Below are positions 1-64,000 of a stretch of 64,000 nt of DNA, piece by piece (positions within the stretch are counted from its first letter, which is position 1; every line of letters begins with the position of its first letter). The notes beneath the pieces were generated by a model that worked only from the letters and a program-made list of their open reading frames with translations, made no database searches and had not been told where the DNA came from. The position numbers were made by a program, and so were the translations under genes. This stretch comes from Deltaproteobacteria bacterium (lineage in GTDB: Bacteria > Desulfobacterota > DSM-4660 > Desulfatiglandales > HGW-15): NCBI GenBank assembly GCA_019310525.1, contig JAFDEE010000004.1, positions 8,828 to 72,827 on the forward strand, read 5' to 3'.

Positions 1-963
1 GTTCATCAGGATTTCGGCAGAGTAAGACAGAGAATAGCCACCGAAGGCCACGACGAGATTGCTGTCCATAAGGATCTTGAAAACCTTCCTCAACCAAGGA
101 CCCAGGCGGGCCTCCCTGCGGCTGCGGATCCCCTGGATCTCCTGTACAACCTGCTTGATCATCCAGTTGGGTGTGGAGGCCCCGGCCGTGACTCCCACCA
201 CCTCCATGGATGCCAGCCTTTCTCTGTCCAGTTCCTCGGCCTTCTCGATGTGAAAGGTACGGAGGCCTGCGCCTTCGGATACCTGGACCAGTCTCTGGGT
301 ATTGCCGCTGTGGTACCCTCCGACGACCACGACGCAATCCACGTGGCCGGAAAAAGATTTCACTTCTTGCTGACGGTTATGGGTCGCATCACAGATGGTG
401 TCGAAGATGACGGCCTTGGGATACCTGGCTCTCACGGCCTCCTGTATTTCCCTGTAAACTTGGGCGTCCTGGGTGGTCTGGGCCACGACAAGGAGTTTTT
501 CCGTCTCGGGTAGGGTCGCTACCTCCTCGGGGCGGCCGATCACATGGGCCTTGCCCTCCGCATAACCCTGAAGGCCGATGACTTCTGGATGGTCCTGGTC
601 CCCGACGATTACAGCCGTAAATCCTTTTCGGGTATGGGATCGAATAATGGCCTGGACCCTGGCCACCCTGGGGCAGGTGGCGTCCAGGATTCGAAGGCCG
701 CTGGAGCGGAGAATCTCCCTTTCCCCGGGAGGAATTCCGTGGGCACGGATCACCATTGTCCCCTTTTTCCCCTGGATCTCCCGGATGTCTTCTATCGGGA
801 TGACGCCCTTGGATTTCAAGAGGTCGATCACCTGGGAGTTGTGGATGAGGGGGCCGTAAGTATAGATAGGTCCATCACCCTTGTTGGCCTCGTTTAGGAC
901 AAGGTCCATGGCGCGGTGGACGCCCATGCAGAAGCCGGCGGTCTTTGCCAGTTTTACTTTCAA
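1..963 (-). CDS. ispH: 4-hydroxy-3-methylbut-2-enyl diphosphate reductase (IspH/LytB); 3' end runs off the window, with an unusually long hydrophobic C-terminal tail
   Basis: Absent from the ORF track because it is open at the window edge. Manual reverse translation from TTG at 963 gives LKVKLAKTAGFCMGVHRAMD..GPLIHNSQV..DATCPRV..VVAQTTQ..ICDATHNRQ..GGYHSGNTQRL..TAGASTPNW (IspH three-Cys signature). The TTG overlaps the dus stop codon (TTGA). Confidence 0.8.
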   Translation of the reverse strand, partial: MKVKLAKTAGFCMGVHRAMDLVLNEANKGDGPIYTYGPLIHNSQVIDLLKSKGVIPIEDIREIQGKKGTMVIRAHGIPPGEREILRSSGLRILDATCPRVARVQAIIRSHTRKGFTAVIVGDQDHPEVIGLQGYAEGKAHVIGRPEEVATLPETEKLLVVAQTTQDAQVYREIQEAVRARYPKAVIFDTICDATHNRQQEVKSFSGHVDCVVVVGGYHSGNTQRLVQVSEGAGLRTFHIEKAEELDRERLASMEVVGVTAGASTPNWMIKQVVQEIQGIRSRREARLGPWLRKVFKILMDSNLVVAFGGYSLSYSAEILMN

Positions 964-1937
964 GCGGCCTGATCCTCCAGGGTTTCAAAATACTCGTCAA
1001 GGGTTTGGATGAGGGTCTCGAGATCCCCGATCCGGGTGATTCGCCCCCGGAATCGGCTGCTGTGGGGAAGCCCCTTGGTATACCAGAGGAGAAGCCCCCG
1101 CATGGCCCGGGCAGCGCGATATTCTCCAAGGGATTCCGCCAGGAGGTTGAAATGCTCCAAGATCAGGGCCTTGCGCTCGGAAAAGGTTGGTTCGGGGATG
1201 GAAAGATCCCGCTCAAGGCAGAGTATTTGTTTGAAAATCCATGGGTTTCCTACGGCTCCACGACCTATCATGACCCCGTCGCACCCGGTCTCCTTCCGCA
1301 TCCTCAAGGCCGCAGCGGGCTCAAAGACATCCCCGTTCCCGATGACGGGGATGTTCAAGACCGTCTTGATTTCTCCGATGATGTTCCATTCGGCGTGAAG
1401 AGAAAAACCCTGAGTGGCATAACGGGGATGAACGGTCAGGGCATCTGCGCCGCAATCCTGGACAATTTTGGCGATCTCGAGGTAGGAGGGTTCGGAAGGA
1501 CTCCAGCCTGCACGGATCTTGACAGTCAAGGGTACGGAGCAGCTGAGCCTGACGCGGGAAAGAATCGATTCCACCCTCTTGGGATCCCGCAACAGGGCCG
1601 CTCCTGCTCCTGTCCGGGTCACCTTTTTCACCGGGCAACCCATATTGATATCCACGACAGAGGCCCCCGCATCAATGACTATTCGAGCGGCCGTGGCCAT
1701 GATCTCGGGATGGGATCCAAAGATCTGTACGGCCAGAGGCCCTTCGGCGGGATGGCTCTTCAGGTAGCGGAAGGTGCTTTCCTGCCCCCGTGTGAGCCCG
1801 GTGGCACTGACCATTTCCGTGGTGACCAATCCCGCCCCCATTTTCTTGACCATGAGGCGAAAGGGGAGGGAGGTGATACCGGCCATCGGGGCCATGAGGA
1901 GCCAATTGTCTAATTGGAGGGTGCCGATCTTGAGCAT
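960..1937 (-). CDS. dus: tRNA-dihydrouridine synthase (Dus family, DusB-like)
   Basis: 325-aa ORF with LMAPMAGITSLPFRLM, DINMGCPVKKV and KIRAGW motifs typical of FMN-dependent Dus enzymes. Confidence 0.9.
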   Translation of the reverse strand: MLKIGTLQLDNWLLMAPMAGITSLPFRLMVKKMGAGLVTTEMVSATGLTRGQESTFRYLKSHPAEGPLAVQIFGSHPEIMATAARIVIDAGASVVDINMGCPVKKVTRTGAGAALLRDPKRVESILSRVRLSCSVPLTVKIRAGWSPSEPSYLEIAKIVQDCGADALTVHPRYATQGFSLHAEWNIIGEIKTVLNIPVIGNGDVFEPAAALRMRKETGCDGVMIGRGAVGNPWIFKQILCLERDLSIPEPTFSERKALILEHFNLLAESLGEYRAARAMRGLLLWYTKGLPHSSRFRGRITRIGDLETLIQTLDEYFETLEDQAA

Positions 1938-2025
1938 GGTGGCATATTAGAGAATTTTCGGGGGGTTGACAAGGGCGCATACAGGAAAGGGGCTTGGTGG
2001 TTCCCGGAGAATGTGAAGAAGGCGG

Positions 2026-2054
2026 TTGTACTGCAGGGTGGCATGAGCTATCAT
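2026..2054 (+). promoter_or_regulatory. possible sigma70 promoter (TTGTAC-17-TATCAT) for the 144-aa gene
   Basis: Hexamers read directly, with a 17-nt spacer, about 100 nt upstream of the ATG at 2155. Confidence 0.3.
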
Positions 2055-2154
2055 TTTTTTAGAAACTTTTTCCGGGGCAGGTAAGGGGGCGTATGCGGAA
2101 GAGAGGACACTTCCTGCTTTCCGGGCCGACGAGAGATCACGAGGAGGGCGTTGA

Positions 2155-2589
2155 ATGACAAAAGAAGACAAGGGCCATTTCGCCAAAAAACATGAGGAAA
2201 ATCAGGCGCTTGATCGGAAGATCCTCGAGGCGATCCGGGAGAGGGCCGTGGACGATGATCTTCCCTGTGCCGTTGCTTTTTCCATAGCGGAAGACCTGGA
2301 TGTCTCTCCAGCCGAGGTGGGCAGGGCGGTGGATATCGTTGAAAAGCATATCATCAAGTGCCAGCTGGGGCTTTTCGGGTACGGCCCCCGGAAGAGCTTG
2401 CTGTCTCCGCCTGAGTCCATTGATCCAGAGCTTTCCGAGGCCATCCACCAGGCCTTGGTGGACGGCCGTCTTCCCTGCCGGGCCGCGTGGGATATCGCAA
2501 AAAGGCTGGGAATTCGAAAGATGGCCGTATCTTCCGCCTGCGAGGGGCTCGGTATCAAGATTTCCCGATGCCAACTGGGTGCCTTCTGA
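2155..2589 (+). CDS. hypothetical protein made of two tandem ~55-aa repeats, each with LPC...CQLG(L/A)F (four Cys in total)
   Basis: 144-aa ORF with a strong RBS (GAGGAGGG). Internal repeat: LPCAVAFSIAEDLDVSPAEVGRAVDIVEKHIIKCQLGLF versus LPCRAAWDIAKRLGIRKMAVSSACEGLGIKISRCQLGAF. Confidence 0.6.
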   Translation: MTKEDKGHFAKKHEENQALDRKILEAIRERAVDDDLPCAVAFSIAEDLDVSPAEVGRAVDIVEKHIIKCQLGLFGYGPRKSLLSPPESIDPELSEAIHQALVDGRLPCRAAWDIAKRLGIRKMAVSSACEGLGIKISRCQLGAF

Positions 2590-2696
2590 GCCTGGAACTG
2601 CAAGAGGTCGATCACAAAGCAGGCAAGGCCCTTGAGAACCAATGGGAGGGGGCAGGCCGGGGGGAGATGCCGCTGCGCGATTTTTCGTGAAGAGTT

Positions 2697-3626
2697 TCAG
2701 CCGCCAAGAAAGAGATCCGTACTGATGTAACGCTCACCGGTGCTCGGGAGTATCACCACGATCTGCTTGTCCCGGTTTTCGGGTCTTGCCGCCACTTTCA
2801 GGGCAGCGGCCACCGCGGCCCCGGAGGAAATCCCGCAAAGGATACCTTCTTTTTTGGAGAGGTCCCGGGCCGTCTCGAAAGATTCCTCATCGGAGACCGT
2901 TATGATCTCGTCAAGGATCCGGGTGTTGAGGACCGGGGGAATGAATCCGGCCCCGATCCCCTGGATCTTGTGGGGGCCCGGTTTCCCTCCGGAGAGAACG
3001 GGGGAGCTGGCGGGTTCCACGGCCACGGCCTTAAATTCGGGTTTGCGTTCCTTTATTACCTCCGATACCCCGGTAATCGTTCCTCCGGTTCCCACCCCGG
3101 CCACCAGGATATCCACCGCGCCCCCGGTATCCCGCCAGATCTCTTCAGCCGTGCTCCGCCGGTGAACGGCGGGATTGGCCGGGTTGCTGAACTGGTTGGG
3201 CATGAAGGCGCCGGGGGTCTCATCAAGTATTTCTTGGGCCCTTTGGATCGCCCCCTTCATACCTTGCTCCGCCGGGGTGAGGACCAGGTCCGCCCCAAGG
3301 TGTCGGAGCAGTTTTCGCCGCTCAAGGCTCATGCTCTCAGGCATGGTCAGCACGAGCCGGTACCCTTTCGCGGCACAGACGAAGGCAAGGGCTATCCCGG
3401 TATTGCCGCTGGTGGGTTCCACGATCAAGGTTTTCTCGTTGATGGAACCCTGCCTCTCCGCAGCCTCGATCATGGCCGCCCCGATGCGGTCCTTGACACT
3501 GCCCAGCGGATTCATGAATTCTAATTTTGCAAGGATCGAGGCCGGAAGGCCCTTCCCTATCCGGTTCAATCGGACCAACTGTGTCGATCCTATGGTCTGG
3601 ATGATGTCATTGAAAATGCCAGGCAT
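2697..3626 (-). CDS. cysK: cysteine synthase A (O-acetylserine sulfhydrylase)
   Basis: 309 aa with [13 protein letters not shown] (PLP lysine), [10 protein letters not shown] and GTGGTITG motifs. Confidence 0.92.
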
Positions 3627-3629
3627 CTC

Positions 3630-4622
3630 TCAGCCCTCCCTCTTTTTCGGCATCCTGGAAACCTTTTTTTCCACGGCCCCTTTCATGATCAATTCGGGTT
3701 TTTTCAAGAAGACCCGGGTATCCGGGGGCACCGACTCGGTGATCCACACGTTTCCTCCGATCACGCACCGGGCCCCGATAACCGTTTCTCCTCCGAGGAT
3801 CGTGGCCCCGGAGTAAATGACAACGTCGTCTTCGATGGTGGGGTGGCGCTTTTGGTTCCGTAAACTTTCCAGGGCGTCCCTGGGGAGGGAAAGGGCCCCG
3901 AGGGTCACTCCTTGGTAGATCCTTACCCGGTTTCCGATCTCGGCGGTCTCTCCGATGACGACACCGGTCCCATGGTCGATGAAGAAACTCTCCCCGATTC
4001 GGGCACCTGGATGGATGTCGATCCCTGTAAGCCCGTGGGCGTATTCTGTCATCATTCGAGGGATGAGGGGTATATTCTGCTCATAGAGCAGATGGGCGAT
4101 CCGGTAAACCGTGATGGCAAAGAGGCCTGGATAGCTGAAGATGACCTCGTCGTGACTGCGGGCGGCCGGATCCCCTTCCCGGGCCGCTACGACGTCTTTT
4201 CCGAGTAAGGAACGGAGGTTGGGCATTTCCCGGATAAAATCTATGGCGGCTTCATGGCCCCGGTCCAGGCATTGGCTGCACGGTTGGTTGTACCGGAGAC
4301 ACTCGTGGCGGATGGAAAGGGTGATCTGTTCCGCAAGGGACTCATAAAAGGTGGAGACCTCCTGCCCGTAATAGTAACCGAAATTGACCTTGTCCACCCG
4401 CTCCCTCGTAAAGTATCCAGGAAAGAGTATTTGGCGGGCCCTTTTGATGAGAGCGACTATGGCCTCCCTGGAAGGAAGGGGTTCCGGACTCACGTGGTCG
4501 AAGCATTCCTTCCGGTCGCAGGAACGCACCAGTCGGTCCACAAGCTCCGGGAGCTCTTTTCGGAACCGTTCCGTGTTCAACACATCCGTCTTGCATCGAT
4601 CTTCTTTTAGCACGTCTTCCAT
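3630..4622 (-). CDS. cysE: serine O-acetyltransferase, long form
   Basis: 330 aa with a hexapeptide-repeat core (IDIHPGARIGESFFIDHGTGVVIGETAEIG). It ends 3 nt before the cysK start. Confidence 0.9.
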   Translation of the reverse strand: MEDVLKEDRCKTDVLNTERFRKELPELVDRLVRSCDRKECFDHVSPEPLPSREAIVALIKRARQILFPGYFTRERVDKVNFGYYYGQEVSTFYESLAEQITLSIRHECLRYNQPCSQCLDRGHEAAIDFIREMPNLRSLLGKDVVAAREGDPAARSHDEVIFSYPGLFAITVYRIAHLLYEQNIPLIPRMMTEYAHGLTGIDIHPGARIGESFFIDHGTGVVIGETAEIGNRVRIYQGVTLGALSLPRDALESLRNQKRHPTIEDDVVIYSGATILGGETVIGARCVIGGNVWITESVPPDTRVFLKKPELIMKGAVEKKVSRMPKKREG

Positions 4623-4685
4623 GGTTCAAGTTCTTTCTTTTTCCCGCCTCGGGCGGACCCATAGGAGAGAACCGGCCAAAGCCGC

Positions 4686-5870
4686 CTAAGTGCCTGAGGC
4701 GCAGGCCTGGCCTTCAGGCTTCCAGAAGGGTGAATAGCTCCGGAGTTTTTCTATGATCGGAGGAACTTTTTCCAGCACGAAATCAATCTCCTCCTCAGTG
4801 TTGTAAATACTCAGGCTGAAGCGGATGGAGCCGTGGGCCATGGTAAAGGGGACGCCCATGGCCCGGAGCACATGGGAGGGCTGCAGGGAGCCGGAGGTGC
4901 AGGCGGACCCGGAGGAGGCGCAGATCCCATGTTCATCCATGAGCAGCAGAATGGCTTCTCCTTCAACGAATTCGAAGCTGATATTGGAGGTATTGGGCAG
5001 GCGTTCCGCCCCCGCCCCGTTGACCCTGGTATTCGGGACCAGGGAGAGGATTCCGGTTTCCAGCTTGTCCCGGAGGGCCTTCACCCGCGTGTTTTCCTTC
5101 TCCATGTTCTCGGCCGCCATCTCACATGCCTTTCCCAGCCCGATGATGCCGGCCGTGTTCTCCGTACCTCCCCTGCGGCCTCTTTCCTGGTGTCCTCCGA
5201 TCAGGAAGGGCGAGAATCTGGTGCCCGTTCTCACGTAAAGCACACCGATCCCCTTGGGGGCGTGAAGCTTGTGCCCGGATATGGAAAGCATGTCGATGGC
5301 ACTGTTGCTCAGATCGATCGGAATCTTCCCCACGGCCTGGACAGCGTCCGTGTGGAAGAGAATCTTCCTTTCTTTGGCCATCCGGGCGGCCTCTTCAACG
5401 GGAAAAATGACTCCTGTTTCATTGTTGGCCCACATGAGAGTGACGAGTGCCGTATCCCGGGTGAGGCTCACCCGGTACTGGTCCATGTCCAGCCGACCTT
5501 CCCGGTCAACGGGGATCTCCGTGACCTTGTATCCTTGTTTTTCAAGGTAGTGACAGAGTGACCTGACGGCGGGGTGTTCCACCCTGCTTGTCACGATATG
5601 CCTTTTTTCCTTCTCCGTACGCAGGGCCGAGAGGATGGCCGTGTTGTCACTCTCGGAACCGCAACTGGTGAAGATGATCTCTTCGGGCCGGGCTCCCAAC
5701 AAGTCGGCCACCTGTTCCCTGGCTTTGCGGAGTTTTGCCGCCACCTGTCCGCCGAAAGTGTGGGCACTGGAGGGGTTACCGTAATATTCGTTGAAATAGG
5801 GCAACATGGCCTCAAGTACTTCGGGGGAAACCTGGGTGGTGGCGTTGTTGTCCAGGTAGATCGTTCTCAT
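4686..5870 (-). CDS. nifS: cysteine desulfurase NifS
   Basis: 394 aa with IYLDNNATT, SGHKLHAPKGIG (PLP lysine) and SSGSACTSG (active-site Cys). Confidence 0.9.
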   Translation of the reverse strand: MRTIYLDNNATTQVSPEVLEAMLPYFNEYYGNPSSAHTFGGQVAAKLRKAREQVADLLGARPEEIIFTSCGSESDNTAILSALRTEKEKRHIVTSRVEHPAVRSLCHYLEKQGYKVTEIPVDREGRLDMDQYRVSLTRDTALVTLMWANNETGVIFPVEEAARMAKERKILFHTDAVQAVGKIPIDLSNSAIDMLSISGHKLHAPKGIGVLYVRTGTRFSPFLIGGHQERGRRGGTENTAGIIGLGKACEMAAENMEKENTRVKALRDKLETGILSLVPNTRVNGAGAERLPNTSNISFEFVEGEAILLLMDEHGICASSGSACTSGSLQPSHVLRAMGVPFTMAHGSIRFSLSIYNTEEEIDFVLEKVPPIIEKLRSYSPFWKPEGQACASGT

Positions 5871-6691
5871 TCTGTCACCTCCTCTACGACCAGTTCAGGC
5901 CAGACCAGTTCTCTGAGTTTTTGTTCAACAAAGTTTTTCAGGGTCAGTTCAGAGGCCCTGCACGTGGCACAGGCTCCGCGGGTCGCGACCAGGACCCGGT
6001 TCCCGATCACATCCACGAGTTCGATGTCTCCCCCGTCGTTTTGGAGGGAGGGCCGGATCTCCCGCTCTATCGTCTCCTCGATCATCCGGATTTTCTGGAT
6101 GTTGGAAAGTTTCGGCCGGGTCACGCGTTTTTTCTCGGATCGGACCCGGGCGATGATCTCACGGATGGTATCGTGGCAGCCCTCGCATCCTCCCCCGGCC
6201 TTCGTGTAGTTCGTGACCTCCTCCACCGTGCTCAGGTTGTTTTCCCTTATTGCCCTCTCGATTTCCAGATCCGTCACCCCGAAACACTCGCAGACGATTT
6301 CCCCTTCCTGTTCCTTGACCGGCTGGCCCCGGTAATCGGCAAGGGCATGTTCCAGGGCCTGTCGGCCGAGAACTGAGCAGTGCATCTTCTCCTTGGGAAG
6401 CCCCCCGAGATAGTCCACGATATCCTGGTTGGTGATCTTTTCCGCCTCCTCGATCGTTTTTCCTTTCAACATCTCGGTGAGGGCGGAGGCGGAAGCGATG
6501 GCGCTGGCGCACCCGAAGGTCTGGAACTTGGCCTCCTGTATCTTTCCGTTCTCATCCACCTTCAGCATGAGCTTCAGGGCGTCCCCGCAGGCCATGGAGC
6601 CCACCTCACCGACGGCGTTGGCATCCTCCATCTCCCCGGCGTTTTGCGGGTTGAGAAAGTGTTCCTTGACTTTGTCCGAGTATTCCCACAT
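5867..6691 (-). CDS. nifU: Fe-S cluster assembly scaffold NifU (three-domain form)
   Basis: 274 aa with an IscU-like N-terminus (GSMACGDALKL, FGCASAIA), a central CEGC 2Fe-2S region and a C-terminal NifU domain (GACATC). It overlaps the nifS start by 4 nt. Confidence 0.9.
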   Translation of the reverse strand: MWEYSDKVKEHFLNPQNAGEMEDANAVGEVGSMACGDALKLMLKVDENGKIQEAKFQTFGCASAIASASALTEMLKGKTIEEAEKITNQDIVDYLGGLPKEKMHCSVLGRQALEHALADYRGQPVKEQEGEIVCECFGVTDLEIERAIRENNLSTVEEVTNYTKAGGGCEGCHDTIREIIARVRSEKKRVTRPKLSNIQKIRMIEETIEREIRPSLQNDGGDIELVDVIGNRVLVATRGACATCRASELTLKNFVEQKLRELVWPELVVEEVTE

Positions 6692-6811
6692 GATTTCTTC
6701 CTCCCGACTGGAAGCCCGACTGAAGGAATAGGTTCGAATCGGGGCTTAATAAGGACATGGACCGGCATTCTTTATTAATGAAAGGGCCCTTATCGACAAG
6801 TTTAATCATTA

Positions 6812-6832
6812 TTCCTATTTTGACAATAGGAA
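6812..6832. promoter_or_regulatory. perfect 8-5-8 palindrome TTCCTATT-TTGAC-AATAGGAA; candidate operator upstream of nifU-nifS-cysE-cysK
   Basis: Read directly. It lies 121-141 nt upstream of the nifU start in the divergent intergenic region. Confidence 0.35.
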
Positions 6833-7058
6833 ATATTGAATCCTAATCCTGGCACTCTCGATCATCGGTTATGAGACCATTCTGTGTTGGGGGCCGAAAG
6901 ATTTTTAGAACATTATACCAGGTGCAACTACTGAAGGGCGAAAATATTGACCGGAATGGATCCCGGGGATGATCCCGGAGGCTTCAGAATCTTGCAGGTT
7001 GTTGATAAACATAGTGAGCGAGGTAGTTTTAAACTGCCTGTTCAGAGGGGAAACAGAC

Positions 7059-8231
7059 ATGCCGATTTCAGGAAAGATGCAGAAGATCATCGAGACTTCA
7101 TCGAGTGTTACCAGGATGTTCGAAGAAGGGGCAAGGCTCAGGGCCCGGTATGGGCCGGACAGGGTCTACGATTTCACCCTGGGAAACCCGGCGGTTCCTC
7201 CTCCCCCCGAGTTCGGAGAGGTTCTCCGGAACCTGGTGAAAGAGGATTCCATCCCCCATGGCTACACCCCGACCGCCGGGCTTCTCCCGGTCCGAAGGGC
7301 CGTGGCTGAATACCTGAGTCGTGAGCAGGGAACGGAGATCCCGGCCGAAAACGTTGTCATGACCTCCGGAGCGGTCGGGGCCCTGAACGGCATCTTCACC
7401 GCCCTGATGGACCCCGGGGAGGAGATCTTGGTGCCGGCCCCTTATTTCGTGGCCTACACCCTCTACGTGATGAACATGGGGGCGGTCCTCCGCTCCGTGC
7501 CCACGGGAGGGAATTTTCACCTGGATCCCGGGGCCATGGAGGCGGCCATCACCGGGAAGACCAGGGCGGTTTTGGTCAATTCCCCCAATAATCCCTCGGG
7601 TGCGGTCTATTCCAGGGAGGAGTTGGAGCAACTCGGAGAAGTCCTGGATCGGGCCAGCAAGAGATACGGGAGGAGAATCTACCTGATCTCGGATGAACCG
7701 TACCGTAGGTTGGCCTTCGACTCCGAAGTGCCCTCCGTGCTAGAGTCCTATCCCCACACGATCCTGATTTCCTCATATTCCAAGCAGCTTTCCCTTGCCG
7801 GAGAAAGGATCGGATATCTTGCCGTTCACCCGGAGGCCGAGGACGCCGAACAGCTTGTCAAGGCAGCCGGGGTCATGAACGCCGTTCTTTACGTCAACGC
7901 ACCGAGCCTGTTCCAGAGGGTCGTGGCCGCCCTTCAGGGGGCGGTGGTGGACGTGGAGGCTTACAGGCGCCGCAGGGACCTCGTCTGCGAGGTGTTGGAG
8001 AGGGCCGGCTATACCTTCACCGTGCCTCAGGGGGGGTTTTTCATCTTCCCGGAGTCCCCGATCCCCGACGATATCACCTTTTGCCGGAGTCTCATGGAAG
8101 AGCGCATCCTGGTCTGCCCGGGAACGGATTTCGGCACCCCGGGTCATTTCCGCCTCTCCTTCGCCGTTCCGGAGAAGACCATCCTGGAGGCGGAGGAAGG
8201 ATTCAGGAGGGCCAGGGAAGAGATAGAATAG
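7059..8231 (+). CDS. class I/II PLP-dependent aminotransferase (aspartate/alanine aminotransferase-like)
   Basis: Within the 6969..8231 ORF. The start was moved to ATG 7059 (MPISGKMQKI...), which has an upstream RBS. Motifs: SPNNPSG and SYSKQLSLAGERIGY (PLP lysine). Confidence 0.85.
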   Translation: MPISGKMQKIIETSSSVTRMFEEGARLRARYGPDRVYDFTLGNPAVPPPPEFGEVLRNLVKEDSIPHGYTPTAGLLPVRRAVAEYLSREQGTEIPAENVVMTSGAVGALNGIFTALMDPGEEILVPAPYFVAYTLYVMNMGAVLRSVPTGGNFHLDPGAMEAAITGKTRAVLVNSPNNPSGAVYSREELEQLGEVLDRASKRYGRRIYLISDEPYRRLAFDSEVPSVLESYPHTILISSYSKQLSLAGERIGYLAVHPEAEDAEQLVKAAGVMNAVLYVNAPSLFQRVVAALQGAVVDVEAYRRRRDLVCEVLERAGYTFTVPQGGFFIFPESPIPDDITFCRSLMEERILVCPGTDFGTPGHFRLSFAVPEKTILEAEEGFRRAREEIE

Positions 8232-8239
8232 GGTGAAGC

Positions 8240-9130
8240 ATGAAAGAGCGGAAGGTTTCCCCCACGTGTATAGAGTGCCTCAGGAAAATGACCCGGGATA
8301 TGGCCGAGATGGCAGTTCCCGGGGATAAAGGCACCCTTTCCCGGGCAGAGGCCGCGGCCGAAAGGATTCTTCAGGAGGCTGTTAAAAGCGGAGATTGGTG
8401 CCCCCCGAGGATCGCGAACCGCATCCTTAGAGAACTCCGTGATTATACGGGAGTGGAGGATCCTTACGCAGCGTTCAAGTCCCTGGAAATGGCCAGGGCC
8501 CGTGAGACGATAGCCGTCCTGGAGGGACGGACGGGGTCTGATTTTCGCTCTCTCGTCTGCCTTTCCCTTCTGGGCAACAGCCTGGATTTTTTCTATGGAC
8601 CGGATACGGCCTTCGCCGGTATTCCGGAAGATCCGGGAAGTATTTCCTGTTACTATGATGACATCGGGCGCCTGGAATCCTTCCTCTCCTCCAGGCCCGA
8701 ACGGGTCCTCTTCCTCACGGACAACGCCGGGGAAATCTTCTTTGATCTCCCCCTCTATGACTATATCCGGGAACATGCCGGAGAGACGTTATTGCTGGTT
8801 AAGGGGGAACCTTCCCTGAACGACCTGACCCGTACCGAACTCCGGCATGCGGGCCTGGAGGGTCGATTCGACAAGGTGATGGATACCGGTATTGATGGGG
8901 TGGGGATCGACTGGGAATGCCTGCCGGGGAAAGTCCTGGAACTCTTCGACTCGGCGGACCTGGTCATTTCCAAGGGAATGGCCAACTTCGAAACCCTCTA
9001 TCCCCGGCTCCTGTCCACTCCCATCTTTTTTCTGTTCAAGGTCAAGTGCGAACCAATCCAGGACTATATCGGGGCCCCGAAGGGAAGTTATCTTGCTTTC
9101 TGGCGGGACGGAATTCCTTCGGTTCGTTGA
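8240..9130 (+). CDS. DUF89 / ARMT1-like damage-control phosphatase family protein
   Basis: 296 aa with an N-terminal CIECLRKM, LTDNAGEIFFD and ISKGMANFE motifs typical of DUF89. Confidence 0.75.
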   Translation: MKERKVSPTCIECLRKMTRDMAEMAVPGDKGTLSRAEAAAERILQEAVKSGDWCPPRIANRILRELRDYTGVEDPYAAFKSLEMARARETIAVLEGRTGSDFRSLVCLSLLGNSLDFFYGPDTAFAGIPEDPGSISCYYDDIGRLESFLSSRPERVLFLTDNAGEIFFDLPLYDYIREHAGETLLLVKGEPSLNDLTRTELRHAGLEGRFDKVMDTGIDGVGIDWECLPGKVLELFDSADLVISKGMANFETLYPRLLSTPIFFLFKVKCEPIQDYIGAPKGSYLAFWRDGIPSVR

Positions 9131-9258
9131 GCAAGCATCAATACTGCAGCTATTCAAATTTACCGGCCTGGTGTTTTCTGGCGACTTATCTGCGGGGGAA
9201 GCCGCAGCCCGGGGGGAGACCCGGAACGGAAGAAAAGGCGTCATTGGGTGCACCTTGA

Positions 9259-9945
9259 TCATTCTCCAAGCAGGATCTCCCGGGACTTGGGACCACAGTT
9301 TAAGAGCAGATCGAGGACGGAGAGGTTCGGAAGGAATTCGCCCCAGAGCTGGGGATACACCGGGACGGGGGGAGTGAAAAAATCCAAACTTATTCCCGCC
9401 TCCCGAAAAACTTCCTCATTCAAGAATTTCTTGGCCGGCCTCTGGGCCAAAAAGCGGGTTGCGCCCGTCCGCCTGCAGATCTCAATGAGCCTCCGATCCC
9501 CCGTGCCACCCACCCCAAGCTCCGAGAGGAGCAAAACCTCACCCTGGATACCTAGATGCCGGATCACGTGCCGGATAATCTCCATATTCAGGTCCAGGAG
9601 CCTTTCAAAATCCCCGGAGAAGATTTTTTCGAAGAACGGCAGGTGTTCCCTCAGGTAGGGCGCCCTGGCATAGGCGGTCTTGATGGTCTCCAGGTGCTTT
9701 TTCGCCCAGCGGCCCTCACGGCATATCCGGACGGAACGGATCGTCTGCAGGCCCAGTCCTTTTTTCCACACCGGGATGGTCATCCAAAGGGTGCCAAGGT
9801 GGTTCTTGAATCGGTTTCTCGAAATCCAGGTGGTGCCCCGGGGAAATTGAACGTCGTCCAGGATGACGAAAAGATCGGAAAGGTGGGCCTTGTAAAAGAA
9901 ACCGGGATAAGGGGCGAAGTAAGGCTGGCTGGCGGAAAGGATCAT
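9259..9945 (-). CDS. WbqC-like family protein
   Basis: 228 aa whose N-terminus (SQPYFAPYPGFFYK..VILDDVQF..W.SRNR) matches the WbqC family signature. Confidence 0.75.
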   Translation of the reverse strand: MILSASQPYFAPYPGFFYKAHLSDLFVILDDVQFPRGTTWISRNRFKNHLGTLWMTIPVWKKGLGLQTIRSVRICREGRWAKKHLETIKTAYARAPYLREHLPFFEKIFSGDFERLLDLNMEIIRHVIRHLGIQGEVLLLSELGVGGTGDRRLIEICRRTGATRFLAQRPAKKFLNEEVFREAGISLDFFTPPVPVYPQLWGEFLPNLSVLDLLLNCGPKSREILLGE

Positions 9946-10385
9946 TCAGGGAGAACCTTTTCATAGGGGTGAGGGTCCAGGAAAAGGCGGGGGTCTCTGG
10001 CTTTAAGTTCCCTGTAGCGGGAAAGGCAGAAACGCCTGGAGAAGTCCGGATGTTGGAGGTATGGGAGAGTATTCTTCTTAAAGATATCCACGAAGCGGTT
10101 GAAGACCTCCTCCTTCTGGTTCGCGTCGACGAAATGCTTTTCCTGTACATGGTTGTAAGTAACCTCTGTGCCGAGGACCCTTCTGAGGATGAAATACGCC
10201 CTGTCTTTTTCAGGGACGAAATGGAAGTATTCCTCCCTGAGGGGAACGGCGGCCCTGGCCTCCATGCGCACGAGCCAGCGATCCCCGGCGATGATGCGGC
10301 TCTGGTCCCATATTTCCAGCTTCAGCCCGTTTTGCAAGTTAAGGGTTTCGACGTGTTTTTCCCCGATCATCATACTCCTCTGCAA
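9942..10385 (-). CDS. hypothetical protein
   Basis: 147-aa ORF overlapping both neighbours (4 nt and 16 nt), consistent with translational coupling. No recognisable motif. Confidence 0.5.
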   Translation of the reverse strand: MQRSMMIGEKHVETLNLQNGLKLEIWDQSRIIAGDRWLVRMEARAAVPLREEYFHFVPEKDRAYFILRRVLGTEVTYNHVQEKHFVDANQKEEVFNRFVDIFKKNTLPYLQHPDFSRRFCLSRYRELKARDPRLFLDPHPYEKVLPE

Positions 10386-10975
10386 AGCCGAATGATTTCC
10401 CCGGATGTGTACTCGGCCACGTCGGCCAGGCCGTCCAGGGGCATGAAGATCCTGGCATTGGCCGAAAACAGACAGGTCACGGAAGCAGGAAATTCCTCGT
10501 CCGCCAGGTAAATGATGTAAAGGAGCGCAATCTTGGGCAGGGGGTAAAGCAACAGGGAGAGGTCTCCCGATCCCCCAGGGGGATCCTTTTCCCCTTCGAA
10601 GGCCTTCAGGATTTCTTCCGTCCTCTCCAGTATTTCCGGGACACGGGGAACCAGCACCCGTTCTGTATTAGCCGAGAAGGCCCCATGATAGGGCATGCTG
10701 TCGGGCAGGTCCTTGAAGGAGACAAATGGCGCGAGTCGAAGGGGATCCTGGACCACGTGAAGGGCATAAAGGGTCACGAGCAGGGCCCGGGGCCCTGTGT
10801 CGGCCTTCTCGGAGAAGGTGACGCCCTCGGGAGACAGGCAGCAGTCCCGGCCGAAAGCCCGGAACAGGAATTGTCTTCCCCTCCTGAGGGCCGGAATCTT
10901 TTTATCCAGGCCTTCCGGCTCCCGGTAGATGCGCTCCAGGTTGTTTCGGATGAGGGTGTCGTAGTTTGTTTCCAT
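10370..10975 (-). CDS. DUF3786-like protein
   Basis: 201 aa. The N-terminal pattern (..LFRAFGRDCCLSPEGV..) resembles DUF3786 as I recall it; assigned from memory only. Confidence 0.5.
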   Translation of the reverse strand: METNYDTLIRNNLERIYREPEGLDKKIPALRRGRQFLFRAFGRDCCLSPEGVTFSEKADTGPRALLVTLYALHVVQDPLRLAPFVSFKDLPDSMPYHGAFSANTERVLVPRVPEILERTEEILKAFEGEKDPPGGSGDLSLLLYPLPKIALLYIIYLADEEFPASVTCLFSANARIFMPLDGLADVAEYTSGEIIRLCRGV

Positions 10976-10978
10976 GTT

Positions 10979-11000
10979 ATTGAACGTTTTTCAAGGGTCT
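10979..11000. repeat. solo terminal fragment of the MITE family (ATTGAACGTTTTTCAAGGGTCT)
   Basis: Matches the AATTGAACGTTTTTCAAAGGTCTC end of the 32.6, 35.1 and 48.1 kb elements. No partner end lies nearby. Confidence 0.4.
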
Positions 11001-11097
11001 TTGGTTCTTCACCGGCAGATCAGCGGCGGTAGTGTAACACGAATCAGTCCGATTCCAAAGGGGAAAGGAAAGGGGACGGCGGGGGTCCCGGGGGGTG

Positions 11098-11904
11098 TCA
11101 TGAAGGGGAGGCCGGTTTTGGAGATGGAAGCAGACTGGATACATAAACAAGTCGGATCCCCCGCAGATTCCGGACGAAACGGCCCACGGCCCGGGCGGTC
11201 TCGGGAAAAGGATGTCCGATGCCGATGGCTGCGCCCCTGCTCAGGGCCCGACGCGCGAGCCTTTCAAGCTGGGCGAAAATGGCGGATTCATCCAGCCGCG
11301 TATCCAGAAAGATGTTCCTGCAAGCGGCTGCCATGTGGAGTCTGCGGGCGGTTTCGTAACCGGTGGACCGGCTGGTGGTGAGGCTGTCCACGAAAAAGAG
11401 GTTTTTTTCCTTGATTACGGCCAGGGCCTCCTCCATTTCCTTTTCCGAGGAGGTGAACCGGGATCCCATGTGGTTGTTTACCCCCGTTGCAAAGGGGATT
11501 TCAGAGATGTTTTCTTCCATGACTCGGGCGATTTTGTCGGCGTCATCCCCGACAAAAAGGGCGCCCGGCCCCGGGTCCACTTCCGGATTAAAGGGCTCCA
11601 TGGGCTGGTGGAGCATGATCTCGTGGCCGGCCTCGTGGATCTCACGGGCCAGGGCGTGGGAATAGGGAACACGGGGTAAGACGGCAAAGGTGATGGGAAC
11701 GCCGATGTCCAGGAAACGATGGGCGCGGGAGGGGCTGAAGCCGATGTCGTCCACGATAAGGGCGATGCGGGCAGGTCCCTTTCCGCCCCGCCGAGACCCG
11801 CGTTCACTGGCAAAGGCCTTGGAAATTCCGCTGAATCCGAAGAACGCTCCCATCAGAAAGGAGCTCCCTTTCACCAGAAAATCCCTTCTGCGCATGTCAC
11901 ACAC
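11098..11904 (-). CDS. divergent polysaccharide deacetylase family protein (YibQ-like)
   Basis: 268 aa with an N-terminal signal/TM segment and IALIVDDIGFS, LHQPMEP and NNHMGS motifs. Confidence 0.8.
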   Translation of the reverse strand: MCDMRRRDFLVKGSSFLMGAFFGFSGISKAFASERGSRRGGKGPARIALIVDDIGFSPSRAHRFLDIGVPITFAVLPRVPYSHALAREIHEAGHEIMLHQPMEPFNPEVDPGPGALFVGDDADKIARVMEENISEIPFATGVNNHMGSRFTSSEKEMEEALAVIKEKNLFFVDSLTTSRSTGYETARRLHMAAACRNIFLDTRLDESAIFAQLERLARRALSRGAAIGIGHPFPETARAVGRFVRNLRGIRLVYVSSLLPSPKPASPS

Positions 11905-12026
11905 TTTTTTTTCTGCCTGGGGTTCTCCGTCTGAAGGCGGTCAGTCTGATCGGCTTTTTTGTACAACTTGTTGTTGATGTTGTCAACACTAAACACAATA
12001 TATTGTATTATCATATTTGGGGAATA

Positions 12027-12053
12027 AAACCCTCGCTTTCAGGCGAAGGGTTT
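12027..12053 (-). terminator. intrinsic terminator on the minus strand (AAACCCTTCGC-loop-GCGAGGGTTTTATT)
   Basis: 10-bp stem with one bulge, followed on the minus strand by a U-rich tract. It separates the 12.06-12.40 kb orphan region from yibQ. Confidence 0.4.
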
Positions 12054-12305
12054 AGTTCGATTGTTTTTTATTAGGGTTCAAGTGGCCAAGTGATTGTTGT
12101 AGAATCCAATAAGCTGGCCTCAATGCATTTCGCCTTGACCCCTTGGGCCTTAAAGCTCGGCTTCAGCCGATATTTTTTACTACGCAGACGTTCTGGTTTT
12201 GAGGCGCTCTTCGGGCTGATCCAGTGAAGGGTGGCGCCCTTTTCTTGTGTGTACTCCTGAAAAGGTGGTGGAGGTAACGGTCCGGGATGTTGTATAGTTT
12301 AGTTT

Positions 12306-12362
12306 CCATCCATAAATGGCCTTTTTGGGCGAGGAAGGCGAAATCGGCCACTTATGGATAGG
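12306..12362. repeat. long imperfect hairpin repeat (CCATCCATAAATGGCC ... GGCCACTTATGGATAGG)
   Basis: The arms were read directly. The GGCCATTTATGGATGG arm recurs at 62528-62543. Confidence 0.45.
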
Positions 12363-12438
12363 CGCTGAATTATGGGGAATCTGAATTTCATCCAATCCGG
12401 GGCGGCAGAGGAAGGTCTTTTCGAAAAGGAGGTGTGCG

Positions 12439-13800
12439 ATGGGTTCTTCGGGAGATGAGGGGCTCCAGGCCCTGAGAGCCGATGCAGAAAAGATTTTTCG
12501 CGCGGGGGTGGGCAGGGTGGACCCGGGCGAGGCCGTTCGGCGGTTCGTCCGTCTGGAGGGTCAAACCCTGGTTTGCGGGAAAGAAGATTCCCACGGGGTG
12601 CACCTGGATCTTTCTGCATTCGACCATGTCTACCTGGTGGGGGGTGGAAAGGCGACGGCCCCCATGGCCGGGGCCATGGAGGAGATCCTGGGGGAGCGGA
12701 TCACGGGGGGGATCGTGAGTGTCAAGTACGGGTTCACTAAACGGCTTTCCCGAACCGAGGTGGTCGAAGCCGGCCATCCCCTTCCAGACCAAAAAGGAGT
12801 GGAGGGGACCCGGAAGATCCTGGATCTCCTTGAGGGGACTGGAGAGAGGGATTTGGTCTTCTCGTTGATTTCCGGGGGAGGGTCCGCTCTTTTGCCATCC
12901 CCCGCGGGACGGATCACCTTGGAGGAGAAACAGGCGGTGACCCGGGCCCTGCTGGAGTGCGGGGCGAACATCCACGAGATCAACAGCGTGCGAAAACACA
13001 TCTCTTCTTCCAAGGGGGGACAAATGGCCAGGGCCGCCTATCCGGCCACCGTCGTCAATCTTATGCTCTCGGACGTGGTTGGAGACGATATGGATGTCAT
13101 CGCCTCGGGCCCCTTTGTACCCGATTCGAGCACCTTCCAGGAGGCCCTTGGGGTACTGGATCGCTATGGACTCTCGGATATCCCGGAATCCGTCCGGGAC
13201 TACCTGAAGACGGGAATGGAAGGCCGTGTTCCGGAAACCCCCAAGGCAGGAGATCCTGTCTTCGACCGGGTCCACAACTTCGTCATCGGGAGCAACATCC
13301 TCGCCCTGGAGGCGGCGGCGAAGGAAGCGGAAAAGCAGGGATACCGCACCCTGATCCTTTCTTCCATGGTGGAGGGGGAGACCCGGGAGGTCGCCGGGGT
13401 GCATGTGGCCATCGGAAAGGAGATCCTGAGGACCGGCCGGCCCATGCCTCCGCCGGCCTGCGTTATTTCAGGCGGGGAGACCACCGTTACGATCCGGGGA
13501 AAGGGCTTGGGGGGAAGAAATCAGGAATTTTGCCTGGCGGCCGCCTTGGAGCTCCGGGACCTGCCTCCCCGAATCGTGGTGCTCAGCGGGGGGACGGATG
13601 GGAACGACGGACCCACGGAGGCCGCGGGTGCCGTCGTGGATCCGCAATCAGTGAAGCGGGGACGGGACCTAGGGCTGGCGGCCGGGGAATACCTGGAGAA
13701 CAACGACTCCTACCACTTTTTTAAAACCACGGGAGAACTGCTGGTAACCGGACCCACCAATACCAATGTCATGGATGTGAGGGTAATCCTCGTGCGGTGA
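12439..13800 (+). CDS. glycerate 2-kinase (DUF4147/MOFRL family; TtuD-like)
   Basis: 453 aa with a strong RBS (AAGGAGG). Motifs typical of MOFRL glycerate kinases: GGGKA, SGGGSALL, GGETTV and LSGGTDGNDGPT. Confidence 0.85.
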   Translation: MGSSGDEGLQALRADAEKIFRAGVGRVDPGEAVRRFVRLEGQTLVCGKEDSHGVHLDLSAFDHVYLVGGGKATAPMAGAMEEILGERITGGIVSVKYGFTKRLSRTEVVEAGHPLPDQKGVEGTRKILDLLEGTGERDLVFSLISGGGSALLPSPAGRITLEEKQAVTRALLECGANIHEINSVRKHISSSKGGQMARAAYPATVVNLMLSDVVGDDMDVIASGPFVPDSSTFQEALGVLDRYGLSDIPESVRDYLKTGMEGRVPETPKAGDPVFDRVHNFVIGSNILALEAAAKEAEKQGYRTLILSSMVEGETREVAGVHVAIGKEILRTGRPMPPPACVISGGETTVTIRGKGLGGRNQEFCLAAALELRDLPPRIVVLSGGTDGNDGPTEAAGAVVDPQSVKRGRDLGLAAGEYLENNDSYHFFKTTGELLVTGPTNTNVMDVRVILVR

Positions 13801-13882
13801 GGGGAGTTGAGCGAAGCCGGCCCCCGGGAGTAGAATGTGTCCCTCCTCCTTTTAGCGCCGGAAAATTCCGGGAAGCGGGTCC

Positions 13883-14962
13883 TCAAAGGGAATATTTCTT
13901 CAAGACCTTTTTGATGTCCTCGGTTCGATCCTTGTGGGTGACCAGGGTTTTATCCCCCGCCCGTACCACGACCAGATCCCTCACGCCGATCAGCATGACG
14001 GATTCATCCTTGTTCTCGCAGAAGACCAGGTTGTCCCTGGCGTCCATGTTCATCAGTCGACCGCGGGAATGGTTCCCCGAATCGTCCCCGGGGAGGTAGG
14101 CCTTCATGGCGTTCCACCCCCCCACGTCCGACCATGAGAATGTACACCCAACACAGCGCACCGTTTCCGCCCTTTCCATGACGGCATAGTCTATGGATAC
14201 CGTTTCGATCGAGGCGAAGGCCCTGCCGAGGGCCTCCGGCCACCTTGGCGTATCCAGGTACGTCGTGGCCTCCGAGAGGGCCTCCAGGTGGGCGGGGATG
14301 TGCCTTTCGATCTCTCTCAAGATGGCCTCCGCGGTCCAGACGAACATTCCGGAGTTCCACTTGAAACGCCCGGACTCCAGGTAGCCCCGGGCCGTCTCTA
14401 GGTCCGGTTTCTCCTTGAACCGGAGGAGTTCGTAGTGCTCGATCCCCTCGTCGTCGATGATTTTTCTTCCCAGCTCCAGGTAGCCGTAGCCCGTCGCCGG
14501 GTAAGTGGGGTGGATGCCGAAGGTGTATAGGACCGCTTCTTTTCGGGCGAATTTCAGGGCGGAGGACAGGGTCTTGCGGAAGACCTCCTCCGGTTCGATC
14601 ATGTGGTCGGCGGTCAAGGTGGCGATCACCGGGTTACCGAACCGCTCCCGGCAGATCAGGGCCCCGAGGCAGACGGCTGCGGCGGTATCCCGCCGATATG
14701 GTTCCCCAACGATGTTTTCCCGAGGGATTTGAGGCAACTCTTCCGAGACCATTTCCACGAAGTCCTTGCTGGTCAGGACCAGGATCCGGTCATTGGGAAA
14801 CAGGTCGCTTACCCTGTCCAGACTTTTCTGGAGAAGGCTGCGATCGTCGCTGAAGAGCTTTAAGAACTGCTTGGGTCTTGTTTCGGTGCTGAGGGGCCAG
14901 AACCGGGTTCCCGCCCCCCCCGCCATGATGATACAGGCTGTTCCATCCGAGCTTCCGTTCAT
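13883..14962 (-). CDS. manC: mannose-1-phosphate guanylyltransferase, nucleotidyltransferase domain only (no C-terminal cupin)
   Basis: 359 aa with the GGAGTRFWPLS signature. It ends without the PMI-type cupin found in bifunctional ManC. Confidence 0.85.
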   Translation of the reverse strand: MNGSSDGTACIIMAGGAGTRFWPLSTETRPKQFLKLFSDDRSLLQKSLDRVSDLFPNDRILVLTSKDFVEMVSEELPQIPRENIVGEPYRRDTAAAVCLGALICRERFGNPVIATLTADHMIEPEEVFRKTLSSALKFARKEAVLYTFGIHPTYPATGYGYLELGRKIIDDEGIEHYELLRFKEKPDLETARGYLESGRFKWNSGMFVWTAEAILREIERHIPAHLEALSEATTYLDTPRWPEALGRAFASIETVSIDYAVMERAETVRCVGCTFSWSDVGGWNAMKAYLPGDDSGNHSRGRLMNMDARDNLVFCENKDESVMLIGVRDLVVVRAGDKTLVTHKDRTEDIKKVLKKYSL

Positions 14963-15060
14963 GGTGCAATCCTCGTCAATTTAGGTTTTTTCCCGCCCGG
15001 CCCTTTTCGGCGTGCCGGCGGACCTAGATATTATGTGGGGCATGCAGGCCGAAGGGCCTG

Positions 15061-15993
15061 TTAAAGGGCGGGGCGGGGCCTTTTCAGGCAGAGATCCACG
15101 AGTTCATCAATTCTCGCGGTGCCCGCGCAGAGCACGCTGTCCGCTCCGCCCCAGTACAATTTCAGCGTTCCGTCCTCCTCCGGAACGGCGCCGCAGGTAA
15201 AGACCACATTGTGGACATATCCTGTGACTTCCCAGGGGTCCTCGGGCTGGAGGATCCACTCGTCCGCCACACCCAGGACCTTGCCGGGATCATCCAGGTC
15301 ATGGAGGGCCGCCCCCAACCGGTAGACGGCCCCGTCCATGGTCTTAAACACGCCGTGGAAGATCTGGAGCCATCCTCTTTCCGTCCTGATGGGCGTGGCG
15401 CCCGGTCCCACCTTCATCTCGTCCCAATGGTAGGGCATGGGCCTGATAAGGATCCTTGAGTCCCCCCAGTGGATCAGGTCCGGGGAATAGGAAATCCATA
15501 TCGACCACGGCGCAATCTCCGTATGGGGCCGGTCGAGGCGTACATACCTTCCCTCGAAGCGGGCCGGGAAGAGGACCACGTTCCTGCAATCGCATTGGGT
15601 TATCAGGGCCACGCGTTCAAGGCGCCTGAAATCCCTCGTCTTTGCAAGGGCTATGCGGACACCGTGCCGGGAATAGGCACTGTAGGTAATCAGAAATTCC
15701 CCGTCCAGGGCGCAGATACGCGGATCTTCCACCCCGAACTCTTCATAGGGAGCGAAAGGGCCTTCCTTTGCCGGCGTGATGAAAGGTTCCCCGTGCACCC
15801 TGAAGTTAAAGCCGTCCCGGCTCTCGGCCAGGCCGATGACGGAGCGGCCGTTCCTGAGGTGGGAGCGGAACAGCATGATGTACCTGTCCCCATGCTTGAC
15901 CACCCCCGCGTTGTGTACGGTCTCCACGGGATAGGGGACTTGATCCCTGGTAAGGATCGGATTGTTGCTATGTCGTTGTACCGGTCCGCCCAT
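15061..15993 (-). CDS. glycoside hydrolase family 130 protein (beta-mannoside phosphorylase-like), cytoplasmic
   Basis: 310 aa with NPILT..YP..V.NAG, EDPRI, YSA.S and WGG motifs. Clearly paralogous to 17335..18294. No signal peptide. Confidence 0.8.
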   Translation of the reverse strand: MGGPVQRHSNNPILTRDQVPYPVETVHNAGVVKHGDRYIMLFRSHLRNGRSVIGLAESRDGFNFRVHGEPFITPAKEGPFAPYEEFGVEDPRICALDGEFLITYSAYSRHGVRIALAKTRDFRRLERVALITQCDCRNVVLFPARFEGRYVRLDRPHTEIAPWSIWISYSPDLIHWGDSRILIRPMPYHWDEMKVGPGATPIRTERGWLQIFHGVFKTMDGAVYRLGAALHDLDDPGKVLGVADEWILQPEDPWEVTGYVHNVVFTCGAVPEEDGTLKLYWGGADSVLCAGTARIDELVDLCLKRPRPAL

Positions 15994-17332
15994 AATCGTC
16001 TTCCAGGCGTTCGATGTCGTCTTCCCCGAAGTAATCTCCCTTTTGGACCTCGATAAAGACCATGTTTTCTTCTCCGGGATTGGCGATCCTGTGGGCGCCC
16101 CCGCGGGGGATGTCCACGGATTCCCCTTCCTTCAGGGCGATCTCCCGCCCGTCGAGGGTCACAAGGGCCCGTCCCGTCACGATGTGCCAGTGCTCGGAGC
16201 GGCGACGGTGCCGCTGGTAGCTGAGCCTTTTTCCGGGATAGACCGTGATCCGCTTGACTTTGTGATCCTGCCTGTCGGAGAGGACCTCGTAGAACCCCCA
16301 CGGCCGGTGATCCTCCCTTTTTCTTTCCTCGAGGATCCGTTCGTAGACACGGATGTAATCGTCCACCATGCGCTCAACGCCGAACCGAGCCTCTACCCAC
16401 CGGCGGCATTCCTCCCGTCGGATTTTTTCGACACGGGAAACCGCTTCCACCATCTCATCCAGGTCTGAGACCAGGAAACCGGTCTGCCCGTGGGCGATCA
16501 CTTCGGGCATACTGCCCCGGTTGAAGGCCAGGACCGGGGTGCCGCAGGCCATGGCCTCGATCACCGAGAGGCCGAAGGGCTCTTCGAAATGGATGGGATG
16601 GAGCAAGGCATAAGCTCCGCCCAGCAGTTCGTCCCTCTTCTCCGGTCCGGCACTGCCGATATAGAGGATCTGCTCGTCGTCGATATGCGGTTTTACTTCC
16701 CTGTTGAAGTAGTCCTCATCCTGGACGATTCCCGCGATGATGAGCTTCTTTCCCGTTTTCCGGGCCACCTCGATGCACTCCCTTGTTCCCTTTTCATGGT
16801 GAATGCGGCCGAAGAAGAGTAGATAGTCTCCTTCGGCGGGACGAAAGGTGAATTGCTTAAGATCGATACCGTGATGAATGGTGGCGATGTATTCCAGCCC
16901 GGGATCTTTGTCCGCTTCGCTGATCGCTACGTAGTAGGCCCTGTGGTTGTATTTCCGATACACCGGCAGGATCCCGGGAGAGGAAAAACCGTGGATGGTG
17001 GTAAGGACCGGGGTGTCGGTCAGGGCGCTGTATGTGAGGGGCAGGAAATCGAAATGGTTGTGGATGAGATCGAATTCATCCGCCCTCTCGAACACCTCCG
17101 AGATATGGAGGCTTTCCCATACCTTCGGATCGAGGGTTTTGTCCTCCTCGTATCCCCTGGCGCAGACGGCGTGAAGCATACCAGCGGTTTCAGAATCTCC
17201 AGTGGCGAAAAGGGTGACGTCTACTCCCCTGGCGACCAGGCCTTCCGTCAAGAGGGAGACGACGTTCTCCCAGGGCCCGTAATGTCTTGGCGGGGTCCGC
17301 CAGGCGATCGGCGATAGCATGGCGATACGCAT
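15968..17332 (-). CDS. GT4 glycosyltransferase fused to a C-terminal PMI-type cupin domain
   Basis: The ORF was trimmed to ATG 17332 (MRIAMLSPIAWRTPPRHYGPWE), which has the RBS AAGGAGG and lies 2 nt after the upstream stop. The last ~112 aa (RPWGFYEV..VKRITVYPGKRLSYQRHRRRSEHWHIV..DDIERLEDDYGR) match the C-terminal cupin of bifunctional ManC/AlgA enzymes. Confidence 0.8.
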   Translation of the reverse strand: MRIAMLSPIAWRTPPRHYGPWENVVSLLTEGLVARGVDVTLFATGDSETAGMLHAVCARGYEEDKTLDPKVWESLHISEVFERADEFDLIHNHFDFLPLTYSALTDTPVLTTIHGFSSPGILPVYRKYNHRAYYVAISEADKDPGLEYIATIHHGIDLKQFTFRPAEGDYLLFFGRIHHEKGTRECIEVARKTGKKLIIAGIVQDEDYFNREVKPHIDDEQILYIGSAGPEKRDELLGGAYALLHPIHFEEPFGLSVIEAMACGTPVLAFNRGSMPEVIAHGQTGFLVSDLDEMVEAVSRVEKIRREECRRWVEARFGVERMVDDYIRVYERILEERKREDHRPWGFYEVLSDRQDHKVKRITVYPGKRLSYQRHRRRSEHWHIVTGRALVTLDGREIALKEGESVDIPRGGAHRIANPGEENMVFIEVQKGDYFGEDDIERLEDDYGRTGTTT

Positions 17333-17334
17333 TC

Positions 17335-18294
17335 TTATCCTCCTTGGATGGCGTTGTGTTCCCTGAGCCATGCGAGAAGTTCCTTGATACTCGCCGTGGC
17401 CAGGGCGATGCAGGTATCGGCGCCTCCGTAATAGAGGCGGATTTCGTCCCCTTCCAGGATCCAACCGCAGGGAAACACCACCTTGTCCACGTCGCCGAAG
17501 ATCTCGTAATCTTCCTCCGGGGCGAATATCCACTCATCGGAGCGAATGATGAGCCGGCGGGGATCTTCCAGGTCAAGGAGGGCCAGGCCCAACCGATAGA
17601 TGGATCCGCTGGCGGTGGTTCGAACCCCGTGGTAGAGGATCAACCATCCTTCCTCGGTCCTGAGGGGCGGGGGGGAGAGGCCGATCTTGTCCGCGTCCCA
17701 CCAGCCTCCTTTTCTGGCTGGAATCAAAATAGAGTGATCCCCCCAGTGTTTGAGGTCAGGGGAAAAAGAGATCCAGATATGGGCGCCGGTGGAGGGGAAG
17801 GTGGCCACGGGCCGGTGAAGCATGGCCCACCGACCGCCGAACCGGACCGGGAAAAGGGCCGCGTCCTTGTCCTCGGGTGGCATGACAGCCCCGATACGTT
17901 CGAACGTTCTGAAATCACGGGTTTTGGCCAGGGAGACCAAGGGTCCGCTCTTTGAGTAGGCCGTGTAAGCCACCACCCAGGATTCCAGTTTTTCCAGGTA
18001 GGTGATTCTTGGATCCTCGATCCCCCAAATCTCCTCAGGGAAGGTCTCCGGGCAGGGCCGAAGGGTGGGCCTTTCGTCGATCCGCCAGGAGCCGACACCG
18101 TCTTTGCTCCGGGCCGCCGTCAGGTGGGAGATACCGCTCCGCTCCTCCACGCGAAGGAGGAGCAGGGTTTGATCCCCGAAAGCGGTGGCCCCCGCGTTGA
18201 AGACCGAGTTAACCGGATAGGGCATCTCCCTTGAGGTCAGGATAGGGTTTCCCGGGTGTCTTCGAAAAAGCTCTTTGAAAAAAGGATTTTTCAT
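17335..18294 (-). CDS. glycoside hydrolase family 130 protein (second paralogue), cytoplasmic
   Basis: 319 aa. By eye it is roughly 40% identical to 15061..15993 over its full length. No signal peptide. Confidence 0.8.
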   Translation of the reverse strand: MKNPFFKELFRRHPGNPILTSREMPYPVNSVFNAGATAFGDQTLLLLRVEERSGISHLTAARSKDGVGSWRIDERPTLRPCPETFPEEIWGIEDPRITYLEKLESWVVAYTAYSKSGPLVSLAKTRDFRTFERIGAVMPPEDKDAALFPVRFGGRWAMLHRPVATFPSTGAHIWISFSPDLKHWGDHSILIPARKGGWWDADKIGLSPPPLRTEEGWLILYHGVRTTASGSIYRLGLALLDLEDPRRLIIRSDEWIFAPEEDYEIFGDVDKVVFPCGWILEGDEIRLYYGGADTCIALATASIKELLAWLREHNAIQGG

Positions 18295-18333
18295 CAGGCT
18301 TTCCCCTCCTTCAATGGAAATGCCGAAATTTTC

Positions 18334-19686
18334 TCAAACCCTTTCTTTCATGCGCTCCAGGGTCCCTTCCACCAGGGAGCGAATCTCCTGAAGTCTTTCT
18401 TCGCTCTGGGCCTCGAACCGCAGTACCAGGATCGGCCCGGTGTTGGAGGCCCGCAAGAGTCCCCATCCGTCCGGAAAGAGGACCCGTACCCCATCCACGT
18501 CGATGATCTCATGATCCTTGGCGAGTTCCTCCTTGACTTTCTCCACGAGTTTGAATTTCTTGTCCTCGGGGCATTCAACCCGGATCTCCGGCGTGTTGTA
18601 GACCTCGGGTAGGTCCGCCAGGCAGCGGCTCAGGGGCTCCCGGTTCCGGGAGAGGAGCTCCAACAGCCGGCAGGCCGCGTAAATGGCGTCGTCATAGCCG
18701 AAGTAGCGGTCCGCAAAGAAGAGGTGTCCGCTCATCTCACCCGCCAGGACGGCCTTCTCCTCCCTTAGTTTTTTCTTGATCAGGGAATGACCGGTCTTCC
18801 ACATGATGGCACGGCCTCCATGGGACCGGATATCGTTGTACATGTTTTGGGAGCACTTCACTTCCCCAATGAAAGTGGCCCCGGGAATTTCCTTCAGGAT
18901 TTCCCGGGAAAAGAGGACCACCAGCATGTCTCCCCAGATGATGCGGCCCTTGTCGTCGACCACGCCGATGCGGTCCGCGTCCCCGTCAAAACCGATGCCC
19001 GCTTCGAGTCCCTGATCCAGGACGGTCCGGATCAGGGTCTCCATGTTCTTGGGGACGGTGGGATCGGGCTGGTGGTTGGGAAAGCGGCCGTCCATTTCGA
19101 AAAAGAGCTCCACGGGATCGCATCCCAGTCTCCGCAGGATGGGGCCTGCCACAACCCCCCCGGTCCCGTTCCCGGCATCCAGGGCCACCTTGACGGGCCG
19201 CTCCAGGGTTATGTTGCGGGCAAGGTAATCCTGGTAGGGGGTGATAATGTCGTAGGTTTCCACCGAGCCTTTCCCCTCACGCAGGGTGCCCCGCTCAAGG
19301 AGTCTCCTGAATTCCTGGATTTCTTCCCCGAAGATGGTGTCCGGCCCCAGGCAGACCTTGAAGCCGTTGTACTCGGGAGGATTGTGGCTTGCCGTGATCA
19401 TGAGACCGCCGTCGGCCTCGAGGTGACGGATGGCGAAGTAGAGAAGCGGGGTCGGACAAACTCCAATATCGATCACGCGAGTGCCCGAATCCAGGAGGCC
19501 TTTCACCAGGGCATCCCGGATTTTCGGAGAGCTGAGTCGGCAGTCCCGTCCGACTATGGCCCGCGTTCCTCCATGCTCTGAAAGGTAGGTCCCGTAACCG
19601 CGCCCGATTAGCTCCACGTCTTCCAGGTTGAAATCCTTCTCCAGGATGCCGCGGATATCGTATTCCCTGAATATCTCTTTCTTCAT
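18334..19686 (-). CDS. phosphomannomutase/phosphoglucomutase
   Basis: The start was moved to ATG 19686 (MKKEIFREYDIRG, RBS AAGGAGA). Motifs: TASHNPPEYNGFK (active-site Ser loop), DGDADR and GEMSGH. Confidence 0.9.
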   Translation of the reverse strand: MKKEIFREYDIRGILEKDFNLEDVELIGRGYGTYLSEHGGTRAIVGRDCRLSSPKIRDALVKGLLDSGTRVIDIGVCPTPLLYFAIRHLEADGGLMITASHNPPEYNGFKVCLGPDTIFGEEIQEFRRLLERGTLREGKGSVETYDIITPYQDYLARNITLERPVKVALDAGNGTGGVVAGPILRRLGCDPVELFFEMDGRFPNHQPDPTVPKNMETLIRTVLDQGLEAGIGFDGDADRIGVVDDKGRIIWGDMLVVLFSREILKEIPGATFIGEVKCSQNMYNDIRSHGGRAIMWKTGHSLIKKKLREEKAVLAGEMSGHLFFADRYFGYDDAIYAACRLLELLSRNREPLSRCLADLPEVYNTPEIRVECPEDKKFKLVEKVKEELAKDHEIIDVDGVRVLFPDGWGLLRASNTGPILVLRFEAQSEERLQEIRSLVEGTLERMKERV

Positions 19687-19841
19687 GGATGCCTTTCTCC
19701 TTTCCCCTTTTGTTGTTTTCGCCATGGCATTGCAAAGGAGAGATTCTTTCCGGCCCGTTTCGAGTTTGCCCGCCCGCCCGGCCCTTGGCGAAACTCTCTC
19801 CCATCACCCCCCAGGCCGGGATGGAGTTCTCCGAATGTTCG

Positions 19842-21068
19842 TTAGAATTCCGGATCGAGGATGACGGGTCTCCCGGTCCTTTTGGCCTCCCGGGCGAGCT
19901 CGTAAGCCTCATTGTACTGCCCGGCAACCACTTCCCACGAAGCGACCTCGTCCAAGTATCGCTTCAGATTTTCCCCCAGTTTGAGCCTGAGTGTCTCGTC
20001 ACTGGCCAGCCGGATCACCTTCTCCCTGAGCATCGCCTTGGTGGTGAACAGCAGACCCCCCTCGCTCTCCAGGGTCTGGGCCGTCAATCCCTCCATGGGT
20101 GCGGTGGTGATGTAAGGTTTGTTCAGGGCGATGATACGGGCCAGGGTCCCTGATTGGGTTTCGTCGGTCGAGGGGAGCACGATGAAGTCGCAGGCCCCCA
20201 TCACCTTGTAATAGATCTCACCCCTCGGGATGAACTCATAGTAATGGGCGATTCCCTTGAGCTGGAGCTCGAGGGCATCGGATTTCCAGCGCTCGTAGTC
20301 GGCCTGATGGGAAGGGTCCCGCATGGTGCCCGCTGCAAGAAGATCCCATTCCTGGCCGCAGCGGACCTTCAGTTCCTCATGGATCTCCTCCCACATGGAG
20401 AGAAGGATGTCCCATCGCTTGTTGGATTGGATCCAGCCTATCATTCCCACCAGGTGTTCCGCGAGGCCCATCTTGTCGAAACCGAGTTCCGCCCGCACCC
20501 GTGGTATCTCATGGATGCCCAGGCGCCTGTCGGGTCTGGCGCCGTGGGGCACCACCATGACGTTTCGCGGAGTCTCCCAGCCGTATCCAGGAAAGGTCCA
20601 GTCGAGTCTCCACTTCTGGTAGTGGCACTTGAAGAGCACCACATCGCTTCTTTGGCAAAGTTCGTAGATGAAGTTGGCCTCGAAGGTCCTCAGACGGCCG
20701 TGGACGGTGTGAGGTTCCACGACGATGGGGAATTCCGAGATGGCCTCGAGGAGGGTCAAAAAGCCCTCGTTGCCGTCTCCGATGCCCCGCTTGTCCCGGT
20801 ATTCATAAAGGCCGTACTCGTGTTCCAAGTGGACCGCATACGGGTTCAGATCCCTGATCTTATCGGCCACAGGCCTCCACCAGTCCTGGCGTCCCATGTC
20901 GATCAAGGGGAAGACGCCTTCCCCTTCTCCGTCAGTATGGCTGATGACCAGAACCTGCCTGCCGGGATTCGCCTTCTGTATGAATTCCCGGGCCTCTTCG
21001 GCAAAGGTGGCGATGCCGCAAAGCCTCGGGGGATAGGAGCTGACCATGACGATGGGAGAGTTATCCAT
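19842..21068 (-). CDS. GT4-family glycosyltransferase
   Basis: The start was moved to ATG 21068 (MDNSPIVMVSSYPPRLCGIATF). It shares the PPR.CGIATF N-terminal motif with the next gene and has a C-terminal E..G motif region. Confidence 0.75.
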   Translation of the reverse strand: MDNSPIVMVSSYPPRLCGIATFAEEAREFIQKANPGRQVLVISHTDGEGEGVFPLIDMGRQDWWRPVADKIRDLNPYAVHLEHEYGLYEYRDKRGIGDGNEGFLTLLEAISEFPIVVEPHTVHGRLRTFEANFIYELCQRSDVVLFKCHYQKWRLDWTFPGYGWETPRNVMVVPHGARPDRRLGIHEIPRVRAELGFDKMGLAEHLVGMIGWIQSNKRWDILLSMWEEIHEELKVRCGQEWDLLAAGTMRDPSHQADYERWKSDALELQLKGIAHYYEFIPRGEIYYKVMGACDFIVLPSTDETQSGTLARIIALNKPYITTAPMEGLTAQTLESEGGLLFTTKAMLREKVIRLASDETLRLKLGENLKRYLDEVASWEVVAGQYNEAYELAREAKRTGRPVILDPEF

Positions 21069-21082
21069 TGCTTGACTCCGAA

Positions 21083-23377
21083 TCAACGTTGGCCGGGCAA
21101 TTGCTGGACCGCCTCGGTCCCCATCAGGTTGTGAAAGCTCATGATGGAAAGGAGGCAGGCCAGGGTGGATTCCGCCCCTTGGTTCAAGTTCGGGCCGTCC
21201 GCCGTGAGACCGTCGCGGCAACCCCCCGTGGTATAGTCATACAAAGGGGTGTTCAGGTCGTTCCTGCCGAAGAACCAATCAAGGGCCCGTCTTGCCTCCT
21301 CGATCCACCTCCTGTCCCGGGTGACGTGGTAGGCCTCGATACAGGCATCGATCATGCCCTGGGCCTCGATCGGTTGCTGGTCGAATCGGGCCCGTTCCCC
21401 GTTCCTGGAATACCATCCCCGATTCCCGATGGGCACGAAATGGCCTTTTGGATCGGTCTGAATCCGCACGAGCCAGTCCAGTGAACGAAGTCCGGCCTCG
21501 ATCATTTCTCCATTCTGCAACCACTGCCCCGACAGGAGAAGGGCCTGGGGAATCTTTCCATTGGCATAGGTGACGATATCCTCTATCCAGGGCCAATCCG
21601 GGGTCGCGTTGGCCCGGAAAAGATCGAAAAGGCCGTTGGCCAGGGTCTCCCTGAGACGTCGCACTTCGCTGTCCCCGCTGTATTTTCGCAAGTAGGCGTG
21701 AATACCCACCAGCCCGAAGGCCATGGCCCTGGGGGCCTGGAACCCGGACATAGCGGGAAGGGCCCGTTCAAAGAGGTTCAAGGCGACCCCTGTTAAGTTC
21801 TGGGACCGTGAAAGGGCGACCGCCATGCCAAGGGCCCAGATGGCCCTGGCGTGGCTGTCTTCCGAGCCCATTTCCTCCTGCCACTTGCGGTCGTATCCCA
21901 TGAAATTCCGGAAACGGCCGTTCTCCGCGTTCAGGGCATGTTCCAGGAAACTCAAGTACCTGCAGGCCAGGATATCAAGTTCTTTTTCCCCCGAGATCAA
22001 ATCCCGGGCCATCAGAACGGCGATCAGGGCCCTCGCGTTGTCGTCGGTGCAGTACCCGTAAGCGCGGTCCGGCACGATGAATTTCGCATGCTGGAGAATA
22101 CCCACGTCATCGGTCAAGAGCTTGAGATGATCGAATTTAGGCTGGGGTAGGTCCGGCGAGGTGGCGTCCAGGGCCTTGGTTTGAAAGGTGGGCCTGGGAT
22201 GAAGTTCCCGTTCCTGTTTCACCTCGCCGAAGATCTCCAGGTACCGCCTGGCCACCTCTTTCCAGACCATGTTCCGGCAATAGGTGTAGGCCCGCTTTCG
22301 CATGGCATGCCGTTCCACTTCATTGGCCAGCAGGTCGTTGATCTCCGCCGCAAGGGCCTTTGAGTCCCGGAAGGGTACGAGCCGTCCCCTGCCTTCCCCC
22401 AGCATCTCCTCGGCATACCAGTAGGGAGTGGAAATGGTCGCCTTTCCCGTGCCAAGGGCATAGGCAAGGGTTCCGGAGACGATCTGATCGCGGTTCAAGT
22501 ACGGGGTTACATAGACATCGGCGGCCCCCAGGAATTCGATCAGCTCTTTGAGGCTCACAAACCGGTTATGAAATATAATGTGTTTTTCCACTCCCAGGTC
22601 CCGGGCCCTTTGCTGCAGGGAAAAACGATAGGACTCTCCTTCAGTCCGCCTGATGTGGGGGTGAGTGGCGCCCAGGACGATATACTTCGTATCCGGGTGG
22701 ACCCCTACGATCTCAGGGAGGGCGTCGATCATGTGCTCAATGCCCTTCCCGGGTGAAAGCAGGCCGAAGGTCAGGATGACTTTCTGCCCTTCAACTCCGA
22801 ACTGATCCTTGAAGTAGTTGGGATCCACGAAGGGTACGTCGGGAATCCCGTGATGGATCAATACGATCTTCTCGGCGGGGATGTCGTAGATCGACCGGAG
22901 GATCTCTTCGGCCTTGCGGCCCATGACCACCAAGCGCTCCGAACAGCGGGCGATCTCTTCAAGGGTCCTCTTCTGCTCGGAGTCGGGCTCCTGGAGGACC
23001 GTGTGCAGGGTAGTGACCACGGGCATCCGCAGGTTGCCGATGAGTTCCAGGATATGACGGCCGCAAGGCCCCCCGAAGATGCCGAATTCGTGTTGCAGGG
23101 AGACCACCTCTACTTGGTTCATGTTCAAAAAATCGGCGGCCAGGCGGTAATCGGTCAATTTTTTTTGATCCAGTTCAAAACGGACCTGGGGGGGATAGGG
23201 ATAACCCTGGGGAATGTCGTTCATCACGACGGCCCAGCACTGGGTTTCAGGGGCCTCGCGGCGGAAAGCCGCCAAAAGATCGGTGGTGAAGGTGGCGATT
23301 CCGCATTGCCTCGGCAAGTGGTTTCCTATAACGGCCATCCGCTTGGGGGCCGTGCGGAGCAGTTCTCCTCGGTTCAT
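21083..23377 (-). CDS. two-domain protein: N-terminal GT4 glycosyltransferase plus a ~370-aa C-terminal helical domain, possibly an (alpha/alpha)6-toroid glycosidase/epimerase-like fold
   Basis: The start was set at ATG 23377 (RBS AAGGGGAGGA); the longest ORF starts at 23413. The N-terminus carries LPRQCGIATF and GT4 motifs. The C-terminal 371 aa (21086-22198) are rich in regularly spaced W/Y/D helical segments (DDNARAL, WALGMA, WPWIED, GWYSRNG). Confidence 0.75.
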   Translation of the reverse strand: MNRGELLRTAPKRMAVIGNHLPRQCGIATFTTDLLAAFRREAPETQCWAVVMNDIPQGYPYPPQVRFELDQKKLTDYRLAADFLNMNQVEVVSLQHEFGIFGGPCGRHILELIGNLRMPVVTTLHTVLQEPDSEQKRTLEEIARCSERLVVMGRKAEEILRSIYDIPAEKIVLIHHGIPDVPFVDPNYFKDQFGVEGQKVILTFGLLSPGKGIEHMIDALPEIVGVHPDTKYIVLGATHPHIRRTEGESYRFSLQQRARDLGVEKHIIFHNRFVSLKELIEFLGAADVYVTPYLNRDQIVSGTLAYALGTGKATISTPYWYAEEMLGEGRGRLVPFRDSKALAAEINDLLANEVERHAMRKRAYTYCRNMVWKEVARRYLEIFGEVKQERELHPRPTFQTKALDATSPDLPQPKFDHLKLLTDDVGILQHAKFIVPDRAYGYCTDDNARALIAVLMARDLISGEKELDILACRYLSFLEHALNAENGRFRNFMGYDRKWQEEMGSEDSHARAIWALGMAVALSRSQNLTGVALNLFERALPAMSGFQAPRAMAFGLVGIHAYLRKYSGDSEVRRLRETLANGLFDLFRANATPDWPWIEDIVTYANGKIPQALLLSGQWLQNGEMIEAGLRSLDWLVRIQTDPKGHFVPIGNRGWYSRNGERARFDQQPIEAQGMIDACIEAYHVTRDRRWIEEARRALDWFFGRNDLNTPLYDYTTGGCRDGLTADGPNLNQGAESTLACLLSIMSFHNLMGTEAVQQLPGQR

Positions 23378-23470
23378 GCCAATTCCTCCCCTTGAGACTG
23401 AAATGACATGCAACCCCCTTTCGGAAGGTGATGGGCGGAGTCATCCGGATCCGGACAGGATGGTGTCTTA

Positions 23471-23550
23471 GCAGGCTGTTGAAAAACTACTGTACTTTCT
23501 TGCCAACGTTTGCCTTGCCTCAGCTGCGCGCGCTACGTTTTTCAACACCC
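23471..23550. repeat. REP-like palindromic element, copy B1 (GGCTGTTGAAAAACTACTG ... GTTTTTCAAC)
   Basis: 10-bp stem GTTGAAAAAC/GTTTTTCAAC. The first ~30 nt are nearly identical to the reverse complement of 24386-24434. Confidence 0.5.
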
Positions 23551-23692
23551 TGTTAGAGCAAAGAGGAACCGGCACGGGATGAAAGAGATCAAGCGTCATC
23601 GGACCTATGCCATCATACAGGGGTGTTGGGCCTGTGGCAAGCACCGGGAGAGTTTAGGGACCCGGCCTTTGTGGAAACCTTTGCGGAGGTCT

Positions 23693-24034
23693 TCAAAAAA
23701 AACGTTCCAGCCACTCCTGAAAAGAGAGATACTTTCCAGTGTGGTAGTCATAGCAAGGTTCGAGAGGGTTCCTGGCGCCTTCATCTCCCATTTCCTCTGT
23801 CCACCGGGACAGGACATCCCTCAACTCTTCCCCGGGAATTCCGAACTGCCGTGCCAGGGTCTTGGTTCCATGGACGTTCCTGTAAACGGCCGCCATCTGC
23901 CACAGCGCCTTGCGGCGCAGTTCCTCGATCTGATCATCGGGCAGGCCGTGCCGGGAAGCCAGATGGGCCGCCCGGGCATAGTGCCCGGCTTCGATCAAGG
24001 TCCTCAGCTCCTCGTTTTCTATCTTCCCCTCCAT
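23693..24034 (-). CDS. hypothetical small helical protein
   Basis: 113-aa ORF (MEGKIENEELRTLIEAGHYARAAHL...) with coding-like composition and no recognisable motif. Confidence 0.5.
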   Translation of the reverse strand: MEGKIENEELRTLIEAGHYARAAHLASRHGLPDDQIEELRRKALWQMAAVYRNVHGTKTLARQFGIPGEELRDVLSRWTEEMGDEGARNPLEPCYDYHTGKYLSFQEWLERFF

Positions 24035-24385
24035 TGTCCTTTCGCCGTGTTCCTCCCTGAATCTTGCTTGTTTGGCAAACTCAACGCTTGCAAGATTCAG
24101 GTCCTATGATCACCCATTTCCGCCCGTAAATTGGGTTCTTCTTCCCTCGACCTGTATCCGGTCGCAGGCACGAAAAAGGGCCCCTCCGGGGCGCTTCTTT
24201 TCTCGCTTTCCGCCTATTTTTTGGGCGGAAAAGTTTGGAAATTGCAGATGAATTACATATAACACGTTGATATTTTAGGACAATTTACAACATACAGTGA
24301 TAATCATTCAAAGGGGATTGTCAAGGTTCCCGCCCTTTTTTCCTGGCCTGGCCGCTCTTGACAATTCCCGAAAAAGCATTACCAA

Positions 24386-24434
24386 GTTGTTGAAAAATGC
24401 AGCGAGTGCAGTAGTTTTTCAACAGCCTGGCAAG
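24386..24434. repeat. REP-like palindromic element, copy B2 (inverted relative to B1)
   Basis: GTTGAAAAATGCAGCGAGTGCAGTAGTTTTTCAACAGCC. Its reverse complement matches the B1 5' end at about 27 of 30 positions. Confidence 0.5.
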
Positions 24435-24568
24435 TCTTTTTCAGGGCCGATGACCATGCCTCCGGCGACGACAGGACGGCCCGCTTGCGGGCCGTCCTGT
24501 CGGGTGAAGTATCCGGAAAACGGCTCCTCTTTTTGTGTCTGGATTTTCGGAAAAAAGGAAGAAGCCTG

Positions 24569-25501
24569 ATGGAAAGAGCATTGTTTTTGGAGAAATATTC
24601 AATCCGGCCCGAGGAATTCGAAAGGGCGGGCTTGAGCTGGGAAGAGCTCCTTGCAATCAGAGACGACCACCGTCGGAATCAGGATCGCCTGGAGGCGGCC
24701 GCCAGGTACGTATCGGACCGTTTGGGCACGGTCGAGGAGGTTCACAGCATCAAGACCCGGATCAAGGATCCGGAGCACCTTATAGAGAAAATCATCAGAA
24801 AGAGGTTGGAAGACCCAACCCTTGTCCTGGATCGTGAGACCTACCGGTTCGTCATCACCGACCTGGCCGGGGTAAGAGCCCTCCATCTTTTCAAGGAGGA
24901 CTGGGAAAAAATCCACGAATTCATCATCCACACATGGGAACTGCGAAGAAATCCCGTCGCCAACGTCTGCGAAGACGACCATGACCGTTTCGTAAAGCGC
25001 TTCAAGGAAAGGGGATGCGAGATACACAAGCATCCCTTCGGTTATCGTTCCGTTCATTACCTGGTTTCCTTCGCACCTTCCAAGGTGGAATTCACCACGG
25101 TTGAAATCCAGGTCCGCACCATCCTGGAGGAGGCGTGGAGTGAGATCGATCACATGATCCGCTATCCTTACCGGGCGGATAAAACAGCCCTCTCACCGTA
25201 TCTCGTCTTCCTCAACCGGCTCCTGGGGAACGCCGATGAAATGGGTTCCTTCATCAAGCTGCTCAATGACAACATCAGCGGTAAGTCCAGGGATCGCTAT
25301 ACCCGTGATTGGAAGAACAGGAGCCCGATCCATTACCTGAAAAGAGACGTGGACGGTCTCCCCGTTGAGATGAATATCAAGCGTTTGCTCCAGGAAAGGA
25401 TCCAGTCCCTTGAAAAACATCTCCTCTCCCTCAAAACCATGCCCTCCTATGACAGTGTGACCGAGGCCTTTTCTTCTCCCCACACCGGGACCCCATCGTG
25501 A
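24569..25501 (+). CDS. RelA/SpoT-domain protein (small alarmone synthetase-like nucleotide pyrophosphokinase) with a C-terminal extension
   Basis: The start was moved to ATG 24569 (MERALF, RBS AAGGAAG). Synthetase motifs: KTRIKDPEHLIEKIIRK, ITDLAGVRAL, GYRSVHYLV and VEIQVRTILEEAWSEIDH. Confidence 0.8.
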   Translation: MERALFLEKYSIRPEEFERAGLSWEELLAIRDDHRRNQDRLEAAARYVSDRLGTVEEVHSIKTRIKDPEHLIEKIIRKRLEDPTLVLDRETYRFVITDLAGVRALHLFKEDWEKIHEFIIHTWELRRNPVANVCEDDHDRFVKRFKERGCEIHKHPFGYRSVHYLVSFAPSKVEFTTVEIQVRTILEEAWSEIDHMIRYPYRADKTALSPYLVFLNRLLGNADEMGSFIKLLNDNISGKSRDRYTRDWKNRSPIHYLKRDVDGLPVEMNIKRLLQERIQSLEKHLLSLKTMPSYDSVTEAFSSPHTGTPS

Positions 25502-25561
25502 TTCCTCCCGGTTGACGAAAGGGGACCAGGAACCTGCGGGAAAAAGGAGGACGGGTCCCCC

Positions 25562-25589
25562 TTGACAAACCGAAAATCCAGATTATTCA
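25562..25589 (+). promoter_or_regulatory. possible sigma70 promoter (TTGACA-16-TATTCA) for the Hsp20 gene, implying a ~185-nt leader
   Basis: Hexamers read directly. Confidence 0.3.
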
Positions 25590-25779
25590 TTTTAAAAACA
25601 GTGAGATAGAACGGGATCGGAAAGGGATTGAAATCCAGGGCCTCAGTCGGGTTCCTGCAGCAATCTTCGATAAGGGAAAGGCATATCGTCCCGCCTGTGG
25701 GTCATGACCCAAAGGCGCCCCCCTCTTTTTCTTGATCTTTTCAGGCTCTGGAAACCCAAGACAATGAGGAGGTGAAATC

Positions 25780-26514
25780 ATGGCCGTATCCGAAAAAGCA
25801 AAAGAGAAACTCGATGAGGCGAGCAGGGAAATCAAGGAGGCTATAGACAATCTCAAGCAGGAGGTTGTGGAACTCTCCTCAAAGGTCAAGGAAAAGCTCA
25901 AAGGAACCGGAGAGGAGATGCGGGTGGGCGTGGAAGAGCTCACCCGGGAAGTGAAAGCCCTCTCAGAGAGAGTCAAGGATCTGATTCCGAAAAGGAGAAG
26001 AAGTGGCCAGGTTCCAGTGAGGGTTCAGAGGACCCCGGGATTTTATCCAGGCACCTGGGAGCAGCCTTTCCTGGAACTTCGAAGAGCGACGGATCGCCTT
26101 TTCGATGAATTCTATCGAACTTTTCAGTGGCCCATGGGTCGCTGGAGAGGCCCTCTGGGATGGCCGGGGGAAATCCTCCAGCCGGATTGGCCCCGGGTGG
26201 ATGTTATCGAGGATGATGAAGAAATTCGAATCACCGCGGAGCTGCCCGGGGTGGAAAGGGACGACCTGGAAGTCTTGCTTAGCGAAGGACGGATTATCAT
26301 CCGGGGGGAAAAAGGGGGGCAGGAAGAACAAAAGCACCGGGACTATTATCAGATAGAAAGATATTATGGCGCCTTTTCAAGGAGCATTCCACTTCCCTGT
26401 GAGGTCGATTCCGAGAAAGTGGAAGCGACCTTCAGGGACGGGGTGCTAACCATCCTGCTTCCCAAGAGGGAAGACGCTCGAAGGCGCACGAGGATTACCG
26501 TCAGGGCGGCCTAG
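25780..26514 (+). CDS. Hsp20/alpha-crystallin small heat-shock protein with a long N-terminal charged helical extension
   Basis: 244 aa with a strong RBS (GAGGAGG). The alpha-crystallin domain runs from about aa 137 (VDVIEDDEEIRITAELPGVERDDLEV..GVLTILLPK). Residues 1-75 are a K/E-rich heptad-like sequence. Confidence 0.85.
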   Translation: MAVSEKAKEKLDEASREIKEAIDNLKQEVVELSSKVKEKLKGTGEEMRVGVEELTREVKALSERVKDLIPKRRRSGQVPVRVQRTPGFYPGTWEQPFLELRRATDRLFDEFYRTFQWPMGRWRGPLGWPGEILQPDWPRVDVIEDDEEIRITAELPGVERDDLEVLLSEGRIIIRGEKGGQEEQKHRDYYQIERYYGAFSRSIPLPCEVDSEKVEATFRDGVLTILLPKREDARRRTRITVRAA

Positions 26515-26621
26515 CGGAAATGGAAGGAGGGGCCGCTCCCTTCCGGCCTGTAGATCCTTTCTTTGGTTGAGCAACCCGATCCGCTGGGGAAGGGGTATCA
26601 TGAAGAATAGGAGGGTGCCGA

Positions 26622-27215
26622 ATGAAAAGGCCTTTGCCGCTCTTCAGGGATGTATGCTCGGGTGAGAGAAAGGTCAATACAGCGACCCTGGAGCAGGTGG
26701 TTCTTTTGGCTGTCGAGATTGCCAGGGAAGGCCGGGAAGGGCGGAAGATCGGCACCCTTTTTGTTGTTTCCGATTCAGAGAAGGTGTTGAAACGGTCCAA
26801 GCCCCTGATTCTTGATCCCCTTAAAGGACACCCGGACGAGGTCAAGCGCATCGGTGACATAAACCTCCGGGAGACACTGAAGGAACTGGCTCAGCTGGAT
26901 GGGGCCTTTGTGGTCTCGGATGAGGGGGTCGTGATTTCTGCCTGCAGGTATATCAACGCTTCGTCGGAAGGGATCCGTCTCCCCCTGGGATTCGGCAGCC
27001 GTCACATGGCTGCGGCCTCCATCTCCAAGGAAACGGATTGCGTGTCCGTAGTGGTTTCAGAGAGTTCCATCGTTCGGGTATTTGACGACGGGGAACTCGT
27101 ATCCGAAATTATCCCGGAGATCTGGGTCATGAGCAAGTACAGTCATCACCTGAGCGGAGGCGAGATCTCGGAAAAAACGGATCGCAAGCTGATGGTCGTA
27201 AGCAAGACGGGGTGA
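26622..27215 (+). CDS. stand-alone DisA_N / diadenylate cyclase (DAC) domain protein with variant catalytic motifs
   Basis: 197 aa with RBS GGAGG. DAC-like core: GTLFVV, LDGAFVV (canonical HDGA), GSRHMAA (canonical GTRHRAA) and VVVSESS. Confidence 0.75.
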   Translation: MKRPLPLFRDVCSGERKVNTATLEQVVLLAVEIAREGREGRKIGTLFVVSDSEKVLKRSKPLILDPLKGHPDEVKRIGDINLRETLKELAQLDGAFVVSDEGVVISACRYINASSEGIRLPLGFGSRHMAAASISKETDCVSVVVSESSIVRVFDDGELVSEIIPEIWVMSKYSHHLSGGEISEKTDRKLMVVSKTG

Positions 27216-27246
27216 CCCGAGGACAAAACCGGCAATCGTCTTTCTG

Positions 27247-28488
27247 TTATCCGCTGTTTTCCCCGGCCGGCCTGCCCTCCGCCCAGCGCTTGAGCAGGTA
27301 AGGCTTGGTTTTTTCAAAGACCATGCAGTCTTCTTCAATGGCTTCTTCGGCCTGCTGGGTTGACATTCTTCGGGTCTTCTTGACGAAGGACAGGGTCCTC
27401 CCGAAGTAAAGGGGAATCAGGGCCTCCATCATGTCGTCGGGATCACACAGGGTATCCCGGTACCCTACGGCCATATCGTAAAGGATCCTCGCCCAGAGGT
27501 CCGTCGGGAAAGCGAACATTCTTTCCTTCATCCCTTTGATCTCCAGGAGTTTTTGAAAGACGTCCCTGGACAGGACTTCCTGGAGGATTTCCTTGTGTTC
27601 GTCGAAGCCCTCATGGAACCGCTCGAATAGCTTCTTGGTGTCCACTTCCACCTTGGGGGGCATGGCCACCTCACCCAGGCCGAATCCATAGATGGCCGTG
27701 GGTTTGCTGTATTTCACCCGGGTCCAGTAAGATTCGAAGTGGACCATCAGGTTGAATATGGTCCCCACTACCTGCCGGAACATGGGGCCCAGGGCCGCCG
27801 CGGGGTCCTTGGGCCTGTGAATCTTGGGCTTTCCCATGAAGGACTGGCAGACCTGGATGCCCTGGTTCAGGGCAAGAGTGGTCATCCAGATGTCGATCCC
27901 GAAATTGGCCACGGCCTCGTCCCAGATGGCACTCTCGAGGTAGACCCTGGCCAGTTCACCGCTGAACCCGAAATCGCCGCCGATGGGCTGGCGGACCCTG
28001 CGTCCGTATAGAGCCCTTGAGAGCGGGTAGGCGATGCCGTTGGTGATGGTGCCGTCATATTTATGACGAACATAGAGGGGCGCGACATAGGAAAAATCAT
28101 CGAAGAGAGGTTCGGCCAGGTGTTTGATCCATTCCGGGGTAATACTTTTGAGATCCGCGTCCACGACAACGATTGCCCGGGCTTCCAGGTCGAGCACTTT
28201 CTCGAAGAGGTTCTTGAAGTTGTTCCCCTTTCCCTTGACCCCCGGCGGCGTGGAGATGTAAATCTTGGGAACTTTGGTGGGGGTGTCCAAGAATGCCTGT
28301 TTCGTATTGTCCGGGGAGTTGTTGTCGCAATTGACGATCACGGTGGACAGATCGGGGAAGTACTTTACCAATCCCTCGCTGGCCTGAATCGTGGGATAGC
28401 TGATGGAGTCCGCCTCATTATAGGAGGGGATACTGACCACCAGCTCGGCTTTGGTGATACCTTCAGGATTGACTTCCTTTTCAAACAT
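27247..28488 (-). CDS. GT-A fold glycosyltransferase of the glucosylglycerate / glycosyl-3-phosphoglycerate synthase type
   Basis: 413 aa with VVSIPSYNEA, NCDNNSPDNT, GKGNNF and VVVDADL (DxD). It overlaps the phosphatase gene start by 8 nt. Confidence 0.65.
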   Translation of the reverse strand: MFEKEVNPEGITKAELVVSIPSYNEADSISYPTIQASEGLVKYFPDLSTVIVNCDNNSPDNTKQAFLDTPTKVPKIYISTPPGVKGKGNNFKNLFEKVLDLEARAIVVVDADLKSITPEWIKHLAEPLFDDFSYVAPLYVRHKYDGTITNGIAYPLSRALYGRRVRQPIGGDFGFSGELARVYLESAIWDEAVANFGIDIWMTTLALNQGIQVCQSFMGKPKIHRPKDPAAALGPMFRQVVGTIFNLMVHFESYWTRVKYSKPTAIYGFGLGEVAMPPKVEVDTKKLFERFHEGFDEHKEILQEVLSRDVFQKLLEIKGMKERMFAFPTDLWARILYDMAVGYRDTLCDPDDMMEALIPLYFGRTLSFVKKTRRMSTQQAEEAIEEDCMVFEKTKPYLLKRWAEGRPAGENSG

Positions 28489-29368
28489 TTTTCCTAAGAC
28501 CTCCCTTCAATTTGAGCAGAATGCCCGAAACGGCGTCGTTCCAACCCCGGGGCCCGGGCTCGGAAGTTATGCTCAATCCGGGAATATCTTCCTTGATCCC
28601 CGGAAAATCCCGGTCGGAGCGGACCAATACCGGGTAGTTTACCCGCTTTAACATGGAGAAGTCGTTTGGGCTGTCCCCGAGACCGATGGTGACAAGCCGC
28701 AAATAGGTCCTCCCGTACCAGATGATCAGTTTCCCGACGGCCTCACCCTTATCCACCTTTCCGTGGAGATGAAAGAACCGCCCCCCCTGGGTCACTTTGA
28801 GGCCCCTGGTGCCGGCGGCCTCCTGGAGGGCCGCGATGTTCCTCTCCCCTTCCAGTAGGAAGGGCTCGTCGAATTCCCTTTGCGCTGCAAGTCTGCATGT
28901 GTCCGGGTCCAGCCCGGTCAACGCAGCGATTTCCTCCGGGTCCATGTCCGAAAATCCTCGGAGGTCCCAGTTCAATTCCTCTCTGATCTCCTTTAGGGCC
29001 TTGACCAGGCTTTTATATGGAGGACCCAGGGACCATTTCCAGAACTCACCGTCCAATACAGCCTCGCCCGGAGGCCAGTTCGTTCCCCCCATCGGGAAGA
29101 AGATCCCCCCGCCGTTTTCGGAGACAAAGGGGGCAGTGAGTCCCAATGTTCTCCAGAGCCTCACCATCTCGGCCCTGGTCTTGCTCGAGACCAGGACCAC
29201 GGGAATATCGGCTTCTTTGCAGGTCTCAAGGGCCGGTGCCGCCTCCTTCCACTCGTAAGTGTCCTGATCCAGCAGCGTTCCGTCAAGATCCGTGAAAATG
29301 ATCGGGAAGAGGGCGGCCGATCGGGGGGATTCCGGGGCATCCCTCTCAGAGGAACCGCCGCTTTTCAT
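28481..29368 (-). CDS. HAD-IIB mannosyl-3-phosphoglycerate phosphatase family (MpgP/YedP-like)
   Basis: 295 aa with FTDLDGTLLD, YEW..AAPAL, VLVSSKTRAEM and GLGDSPND, which aligns well by eye with E. coli YedP. Confidence 0.8.
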   Translation of the reverse strand: MKSGGSSERDAPESPRSAALFPIIFTDLDGTLLDQDTYEWKEAAPALETCKEADIPVVLVSSKTRAEMVRLWRTLGLTAPFVSENGGGIFFPMGGTNWPPGEAVLDGEFWKWSLGPPYKSLVKALKEIREELNWDLRGFSDMDPEEIAALTGLDPDTCRLAAQREFDEPFLLEGERNIAALQEAAGTRGLKVTQGGRFFHLHGKVDKGEAVGKLIIWYGRTYLRLVTIGLGDSPNDFSMLKRVNYPVLVRSDRDFPGIKEDIPGLSITSEPGPRGWNDAVSGILLKLKGGLRKNV

Positions 29369-30641
29369 TCTCCACCACCTCGATCAGGTCGAAAAAGATC
29401 TTCGGGAGTTTGTTGGAAATCCTCTCCCAAGAAACTGTCTGGGGCATCTGAAAAAGACCTTCCAATGTCTTTCGCTCCACCGCCAGGATAGCCTCCGAGA
29501 GACCCATTTCGAGGAAGGGCTTGAATTCCTCGTGGGTATGAACCAGTCTCAGGAAGCGTTCGGTCATCTGACGGGGAGAGGTGAGAAGTTCTCCGGCATG
29601 GAGGATGGAATTGGTGAAAACTTTTTTCACCAGGTATTCCTCGGAGTCCCGATCGTAACGGAGGCTGTTGAAGCTGGCATCGTCCGAGTATTTTTTGATC
29701 TGTTCTTCGGCCACCGCATTGTAAGTGATGGCCAGGTCCCTGAAAAAGGTGTCGGAGATCTCAAGGCCCTCCTCGATCACCAGGGCGTTCATCAAAGTTG
29801 TCACGATGTCCACGGCCATTCTGTTCAGGCCCCTGTTACGGTCGCCGTCAGAGACATCCTGGTGCTTGTGATCAAAGGGTTCCTCGGAGAACATCACCTG
29901 AGCCGGGCTGGATGCCTTTCTGTAAACCTCGATCAGGGTAAAGATCTCTACACCCCAGTTGGTTGCGAAACGCATCCTTTTCAGCAAGTCCACGTGAAAG
30001 GCCACCTCGCCGGAGAGCTGATAGTGGAAACCCAGGAGAAAGTCGATGAGGCGGAGCATCTTGTCTTCCTTGGACTCCGTGAACTTCCGCTTGAGCGAGA
30101 GAAGGAGCGGATCAAGGAGGAGCCTCTTGACCCTCCCGTAAAGTTCTCCGTCCTTGAGGCGGGCGTAATACGCCTTTGAGAAATCATACCCCAGTACCAC
30201 CACGGGGTAAAAGAGCCGATCGAGTTGCACCTTTTTAAAGGTGCGGATGTCGGCATCCACAAGGCCGATGGATTCTGCACCCATGGCGATGGCGATCCCG
30301 AAACCGAGGAATATGTTCTTGCCTTTTCCGGGTTCACTGATATTGAATCCTGCCTCATTCAGTTGTTCGTAGATCCCACTGAACCCCGGTCCGTCGTTCC
30401 ATTGAATCAGGGCGTTCTTTATACCGTATTTCAGGATCAGTTCTTGAAGGGTGTGTGCCTCCCTTTCGCTGGCGCCGTCAAGCCCGAAGATCACCTGGGA
30501 TAGATAAGTGGTGGCCCGGAGTTCTTTCAGGATGTTTTCGAAAACGGGACGGTTGGCGGGGTCCATGAATTCGCTGGCCAGGGTGGGGACGATCAGAACC
30601 GTTTTCTTCCACTTGGAGCCGAGTCGAAGTTGGTTGCGCAA
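29346..30641 (-). CDS. glycosyl-3-phosphoglycerate synthase-like GT (GT55/GT81-like: MpgS/GpgS type)
   Basis: 431 aa with a TTG start. The core GKGKNIFLGFGIAIAMGAESIGLVDADI resembles the GKGEGM...VGFVDADN core of mannosyl-/glucosyl-3-phosphoglycerate synthases. Confidence 0.65.
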   Translation of the reverse strand: MRNQLRLGSKWKKTVLIVPTLASEFMDPANRPVFENILKELRATTYLSQVIFGLDGASEREAHTLQELILKYGIKNALIQWNDGPGFSGIYEQLNEAGFNISEPGKGKNIFLGFGIAIAMGAESIGLVDADIRTFKKVQLDRLFYPVVVLGYDFSKAYYARLKDGELYGRVKRLLLDPLLLSLKRKFTESKEDKMLRLIDFLLGFHYQLSGEVAFHVDLLKRMRFATNWGVEIFTLIEVYRKASSPAQVMFSEEPFDHKHQDVSDGDRNRGLNRMAVDIVTTLMNALVIEEGLEISDTFFRDLAITYNAVAEEQIKKYSDDASFNSLRYDRDSEEYLVKKVFTNSILHAGELLTSPRQMTERFLRLVHTHEEFKPFLEMGLSEAILAVERKTLEGLFQMPQTVSWERISNKLPKIFFDLIEVVENEKRRFL

Positions 30642-30740
30642 CGTCCTTCGATCCTGCTTGAGGACGTGAAAAGTGGTGATTCGGCTGCGGTTTTGGGAGA
30701 AGTCCGTGATGGGAAAACCCTCCTTCCCGTTTAGCGGGTG

Positions 30741-30769
30741 AATCTAAAGAATATCAAGGCGGTTGTCAA
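30741..30769 (-). promoter_or_regulatory. sigma70-type promoter (TTGACA-17-TAGATT) for the GT-phosphatase-GT operon
   Basis: Hexamers read on the minus strand, about 90 nt upstream of the TTG start at 30641. Confidence 0.4.
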
Positions 30770-30913
30770 ATTTTCTTTGGAAGAAATCCGCCGGTGGATT
30801 TGACCGCCCCGAAAGGCGCGGGCGGATTCCTTGAGTTTTATTTAAAAAATACGCAAAAATGGTTCCATTATCGCTCCCCTGGGAGCCGGGCGACGGTCAG
30901 GCCTCTGGAGGGG

Positions 30914-31939
30914 TTAAAACAATCGCTTTTGAACTTCTCCTTCCTTTTCCCGCCGGATCCCGAAATGCTCATAGGCCAGACGGGTGGCCACTCTTCCCCG
31001 GGCGGTCCTCTTGAGGTATCCCCGCTGGATTAAGAAGGGTTCGTACACATCCTCAATAGTATCCTTTTCTTCGCTGACCGCAGCCGCCAGGGTATCCACC
31101 CCCACAGGCCCCCCGTCGAACTTCTCAAGGATCGTAAGCATGATGTGCCGGTCCATCTTGTCAAGTCCCTCCTCGTCCACCTCGAGCATTTCGAGGGCGC
31201 TGCGGGCCACTTCCCGGGTGATCTTGCCCTCGGCCTCCACTTCGGCGAAATCCCTCACTCTCCTCAGGAGCCGATTCGCCACCCTGGGCGTCCCCCTCGA
31301 CCGTCTTGCGATCTCCGTGGCCCCTTCATCTGTGATGGGGATGGAAAGCAGGGAGGCGGAACGTTCGATTATGCGTTTTAAGTCCTCGGGCCTGTAAAAG
31401 TCCACCCTCAGAATGACTCCGAACCGTTCCCTCAGAGGGGGAGTCAGCAGTCCGGCACGGGTTGTGGCCCCTACAAGGGTGAAGGGGGGAAGGGTGATCT
31501 TCATGGTCCTGGCCGAGGGGCCCTGGCCGATGATGATATCCAGCCGGTAGTCTTCCATGGCGGGATAGAGGATTTCCTCCACCACATGGTTGAGCCGGTG
31601 GACTTCATCGATGAACAGGACGTCCCGTGGCTGTAAGCTGGTGAGGATGGCGGCAAGGTCGCCGGGGCGTTCTATCACCGGACCCGAAGTGCTGGTGATG
31701 TTCACGTTGAGTTCGTGGGCGATGATATGGGAAAGGGAGGTCTTTCCCAAGCCAGGGCTGCCGTGGAAAAGGACGTGGTCCAGGGCGTCTTCCCGGGCCT
31801 TGGCCGCATTGATGAAGACTTTGAGATTCCGTTTGATCTCCTCCTGGCCTATGTATTCGTCCAGGGTTCTGGGCCGCAGGCTCACCTCAGCAGGGATCTC
31901 ATCCGGAAGAAGATCGGGATCGATGATTCGTTCAGTCAT
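30914..31939 (-). CDS. ruvB: Holliday junction branch migration helicase RuvB
   Basis: 341 aa with [20 protein letters not shown]-type Walker A (GSPGLGKTS) and DEVHRL. Confidence 0.95.
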
Positions 31940-31959
31940 GGGAACGCCCTTGTATCGGG

Positions 31960-32562
31960 TCAGGCGAGTATTTTAAGGGCTGCTTTGATCAACCCCTCGA
32001 GGGTGATCTCCTTCAGCCCGGCACGGGCCACGTCGATGGCCCGGCTGGCCGACTTGGCCGGGTAGCCCAGGTTCAATAGGGCTGAAAGGGCATCGTCGAG
32101 GACATGTTTATCGGCCTGAACCGAAACACCCGCGGCCGCTGCGGGTTGGTCCCCGGCCATGCGGAGGGCCTTGTCTTTGAGTTCCAAGGCGATCCGCTCG
32201 GCTGTCTTTTTTCCTATTCCGGGTATGGCTCGAATCCGCAAGCTGTCTCCCCTGGCCATGGCCTGGAGAAGGTCCTCGGGGCCGATGCCCGAGAGGATAT
32301 TTATGGCCAGTTTCGGTCCGATTCCCGAAACCGAGATCAGCATCAGAAAGATCTCCTTCTCTAGCGGCGTCTGAAAGCCGAACAGGAGCAAGGCATCTTC
32401 GCGCACGTGGGTATGGATGTAAAGGCTTACGGGCTGGTTGACCTCGGGAAGCGTATAGAAGGTGGAGAGGGGAACCAGGACCTGATAACCTATCCCTCCG
32501 TTGTCGATGATCACCGCCTGTGTGTCTTTTTCAGCAAGTATACCCTTCAACCGGGCAATCAT
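31960..32562 (-). CDS. ruvA: Holliday junction DNA-binding protein RuvA
   Basis: 200 aa with MIARLKG.., GIGYQV and HhH motifs ([21 protein letters not shown]). Confidence 0.93.
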
Positions 32563-32585
32563 AAGTGCACACCACTTCTTTCTAC

Positions 32586-32734
32586 GAGACCTTTGAAAAA
32601 CGCCCCCTTTTGCCCAATCTCTGCGTCAGATTTAAATTTTAATCCTCGAAATACTCAATATTATATGTATTCCTGTGGTTAAAATTTTCGTCTTCCTTGA
32701 TCTTGAACAAAATTGAACGTTTTTCAAAGGTCTC
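32586..32734. mobile_element. MITE-like element (149 bp; perfect 17-bp TIR GAGACCTTTGAAAAACG) in the ruvC-ruvA spacer
   Basis: Both ends were read directly. It belongs to the same family as 35066-35359 and 48137-48447, in inverted orientation. Confidence 0.7.
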
Positions 32735-32763
32735 TTTATATCCGGCTTCGGAAGACCGGGATT

Positions 32764-33264
32764 TCAGCCCCGATCCGGCTGCCGGGATGATTCAAACCGC
32801 ATCCAGTGGATATGGCAAATAGCCGCGGCCAAGGCGTCCGAGGTGTCCAGGTTCAAGGGCCCGCGCAGTTGCAAGAGGGTTTGAACCATGGACCTGACCT
32901 GTTCCTTCGTGGCCCTTCCATAACCCACTACGGATTTTTTGATCTCCAGGGGGGAGTACTCGTAAATCTTGAGGCCGCATTGAACAGCCCCGATGAGGAC
33001 GGCCCCCCGTGCATGTCCGATTTTAAGCGCACTCTTCACGTTTTTGGCGAAGAACATATCCTCTATGGCCAGCTCCTGGGGCCGATAGCGGGTCATGATC
33101 TCCACCATGGAACGGAATATGTAATGGATTCTGTCGTGGAAAGGAATTTTGCTTGAAGCGGTGACGGTGCCGGCATGAACACAGGTCATGCGGTTTTTTT
33201 TCTTCTCAACCAGACCAAAGCCGGTCGTAAGGGAGCCGGGATCCACCCCCAGCACAAGCATCAC
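32764..33264 (-). CDS. ruvC: crossover junction endodeoxyribonuclease RuvC
   Basis: 166 aa with LGVDPGS.TTGFG, EDMFF and EYSP..IKK motifs. Confidence 0.93.
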
Positions 33265-34007
33265 CCCAGGGCCTCCATGACCTCGTCGGGGATATCGAAG
33301 TTTGCATACACGTTGTTTACATCGTCGTTGTCTTCGAGCATCTCCATCAGGTTCAACATCTGTTCCGCCTTTTTCCCTTCCAGCCTGACCGTATTCTGGG
33401 GAACCATGCTGATCTCCGCAAGGTTGTATTTCAACCCCTCTTCGTCAAAGGCCTTCTTGACTGCTTCGAATTCAGAGGGAGGGATATGGACCTCGAAGGT
33501 GGAATCCTCCTCCTTGATGTCTTCGGCCCCCGCATCCAGGGCCACCTCCATGAGCTGTTCCTCGTCCACCTTGTCCTTGTCAAAGACGATCAGGCCTTTT
33601 TTCTCGAACATCCAGGCCACGCAGCCGGGCTCCCCGAGGCTTCCGCCGTGGCGGTCCAGGATGTGTTTCAGATCGGCCACAGTTCTGTTCTTGTTGTCCG
33701 TCAAGCAATTGATAAGGACGGCAACACCACCGGGACCGTATGCCTCGTAATTGACCTCCTCGTAAGAGGTTCCTTCCAGTTCCCCTGTACCCTTCTTGAT
33801 GGCCCTCTCGATGTTGTCCTTCGGCATGTTTTCAGACTTGGCGGCAAGAATGGCCTGTCTGAGGCGGGGGTTGCCGTTGGGATCGCCCCCGCCCAAGCGG
33901 GCGGCGACAGTGATTTCCTTGATCAGTTTGGTGAAGATTTTCCCCCTTTTTGCATCCAGGGCTCCCTTTTTATGTTTTATGGAGCTCCATTTTGAATGAC
34001 CGGACAT
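33261..34007 (-). CDS. yebC: YebC/PmpR family DNA-binding transcriptional regulator
   Basis: The start was moved to ATG 34007 ([25 protein letters not shown]). Family signature throughout. Confidence 0.92.
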
Positions 34008-34133
34008 CGGTTCCCTCCTCATATCTCAAGGGCTGAAACGGAAGCCCCGCTAAATCTTCTCAGGGCCGGTGAACCCGACCCTTGTTCATATTGGTTTCAT
34101 TTACCCGGCAATCAATTCGTCAACTCCCGGAAC

Positions 34134-34748
34134 TCACCTCTCTAAGGGATCCTGGGGATCCAATCGTTCGAGCCCAAGGAGATAGATCTCCCTGCTTCTT
34201 TTTCTAACCGCCGAGGGCCGAATTGCCCGGACCATCTTGAAGCCCCGGGCCAGTTCCTCTTTGAAAGACCTCAAGTTTTCTCCTTCGAACACCTTGCAGA
34301 GGAAGTTTCCTTTAGGCCTCAGGATGGCCAGAGCGATCTCCAGGGCCTTCACGGCCAGGGTCAGGGAACGGCTTTCGTCGGTTACACGGATCCCCGTGGT
34401 CCGGGGAGCCAGATCGCTGATTACAATGTCTCTCGGGCCGATCGCCTGCTTCAGATCCCCGGGAGCCAGGGTCAAGATATCCGCCAGGATAAAGGTGAAA
34501 TTGGGTGCCTCCAGGTGCTCAGGTTCCTTCAGGTCGATCCCGACGACGTCCCCTTTCGCCCCCACTCTTTTCAGGCTGTATTGGGACCAGGACCCTGGAA
34601 AGGCCCCCAGATCCAGAACCCTGTACCCGGGCCGAAAAACCTTGAAACGACGGTCGATTTCTTCGAGCTTATAGACGGAGCGTGCCCGCCAGTTTTCTTT
34701 TTTGGCCCTGCGTGTGAAATGGTCCTCCCACCTGCCTCCTTTTCCCAT
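34134..34748 (-). CDS. rlmE: 23S rRNA (uridine2552-2'-O)-methyltransferase RlmE/FtsJ
   Basis: 204 aa with RSVYKL.EID, VLDLGAFPGSWSQY and ISDLAP motifs. Confidence 0.9.
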   Translation of the reverse strand: MGKGGRWEDHFTRRAKKENWRARSVYKLEEIDRRFKVFRPGYRVLDLGAFPGSWSQYSLKRVGAKGDVVGIDLKEPEHLEAPNFTFILADILTLAPGDLKQAIGPRDIVISDLAPRTTGIRVTDESRSLTLAVKALEIALAILRPKGNFLCKVFEGENLRSFKEELARGFKMVRAIRPSAVRKRSREIYLLGLERLDPQDPLER

Positions 34749-34923
34749 GAAATCCCCAATCCAAGACCTGGATCTCTACCTCCCGGGCTTCCCCGGAAAG
34801 GGGAAAAAGGGGGCGGGTCCAGGATCGTCATTTTCTACCATATCTACCCGGGCAATGCAAAAAAAATATAGGATTTCGAGTCGCTCGGGTCCGGCCAGGC
34901 CAGGGCGATCCCACTATTTTTCC

Positions 34924-34952
34924 TTGACACCCCAGGACAATTTATCTATAGT
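34924..34952 (+). promoter_or_regulatory. near-consensus sigma70 promoter (TTGACA-17-TATAGT)
   Basis: Hexamers and spacer read directly. The next plus-strand gene is the dsrT-like ORF, about 430 nt downstream. Confidence 0.5.
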
Positions 34953-35065
34953 CCCTCATCCAGCATAGACCGCCTTCGTCGTTCCATACACCTGAATCAA
35001 CAGCCAAAAGGGGTACCGGATCCGGGAGAGCGGCTCCCCGATTGCCCGATGAGCGGATCTGCGTG

Positions 35066-35359
35066 GAGACCTTTGAAAAACGTTCAATCTTGTTCAAGGT
35101 CAAGAGAAGACGAAAATTTCAACCAGAGAAATACAACAGAGTGAGACCTTTGAAAAATGTTCAATTTTGCCCAAGGGTCAAGGAAGGCGAAAATTTTAAC
35201 CGCAGGAATACAATTGGAGTATTTCGAGGATTAAAATTTGAGCCTGACGCTGAGATTGGGCAAAAGGGGGCGTTTTGAAAAGGTCTCAGAGTATTTCGAG
35301 GAGTGAAATCCGAGTCTGGCGCTGAGATCGGGCAAAAGAGGGCGTTTTGAAAAGGTCTC
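35066..35359. mobile_element. nested MITE: a complete copy (35143-35287) inserted inside another copy (35066-35142 plus 35288-35359), flanked by a 5-bp AGAGT duplication
   Basis: GAGACC...GGTCTC ends were read directly. AGAGT occurs at 35138-35142 and 35288-35292. The outer halves sum to 149 bp, the unit length. Confidence 0.78.
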
Positions 35360-35390
35360 AAAGAGGGCCGTTCCTTAACAAACGCTAACG

Positions 35391-35954
35391 ATGACCTCAA
35401 ATGCACGCATAAGACTGGACGAGCTCATAGGGCGAAAAAGACCGGCTATCCAAAGTGAATGGGCGGATCTGACCCTGGAAACTTATCCTTCCGATTCCAG
35501 GCGGTTTCTCAAGAAACAAAAAGACCCCTTTGCCAATCCGGTCGGAACGACCATCTCTAAAGAAATCGAGTATCTTCTTGAGGAGTTTCTTAAGGGTGGA
35601 GAGGAAGATCGGATCACTCCTATTCTGGACAGAATCATCCGGATCAGGGCCGTCCAGGACTTTACCCCTTCCCAGGCCGTCGCCTTTGTTTATCTTCTGA
35701 AAAAGATCATCCGCACCCATTTGGAAAAGGATATTCGCGAGTACCGTCTTTACGACGAACTGGCTGAGATCGAGGCCAGGATCGATCGGTTGGCCCTGCT
35801 GGCCTTTGACGTCTATATGAAGTGCCGCGAGAAGCTCTACGAGTTGAGGGCGAATCAGGCTTCCCAGCGGGTTTCAAGGCTTCTCCGGAAAACGGGCCTG
35901 ATCAGTGAGATTCCAAAATGGGGAGAGGAATCCCAGGACCATTGCGGCACATAG
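35391..35954 (+). CDS. dsrT: DsrT-like protein (RsbRD N-terminal domain family)
   Basis: 187-aa ORF immediately upstream of dsrM. Assigned mainly by position (dsrT precedes dsrMKJOP in many sulfate reducers) and general family resemblance. Confidence 0.5.
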   Translation: MTSNARIRLDELIGRKRPAIQSEWADLTLETYPSDSRRFLKKQKDPFANPVGTTISKEIEYLLEEFLKGGEEDRITPILDRIIRIRAVQDFTPSQAVAFVYLLKKIIRTHLEKDIREYRLYDELAEIEARIDRLALLAFDVYMKCREKLYELRANQASQRVSRLLRKTGLISEIPKWGEESQDHCGT

Positions 35955-35995
35955 TCGATCATCTCTGAGAAACCTTTGAGACGAGGTAGGATTCA

Positions 35996-37093
35996 ATGAA
36001 CATCATCATCAGCTTGCTCTTTTCAGTGGTGGCCGTCGTGATACTCGTCCTCATTCCCTGGGTTGGCGTGGGGGCTCTGGATTTACGCCTGCTGTTCGGG
36101 GTTATCGTACCTTATGCGGCCATCCTCACCTTTTTTGTGGGAATCATAATGCGGGTGGTGGGTTGGGCACGATCCCCTGTTCCCTTCAGGATTCCCACCA
36201 CAGCGGGCCAACAATGGAGCTTTCCCTGGATCAAGTCCAACCCCGTGGACAATCCGAGGAACACGAGGGGCGTGGTTCTCCGGATGGCTTTCGAGATTCT
36301 GCTGTTTCGATCCCTTTTCAGGAATACACGCCTCGAATTCAGGCAAGGGCCCAAGATCACCTATGAGTGGGAAAAGTGGCTTTGGCTGGCGGCTCTGGTC
36401 TTCCATTATTCCTTCCTCGTGATTTTCCTCCGGCACCTGCGTTTTTTCCTGGACCCGATTCCGGGATTTGTACATCTGCTTGAAAGTCTCGATGGTTTTC
36501 TCCAGATGGGAGTGGTTCCTCTCAGTGGGCTTGGTGTCCCCGGGGTCTACCTGACTGACATGTTGCTCCTTCTCGCCGTGACTTATCTCTTTCTAAGGAG
36601 GATCTACATTCCCCAGATGCGTTTCATTTCCCTTTCCGCCGACTATTTCCCTCTTTTCCTGATCCTGGCTCTCGGACTCACGGGGATCCTGATGCGGTAT
36701 TTTCTAAGGGTGGATCTTACCGCCGTGAAGGAACTGGCCATGGGCCTTGTCACCTTCAGGCCCAAGACCCCCGAGGGAATCGGTGTGATATTCTATATCC
36801 ACTTTTTCATGCTCTGTGTCCTGATCGCTTATTTCCCTTTCAGCAAGCTCGTGCACATGGCCGGCATCTTCTTGAGCCCCACGAGAAATCTCTCCAACAA
36901 CAGTCGGTTCGTCCGGCACGTCAATCCCTGGAATTATCCCGTCGAGGTGCATACTTATGAAGAATACGAGGAAGAGTTCAGGGATAAAATGATTGAGGCG
37001 GGCCTGCCCGTGGAGAAGATGCCCGAAACACCGGAAGAAGAGGCTGACTCAGCCGAAGAGGCCGGACCAAAAGAAGAAGCAGCAAAGGAGTAG
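35996..37093 (+). CDS. dsrM: DsrM, NarI-like dihaem b membrane subunit
   Basis: 365 aa with multiple TM helices (NarI-like) and an acidic C-terminal tail. First gene of the conserved dsrMKJOP order. Confidence 0.85.
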   Translation: MNIIISLLFSVVAVVILVLIPWVGVGALDLRLLFGVIVPYAAILTFFVGIIMRVVGWARSPVPFRIPTTAGQQWSFPWIKSNPVDNPRNTRGVVLRMAFEILLFRSLFRNTRLEFRQGPKITYEWEKWLWLAALVFHYSFLVIFLRHLRFFLDPIPGFVHLLESLDGFLQMGVVPLSGLGVPGVYLTDMLLLLAVTYLFLRRIYIPQMRFISLSADYFPLFLILALGLTGILMRYFLRVDLTAVKELAMGLVTFRPKTPEGIGVIFYIHFFMLCVLIAYFPFSKLVHMAGIFLSPTRNLSNNSRFVRHVNPWNYPVEVHTYEEYEEEFRDKMIEAGLPVEKMPETPEEEADSAEEAGPKEEAAKE

Positions 37094-37095
37094 AC

Positions 37096-38724
37096 ATGTC
37101 AGACGTCCCAAAACCGGAAGAACTCGCAAGGATAGACCATCGCCCTCCTGAATTGAAAGGGTGGATGGACATGCCCGTGGAGATCAAGCAGGGGATCGCT
37201 TGTTACGGTGGAAAGCCTCAGAATCTGGAATACGTCGGGCTTCCCAATCCCCGGGAATGGTCTCCGTTCGATGAGGACTGGAAACTGCCGGAAAACTGGA
37301 AGGAAATCTTCCTGGAAGGATTGAGAGAACGGCTGGAGCGTTTCAGGTCCCTGAAGGTCTTCATGGATATCTGTGTACGGTGCGGTGCCTGTGCGGACAA
37401 GTGCCACTTCTTCATCGGGGGCGGGGACCCCAAAAACATGCCGGTCCTCAGGGCGGAGCTCCTCCGCTCGATTTACCGCAGGGAGTATACGACTGCCGGC
37501 AAGATCCTCGGTCGTCTCGCGGGGGCGCGGGAAATAACCGTGGATGTCCTGAAGGAGCTCTGGTATTACTTTTTCCAGTGTACCGAGTGCCGCCGCTGTT
37601 CCCTTTTTTGCCCTTACGGAATCGACACGGCGGAAATCACCATCCTGGGAAGGGAGCTGCTGAATCTCCTGGGACTGAATATCGACTGGATTTCAGCACC
37701 AGTGGCCAACTGCTACCGGACGGGAAACCACCTGGGAATCCAGCCCCACGCATACAAGGACATGATTGAGTTCTTCGTGGACGATATCGAGGAGATCACG
37801 GGCGTGCGGGTGGAGCCCAGCTTCAACCGCAAGGGCGCCGAGATTCTCTTCATCACTCCTTCGGGAGACGTCTTCGCCGACCCCGGAACTTATACCTGCA
37901 TGGGTTATCTCATGCTGTTCCACTATCTCCAGGACCTCGGGCTGGATATAACCTGGAGCACCTTTGCCTCTGAAGGGGGAAACTTCGGTTACTTCACCTC
38001 CCATGAGATGGCCAAGAGGCTCAATGCCAAGATGTATGCCGAGGCCAAGCGTCTCGGGGTGAAATGGATCCTGGGCGGAGAGTGCGGGCACATGTGGAGG
38101 GTGATCAACCAGTATATGGATACCTTCAACGGCCCGGCGGATTTCCTGGAGGAACCCGTTTCTCCCATTACCGGCACGAAGTTCGAAAATGCCAAGAGTA
38201 CCAAGATGGTGCACATCGTGGAATTCACGGCGGACCTTATAAAGCATAACAAGCTGAAGCTGGATCCAAGCCGCAACGACAACATCGTCGTTACCTTCCA
38301 CGATTCCTGTAACCCTGCAAGGGGCATGGGGTTCTTAGAAGAACCCAGGTATGTCATCAAGAGTGTCTGCAATCATTTTTACGAGATGCCGGAAAACACT
38401 ATCCGGGAGCAGACCTTTTGCTGCGGCAGCGGGGCCGGATTGAACGCCGGGGAGGACATGGAGCTCCGAATGAGGGGAGGACTTCCGCGGGCAAACGCCG
38501 TCAAACATGTCCATGAAAAACACGGTGTGAACATGCTGGCCTGCATCTGTGCCATCGACCGGGCGGTATTTCCCCCGCTCATGGATTACTGGGTTCCAGG
38601 GGTGAACGTGACCGGTGTGCATGAGCTTGTCGGCAATGCCCTGATCCTTGACGGCGAGCAGGAGAGAACGACCAATTTACGCGGTGAACCACTCCCGGGT
38701 ATGGAGGAAGAAGAGGATGTATGA
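37096..38724 (+). CDS. dsrK: DsrK, HdrD-like catalytic Fe-S subunit
   Basis: 542 aa with two ferredoxin motifs (CVRCGACADKC, CTECRRCSLFCP) and CCG domains (FHDSCNP, FCCGSGAG). Confidence 0.9.
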   Translation: MSDVPKPEELARIDHRPPELKGWMDMPVEIKQGIACYGGKPQNLEYVGLPNPREWSPFDEDWKLPENWKEIFLEGLRERLERFRSLKVFMDICVRCGACADKCHFFIGGGDPKNMPVLRAELLRSIYRREYTTAGKILGRLAGAREITVDVLKELWYYFFQCTECRRCSLFCPYGIDTAEITILGRELLNLLGLNIDWISAPVANCYRTGNHLGIQPHAYKDMIEFFVDDIEEITGVRVEPSFNRKGAEILFITPSGDVFADPGTYTCMGYLMLFHYLQDLGLDITWSTFASEGGNFGYFTSHEMAKRLNAKMYAEAKRLGVKWILGGECGHMWRVINQYMDTFNGPADFLEEPVSPITGTKFENAKSTKMVHIVEFTADLIKHNKLKLDPSRNDNIVVTFHDSCNPARGMGFLEEPRYVIKSVCNHFYEMPENTIREQTFCCGSGAGLNAGEDMELRMRGGLPRANAVKHVHEKHGVNMLACICAIDRAVFPPLMDYWVPGVNVTGVHELVGNALILDGEQERTTNLRGEPLPGMEEEEDV

Positions 38725-39103
38725 CGGAGGCAAAATCATCACCGGTCTGATTATTGGGGTAGGGTTGCTGCTGCTTCCTTTCTGGTACAATGCCGGGAAG
38801 GCGGCCAAGGCACCGGATCCCCGACTGACGGAGAAAGCGAAGCAGGCGAAGATCTGCGTCGCGGAGACATCCTACATGAAGACCTCCCATATGCATCTGC
38901 TGGATCGCTGGAGGAACGAGGCGGTCCGCGATGGGGATCGGTATTATAAGACTGCGGGGGGCCAAGTTTATTACAAGAGCCTCCAGGATACCTGCATGGA
39001 GTGCCATTCCAATAAGAGCAAGTTTTGTGATCAATGTCACAATTTCATGGGGGTCAGCCCCTACTGCTGGGACTGCCATATAGCGCCCAAGGAGAATAAC
39101 TGA
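38717..39103 (+). CDS. dsrJ: DsrJ, periplasmic trihaem cytochrome c
   Basis: The start was set at ATG 38717 (MYDGGKII, TM anchor). Three CxxCH motifs: CMECH, CDQCH and CWDCH. Confidence 0.85.
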   Translation: MYDGGKIITGLIIGVGLLLLPFWYNAGKAAKAPDPRLTEKAKQAKICVAETSYMKTSHMHLLDRWRNEAVRDGDRYYKTAGGQVYYKSLQDTCMECHSNKSKFCDQCHNFMGVSPYCWDCHIAPKENN

Positions 39104-39903
39104 TGGGTATGGACAGAAGACAATTCCTCAAAGTAATGGGTCTCTCCACCGCCCTTGGGCTCGGGGGAAAGGCCGCCTGGGATTTCTTTGCACCTGGCCA
39201 GGCGGAGGCAGCTCTGAAGGAGGCTCCGCTTACCGAAGGCAAGAAATGGGGCATGGTCGTGGACATGAGCAAGATGACCGACCAGGTCCTGGACGAGTGT
39301 ATCGCGGCATGCCACAGGGAACACAATGTTCCTGACCTCGGGAACAGCAAGGAAGAAGTCAAGTGGATCTGGAAAGAGACCTATGAACATACCTTTCCGG
39401 AACAGGAGCACGAATACAGCGTCGAGAAATACAGGCACAAGAATTTTCTCCTGATATGCAACCACTGCACCAACCCCCCCTGCTGCCGGGTGTGTCCCAC
39501 CAAGGCGACATGGAAACGGGAAGACGGTATAGTGATGATGGATCAGCATCGCTGTATCGGTTGCCGTTTCTGTATGGCCGCCTGCCCTTTCGGTGCCAGG
39601 AGCTTCAACTGGGGGGATCCCAGAAAGGCCCCGAAGGAATTAAACCCGGATTTTCCCACTAACCCCCAATACCCGACCCGATCAAAGGGTGTGGTGGAGA
39701 AGTGCACCTTTTGCGCCGAAAGGCTAGCCAAAGGAAAACTGCCGGCCTGTGTGGAGGCCGCCAATCGTATGGGCCCGAATATCTTGACGTTCGGCGACCT
39801 GGACGATCCGGAGTCCGAAGTCCGAAAACTGCTCCGTTCCCATTACACCATTCGGAGAAAACCCGAACTTGGGACAGGCCCCAACGTCTATTATATTGTG
39901 TGA
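39103..39903 (+). CDS. dsrO: DsrO, periplasmic 4Fe-4S ferredoxin-like subunit with Tat signal
   Basis: 266 aa with an RRQFLK twin-arginine signal and multiple CxxCxxCxxxCP clusters. Confidence 0.85.
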   Translation: MGMDRRQFLKVMGLSTALGLGGKAAWDFFAPGQAEAALKEAPLTEGKKWGMVVDMSKMTDQVLDECIAACHREHNVPDLGNSKEEVKWIWKETYEHTFPEQEHEYSVEKYRHKNFLLICNHCTNPPCCRVCPTKATWKREDGIVMMDQHRCIGCRFCMAACPFGARSFNWGDPRKAPKELNPDFPTNPQYPTRSKGVVEKCTFCAERLAKGKLPACVEAANRMGPNILTFGDLDDPESEVRKLLRSHYTIRRKPELGTGPNVYYIV

Positions 39904-39910
39904 GGTGGTT

Positions 39911-41068
39911 ATGCTCGACAAAGCAATCAAGGGAAGTCAGGCATACTGGGGTTGGCTCATTGCCCTGGTCGTACTCATGGGAATAGGTTTCGCGTGTTAT
40001 CTCTACCAGTGGTTCGAGGGATTGCGGATCACCGGAATGAGCCGGGATGTTTCCTGGGGTTTTTATATCGGCCAGCTTACCTATTTCGTGGGGGTGGCCG
40101 CCTCGGGCGTAATGGTGGTTCTGCCCTATTACCTCCACGACTATAAGGCCTTCGGCCGGATCACCATCATGGGGGAATTCCTGGCCGTGGCGGCCATCGT
40201 CATGTGCGGCCTCTTCGTGATGGTGGATCTCGGGTATCTGCCCCGGATGCTCAACATCATGCTCTATCCCAACCCGAAGTCCATCCTTTTTTGGGACATG
40301 ATTGTTCTGAATGTCTATATGCTCCTCAATATCATCATCGGCTGGAATGTATTGAGTGCCGAACGAAAGGGCGTTCCCTATCAGAAATGGATTAAGGTCC
40401 TTATCTATATTTCTATTCCCTGGGCATTCAGCATCCATACCGTGACGGCTTTTCTCTATGCCGGGCTGCCGGGCCGACATTACTGGCTGACGGCCATCAT
40501 GGCGGCGCGTTTCCTGAGTTCCGCCTTCTGCTCGGGACCCGCCCTCCTGATCCTCTTATGCCTGATCGTGAAAAAGTTCACCAAGTTCGATCCTGGAAAG
40601 GAACAGATCCGGACCCTGGGCGGCATTGTCGCCTATGCCATGATCATCAACGTATTCTTCTTTTTCCTCGAGCTTTTCACCGCCTTTTACAGCCAAATCC
40701 CGGGACATATGCATCCCATCCAGTACCTTTTCGTCGGCCTGGAAGGCCATAACCGGCTGGCCCCGTGGATGTGGACCGCGGCCTTTTTCGCCCTGGTGGC
40801 TTTGATCCTTTTGATCGTCCCCGCGACCCGAAGGAGGCCCGATGTTCTGGCGGTGGCCTGTGTCGCGGTCATCATCTCCACCTGGATCGATAAGGGATTC
40901 GGCTTGGTGCCGGGAGGTTTTATCCCCAATCCTTTCGAAAGGGTCACCGAGTACTGGCCCACGGTGCCTGAGATCTTTATCTCAGTAGGAATCTGGGCCA
41001 CCGGTTTCTTTATCCTGACCGTGCTTTACAAGGTGGCCGTCTCCGTGAAGGAAGAGGTCGCAGCCTGA
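39911..41068 (+). CDS. dsrP: DsrP, NrfD/PsrC-like integral membrane subunit
   Basis: The start was set at ATG 39911 (MLDKAIKG). About 10 TM helices; last gene of the dsrMKJOP order. Confidence 0.85.
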   Translation: MLDKAIKGSQAYWGWLIALVVLMGIGFACYLYQWFEGLRITGMSRDVSWGFYIGQLTYFVGVAASGVMVVLPYYLHDYKAFGRITIMGEFLAVAAIVMCGLFVMVDLGYLPRMLNIMLYPNPKSILFWDMIVLNVYMLLNIIIGWNVLSAERKGVPYQKWIKVLIYISIPWAFSIHTVTAFLYAGLPGRHYWLTAIMAARFLSSAFCSGPALLILLCLIVKKFTKFDPGKEQIRTLGGIVAYAMIINVFFFFLELFTAFYSQIPGHMHPIQYLFVGLEGHNRLAPWMWTAAFFALVALILLIVPATRRRPDVLAVACVAVIISTWIDKGFGLVPGGFIPNPFERVTEYWPTVPEIFISVGIWATGFFILTVLYKVAVSVKEEVAA

Positions 41069-41211
41069 GGATTGGGTGGAAAAAAATGGTTGACACTAAC
41101 GATACCCCTTTGTTAAGGAAATTTCACCCTTGATTCAGAGAAGAGGGCGGCTTGGCCGCTCAAGGGTCAAAGCTTCAGAATTCATATTTTAATAAGAGGA
41201 GGGTATGCAAG

Positions 41212-41400
41212 ATGGGTTATCAAGTAACCGTTGATCATGACAAGTGTGAAGGGTGTGAGGAGTGCGTAGAGGTGTGCCCCGTGGACGTGTACGAGATGCA
41301 GGACGGAAAATCCGTGCCCGTGAACGCTGAAGAGTGCTTGGGCTGCGAGAGCTGTGTCGAGGTGTGTGACCAGGAGGCCATCACGGTAACAGAGGTCTAG
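41212..41400 (+). CDS. small 2x[4Fe-4S] ferredoxin
   Basis: 62 aa from ATG 41212 (RBS AGGAGG) with CEGCEECVEVCP and CLGCESCVEVC motifs. Confidence 0.8.
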   Translation: MGYQVTVDHDKCEGCEECVEVCPVDVYEMQDGKSVPVNAEECLGCESCVEVCDQEAITVTEV

Positions 41401-41451
41401 TCCCTCTGATATTAGCTGATTTTATTGCTGAAATTTTAAGGGTTTTCAGCC

Positions 41452-41490
41452 AAGAAGAAGCCGCTCCTTTCGGAGCGGCTTCTTCTTTTA
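41452..41490 (+). terminator. rho-independent terminator (GAAGAAGCCGCTCC-TTTC-GGAGCGGCTTCTTC-TTTT)
   Basis: Perfect 14-bp stem plus a T-run between the convergent ferredoxin and cytochrome c3 genes. Confidence 0.7.
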
Positions 41491-41508
41491 GGTATAGTTG
41501 AATGTTTC

Positions 41509-41919
41509 CTATTTTTTGGCGTGGCAGTCGTTGCACTTTTTGTAAGGAGCCTTTTTGCCCTGGGCTGCGACTTCCTTGTGGCAGGTCTTGCAATCTTTAT
41601 GAAAGGCGTTCATCAACTTGTCGACCTTTCCATTCTTTTTCTTGGGGTCATGACACTCCACACACTTCTTGACCGGGTCCCCTTCCTTCCACAGGTTTTT
41701 TCCGTCCTTGTAATCATGGTGACATTCCGTGCAGGCGATCTTGTAATCCTCGCTGTGTTTCTTATGGGTGAAAGTTACGGCACCTTTTCGGTCTTTCTTA
41801 TAACCCTGGTTTTCAATCTTTACGACATCAGGTGTATCCGCTGCAGTCAGCAATCCGGCTGCCATGAAGAGGATACCGACAATCACAGAAGCAAAGAGTG
41901 CAATCTTTCCCTTTCTCAT
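41509..41919 (-). CDS. periplasmic tetrahaem cytochrome c3
   Basis: The start was set at ATG 41919 (MRKGKIALFASVIVGILFMAAG, signal peptide). Four CxxCH motifs: CTECH, CVECH, CKTCH and CNDCH. Confidence 0.85.
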   Translation of the reverse strand: MRKGKIALFASVIVGILFMAAGLLTAADTPDVVKIENQGYKKDRKGAVTFTHKKHSEDYKIACTECHHDYKDGKNLWKEGDPVKKCVECHDPKKKNGKVDKLMNAFHKDCKTCHKEVAAQGKKAPYKKCNDCHAKK

Positions 41920-42044
41920 CGCCAATTTTCGACCTCCTGTTTCTCGATAGAGCTGGAACCTCATTTTTCCCCGACGATAGGGCTACTCCAAAAAGTAGTC
42001 AATCATCGGGGGATATGTCAAGCCTTAAAAGCCTGAGACCCCTG

Positions 42045-44078
42045 TCATGCTTGATCATAGTGGCTGAATTGCATGCTGAAGGTCCCTCGGCCTTGGGTCA
42101 CGGACCTGAGAGCGGTGGAGTATCCGAACATCTTGGAAAGAGGAACGCTGGCTGTGAGGACCTGGACCGGGCCCTTGGCTGTAATCTGTTCGATTTTACC
42201 TTGCCGGGCATTCAAGTCACCGATAACCTCCCCCACGAATTCTTCGGGCACGAGGATTTCGGTTTTCATTATGGGCTCCAGAAGGATTGGTTCCGCCTTT
42301 TCCATCGCCTTTTGAAAGGCCATGGTGGCTGCGACCCGGAAGGCCATCTCATCTGTGAAATTTTCGTGGATATGGACGTTCAAGAGGGCGGTTTCAACGT
42401 CCAGCACGGGGTATCCCAGCAAAGTTCCGCTCATGGCCGCCTCCTGGATTCCCTCCTGGATGGCCCTCAAGAATTCTTCGGTCAGATCGGGATTCTCGCA
42501 CCGGTCCACAAATCGGTTGCCCGTTCCCCTGGTAAGAGGCTTCAGAGCCAGCACTACGCCTGCAATGTGTTGTTGGCCAGCCAGTTCTTTCTGAAAGATC
42601 TCTTCGTGTTCCACATCCCGGGTGATGGTCTCCCTGTATACCACCTGGGGTTTCCCCTGGTTGGTTTCCACCTGGAATTCCCGCCTGATTCGCCCGACGA
42701 CGATGTCGAGGTGAAGTTCCCCCATTCCTGAAATGATGGTTTGGCCCGTTTCCTCGTCGATCCGGTACTTGAAAGTCGGGTCCTCGTCGGAAAGCTTCGC
42801 CAAGGCGTCCAAGAGTCTGTCTTGGTCTTGAATGCGTTTGGGCTCCAGGGCCACGCTGATGACCGGCTCGTTGAAGCTGATGTTTTCGAGAAGAATGGGG
42901 TGCTCCTCGGTCGTAAGGGTGTCCCCGGTGGTTGTGAGTTTCAGGCCCATGGTGGCGATGATATCGCCGGCAGACGCCTCATTGATCCGCTCCCTCTTGT
43001 TGGAATGCATCTTCAGCAGGCGCGCAAGCTTTTCCTTTACCTTTTTTCCGGGATTGTAAACCGTCTCTCCGGTTTTGAGGGTGCCGGAATAGATCCGGAT
43101 GTAGGTCATCTTTCTGCCCTGGTCCATCTGGACCTTGAAGGCCAGGGCCGATAAAGGACCCTTCCTGTCGGCGGCACGGGTCTCCCTCTTGTTGGTTCCC
43201 GGAACGATGCCGGTAATTGGCGGTATGTCCAGGGGTGAAGGAAGATAGTCGACGATGGCGTCCAGGAGCGGTTGGATGCCCTTGTTTCGAAGGGCGGCAC
43301 CGCAGAGGATGGGCACGGCCTTTAATCGAACGGTGGCTTCACGGATTGCCCGCTTCAGCTCATGATCTCCGATCTCCTGTTCCGAGAGATAGAGATCCAT
43401 GATGTGATCGTCTTTGTCGGCCAAGCTCTCGAGCAAGGCCTCCCTGTGTTCCCGGGCCTGGTCCCTGAGATCATCCGGAATGGGGATTTCTTTATATGCC
43501 GCCCCAAGGGTATCTTCTTCCCACAGAATGGCCTTCATCTTGATGAGATCAATGACCCCGGTGAAGGTGTCCTCGGAGCCCCAGGGCAACTGAAGGATCA
43601 TTGGATCCGCGCCGAGGCGTTCACGGATCATGTTCACCGCACGAAAGAAATCCGCTCCGATCCGGTCCATCTTGTTGATGAAGGCGATCTTGGGCACCCG
43701 GTAACGGTCGGCCTGGTGCCAAACCGTTTCGGACTGGGGTTCCACGCCTCCCACCGCACAGAAAACGCCGATGGCACCGTCCAGGACCCTCAGGGAGCGT
43801 TCCACCTCAATGGTAAAATCGACGTGTCCCGGGGTGTCGATGATGTTGATGCTCCGCCCGAGCCACTGACAGGAAGTCACGGCGGAGGTTATGGTGATCC
43901 CCCTTTCCCGTTCCTCCAGCATCCAGTCCATGGTGGCTTCGCCGTCATGGACCTCTCCCATTTTATGGACACGGCCCGTGTAAAACAGGATCCGCTCCGT
44001 TATGGTGGTCTTGCCCGCGTCGATGTGGGCGATGATGCCGATATTGCGGGTGTTGATGAGTTTTTTATCGGATGCCAT
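42045..44078 (-). CDS. elongation factor G paralogue (stand-alone, outside the str operon)
   Basis: The start was set at ATG 44078 ([25 protein letters not shown]). Motifs: [12 protein letters not shown] and EF-G domains II-V. Confidence 0.9.
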
Positions 44079-44316
44079 GGCGAAATCACCGGTAGTGCCT
44101 TGGGGTGGTATCTTTATAAATGAATTGGCCTGCCGGCGGAGGTTGAGGTTTTCCACCCCGAAAGGCCTGCAAAGGCTCGCCAGTCTTGCGCTTGGCGTTT
44201 GACATGAAGGGTAAATCTAAGGTATCTTCCCTTCTCTGTCAAGCCAAATGGACGGCAGACCTGAGGGGGAGGGACCATTGAAGAGTCTTAGCGTTACAGG
44301 TCGGAGGCTTCGGAAG

Positions 44317-44952
44317 ATGTTTGATCTCCTCCTGGACCGTTTCGGCCCCCAGAAATGGTGGCCTGCTGAAAATGCACTGGAAATGATGGTGGGAGCCATT
44401 CTCACCCAGAATACCAACTGGAAAAATGTGGAACGGGCCATTGTCAACCTGAAAGGGCGGGGCCTGCTCACCCTGGATCGAATCTACTCCGTGCCCAACG
44501 AAGAATTGGCGGAAGTGATCCGGCCCGCCGGGTATTTCAATATCAAGGCGAAACGGCTCAAGAACCTCGTGACTTTCATCCTGGAGGAATATGACGGAGA
44601 TCTTGAGGCCTTCCTCACCGAAGAACCCGCCAAAATCCGGGCAGGGCTTCTTTCGGTAAGAGGCGTAGGACCTGAGACTGCCGACAGCATCATTCTCTAT
44701 GGGGCGGGGGCACCTGTTTTCGTTGTGGACGCCTATACCCACCGCATCCTTTCCCGCCACGGGATGATAGCCGAGGAGGCCGCCTACGACGAGATTCAGG
44801 CCCTGTTCATGGATCACCTCCCCGAGGATCCCCGGCTTTTCAACGAGTTTCACGCCCTGATCGTTAAGGTGGGAAAGGAATATTGCCGCAGGAAACCCCT
44901 TTGCCGGGATTGCCCGCTTGAAACCTGGGGCCCCCAGAGTCCCGGCAGGTGA
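44317..44952 (+). CDS. endonuclease III-like HhH-GPD domain protein
   Basis: The preferred start is ATG 44317 (MFDLLLDRFGPQKWWPA, RBS GGAGG); the longest ORF starts at 44248. Motifs: ILTQNTNW, VRGVGPETADSI and a C-terminal CRRKPLCRDCPL. Confidence 0.75.
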   Translation: MFDLLLDRFGPQKWWPAENALEMMVGAILTQNTNWKNVERAIVNLKGRGLLTLDRIYSVPNEELAEVIRPAGYFNIKAKRLKNLVTFILEEYDGDLEAFLTEEPAKIRAGLLSVRGVGPETADSIILYGAGAPVFVVDAYTHRILSRHGMIAEEAAYDEIQALFMDHLPEDPRLFNEFHALIVKVGKEYCRRKPLCRDCPLETWGPQSPGR

Positions 44953-45106
44953 CATCCCGTGCCCGGATCCGGGCCTTTCTCCATGAGATTTTGCGGGATT
45001 CCTGAACGATTCCGGGCCGTTGTGGGCCATGGAAAACCGCCTTCCTTCATTATTCCGGTTTCGAGGTCCTCCCGCCGGGCTGTGTAAGGGCCTTTGTACT
45101 CGTGTC

Positions 45107-45135
45107 TTGACAGAGCCCAAACAATTCAATATATA
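45107..45135 (+). promoter_or_regulatory. sigma70-type promoter (TTGACA-17-TATATA) for the molybdopterin oxidoreductase operon
   Basis: Hexamers read directly, about 75 nt upstream of ATG 45211. Confidence 0.45.
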
Positions 45136-45210
45136 GATAATCAATCTACGTAATATTTGGATCTGGAAGTGAATGAATCTCCAATAATGCCCTGTGCTAT
45201 GGAGGAGTAA

Positions 45211-47640
45211 ATGAAGGATAAAAAACGGCATATCGTTCGTACCACCACCTGGTCCGCAGGACCTGGGTGTCACGGGGGATGCGGTGTTTTGGCCCATGTG
45301 GAAGACGGGAAGCTGATCAAGATCGAGGGGGATCCGGAGCATCCCTGGAACCAGGGGCGGCTTTGCGCCCGGGTCCTTGCCATGACCCAATACATTGAGC
45401 ATCCCAAGCGCCTGCGCCGTCCCCTCAAGCGAGCGGGAAAACGGGGGGAAGACCGGTGGGAGGAAATCTCCTGGGAAGAGGCCTTTGATCTCATCGAGAA
45501 GCGGATGAAAGCCATACGGAAGGAGTTTGGGCCCGAAAGTGTGATCTTTTCCATGGGGACGGGCAGGGATATCGGCCCCTGGATCTGCCTCCTGGCCTAT
45601 GCTTACGGGAGCCCCAATGTCATGTTCGCCCTGAGCGGCAACGCCTGTTACAGCCCCAGGATCGCCGCCCTGGATACCTTTCAGGGAGATTACTGCGTGT
45701 TCGATGCAGGCCAGTGGTTCCCGGAGCGTTACGAGGATCCACGCTTCGAGGTGCCGGAGTGCATGATCGTATGGGGATACAATATCCCGGCCACCTGCCC
45801 CGATAATCTCTTCGGCCACTGGATCATCGACCTGATGAAACGGGGCACCAAAATCATATCCGTGGATCCCAGGCTTTCCTGGTTCGCTTCTCGTGCGAAG
45901 TACTGGCTCCAGTTGAGGCCGGGCACCGATGCGGCCCTTGCAATGGGTATGCTCAAAGTCATCCTGGACGAGGACCTGTTCGACCATGAATTCCTCGAAA
46001 AGTGGACCAACGGTGCCCATCTTTTGCGGGAAGACACGGGTAGGCTTTTGAGGGAAAGCGATTTGTGCACCGACGGCAAGGAGGGGAATTTCGTTGTCTG
46101 GGATGAAAAGGGAGGACGGCCCGCTGTCTGGGATACGAAGGAACTCCGGTACGATCCGGTGGATGTGGAGCCGGCCCTTTCAGGGAGATGGGAGGTGGCC
46201 CTGGCGGATGGCCGAAAGGTGCCCTGCCGCACGGTCTGGGACGCGTTCAGGGCCGAGGTGGACAGATACCCCCTGGAGGAGGTGGAGAGAATCACCAGGG
46301 TCCCGGCCGAATTGATCGCAAAAGCCGCCCGCTTTTATGCACGGAGCAAGCCGGCCTCCATACAGTGGGGGGTTCCCATTGATATGACTCCCGGGATCAC
46401 CCCCCTGTGTCACGCCATTGCCTCCCTCTGGGCCCTTACCGGGAACCTGGATGTGCCGGGCGGAAACGTGATCTCCCGGTTCGCCTTCGATGCCGTGGCC
46501 TATGCCCTTCCCGGCGCAGAAGGGGTTATTCGTTTGAAAGACAAGGAACAGGACGAGCCCAGGATCGGCGCCGATCGTTACGGCCCATTCAATCGCTTCA
46601 TCTGGCGGACCCAGACGGATCTGACCCTGGAACAGATTTTCACGGAAAAGCCTTATCCCATAAAGGGTCTCTGGATTCAGACCTGCAATCCTCTCGGCGG
46701 TATCGGTATGGATCCCAGGCGCTGGCGCGATGCACTCGAAAAGGTGGAGTTCATCGTGGCGGTGGACCTTTTCATGACACCCACGACCCAGTATGCGGAC
46801 GTGGTCCTGCCTGCGGCCACCTTCCTGGAAAAGGACGGAGTTCGTACCTGGTGGATACCCCTCCAGAGTATCAACAGGGCCGTGAGGGTGGACGAATGCC
46901 GGCCCGACGTGGAAATCAACTTCGAGTTGGCCCGGCGGTTCGATCCGGATCTCAAGTGGAAGAATATTCATGAGCTTTTCGACGATATTATCCGTCCCTC
47001 TGGCCTGACCTTCCGTGAACTTCAGGAGAAGGGTTGGGTTTTTCCTCCCGAGGACCACCCGAGCCACCCCTATCGCCGCCACGAGAGGGGGCTCCTTCGA
47101 GCCGACCGGAAGCCCGGGTTTCAGACCCCCACGGGCAGGTTCGAGCTATATTCCACCATCCGGGAAGAGTGGGGCCTCAAGCCCCTGCCCCATCACGAGG
47201 AACCTCCCTTCACCCCCGTGAGCAGGCCCGATCTTGCCAGAGACTATCCGTTGATCCTCTCCACCGGGAGACGTTCTCCGGCCTTTTTTCACTCCGAGCA
47301 CCGGATGATACCGTGGCTCCGGGCCATTGATCCGGATCCCGTGGTGGAGATCCACCCCGATACCGCCACAGAGCATGGGATCGGGAACGGCGAATGGGTG
47401 TGGGTGGAAAATTGGCAGGGACGAGCCAAACTCAAGGCCAAGGTGAGCCCCATCGTCCCCCGCTGGATGGTCATGGCGGCACACGGCTGGTGGTTCCCCG
47501 AGCGGAAGGGGGCGGAACCGGAGCTTTACGGCGTGTGGGAACCCAATATCAATTTGCTCCTTCCCATGGGTGCCCAGGGAAAAGACGGCCTGGGAGCCCC
47601 GGTCAAACATTCCATGTGCAGGATATACAAAGCGGATTAA
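45211..47640 (+). CDS. cytoplasmic Mo/W-bis(pyranopterin guanine dinucleotide) oxidoreductase catalytic subunit, substrate unknown
   Basis: 809 aa with no Tat signal. The N-terminal Fe-S region is GPGCHGGCGV..(27)..C. The layout is typical of the molybdopterin oxidoreductase and dinucleotide-binding domains. Confidence 0.85.
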   Translation: MKDKKRHIVRTTTWSAGPGCHGGCGVLAHVEDGKLIKIEGDPEHPWNQGRLCARVLAMTQYIEHPKRLRRPLKRAGKRGEDRWEEISWEEAFDLIEKRMKAIRKEFGPESVIFSMGTGRDIGPWICLLAYAYGSPNVMFALSGNACYSPRIAALDTFQGDYCVFDAGQWFPERYEDPRFEVPECMIVWGYNIPATCPDNLFGHWIIDLMKRGTKIISVDPRLSWFASRAKYWLQLRPGTDAALAMGMLKVILDEDLFDHEFLEKWTNGAHLLREDTGRLLRESDLCTDGKEGNFVVWDEKGGRPAVWDTKELRYDPVDVEPALSGRWEVALADGRKVPCRTVWDAFRAEVDRYPLEEVERITRVPAELIAKAARFYARSKPASIQWGVPIDMTPGITPLCHAIASLWALTGNLDVPGGNVISRFAFDAVAYALPGAEGVIRLKDKEQDEPRIGADRYGPFNRFIWRTQTDLTLEQIFTEKPYPIKGLWIQTCNPLGGIGMDPRRWRDALEKVEFIVAVDLFMTPTTQYADVVLPAATFLEKDGVRTWWIPLQSINRAVRVDECRPDVEINFELARRFDPDLKWKNIHELFDDIIRPSGLTFRELQEKGWVFPPEDHPSHPYRRHERGLLRADRKPGFQTPTGRFELYSTIREEWGLKPLPHHEEPPFTPVSRPDLARDYPLILSTGRRSPAFFHSEHRMIPWLRAIDPDPVVEIHPDTATEHGIGNGEWVWVENWQGRAKLKAKVSPIVPRWMVMAAHGWWFPERKGAEPELYGVWEPNINLLLPMGAQGKDGLGAPVKHSMCRIYKAD

Positions 47641-47657
47641 GACACAGGGAGAAAGTC

Positions 47658-47999
47658 ATGGCCGAGAAATCCCAATACGGACTGCTGATAAACTATGAAT
47701 ATTGTACGGGTTGTCATACCTGCGTGGTGGCCTGTTCCCAGGAATACCGCTGGCCGGCCGGCATGTCTGGGATGAGGGTCCTCGAGGTGGTGGAAAACCT
47801 GCCCAAGGACAAGGCATACCTTGCCTTCCTCCCTTTTCCGACGGAACTTTGCATCCTTTGCAGACCCAGGACTAAGAAAGGTCTGGAGCCGGCCTGTGTA
47901 AAACACTGCATGGCGTCATGCATAAAATACGGAACGATCGAGGAACTGGCCGAAGAGATGAAGGGAAAGCCCAGAATGGTCTTATGGAAACCAAGATAA
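47658..47999 (+). CDS. small ferredoxin-like 4Fe-4S protein (truncated DmsB-type partner)
   Basis: 113 aa from ATG 47658, 17 nt after the catalytic subunit stop. Cys motifs: CTGCHTCVVAC and CILC..(11)..CVKHCMASC. Confidence 0.7.
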   Translation: MAEKSQYGLLINYEYCTGCHTCVVACSQEYRWPAGMSGMRVLEVVENLPKDKAYLAFLPFPTELCILCRPRTKKGLEPACVKHCMASCIKYGTIEELAEEMKGKPRMVLWKPR

Positions 48000-48136
48000 G
48001 GAAGGCTCGGAGGGGACCTCCCGGTGAAGCGCTTTTGTCCGAGGGCGGGTCCCTTCCGGGTTCTACTCAGGAGTTGGGCAGAAAAGCCCGGGAGACACCT
48101 GGCTTTCCTCTCTCCCGGCGGACATCCCGGAATAGA

Positions 48137-48447
48137 GAGACCTTTGAAGAACGTTCAATTTTGTTCAAGGTCAAGGAAGACGAAAATTTTAACCATCCCG
48201 CTTTAGAATGCCAAGCGGGACAGGCATCTATACATTGAAGTATTTCGAGGATTCAGATTCCCCGGAGGCAGCGGAAAGCAGGGGCTGACATTTTCTCCGG
48301 AGCGGGCGTATTTCGGCCCTGAATCAGGATAGATGAAGGAACGAAATACGCAGGCAGGGCCTGTCCGCCGCTGTCTGGCGGGCTTGTCACGCCGTAGCCA
48401 TAGCGAAGGCGGAAGATTGGCAAAAGGGGGCGTTTTTCAGAGGTCTC
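48137..48447. mobile_element. expanded MITE copy (311 bp) carrying about 30 bp and 150 bp of extra internal sequence
   Basis: Same ends as the family (GAGACCTTTGAAGAACG ... CGTTTTTCAGAGGTCTC). The flanks ATAGA/AGAGA match at 4 of 5 positions. The internal module 48360-48420 recurs, reverse-complemented, at 62.56-62.62 kb. Confidence 0.7.
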
Positions 48448-48765
48448 AGAGAGTAGATGAAAGGCTCAGGTATAATATGAGTGATTTCCTAGCATTTTCC
48501 TCCTAATCAACCCATATTGAAACCCACCCTATTTCAGATATAAAATAAAAATTTAGTGTTTTTGCCAAGTCTTTCGGTTCTGTCACGCCTTTTCTCCATG
48601 GGGAGGAGAAGAGCCGGTTTTATGGCAACCCAGGGCCGCTATAGGATGAATGGCGGGCGAAACCGGGGGACTTCGGAAAAAAGAAAAACAAAGCGTAAGA
48701 CCGGCGGAGAGATCCCTTTCAAAGCCGCCTTTTATCTTCACCTTATTTTTGGGGAGGAAAGAACC

Positions 48766-50811
48766 ATGAAGCATAATCAGGACGTTTCCAGGGCCATGAG
48801 CGTCAAGCTGGAGGAGATCTTCGATGAACTCCCTTCCAGGCCCGCCTTTGTGGATGGCATTCGGAGGGCCCCTAAAAGGCCCTTCACCCTCACCCAACAA
48901 GAGACCGAACTCGCCCTGAAAAACGCCCTCCGTTATGTTCCTGAAAAATGGCACGGAGTCCTGGCCCCGGAGTTCCTGGAAGAGCTTCTGACCCGCGGGA
49001 GGATTTACGCATACCGCTTCAGGCCGGAGGGAAAGATCACGGGTCGGCCGATCGAAGAGTATGAGGGACGGTGTATCGAGGGAAAGGCCTTTCAGGTGAT
49101 GATCGATAACAACCTGGATTTTGACGTGGCCCTTTACCCTTATGAACTCGTCACCTACGGGGAAACCGGCCAGGTCTGCCAGAACTGGATGCAGTACCGG
49201 CTTATCAAGCGCTATCTCGAAGTCATGACGCGGGATCAGACCCTGGTCGTGGAATCTGGACATCCTCTCGGCCTTTTCCACTCTTCGCCCGACGCCCCGC
49301 GGGTCATCATCACGAATGCCCTAATGGTGGGTGAATTCGACGACTACGAAAACTGGCAGCGGGCGGCGGCCCTTGGGGTGGCGAATTACGGGCAGATGAC
49401 CGCCGGCGGGTGGATGTATATCGGCCCCCAGGGGATTGTTCATGGGACCTACAGTACGATCCTGAACGCGGGCCGTACCATGCTCGGGATTCCCAAGGAT
49501 CAGGACTTGAAGGGGGTCCTTTTTGTTTCATCGGGCCTTGGGGGCATGAGCGGCGCCCAGGGGAAGGCGGTGGAGATCGCCGGAGGGGTCGGGATCATCG
49601 CTGAAGTGGATTCATCGCGGATCAGAACCCGATCCGAGCAGGGCTGGGTGAGTGAAGTCATTGATGATCCGGGAAGGGCCTTTGAGCGGGCCGGAGAGTG
49701 CCTGGAGAAGAAGGAAAGCATTGCCATCGCCTTTTACGGCAATATCGTGGACCTCCTGGAGTATGCCGTGGAGCATCGGGTCAAAATCGATCTCCTCTCC
49801 GATCAGACCTCCTGCCATGCAGTCTACGACGGGGGTTACTGCCCTCAAGGGCTGAGCTTCGAGGAACGGACCGAGATGCTTAAAGCGGATCCGGATGCCT
49901 TCAGGGAGCGCGTTGATCAATCCCTGCGGCGCCACATTGAACTCGTGCGGACCCTTGTGGAGCGGGGGACTTATTTTTTCGATTACGGCAACAGCTTTCT
50001 CAAAGCTGTGTACGACGCAGGCGTTCGCGAGATCTGCAAGAACGGACGGGATCCCATGGACGGGTTTATTTTTCCTTCCTACGTGGAAGACCTCATGGGG
50101 CCCCTTTTCTTTGATTACGGTTACGGTCCCTTCCGGTGGGTTTGCCTGAGTGGAAAACCTGAGGACCTCCTCAAGACCGATCGCGCGGCCATGGAGTGCA
50201 TTGATCCTGAAAGGCGTTTCCAGGACCGGGACAACTGGGTGTGGATCAGGGATGCAGAGAAGAACAGGCTGGTAGTGGGGACCCAGGCCAGGATCCTTTA
50301 CCAGGACGCCGAGGGCCGGAGGGACATCGCCCTGAAATTCAATGAAATGGTGCGAAGGGGCGAAATCGGGCCGGTCATGATCGGCCGGGACCATCATGAC
50401 ACCGGCGGGACGGATTCGCCTTTCAGGGAGACCTCCAACATCAAGGATGGCAGCAACATCATGGCCGACATGGCAATCCAGTGCTTTGCCGGGAACGCCG
50501 CGCGGGGAATGAGCATGGTGGCTCTACACAACGGGGGCGGCGTGGGAATCGGGAAGGCCATCAACGGCGGCTTTGGTCTGGTCCTGGACGGCAGCGAAAG
50601 GGTCGACCGCGTGATCCGCTCCTCCGTCCCCTGGGATGTCGTGGGAGGCGTGGCCCGCAGGGCCTGGGCCCGGAACCCGAACGCTGTTGAGACGAGTATC
50701 CGGTACAATGAAAGGAACCTGGGTGCGGATCATATCACGCTTCCCTATATCGCCGATGAGAAGCTGGTCAGGGACCTCGTGGCCGAGGCCTTTGAAAAGA
50801 AGGAAGGGTAA
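48766..50811 (+). CDS. hutU: urocanate hydratase (long form)
   Basis: The start was moved to ATG 48766 (MKHNQDV, RBS GGGGAGGA). Urocanase signatures: GQMTAGGWMYIGPQGIVHGT, GLGGMSGAQ and NGGGVGIG. Confidence 0.92.
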   Translation: MKHNQDVSRAMSVKLEEIFDELPSRPAFVDGIRRAPKRPFTLTQQETELALKNALRYVPEKWHGVLAPEFLEELLTRGRIYAYRFRPEGKITGRPIEEYEGRCIEGKAFQVMIDNNLDFDVALYPYELVTYGETGQVCQNWMQYRLIKRYLEVMTRDQTLVVESGHPLGLFHSSPDAPRVIITNALMVGEFDDYENWQRAAALGVANYGQMTAGGWMYIGPQGIVHGTYSTILNAGRTMLGIPKDQDLKGVLFVSSGLGGMSGAQGKAVEIAGGVGIIAEVDSSRIRTRSEQGWVSEVIDDPGRAFERAGECLEKKESIAIAFYGNIVDLLEYAVEHRVKIDLLSDQTSCHAVYDGGYCPQGLSFEERTEMLKADPDAFRERVDQSLRRHIELVRTLVERGTYFFDYGNSFLKAVYDAGVREICKNGRDPMDGFIFPSYVEDLMGPLFFDYGYGPFRWVCLSGKPEDLLKTDRAAMECIDPERRFQDRDNWVWIRDAEKNRLVVGTQARILYQDAEGRRDIALKFNEMVRRGEIGPVMIGRDHHDTGGTDSPFRETSNIKDGSNIMADMAIQCFAGNAARGMSMVALHNGGGVGIGKAINGGFGLVLDGSERVDRVIRSSVPWDVVGGVARRAWARNPNAVETSIRYNERNLGADHITLPYIADEKLVRDLVAEAFEKKEG

Positions 50812-50907
50812 AGCGTGAGGCCGAAATAGGAATTCAACCTTCCAGGGCGTGTTCCCTGGGTTCCTGTTTGCGGAAAGCGGAACCTTGCCATGGAAAGGGA
50901 GTAAGCC

Positions 50908-51804
50908 ATGAAAAAGATCATCGAGTGCGTTCCGAATTTCAGTGAGGGAAGGGACAGGGAAAAGATCGAGAAGATCGTTGCTCCTTTCAGGGAGAAGGAA
51001 GGGGTCAAGCTCCTTGATTACCAGTGGGACCACGATCACAACCGGATGGTGGTCACCACCGTGGGTGAGCCCGAGCCCCTGAAAGATGCAGTCATCGAGG
51101 CCATTGGAGTGGCGGTGGAGATTATCGACATGACAAGGCACAAGGGACAGCATCCTCGCATGGGAGCGGTGGATGTGGTGCCTTTCATTCCCATCAAGAC
51201 CGTAACCATGGAGGAGGCTGTCGAACTTTCTAAGGAGGTGGCGCGGGAGATCTCGGAGAGGTACGGTCTCCCTGTTTTCCTTTACGAGGAATCGGCCACG
51301 AAGCCGGAACGGAAAAACCTGGCTGTCGTTCGAAAGGGCCAATTCGAGGGGATGGTGGAAAAACTGAAGGACCCTGAATGGAAGCCGGACTATGGGCCGG
51401 AGACCATCCATCCCACGGCGGGCATAACCGCGATAGGCGCCAGGATGCCCCTCGTGGCCTACAACGTCAACCTGGACACCTCGAACATGGAGATCGCCGA
51501 CAGTATCGCCAAGAAGGTTCGGCACCTGAGCGGCGGCCTGCGTTTCTGCAAGGCCATCGGCGTGGAACTCAAGGACCGGGGCATCGTCCAGGTCTCCATG
51601 AACATGACGGATTATACCCGGACCGCCCTCTACCGGGCATTTGAACTCATCCGCATGGAGGCCAGGCGATACGGGGTCAACGTGGTGGGAAGCGAGATCG
51701 TGGGTCTGGTTCCCATGGAGGCCCTGATCGATTGCGCCGCATACTATCTCGGGCTCGAAGGCTTCTCCATGAGCCAGGTACTCGAGGCCCGGATTATGGA
51801 GTGA
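50908..51804 (+). CDS. glutamate formimidoyltransferase (FtcD N-terminal type)
   Basis: 298 aa with the MKKIIECVPNFSEGRD signature and a conserved fold pattern throughout. Confidence 0.88.
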   Translation: MKKIIECVPNFSEGRDREKIEKIVAPFREKEGVKLLDYQWDHDHNRMVVTTVGEPEPLKDAVIEAIGVAVEIIDMTRHKGQHPRMGAVDVVPFIPIKTVTMEEAVELSKEVAREISERYGLPVFLYEESATKPERKNLAVVRKGQFEGMVEKLKDPEWKPDYGPETIHPTAGITAIGARMPLVAYNVNLDTSNMEIADSIAKKVRHLSGGLRFCKAIGVELKDRGIVQVSMNMTDYTRTALYRAFELIRMEARRYGVNVVGSEIVGLVPMEALIDCAAYYLGLEGFSMSQVLEARIME

Positions 51805-53096
51805 TGAAACCAATGGGCGGAAACATCTTGATCAAGAATGCATCGGAAGTGGTCACCTGCCATGGTTTCAAGGCGAAGCAGGGCGGGGAAATGAAGGATC
51901 TGCATATCATCGAGAACGGTTCGGTGGTGGTAGAGGAAGGACGCATCCGGGCCGTGGGGAAGACGACGGAGATCCTTTCCGGCCTTGATGAGAGCGGATT
52001 CGAGGTCATTGATGCGACGGGCAAGGCCGTTTTGCCGGGTTTTGTGGATTCCCATACCCACTTCGTTTTCGGTGGTTATCGGGCCGAGGAGTTCGCCTGG
52101 CGGCTGCGGGGTGACAGCTACATGTCCATCATGGAGCGGGGGGGAGGAATCCTGAGCACCGTTCGGGCCACCCGGGAGGCCACCAGGGAAGAACTCATTG
52201 CCTCGGGCATGAAACGGCTGGATTCCATGCTCTCTTTCGGGGTGACCACTGTTGAGGGAAAGAGCGGGTACGGGCTGGACCGGGAAACGGAGATCAAGCA
52301 GCTGGAGGTCATGGCGTACCTCCAGGAGAATCACCCCCTGGACATCGCCGCGACCTTCCTGGGGGCCCACGCTGTTCCCGGGGAATACAAGGGCCGTGAA
52401 GACGACTTTATCGATTTCATGCTCCGGGAGGTCATGCCCGAGGTAAGGGAGCGGGGGCTTGCGGAATTTTGCGATATCTTCTGCGAGAAAAACGTTTTTT
52501 CCGTGGACCAGTCCAGGCGCCTGCTCAAGGGGGCCGGGGAGATGGGTTTCAAGATCAAGCTCCATGCCGATGAAATCGTGTCCCTGGGCGGCGCGGAGCT
52601 GGCCGCGGAGCTGGGGGCGGTCTCTGCGGACCACCTGCTCCAGGCCTCGGACAAGGGCATCCAGGATATGGCCCGGGCAGGTGTTGTGGCCACGCTGCTT
52701 CCCGGGACGGCCTTCAGCCTGAAGGAGCCCTATGCCCGGGGAAGGGAAATGATCGACAAGGGGTGTGCCGTGGCCCTGGCCACTGACCTGAACCCCGGGA
52801 GCTGCTTCACGGAGTCTGTGCCCCTGCTCTTCGCCCTGGCCACCCTTTATATGGGCATCACGACGGAGGAGGCCGTCACGGCCATGACCATCAACGGTGC
52901 GGCGGCCCTTGACCGGGCCGACACCGTTGGAAGTATCGACCCCGGGAAAAAGGGAGATCTCATCATTCTTGAATTTCCCTCCTACAGGTATATCCCCTAT
53001 CATATCGGGGTGAGCACGGTGGAAAAGGTCGTGAAGGACGGACGACTGGTGTTCGACAAAGAAAGGAGGAATGGTCCACTTGCTGGCGGATCTTAA
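51804..53096 (+). CDS. hutI: imidazolonepropionase
   Basis: The start was set at ATG 51804, overlapping the upstream TGA. Motifs: PGFVDSHTHFVFGG, KLHADE and ATDLNPGS. Confidence 0.9.
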   Translation: MKPMGGNILIKNASEVVTCHGFKAKQGGEMKDLHIIENGSVVVEEGRIRAVGKTTEILSGLDESGFEVIDATGKAVLPGFVDSHTHFVFGGYRAEEFAWRLRGDSYMSIMERGGGILSTVRATREATREELIASGMKRLDSMLSFGVTTVEGKSGYGLDRETEIKQLEVMAYLQENHPLDIAATFLGAHAVPGEYKGREDDFIDFMLREVMPEVRERGLAEFCDIFCEKNVFSVDQSRRLLKGAGEMGFKIKLHADEIVSLGGAELAAELGAVSADHLLQASDKGIQDMARAGVVATLLPGTAFSLKEPYARGREMIDKGCAVALATDLNPGSCFTESVPLLFALATLYMGITTEEAVTAMTINGAAALDRADTVGSIDPGKKGDLIILEFPSYRYIPYHIGVSTVEKVVKDGRLVFDKERRNGPLAGGS

Positions 53097-53697
53097 TATA
53101 AGGGACTTTTTGGCAAGAACGGCGTCAAAGGAACCCGTGCCGGGCGGCGGGAGCATCTCTGCCCTGTGCGCCTCGGTAGCGGCGGCCCTTGCGGAGATGG
53201 TGGCGGCCCTCACCGTCGGGAGGAAGGGTTACGAGGCCCAAGGCCCTGAGATGGAAAAGATCGCACAAGAGGCCGCAGGGTATAGGGAAAAACTCGCCGG
53301 GGAGATCGACCGGGATTCAGAGGCTTACGCAGAGGTCATGGCCGCCTTCCGTTTGCCCAAGGAAACGGAAGAGGAAAAGGCCGAAAGGTCAAAGGCAGTG
53401 CAGCAGGCCCTGAAAAAGGCTGCCTTGGTTCCCCTGGGGGTAGCGGAAGATGCCTTCCAGGTCATGGAGATGGCCGGAAAGGTGATCGAGAAGGGGAACC
53501 GCAACGCCGTGACCGACGGGGCTGTGGCCGTCATGACGGCACGCACCGCCGTCCTGGGCGCCCTTTACAACGTGAAAATCAACCTGGGGTCCATAAAGGA
53601 CGAGGATTTTGTGGCACAAATCGCAAAAAGGGTGGAATCCCTCGAAGGAAGTGTCGTGGAAAAGGAAAGGGAATTCCTGGCCCGGGTGAAATTATAG
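53071..53697 (+). CDS. formiminotetrahydrofolate cyclodeaminase-like (cyclodeaminase/cyclohydrolase family)
   Basis: 208 aa with FL...ASKEPVPGGGS.SAL..S..AAL..MV family signature. It overlaps the hutI end by 26 nt. Confidence 0.8.
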   Translation: MVHLLADLNIRDFLARTASKEPVPGGGSISALCASVAAALAEMVAALTVGRKGYEAQGPEMEKIAQEAAGYREKLAGEIDRDSEAYAEVMAAFRLPKETEEEKAERSKAVQQALKKAALVPLGVAEDAFQVMEMAGKVIEKGNRNAVTDGAVAVMTARTAVLGALYNVKINLGSIKDEDFVAQIAKRVESLEGSVVEKEREFLARVKL

Positions 53698-53880
53698 GAC
53701 CCAAAACCCTACCTTTTATTCCGCCACGTTTGTGGATGCCCCGTGAAGGCTTGAAATTTGCCCGTTTTTCCGCCATATTGACGGAGTTTCCTTTTTGGTT
53801 GCCCAGAAAATCGATGACCCCGGCCGTTCCTTTCAGGGAGGAGGGGGTCCCGCAACCCTTTAGAGTGCATCAAGACGACC

Positions 53881-54744
53881 ATGCAACTCTTTTTGGAACA
53901 GCTCCTCAACGGCATCGCCATGGGCTCCATTTACGCCCTGGTCACCCTGGGATTGGCCCTCGTTTACGGTATTTTGCGGATCCTTCACGTGGCCCATGCA
54001 GCCCTATATACCGTTGGGGCTTACATGGGCCTCCTTTTTTTCAATCTGACAGGGAGTCTCATCCTGGGATTTCTTGGAAGCATGGCATGCTGTGCATTCC
54101 TGGGAGTGCTCATCGAGCGGTTTGTCTACTATCCTCTTTTGAAGTATCCCCCCTACGTCCCCTTGATCGGAAGTATCGCCGTAATGCTTGCCATAGAAGA
54201 GATGTGCAGGCTGGTGGCCGGCCCTTATATCCTTACTTTCCCCGCACGTCTTCCCTTCCCGGAGCTTCACCTGGGGGGCATCCAGATTTCATCCACGCTC
54301 CTGGCCGTATATAGCATCACGGCCGGTGTCCTGCTCTTTCTCTGGTACCTGACCACCCGAACGGAACTGGGTCTCGCCATGCGGGCCACCTCCCAGGACC
54401 TGTCCATCGCCGATGCCATGGGGATCAACAGCCACTTCATCGTCAGCGTGACCTTCGTCATCGGATCGGCCGTGGCCGCCATTGCAGGGATTCTCGTCGG
54501 GATCTATTACAACCAGGTCTATCCCACCATGGGCGCGGTTCCGGCCTATAAGACCCTTGCCCTGATCGTAGTGGGGGGAATGGGATCGGTGCCGGGAGCC
54601 GTGATCGCTTCCCTGCTTCTCGGCGTGGCGGAGACCATCCTGATCGGATACGCCAACATCCCCCTCCCAAGGGACGCCCTTGCCTTCATCGCCATGATCG
54701 GCGTTCTCATGTGGCGTTCCGAGGGGCTCCTGGGATCGCGCTAG
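53881..54744 (+). CDS. livH: branched-chain amino acid-type ABC transporter permease (LivH-like)
   Basis: 287 aa; polytopic, starting MQLFLEQLLNGIAMGSIYALV.LGL.LVYG. Confidence 0.88.
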   Translation: MQLFLEQLLNGIAMGSIYALVTLGLALVYGILRILHVAHAALYTVGAYMGLLFFNLTGSLILGFLGSMACCAFLGVLIERFVYYPLLKYPPYVPLIGSIAVMLAIEEMCRLVAGPYILTFPARLPFPELHLGGIQISSTLLAVYSITAGVLLFLWYLTTRTELGLAMRATSQDLSIADAMGINSHFIVSVTFVIGSAVAAIAGILVGIYYNQVYPTMGAVPAYKTLALIVVGGMGSVPGAVIASLLLGVAETILIGYANIPLPRDALAFIAMIGVLMWRSEGLLGSR

Positions 54745-54754
54745 GGAGGACATC

Positions 54755-55639
54755 TTGAGTTCCTATCTCATCACCATCGGGACCATCATCGCCATACAGG
54801 CCATCACGGTATGCGGCCTCAACGTGATCGTGGGGTATGCCGGTCAGATTTCCTTGGGACACGCGGCCTTTTTCGGGATCGGGGCTTACAGTGCGGCCCT
54901 TCTGTCCACCAAGGCGGGCCTGTCCTTCTGGGCCGGGCTTCCTTTCGTCGTCCTCATCAGCGGCTTCGTGGGATTGCTGCTTGGGCTCCCGAGCCTGCGG
55001 GTCCGGGAAGACTTCCTTGCCATTACCACCATCGGCATCAACTTTATCGTGGAGGCCGTTTTTCTCTATGTCCCCTTCTTCGGCGGGGCCCTCGGGATCG
55101 GGGGGATACCCCGGATCTACCTTTTCGGCCTGAAGCTCAAGGGCCTCGCCTTTTTCTCCCTCTGCCTGTTTTTCCTGGTGATCGTGCTCCTTGTCTGCTG
55201 GTGGTTCAGCCGGTCCTGGGCGGGTCTGGCCTGTTTCGCCCTCAGGGAGGAAGAATCGGCCGCCTCCAGCATGGGCATCTCACCCGTCAGATTCAAGCTC
55301 CTGGCCTTTGTCGTGGGTACGGCCATGGCCGGCGTGGGCGGCGCCCTTTATGCCCACTACATGCGCTTTATCGCCGCCACGGACTTTTCCTTCCCCGTAT
55401 CCATCTCCTTTTTGAGCATGGTGGTCCTGGGCGGCATGGGCACCCTCTGGGGGCCGCTGGTAGGGGCCCTGATCCTGGGGGCCCTGCCGGAACTCTTTCG
55501 GCCGGTTGAAAATTACAGGATCCTCTTCTATATGGTGCTTCTTCTCCTTATGATCCGCTTCCAGCCGGGCGGCATTCTGGGGGAGAGAAGCCTGTTGCGC
55601 CACAAGATCCTGCCCGCCTTGCTTGGAGGAAGATCATGA
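54755..55639 (+). CDS. livM: branched-chain amino acid-type ABC transporter permease (LivM-like)
   Basis: 294 aa; polytopic, with the YAGQISLGHAAFFGIGAY signature. Confidence 0.85.
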   Translation: MSSYLITIGTIIAIQAITVCGLNVIVGYAGQISLGHAAFFGIGAYSAALLSTKAGLSFWAGLPFVVLISGFVGLLLGLPSLRVREDFLAITTIGINFIVEAVFLYVPFFGGALGIGGIPRIYLFGLKLKGLAFFSLCLFFLVIVLLVCWWFSRSWAGLACFALREEESAASSMGISPVRFKLLAFVVGTAMAGVGGALYAHYMRFIAATDFSFPVSISFLSMVVLGGMGTLWGPLVGALILGALPELFRPVENYRILFYMVLLLLMIRFQPGGILGERSLLRHKILPALLGGRS

Positions 55640-56403
55640 GCGATGCGCTTCTGAAGGTCGAGAACCTCTCCAAGCATTTTGGAGGCCTCCGGGCCGTGGA
55701 CGAGGTGAATTTCGAGGTTCGACCACTGGAGATCCTTGGGCTCCTGGGACCCAACGGAGCGGGCAAGACCGTGTGCTTCAACCTGATTTCCGGTGTATAC
55801 CGCCCCACCTCGGGACACGTCTTTTTCGAAGGTCGGCGTATCGACGGATTCCCTCCCCACCAGATCGCCGCCCTGGGGGTGGGTCGAACCTTCCAGATCG
55901 TGAAACCTTTCACAGAGCTCACGGTCCTGGAAAATGTGCTGGTGGCCAGGGGAATCCGGCGTTATGGGGGGCTGTCCAGGATCTGGTCTTCATGGCGTTC
56001 AAGGGCGGAAAAGGCGGAGGCCATGAAAATGCTCGAACGGGTGGGATTGGCTGAGCTGGCAGAGCGGAAGGCGGGACTTCTCCCGCTGGGCAACCTCAGG
56101 AGGCTCGAAATCGCCCGGGCCCTGGTAATCGGGCACAAGCTGTTGCTTCTGGACGAATCCTTTTCCGGACTCCGCCATGAGGAAATCGAAAAACTCGAGG
56201 AACTCGTCCTGGGCATCCGGAAGGATGGGATCACCGTGCTCCTGATTGAGCACAATATGCAGGTAACCATGAAGCTTTGTGATCGAATCGTAGTCCTGGA
56301 TCACGGAAGGAAGATCGCCGAAGGGACCCCTGAACAGATTCAGCAGGACGAGCGGGTCATCGAGGCCTACCTCGGCCGGAAAGGGGATGTCCATGCTGCT
56401 TGA
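55636..56403 (+). CDS. livG: ABC transporter ATP-binding protein (LivG-like)
   Basis: 255 aa with Walker A GPNGAGKT, FGGL..V and the LLLDE Walker B. Confidence 0.9.
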   Translation: MSDALLKVENLSKHFGGLRAVDEVNFEVRPLEILGLLGPNGAGKTVCFNLISGVYRPTSGHVFFEGRRIDGFPPHQIAALGVGRTFQIVKPFTELTVLENVLVARGIRRYGGLSRIWSSWRSRAEKAEAMKMLERVGLAELAERKAGLLPLGNLRRLEIARALVIGHKLLLLDESFSGLRHEEIEKLEELVLGIRKDGITVLLIEHNMQVTMKLCDRIVVLDHGRKIAEGTPEQIQQDERVIEAYLGRKGDVHAA

Positions 56404-57103
56404 AGCACGGGACCTTCATATTTCCTACGGTGACATCCGGGCAGTGAACGGCGTGAGTTTTCACCTGGATCAGGGTGAACTGGTCTCCATCATCGGGGCC
56501 AACGGGGCCGGAAAGTCCTCGATTCTCAACGCCATCATGGGGATCGTCCCCCTGAAGGCAGGAAGTATCCGCTTCAAGGGAGAAGAGGTGTCTTCCCTTC
56601 CGGCCCATCGGCGGGCCTTTTCCGGAATCCGGATGGTCCCGGAGAGGGCCCGGGTCTTCCCCAGGCTCACGGTCTTCGAGAACCTGCTGGTGGGGGCCTA
56701 CAGGCTCAAGGGGAAGCTCCCCCTGGAGGAACGGATTTCCTGGCTCTATGAGCTTTTTCCAATCCTCGGGGAAAGAAAGAACCAGGCTGCCAGCACCCTT
56801 TCAGGCGGCGAGCAGCAGCAGTTGGCCATTGCCAGGGCCCTTGTTTCGGATCCGGAACTTCTCCTGGTGGACGAAGTCTCCATGGGGCTCATGCCCAAGC
56901 TGGTGGATCGGGTTTTCGACCTCCTCGCTCGACTGAACCGGGAGCAGAAACTGAGCATTCTTCTTGTTGAGCAGAATGCCGTGGCCTCCCTGGCCGTTTC
57001 ACATCGGGCCTATGTGCTTGAGACCGGGAGCATATCATACCAGGGAGATGCGAAGGATCTCATGGAGGATCCAGAGGTCAAGCGGGCCTACCTGGGCCGA
57101 TGA
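56387..57103 (+). CDS. livF: ABC transporter ATP-binding protein (LivF-like)
   Basis: 238 aa with Walker A GANGAGKSS, LSGGEQQQLAIARAL and LLLVDE. Confidence 0.9.
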   Translation: MSMLLEARDLHISYGDIRAVNGVSFHLDQGELVSIIGANGAGKSSILNAIMGIVPLKAGSIRFKGEEVSSLPAHRRAFSGIRMVPERARVFPRLTVFENLLVGAYRLKGKLPLEERISWLYELFPILGERKNQAASTLSGGEQQQLAIARALVSDPELLLVDEVSMGLMPKLVDRVFDLLARLNREQKLSILLVEQNAVASLAVSHRAYVLETGSISYQGDAKDLMEDPEVKRAYLGR

Positions 57104-57239
57104 ACAGGGGGCGAGGGGGGCTGCAGTCCGGTCCTTCGAGACATGGAAGGTCGACCCCTCTCACCGATGCAGGGAAATCCAAACTTTGTTCGTCCCTTTG
57201 GGACGGACGGCCATGAAGGAAGGAAAGGAGGTAAGGAAG

Positions 57240-58391
57240 ATGAAACACATGAGGTTTGTTTTCATCCTGATCGCGGTCTTCGGCCTGTTGGCGGGGAACG
57301 CCTGGGCGGCCGACACAGTAAAGATCGGCCTGCTTGCCCCGTTGACCGGCTTTGCCGCTGCCGACGGCTTGAGCGTCCACAATTCCGTCAAGCTGGCCCT
57401 GGAGCGGATCAACAAGGAAGGAGGAGTCCTGGGAAAGAAGGTCGAACTGGTGGTATACGACGACAGAGCCGATGGAAAGGAGGCCGTGGCCTTGGCCCGC
57501 AAACTCATCCAGCAGGACCGCATCGTCGGGCTGGTTGCGGGTTCCTACAGCACCCCCACCCGGGCCGTCGCACCCATATTCCAGGATGAGGAGATTCCCC
57601 TGGTATCCGCTTACGCAGTCCATCCCGATATCACCCGGGCGGGCGATTACTGCTTCCGGAACGGGTTCCTGGGGATGGTGGAAGGCAAATCCGCAGGGTA
57701 TGTCTCCGAAAAACTGCTTCATGCCAAACGGGTGGCGCTTTTGACCAGCGACAATGACTTTGGAAGGACCCTGGCGGAGGGATTCAAGACCTATGTGAAA
57801 ACCAAGGCCAAGGGGATGAAGATCGTTTCGGCCCAGACCTATCCATTCAAGGAGAAGGACTTCAAGCCCTATCTTTCCAAGATCAAGGAATTGAATCCCG
57901 ACCTGATTTTTGCAAGCGGTTACTATTTTCAGACAGGTCCCATTGTAAAGCAGGCCCGGGAAATGGGAATGAAGACCCGAATCCTTGGAGAGGAGGGCGC
58001 GGATTCTCCTAAGTTTATCGAGATCGCGGGAAAGGCCGCCGAAGGTTTCGTCATCGTGACCAACCTCAACCGCGACGATCCCCGACCCGAGGTCCAGGCC
58101 TTTTTGAAGGAATACGAAAAACGATACGGTATCCAACCTGACATGGTGGGGGCATCCGCCTATGATGCCTTTATGATCATTTGCGATGCCATCAAGCGGG
58201 CGGGAAGCCTCAAGGGCCGGGATATCCGCAAGGCCATTGCTGAAACCAAGGATTTCAACGGCCTTACCGGCGTGCTCAAAGGATTCACGGACATCGGCGA
58301 GGTGGTGAAGGAAGTCCAGGTGCAGATCGTTAAGGACGGCCGGTTCCACCATTTCGGCGTGGTTAAGGACCTGGGACTCATCACTCCTTAA
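57240..58391 (+). CDS. periplasmic amino-acid-binding protein of the Liv ABC system (LivK/LivJ-like)
   Basis: The start was set at ATG 57240 (MKHMRFVFILIAVFGLLAGNAWA, signal peptide). Type I periplasmic binding fold pattern (VKIGLLAPLTG..). Confidence 0.85.
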   Translation: MKHMRFVFILIAVFGLLAGNAWAADTVKIGLLAPLTGFAAADGLSVHNSVKLALERINKEGGVLGKKVELVVYDDRADGKEAVALARKLIQQDRIVGLVAGSYSTPTRAVAPIFQDEEIPLVSAYAVHPDITRAGDYCFRNGFLGMVEGKSAGYVSEKLLHAKRVALLTSDNDFGRTLAEGFKTYVKTKAKGMKIVSAQTYPFKEKDFKPYLSKIKELNPDLIFASGYYFQTGPIVKQAREMGMKTRILGEEGADSPKFIEIAGKAAEGFVIVTNLNRDDPRPEVQAFLKEYEKRYGIQPDMVGASAYDAFMIICDAIKRAGSLKGRDIRKAIAETKDFNGLTGVLKGFTDIGEVVKEVQVQIVKDGRFHHFGVVKDLGLITP

Positions 58392-58420
58392 CGGGACTCA
58401 TCCCTCCGGATACTTTCCAA

Positions 58421-58460
58421 ACCCCCCGGCCCGAAAACCCCAAGGGCCGGGGGGTTTTAT
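58421..58460 (+). terminator. rho-independent terminator (CCCCCCGGCCC-loop-GGGCCGGGGGG-TTTTATT)
   Basis: 11-bp GC stem plus a T-run between the convergent liv operon and the ABC exporter genes. Confidence 0.6.
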
Positions 58461-58540
58461 TGTCGTGCGCCCGGCATGGGCGCACTCCTGCGGGTTTTGG
58501 TCCCTTGTCTCTCCTGATTCTGGGCCGAAAGTGGAAACGG

Positions 58541-60658
58541 TTAGACCAGCCGGTACCTGCTGAGTTTGTAATAGAGCCCCCGGAGGGCCATCAATTCTTC
58601 GTGGGTCCCCTGTTCCTTGATTTGTCCCCGGTGCATGACCAGGATGCGGTCGGCATTCCGGATGGTGGACAGCCTGTGGGCGACCACCAGGGTGGTGCGC
58701 TCCCGGGTCATCCGGGAAATGGCCTCTTGGATGAGCCGCTCGGTCTCGGGATCGACGCTGGAGGTGGCTTCATCCAGGATGAGGATCCCTGGCGAGCGGG
58801 CCAGGGCCCGGGCAAAGGAGAGCAACTGTCGTTCCCCTGCCGAGAGATTGGAGCCCCGCTCTCCCATTTCCTGCTGGAGACCCCCGGGAAGCCTGCGGAT
58901 GAACCGATCGGCGTTGGCGTCCCGTATGGCACGGTTGATGTCCTCAGGGGAGATGGATTTGCTGCCCAGGGAAATATTCTCTTCGAGGCTCCCTGAGAAG
59001 ATGAAGACGTCCTGAAGCACGAGCCCCAATCGGGATCTCAGCTCGACCTTGGACCATTCTCTGAGATCCTGGCCGTCCAGGAGCACTTGTCCGGCCCCTG
59101 GATCGTAAAATCGTTCTATGAGATTGACCACGGTGGTTTTGCCGGCACCCGTGGCTCCCACGAGGGCGACCATTTCTCCCGGCTTGATCTCGAAGGAAAT
59201 ATCTTTAAGGACGGGCCGCCCGTCCCGATAAGCAAAAGAAACGGATCGGAACTCGATGTGTCCCTTGAACTTTCCGGGTCTTCGAGGATGCACAGGATCT
59301 GGGATCTCCTCCCGGTGGTCCATGAATTCCATGATCCGTTCCGTGGAAGCCATGGCGGATTGCATGATATTGTACTTCTCCGAGATGTCCCTGATGGGTT
59401 TGAAGAACATCTGGATATAACTGATGAAGGCCACAAGGGATCCCAGGGTCAGCTCTTCCGCAATCACCTTTCCTCCCCCCCGCCAGATGATGAGGGCCAC
59501 CGCGAGGGCCGAGAAGAGTTCCATCACAGGCATGAAGACCGCAAATATCCTGATCTGCTTCATGCCTGCCAGAAAGTTTTCGTGGTTAATGCGGGTGAAG
59601 GCCTCCATCTGGTTCTCCTCCCGGGTGAAGAGCTGGATGATCCGCATCCCGGAGATCCTCTCTTGCAGAAAGGCGTTGATCTTTGCCACGGCGGCCCTCA
59701 ACTCTCTGAAGGCCTCGCGGGCGAGGGAACTGAAAAGAAGGGTGATTCCGAACAGGAAGGGAATCAGGAGAAAGCAGAGCAGGGCCAGGCGCCAGTTGAG
59801 GTAGAGCAATACGGCCAGGATGCCCGTGAGGATCAGGATATCCTTGAAAACGGTGATCGCCACGGATTTGAACATCTCGTTGAGGTTTTCGATATCATTG
59901 GTGACCCGGGTCACCAGCCGCCCCACGGGGTGGCGGTCAAAAAAGGTCAGGGCCTGGGATTGTATTCGATCGAAGAGTTCGATGCGGATATCCTGCATGA
60001 TTCGTTGCACCGTTCTCTCGAGGAGGTAATACTCCCCGTACCCCAGGCCGAAGGACAACGCAAGAAACACTATCAGGATCAGGCTTACCTGGAGCACCCC
60101 CCGAAGGTCCTCTTTCCTCACCTTCATGCGCTCGGCCGGGAGGAGTTCCTTTAACATGTCCCTGGGCACGGCGAAGCTGCCGTCTTCCAATGCCCGGGCG
60201 GCCAGGCGTATCTTTGCGGATGAGATTTCACCGAAGGATTCGGCCGGGATCTTGTAATAGGGCCGTTGGGAGATCAGGCCCATTGAGCGGTACCGTTGGA
60301 GCAGGGCGGGATCCATTTTCTTGAGATCGGTTTGAGGAACGAGTCCCCAGGTTCCGTCCGGGCTTTTTGTGATCATTCGGTCATGCCTTGTAAAAAAGTC
60401 CCGGAGGGGTTTTTCACCTTTGAGTTTCCCGGTTTCCACCCGGTAGTACGCGGCGAGGATATAGTGATCGATGGCGATCTTGGACAAGTATGGAATCGCC
60501 AGGTCCAGGAGGGTGAGCAGGATCGCCATGAGCAGGGCGAGGGCCATGACCCCCTTGTAAGGGAAGGCATACCGGGCCAGCCGCCTGAGGAGCTTGACAT
60601 CGTATGGTTTCCCCAGCCGATTCTCCTCCATATAACCGTAATCTCCGTGCATCGCCAT
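58541..60658 (-). CDS. ABC exporter (type IV fold, fused TMD-NBD) with a ~125-aa insertion between TM1 and TM2
   Basis: 705 aa with Walker A GATGAGKTT, LSAGERQLLSFARAL and ILILDEATS. TM1 ends near aa 58 and TM2 begins near aa 188. Confidence 0.85.
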   Translation of the reverse strand: MAMHGDYGYMEENRLGKPYDVKLLRRLARYAFPYKGVMALALLMAILLTLLDLAIPYLSKIAIDHYILAAYYRVETGKLKGEKPLRDFFTRHDRMITKSPDGTWGLVPQTDLKKMDPALLQRYRSMGLISQRPYYKIPAESFGEISSAKIRLAARALEDGSFAVPRDMLKELLPAERMKVRKEDLRGVLQVSLILIVFLALSFGLGYGEYYLLERTVQRIMQDIRIELFDRIQSQALTFFDRHPVGRLVTRVTNDIENLNEMFKSVAITVFKDILILTGILAVLLYLNWRLALLCFLLIPFLFGITLLFSSLAREAFRELRAAVAKINAFLQERISGMRIIQLFTREENQMEAFTRINHENFLAGMKQIRIFAVFMPVMELFSALAVALIIWRGGGKVIAEELTLGSLVAFISYIQMFFKPIRDISEKYNIMQSAMASTERIMEFMDHREEIPDPVHPRRPGKFKGHIEFRSVSFAYRDGRPVLKDISFEIKPGEMVALVGATGAGKTTVVNLIERFYDPGAGQVLLDGQDLREWSKVELRSRLGLVLQDVFIFSGSLEENISLGSKSISPEDINRAIRDANADRFIRRLPGGLQQEMGERGSNLSAGERQLLSFARALARSPGILILDEATSSVDPETERLIQEAISRMTRERTTLVVAHRLSTIRNADRILVMHRGQIKEQGTHEELMALRGLYYKLSRYRLV

Positions 60659-60681
60659 CGGCTGTTCCGATCCCCCTTCCT

Positions 60682-62463
60682 TTATTCCTCCAGTTCCCTG
60701 GCCAATTGCTGTCTTTCGTAAAGCCGGGCGTATTCCTCGCCCCGGCGCAAGAGGGTCTCGTGATCCCCCTCCTCGATGATCCTGCCTTGATGAAAAACCA
60801 CGATCCTGTCCGCGCGGCCGATGGTGGAAAGCCTGTGGGATACGAGGAGGGTGGTCTTGCCCTTCCTTTTTCCGAGGATCTCGGAAAGGATCCTCTCCTC
60901 CGTACGGGTGTCCACCATGGAGAGGGCATCATCCAGGATCAGGATGGGAGGATCCCCCAGGACCGCCCGGGCAATGGTCAGCCTTTGTTTTTGTCCTCCC
61001 GAAAGAGTGATCCCCCTTTCTCCCAGGAGCGTGTCCAGGCCCTGCTCCAGGGCCTGGAATTCTTCCAGGACCTGGGCCGTCCGAAGGGCGGATTCCAGTT
61101 CCCGGTCCGAAACGCCCTTTCGCCCGAAAAGGACATTATTCCGGACGGTATCGGAAAATACAAAGGCCTCCTGGGTCGCGAAGCCGATACTTCCCCTCAG
61201 AACCTTTAAGGGAATATCGCGGATGTCTTTTCCGTCGAGAAAAAGGGTCCCGGGGGGGACGTCGTAAAGGCGCGCGAGAAGGTGGAACAGGGTCGTTTTG
61301 CCCGAGCCCACCCTGCCGACCATTGCGATCGTCCGGCCTGCCGGGATCATCAGGTGGATCTCTCGAAGGGCGTCTTCCTTCTGGCCCGGGTAGCGAAAAG
61401 AGAGTCCCCTGAACTCGATTTGTCCCTTAATGGCGCCGGACTTTCGAATGGCTCCGATGTCCCGGATTTCCGGCTCCTCGTTCAGGATCCCGTTGATCCT
61501 CCGCATGGAGGCCGATCCCCTCTGGAGGAGGTTGGCAACCCATCCCAGGGCCATCATGGGCCAGGTGAGGAGGTTGAGGTAGCTGATGAAGGCCACGAAA
61601 TCCCCGGTGCTGATGCGCCCCAGGATGGTGAGGCCTCCCCCCAGACCGATGACTATGGCCAGCCCCAGGTTGGTGAAGATCATCATCATGGGGAAGAACA
61701 GGGCATAAGTCCGGGCCAGTTTCATGTTCTCGGAGACGTATCGATCGCCTGTTTCCCGAATTTTCCGGTACTGCCATTTTTCCCTGGAATAGGCCTTGAT
61801 TACCCGAATGCCGGAAAAGGCCTCCCGCACCCCTTCCGTGAGATCCCCGAAGGTCTTTTGGACCCTTTCGAATCCGGTGGACATCCTTCGGGTCAAGCCC
61901 CTGGTGACAAGGATGATCACCGGGGCCGGGATGAGGGAAATGAGGGTGAGAAGCGGGCTGATATGGAGCATAAACCCGATGGCCGCCATCCCCAGGACCA
62001 GCCCGTCCGTCAGGGCCACCAGGCCCATTCCCGTGGCCATCCTCACGGCATTGATGTCATTGATGGCCCGGGCCATGACATCTCCCGTCTTGGTCCTCTG
62101 GTAAAAGGATTGAGAGAGGGTAAGAAGATGGGAAAACAGGGTGTTTCGCAACCCCTCTTCGATCCTCCGGGACAGCCCGATGAGAAGGTATCGCCACAGG
62201 TAGCGCAGGAAGGCCATCAAAAGGGCGATCACCGCGATCATCCCCCCGAAATGGAGAAGGAGCCGGGTGGAGGCGGTGCCGGCCGTGAGGGTGTCAATGG
62301 CCTTCTTGATGACCAAAGGGATCAGGAGTTGGAGGAAGTCCACCGCCACCAGACTGGCGAGGCCCAGGATCAGGGCCCCCCGGTTTTCCGAGAAGTAGGG
62401 CTTGAGAGGCAGGAAGTTGTGAAGGATCTTCCTTATGGCCATGGGACGGCGTTTCCTGTTCAT
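60682..62463 (-). CDS. ABC exporter (fused TMD-NBD), likely heterodimer partner
   Basis: 593 aa with Walker A GRVGSGKTT, LSGGQKQRLTIARAV and ILILDDALS. Confidence 0.88.
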   Translation of the reverse strand: MNRKRRPMAIRKILHNFLPLKPYFSENRGALILGLASLVAVDFLQLLIPLVIKKAIDTLTAGTASTRLLLHFGGMIAVIALLMAFLRYLWRYLLIGLSRRIEEGLRNTLFSHLLTLSQSFYQRTKTGDVMARAINDINAVRMATGMGLVALTDGLVLGMAAIGFMLHISPLLTLISLIPAPVIILVTRGLTRRMSTGFERVQKTFGDLTEGVREAFSGIRVIKAYSREKWQYRKIRETGDRYVSENMKLARTYALFFPMMMIFTNLGLAIVIGLGGGLTILGRISTGDFVAFISYLNLLTWPMMALGWVANLLQRGSASMRRINGILNEEPEIRDIGAIRKSGAIKGQIEFRGLSFRYPGQKEDALREIHLMIPAGRTIAMVGRVGSGKTTLFHLLARLYDVPPGTLFLDGKDIRDIPLKVLRGSIGFATQEAFVFSDTVRNNVLFGRKGVSDRELESALRTAQVLEEFQALEQGLDTLLGERGITLSGGQKQRLTIARAVLGDPPILILDDALSMVDTRTEERILSEILGKRKGKTTLLVSHRLSTIGRADRIVVFHQGRIIEEGDHETLLRRGEEYARLYERQQLARELEE

Positions 62464-62527
62464 GAAAAAAGAGATACTGGAGGCCGGCTGGGCCTGTCAA
62501 CAATTCGTTATTGGCTTTTAACTAGTG

Positions 62528-62626
62528 CCCATCCATAAATGGCCAATTTTTGCAATCCTCCGCCTCTCTCACGGCTACGGCGTGACAAGCCCGCCAAACA
62601 ACCGGCGGACAAGCGGCGTCAGGCTC
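62528..62626. repeat. mosaic intergenic repeat sharing modules with the 12.3 kb hairpin and the 48.36 kb MITE insert
   Basis: CCCATCCATAAATGGCC matches 12306-12321. GGCTACGGCGTGACAAGCCCGCC... is the reverse complement of 48375-48400 with few mismatches. Confidence 0.45.
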
Positions 62627-62633
62627 AAAGCGG

Positions 62634-63800
62634 TCAGGACCTTCTCTTTGGCGGAACTTTCCGGACTGCAGCCAGGGAAATCAGACACATAAAGGCCCCA
62701 GCAAAGAAAGGGATCCGGTAATCGATCATCCAGAGGAGCCCTCCAAGGGCGGGAAGAACCACTGCGGCTATGTGGTTTATGGTGAATCCGACGGCCATGC
62801 TGGGTGCTATGTCTCTGGGATCCGCGACTTTCTGGAAATAGGTTCGAATGGCCATGGAAAAATTGAAAAAAACATGGTCAAGCACGTACAGTAAGGCCAG
62901 GAGGAGCCGCGAATGAACCGTGGCGTAGGCCAGAAAAATAAGGACAAGAGCCCCGTACTCAAGGGTGAGAATGCGTCTTTCGCCGAACCGGAGGATTGAT
63001 TTTCCGATTATGGGACTGAGGAAGTAGTTCACACAGTTGTTCAACACGAAAAGGGCCGTTATTTCCTGGATCTGAAAATGAAACCGCTTGACCATTAGAA
63101 ATACCGCGAAGGCCATGAAGATCTGCCGTCTGGCGCCCGCCATAAAGGTCAGAAAATAGAAAAGCCAGTATTTTTTGCGGATCACCATGGACCTTCTCTG
63201 GGGCACGATGTCCCGGCTCGAAGGATCACGGAATGACCCCCAGATGCCCGCAAGGGCGACAAGGCCGCCGATGAGCAGATAACATTGGGTATAATTCAAT
63301 ATGAAAGAAGCCAGGTAGATGAGGATCCCCACCCCGATACTTGATGCCGCCGCAAGGCTTCGCAGGCGGCCGAAAACCAGGGGAGACTGAGTGTTATCGA
63401 AATATTGAAGGGTCAGGGACTGGTTGGTGGTCTCGAAGTAGTGGAACCCGAAGCTCATCACAAGGGTGGTGAAAATAAGGCCTCCGAATGATGGAAGGAA
63501 TCCGGTACCGGCCAATCCCAGGCCCATGATCATAATGCTCAGGGTCGAGAGGCGGTGTTCCCGGATCACCATCATGGCGAAGATGGCAAAAAGGGCGAGG
63601 AATCCAGGGATCTCCCGAATCGACTGGATTATACCTATGTGTTGTCCATCGAGGTTTACGGCTTCCACCGCGAAGTTGTTGAAAAGGGTGAGCCACGCCT
63701 GAAGCCCAGCCGTTGATGCGATGGTCAGGACGACAAGGAAGCGGTACATGGGGTTTTGCTTTAGGTCCATCATGCCCTTCTGTAATATATTCGGATTCAC
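62634..63800 (-). CDS. MFS transporter
   Basis: 388 aa with about 12 predicted TM helices and a basic loop between TM6 and TM7. Confidence 0.85.
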   Translation of the reverse strand: MNPNILQKGMMDLKQNPMYRFLVVLTIASTAGLQAWLTLFNNFAVEAVNLDGQHIGIIQSIREIPGFLALFAIFAMMVIREHRLSTLSIMIMGLGLAGTGFLPSFGGLIFTTLVMSFGFHYFETTNQSLTLQYFDNTQSPLVFGRLRSLAAASSIGVGILIYLASFILNYTQCYLLIGGLVALAGIWGSFRDPSSRDIVPQRRSMVIRKKYWLFYFLTFMAGARRQIFMAFAVFLMVKRFHFQIQEITALFVLNNCVNYFLSPIIGKSILRFGERRILTLEYGALVLIFLAYATVHSRLLLALLYVLDHVFFNFSMAIRTYFQKVADPRDIAPSMAVGFTINHIAAVVLPALGGLLWMIDYRIPFFAGAFMCLISLAAVRKVPPKRRS

Positions 63801-64000
63801 TCTTCAGGAAGGAAGAAAGCGAATGGAGGTCCTCGAAGGTGCCAAAGGGAGGCGGAATCAAGGGCCGCCAGAGGGGCATTATGAACGATTTTAATTATAT
63901 GTCAAACATGACCATTCAAACCTACCCTGATCCGTTGATACTCCGCAGGCGGTGTCCTGATGGCTGCAGTTATATCCAAGACCGGACACTAGATTAGGAC

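Follow-up and report, generated by a model that had tools for sequence, protein, structure and literature searches.

Introduction

The Gordonibacter-type catechol dehydroxylases are a described class of cytoplasmic, two-subunit enzymes that have no Tat signal (PMC7028382, PMC11887054, PMC11574389). The members compared here are Dodh, Cldh/(-)-Eddh, Gp Hcdh, Gs Vadh and Eadh1/2 (PMC7028382, PMC11585353, PMC11887054, 10.1101/2025.01.17.632430). Purified Gp Hcdh contains equimolar Mo, and reduced methyl viologen supports its activity. Substrate specificity in the class is high, and the substrates dehydroxylated by at least one related enzyme are non-catechol corticoids. The Eggerthella-type dehydroxylases (Dadh, Cadh, Hcdh) share with the locus described here the proposed chemistry and membership of the wider acetylene-hydratase-related group (PMC7028382), but they are three-subunit, Tat-exported and membrane-anchored, with catalytic subunits of about 1000-1200 aa and a canonical Fe-S motif. 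A review points out that this canonical motif is missing from the Gordonibacter proteins; the characterised Dodh and Cldh carry the motif W(S/T)GPGCHxGC...LCxRC in its place.

Two further enzymes are relevant to the comparison. Acetylene hydratase is a monomer and carries out a non-redox reaction. Soluble alpha-beta Mo enzymes that hydroxylate aromatic rings also exist, as in the transhydroxylase of Pelobacter acidigallici (PDB 4v4c). In pyrogallol transhydroxylase the metal ligand is Ser, the alpha subunit lacks a cluster, and the beta subunit carries three.

Organization of the locus

The window is the whole stretch of DNA analysed, 64,000 nucleotides in length. The gene for the catalytic subunit (45211..47640, + strand) starts with ATG and encodes an 809-aa Mo/W-bisPGD enzyme of the acetylene-hydratase / catechol-dehydroxylase clade, without a signal peptide. 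A GGAGGAG sequence lies 6 nt 5' of the ATG, which is the first start codon past the upstream stop, and no in-frame start is possible further upstream. The N-terminus, MKDKKRHIVRTTTWSAGPGCHGGCG..., contains neither a twin-arginine motif nor a hydrophobic stretch, in agreement with the initial annotation, which had described the enzyme as cytoplasmic. A candidate sigma-70 promoter (TTGACA, 17 nt, TATATA; 45107..45135, + strand) can be read from the sequence about 75 nt 5' of the start codon. It is weak, and was missed by a consensus scan, the second hexamer lacking the final T.

The gene for the small subunit (47658..47999, + strand) encodes 113 aa. It starts 17 nt past the stop codon of the large subunit, and is preceded by GGGAGAAAG. 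In line with the initial annotation, an examination of the window's genes found no NrfD-type or other membrane-anchor gene downstream of the cassette; the sole NrfD gene in the window is part of dsrMKJOP, 4 kb upstream of the cassette. The two genes probably constitute a self-contained operon for a soluble cytoplasmic alpha-beta reductase.

The neighbours of the cassette in the window are an EndoIII-like gene on the 5' side and a MITE and hutU on the 3' side, and the window holds no adjacent regulator, transporter or aromatic-pathway gene. This differs from the Gordonibacter-type loci, in that no LuxR/LysR regulator or MFS gene is adjacent in the window, and the pairing of a substrate-specific regulator and a transporter with the enzyme genes is absent from it. 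An adjacent regulator or transporter is however a contextual trait, and not a property of the enzyme itself.

Relationship to described enzymes

The large subunit is 51% identical to a Gordonibacter pamelaeae enzyme over residues 2-274, and 41% over residues 343-806. The initial annotation had proposed a phylogeny of the superfamily, and trees were made with FastTree (143 rows) and IQ-TREE (52 rows). In both, all PGCH-motif proteins, including the G. pamelaeae enzyme and the cassette family, form one clade with 99-100% support. Within this clade, the cassette family groups with one Lachnospiraceae protein, and the two together are sister to the group that contains Gordonibacter. The family is thus a sister subfamily at 41-51% identity, and is neither an orthologue of the characterised enzymes nor nested among them.

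The features common to the cassette and the Gordonibacter-type enzymes are extensive. They include a soluble layout of two subunits that lacks both Tat signal and anchor gene, an adjacent small 4Fe-4S partner (about 110 aa) in which the same eight Cys occur, the motif (S/T)xPGCHxxC...C in place of the canonical C-x2-C-x3-C and so without its first Cys, and the metal-ligand motif SGxxCYxPR. Judged by its sequence and by its position in the acetylene-hydratase-related clade to which Dodh, Cldh and Gp Hcdh belong, the cassette represents a branch of the Gordonibacter-type catechol dehydroxylases that is environmental and as yet uncharacterised; the enzyme class has already been described, and the design is not new. 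Indeed, an orthologue from Desulfobacula toluolica, complete with a 67-aa insert discussed below, is present in a published alignment and tree of the class (PMC7028382, 2020 eLife). This uncharacterised sequence was the only literature found on the cassette family. The initial annotation had missed that the architecture and motif define a described class.

Outside this class, acetylene hydratase from Pelobacter acetylenicus (PDB 2e7z) is the best solved-structure match to the catalytic subunit, whether by sequence (26% identity), profile (E 6e-203) or fold. The suggested kinship to non-redox or otherwise unusual cytoplasmic members of the superfamily holds for acetylene hydratase; pyrogallol transhydroxylase is a distant relative (profile E 3.7e-58). 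The second-best profile match is PsrABC/PhsABC (PDB 2vpw, 3e-151). That system has Tat export, a four-cluster beta subunit and an NrfD-type anchor, and the cassette lacks all three.

The initial annotation had allowed for orthology to a known formate, thiosulfate or polysulfide enzyme, and the catalytic subunit is not orthologous to these. Orthology to PhsA/PsrA, Fdh, DmsA and type II enzymes was rejected, since all NCBIfam scores fall far under the curated cut-offs; for the PhsA model the score is 265.7 bits against a cut-off of 694.

The catalytic subunit

Pfam identifies Molybdop_Fe4S4 (residues 12-63), Molybdopterin (67-575) and Molydop_binding (681-762) in the 809-aa subunit. The AF2 model has a pLDDT of 93.8, and its best fold match is 2e7z, with TM 0.77/0.86. 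The two enzymes have in common a cytoplasmic location, an N-terminal cluster domain in the same place, and a Cys metal ligand. The predicted Mo/W ligand here is Cys146 (codon at 45646..45648, + strand) in the motif SGNACYSPR, a column occupied by Cys in 79 of 80 aligned sequences. In the profile alignment Cys146 pairs with the tungsten ligand of 2e7z, Cys141 (chain residue 138). Mo- or W-bisPGD is accordingly predicted to be bound by the alpha subunit through Cys146.

The N-terminal cluster motif reads G17-x2-C20-x3-C24-x27-C52, exactly as claimed from the first reading, and no His is present at -4. The string TWSAGPGCHGGC recurs in 102 of 122 close homologues, so that the three-Cys motif is not a matter of chance, and 184-185 of 185 family sequences have S15, H21 and R54. 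In the alignment, codons 13-24 (45247..45282, + strand) encode T13, an inserted W14-S15-A16-G17, and then P-G-C20-H21-G-G-C24. The T13 column is Cys in all 44 of the four-Cys relatives. The W-S-A-G insertion has thus displaced the ancestral first Cys, and Thr13 has taken its place. At the other end of the site, codons 52-55 (45364..45375, + strand) provide C52, the third cluster ligand, R54, which aligns with Lys48 of acetylene hydratase, and V55.

Many relatives have an extra Cys at position 55. It is found in the Gordonibacter-type enzymes, where it forms the LCxRC position, and in 66 of 185 orthologues, giving an orthologous group made up of two thirds three-Cys and one third four-Cys members. 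A relocated fourth Cys (C52-x2-C55) was considered as an explanation, but fails for the 809-aa copy, which has Val. In a neighbouring lineage, all of the cluster-site Cys have been lost.

The fourth-ligand candidates named from the alignment are Ser15, or Cys55 in the relatives that have it. The three-Cys cluster is predicted to be [3Fe-4S], or else a [4Fe-4S] cluster whose fourth ligand is not Cys; the invariant Ser15 would be the best candidate for that ligand. The spacing here differs slightly from that of the Gordonibacter-type enzymes, which have an S/T-x3-C loop, whereas the cassette family has S-x4-C, with one extra residue. The family also has a beta-rich insert of 67 residues (276-342; 46036..46236, + strand), which is absent from acetylene hydratase and from the Gordonibacter-type enzymes. 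All 20 family rows have the insert, as do some four-Cys relatives, so it is not unique to the family.

The small subunit

The small subunit has eight invariant Cys (C16, C19, C22, C26, C65, C68, C80 and C84), which suffices for two [4Fe-4S] clusters; a ninth, C88, is not conserved. The description in the initial annotation of a short partner with Cys for about two clusters is thus borne out. The small subunit is 45% identical to a Gordonibacter 111-aa 4Fe-4S protein (E 3e-30), and all eight Cys are common to both. It aligns with PsrB residues 3-41 and 115-148, and on this alignment corresponds to the proximal half of a PsrB/DmsB-type beta subunit in which only Cys groups I and IV are kept. In such subunits it is this ferredoxin-like proximal half which docks on the catalytic subunit; the other half, through which contact with a membrane anchor is normally made, is missing here. 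In a fold search the model had moderate confidence (pLDDT 70.8) and gave weak matches, of which PsrB was the best (E 4.8e-3). These matches agree with the sequence alignment but add nothing to it.

A gene of this kind is found directly 3' of the catalytic subunit gene in 64 of 66 orthologous loci, and since the ferredoxin partner is so consistently kept, a redox role is suggested. This bears directly on the suggestion of a non-redox hydratase resembling acetylene hydratase, in which the Fe-S centres would merely tune the metal. The structural match to 2e7z and the common Cys metal ligand would fit such an enzyme. However, acetylene hydratase has four Cys cluster ligands, a catalytic Asp13 and no partner subunit, whereas the cassette has a three-Cys site, a dedicated two-cluster electron-transfer subunit, and His21 at the position of Asp13, which is occupied by His in 184 of 185 family sequences. 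The family is also nearer to proven reductases than to acetylene hydratase, and we regard a hydratase as most improbable.

Distribution and genomic context

A relative of the cassette family was found in 287 of about 185,000 species genomes. Its members, from Thermodesulfobacteriota, Chloroflexota, Acidobacteriota, Bathyarchaeia and others, share 63-89% identity, and the carriers include sulfate reducers, Dehalococcoidia, Anaerolineae, Acidobacteriota/Aminicenantes and Bathyarchaeia. Two cultured carriers are Desulfobacula toluolica Tol2 and Desulfonema magnum. The Gordonibacter-type enzymes belong to gut Coriobacteriia, whereas the cassette family belongs to sediment anaerobes and archaea.

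As a cassette of two genes the family is tightly knit and has spread horizontally, without conserved neighbours. Some orthologous loci contain genes for IclR, MarR, MFS or TRAP transporters, aryl-CoA-ligase-type proteins, URO-D or B12-binding proteins, and the first nine loci hinted at IclR, MFS or TRAP as a guide to the substrate. The survey of orthologue context, also suggested by the initial annotation, was made on 71 species-representative loci. IclR fell to 3 of the 71 and MarR was likewise found in 3, the commonest upstream family was aldehyde dehydrogenase (6 of 58), and apart from the partner ferredoxin no neighbour family was present in more than 9 of the 71 loci. On these grounds, context was rejected as decisive evidence.

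The solitary character of the cassette has a bearing on whether its substrate is aromatic at all. It could be a reductase for an S- or N-oxide, an oxyanion, or a hydroxyl beside a carbonyl, acting as a stand-alone detoxification or scavenging module fed by cytoplasmic ferredoxin. A cassette that travels alone, with variable neighbours that include MarR, a CMD/AhpD-like protein, hemerythrin, catalase and GNAT, is consistent with this; its high conservation over many phyla suggests one common small substrate, and the class already holds the corticoid dehydroxylase. Against it, aromatic hydroxyl groups are the target of all characterised members in the supported clade, and the profile scores are far from those of DMSO, TMAO, biotin-sulfoxide and oxyanion reductases. 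The carriers are typically anaerobes of aromatic-rich sediments, and the host genome has BamA, a marker of the benzoyl-CoA pathway, above the curated cut-off (540 bits against 464). A non-aromatic substrate is therefore rather unlikely.

The degradation of aromatics by the host, as indicated by BamA, would suit an enzyme working in the oxidative direction, that is an anaerobic ring hydroxylase or transhydroxylase like resorcinol hydroxylase or pyrogallol transhydroxylase, with the small subunit removing electrons. PDB 4v4c is among the profile matches of the catalytic subunit, but it is a remote one. The Cys146 ligand, the three cluster Cys in alpha and the two-cluster beta of the cassette stand against the Ser ligand, cluster-free alpha and three-cluster beta of the transhydroxylase. 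The oxidative direction is consequently distinctly unlikely.

Proposed function and significance

The best explanation, and a fairly probable one, is that a hydroxylated (catechol-type) aromatic acid is reductively dehydroxylated by a Gordonibacter-type alpha-beta enzyme. In its favour are the sequence comparisons and trees, the consistently kept ferredoxin partner, and the aromatic context, to which belong the neighbours at some orthologous loci and, in the host genome, BamA and five UbiD-family genes. A soluble low-potential donor would supply electrons to the two beta clusters, from which they would pass via the three-Cys cluster to the metal. The reduction at the metal, which takes two electrons and two protons, would strip a hydroxyl from the aromatic acid, and His21 would be the likely relay for the protons. 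The dehydroxylated product may enter the benzoyl-CoA pathway of the host, or the reaction may serve as an electron sink. Counting against dehydroxylation are the sister position of the family at 41-51% identity, the high substrate specificity of the class, the corticoid activity of at least one related enzyme, the lack of conserved neighbours, and the lack in the window of any adjacent regulator, transporter or aromatic-pathway gene. The initial annotation considered that the substrate could not be guessed. The specific substrate is indeed not deducible, but this was too pessimistic about the type of reaction, because the class has already been described.

More tentatively, and with considerable doubt, the three-Cys site may be a new type of Fe-S ligation ([3Fe-4S], or [4Fe-4S] with Ser15), relaying electrons in a widespread mobile enzyme that strips hydroxyls from lignin- and tannin-derived catechols in sediment anaerobes such as Bathyarchaeia, Dehalococcoidia and sulfate reducers. 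If this is true, the cassette would be a marker gene for a step in anoxic polyphenol turnover that has gone unrecognised.

For the first Fe-S centre of Mo/W-bisPGD enzymes the family is a natural experiment, having members with three Cys and with four, and a neighbouring lineage with none. The cultured carriers make the function testable. Work on catechol dehydroxylases has until now been confined almost entirely to gut Coriobacteriia, and the cassette is a soluble form in sediment lineages. If the proposed function holds, it would give anoxic sediments a route to process lignin-, tannin- and humic-derived polyphenols ahead of ring reduction.

The catalytic subunit

The large subunit is encoded by an ORF of 809 codons (45211-47640, + strand). 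No other start codon separates its ATG from the upstream stop, and a GGAGGAG ribosome-binding site precedes it. Three Pfam domains, Molybdop_Fe4S4 (residues 12-63), Molybdopterin (67-575) and Molydop_binding (681-762), identify the protein as a Mo/W-bisPGD catalytic subunit. As the initial annotation had stated, its N-terminus has no twin-arginine motif; no hydrophobic segment was found there either, and the enzyme is confidently predicted to be cytoplasmic. The claim that no membrane-anchor gene follows the cassette also holds, the sole NrfD gene of the window being dsrP, which belongs to a complete dsrMKJOP set (35996-41068).

Acetylene hydratase (2e7z) is the nearest solved structure by sequence, profile and predicted fold. 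The phmmer E-value is 4e-79, and profile comparison gives E 6e-203, as against 3e-151 for polysulfide reductase and 3.7e-58 for pyrogallol transhydroxylase. The AlphaFold2 model (pLDDT 93.8) matches 2e7z in Foldseek with TM-scores of 0.77/0.86. The tungsten ligand of acetylene hydratase, Cys141, aligns with Cys146 in the motif SGNACYSPR, which places Cys146 on the metal ligand in the alignment; it is kept in 79 of 80 aligned relatives. The closeness to acetylene hydratase raises the reading that the window's enzyme is itself a non-redox hydratase. We regard this as very improbable: the catalytic Asp13 of acetylene hydratase is replaced by His21. Its Lys48 aligns with Arg54.

The three-cysteine cluster site

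The cluster region reads T13-W-S-A-G17-P-G-C20-H-G-G-C24 ... C52-A-R-V55, so that the three cysteines first noted stand at exactly the spacing described. The column of Thr13 holds the first Cys in 44/44 four-Cys relatives. Between this column and the second Cys, members of the PGCH clade, the wider group with the motif (S/T)xPGCHxxC, are longer by four or five residues (W-S-(A)-x). The ancestral first-Cys column itself is Ala, Val or Thr in most of them, and a few have Cys at or next to it. In the pairwise alignment with acetylene hydratase, three of its four cluster ligands align with C20, C24 and C52, while the first lies opposite Gly17. Two representative proteins, P0129 and P0163, fall inside the clade, and P0129 lacks all three remaining cysteines (SAPGDHPTGAG ... 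ALPIRML); this lineage appears to have lost the first Fe-S center entirely.

Position 15 is Ser or Thr in 15/16 clade rows and a hydroxyl residue in every one of 185 family sequences. It precedes the first remaining Cys by four residues in Gordonibacter-type enzymes and by five in the window's family. In NarG-type H-x3-C-x3-C sites the His ligand lies four residues ahead of the first Cys, the same spacing as that of Ser/Thr in the Gordonibacter type, whereas that of the window's family is one residue longer. Many clade members carry an extra Cys three residues past the C52 position (L-C-x-R-C), which could be a relocated cluster ligand. Position 55 is Ala in 85, Cys in 66 and Val in 31 of the 185 orthologues. 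Since the window's copy has Val55, it truly has three cysteines, and since most orthologues have Ala or Val, a fourth Cys is dispensable within the family. Either a [3Fe-4S] cluster or a [4Fe-4S] cluster whose fourth ligand is Ser15 or water may occupy the site.

The small subunit

The small-subunit gene (113 aa, 47658-47999, + strand) starts 17 nt past the large-subunit stop. Its product gives weak matches to 4Fe-4S ferredoxin models, and its matches to DmsB-, TtrB- and NarH-type models are confined to the ends of those models. Eight cysteines are invariant (16, 19, 22, 26, 65, 68, 80 and 84), while Cys88 is variable. Residues 3-41 of PsrB (Cys group I) align with residues 6-44, and PsrB residues 115-148 (group IV) with residues 64-97; the beta subunits of perchlorate reductase and ethylbenzene dehydrogenase give the same picture. 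The AlphaFold2 model is of moderate quality, and its best fold matches, PsrB and FdnH, are both weak. In formate dehydrogenase-N and its relatives, Cys groups I and IV bind the two clusters in the ferredoxin-like half, the part docking against the catalytic subunit, and groups II and III belong to the half facing the membrane anchor. As only groups I and IV are kept, the two-cluster partner amounts to just the proximal half, in keeping with the lack of an anchor gene. Two further ORFs (106 aa, 47918-48238, +, with no Pfam match; 89 aa, 47637-47906, -) overlap the small-subunit gene or its 3' flank, and are most likely not genes.

Conservation and class membership

A protein-collection search with the large subunit returned thousands of homologues, the best 120 all at 72-90% identity. 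In a library clustered at 50% identity the top representative scored 1439 bits (70% identity) and the next only 788 bits (49%). On these figures the protein is a member of a discrete and tightly conserved family. Among 122 close homologues, 102 contain the string TWSAGPGCHGGC; Ser15 and Arg54 are each present in 185/185 family sequences and His21 in 184/185. The partner gene lies immediately 3' of the large-subunit gene in 64 of the 66 orthologous loci with enough sequence. On these counts the three-Cys motif and its partner gene are more than chance.

Mo-dependent catechol dehydroxylases form a clade adjoining acetylene hydratase (Maini Rekdal et al., PMC7028382). The Gordonibacter type is smaller, lacks a Tat signal and has the gene of a small 4Fe-4S protein next to its own, often with an MFS transporter (PMC7028382); later papers describe these enzymes as two-subunit and cytoplasmic, and according to a review the canonical Fe-S motif is missing from their catalytic subunits. 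In published alignments the characterized Dodh and Cldh read W-T/S-G-P-G-C-H-x-G-C ... L-C-x-R-C, the same pattern as in the window's large subunit. The large subunit shares 51% identity with a G. pamelaeae enzyme across residues 2-274 and 41% across residues 343-806, and the small subunit shares 45% (E 3e-30) with a 111-aa 4Fe-4S protein of Gordonibacter. That 111-aa protein (P0284) is listed in the 90% cluster of P0126, a 788-aa catalytic subunit, probably a clustering artefact such as a fused or overlapping gene call. The Desulfobacula toluolica Tol2 sequence in the published alignment (PMC7028382) is a plain orthologue of the window's protein, 67-residue insert included.

Trees were made with FastTree (143 sequences) and IQ-TREE (LG+C20 PMSF, 52 sequences). 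Both place every PGCH-motif protein in one clade with 99-100% support, within which the window's family groups with a Lachnospiraceae protein (99% support), the two together being sister to the Gordonibacter-enzyme group. Placement and identities put the protein in the class at clade level, yet make it no orthologue of any characterized enzyme. Membership in the Gordonibacter-type class is thus held with high confidence, and the enzyme is a new, uncharacterized and unusually widespread member of an already described class. The initial annotation had described a real feature well and interpreted it correctly in outline, but overlooked this class.

Distribution and gene neighborhood

In a survey of one genome per species, 287 stretches code for a relative, the best 80 at 63-89% identity. 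Carriers of these 80 include Thermodesulfobacteriota (Desulfobacteraceae, Desulfatiglandales, Syntrophorhabdaceae, Geobacter), Chloroflexota (Dehalococcoidia, Anaerolineae), Acidobacteriota/Aminicenantes, Bacillota, Thermotogota, Bacteroidota and five Bathyarchaeia-labelled bins. A tree of 72 orthologues places a Prolixibacteraceae sequence with Desulfobacterales and Chloroflexota in at least four positions, and the Bathyarchaeia-labelled sequences form a single clade inside Chloroflexota/Aminicenantes. Only 9 of 401 sampled genomes of the host's own phylum have an orthologue, and identity within the host's family (62-70%) is no higher than in distant genomes. Taking taxonomy from the bin labels, these results indicate repeated horizontal transfer of the cassette under strong purifying selection. 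The five Bathyarchaeia-labelled bins (L067, L068, L069, L074 and L076) carry it at 70-72% identity; provided that the bins are correctly assigned, their single clade suggests one transfer from a bacterium to an archaeon.

Neighboring genes are not conserved. The commonest upstream family among 58 loci is aldehyde dehydrogenase (6, all in related Desulfatiglans-like genomes), followed by short-chain dehydrogenases (3) and MarR (3); IclR is near the cassette in 3/71 loci. The Desulfonema magnum locus has IclR and MFS genes, typical of aromatic-acid use, and other loci with genes of this type have IclR, TRAP and an AMP-forming ligase, TRAP and URO-D, or B12-binding proteins. Upstream of the cassette in the closest relative (89% identity; L002, 3185-6963, the same as L033) are IclR, a 722-aa paralogous Mo enzyme and a 153-aa ferredoxin. 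The window's cassette lacks all three upstream, and the neighborhood has therefore been rearranged between close relatives. A MITE-like repeat (48137-48447) lies directly 3' of the small-subunit gene, between the cassette and hutU, and synteny with relatives ends there.

The host and the proposed reaction

The host genome (3.78 Mb, 97% complete) has at least six further cytoplasmic acetylene-hydratase/dehydroxylase-like Mo/W paralogues of 682-717 aa, two in tandem (loci L007-L015 and L019; contigs C117, 62552-64456 and 65543-67576; C44, 8650-10719; C45, 7294-9225; C12, 25825-27852; C146, 16717-18642). Their N-terminal motifs are four-Cys or of other types, the PGCH type being confined to the window's copy. 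Ferredoxin partners at the inspected flanks are of four-cluster size, 152-173 aa (152 and 173 aa, at C117b and C45). The C12 (L011:1492-3612, -) and C146 (L013:727-2793, +) paralogues have degenerate motifs, HCSRMDHGGC and TCHLCSGGRP, neither four-Cys nor PGCH, and the C146 paralogue is just downstream of a UbiD-family gene (C146:15520-16110).

BamA, 6-oxocyclohex-1-ene-1-carbonyl-CoA hydrolase, is the ring-cleaving hydrolase of the benzoyl-CoA pathway. The host has a copy (C10:15524-16603; 540 bits against a curated cut-off of 464) and five UbiD-family genes on contigs C11, C85 and C146, three of them clustered on C85. From these genes, the host is likely to be an aromatic-degrading sulfate reducer.

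Purified Gp Hcdh, of the Gordonibacter type, contained equimolar Mo, and reduced methyl viologen supports its activity. We somewhat favor aryl dehydroxylation as the reaction of the window's enzyme. That it works in the other direction, as an oxidative hydroxylase, is improbable; that it is a reductase of some other substrate is a little less so, though still unlikely. As an aryl dehydroxylase, it would take electrons from a soluble donor, pass them along the beta clusters and then the alpha cluster to its metal, and reductively remove a hydroxyl group from a catechol-type aromatic acid, with His21 as putative proton relay. The product would then enter the benzoyl-CoA pathway, or the reaction would serve as an electron sink.
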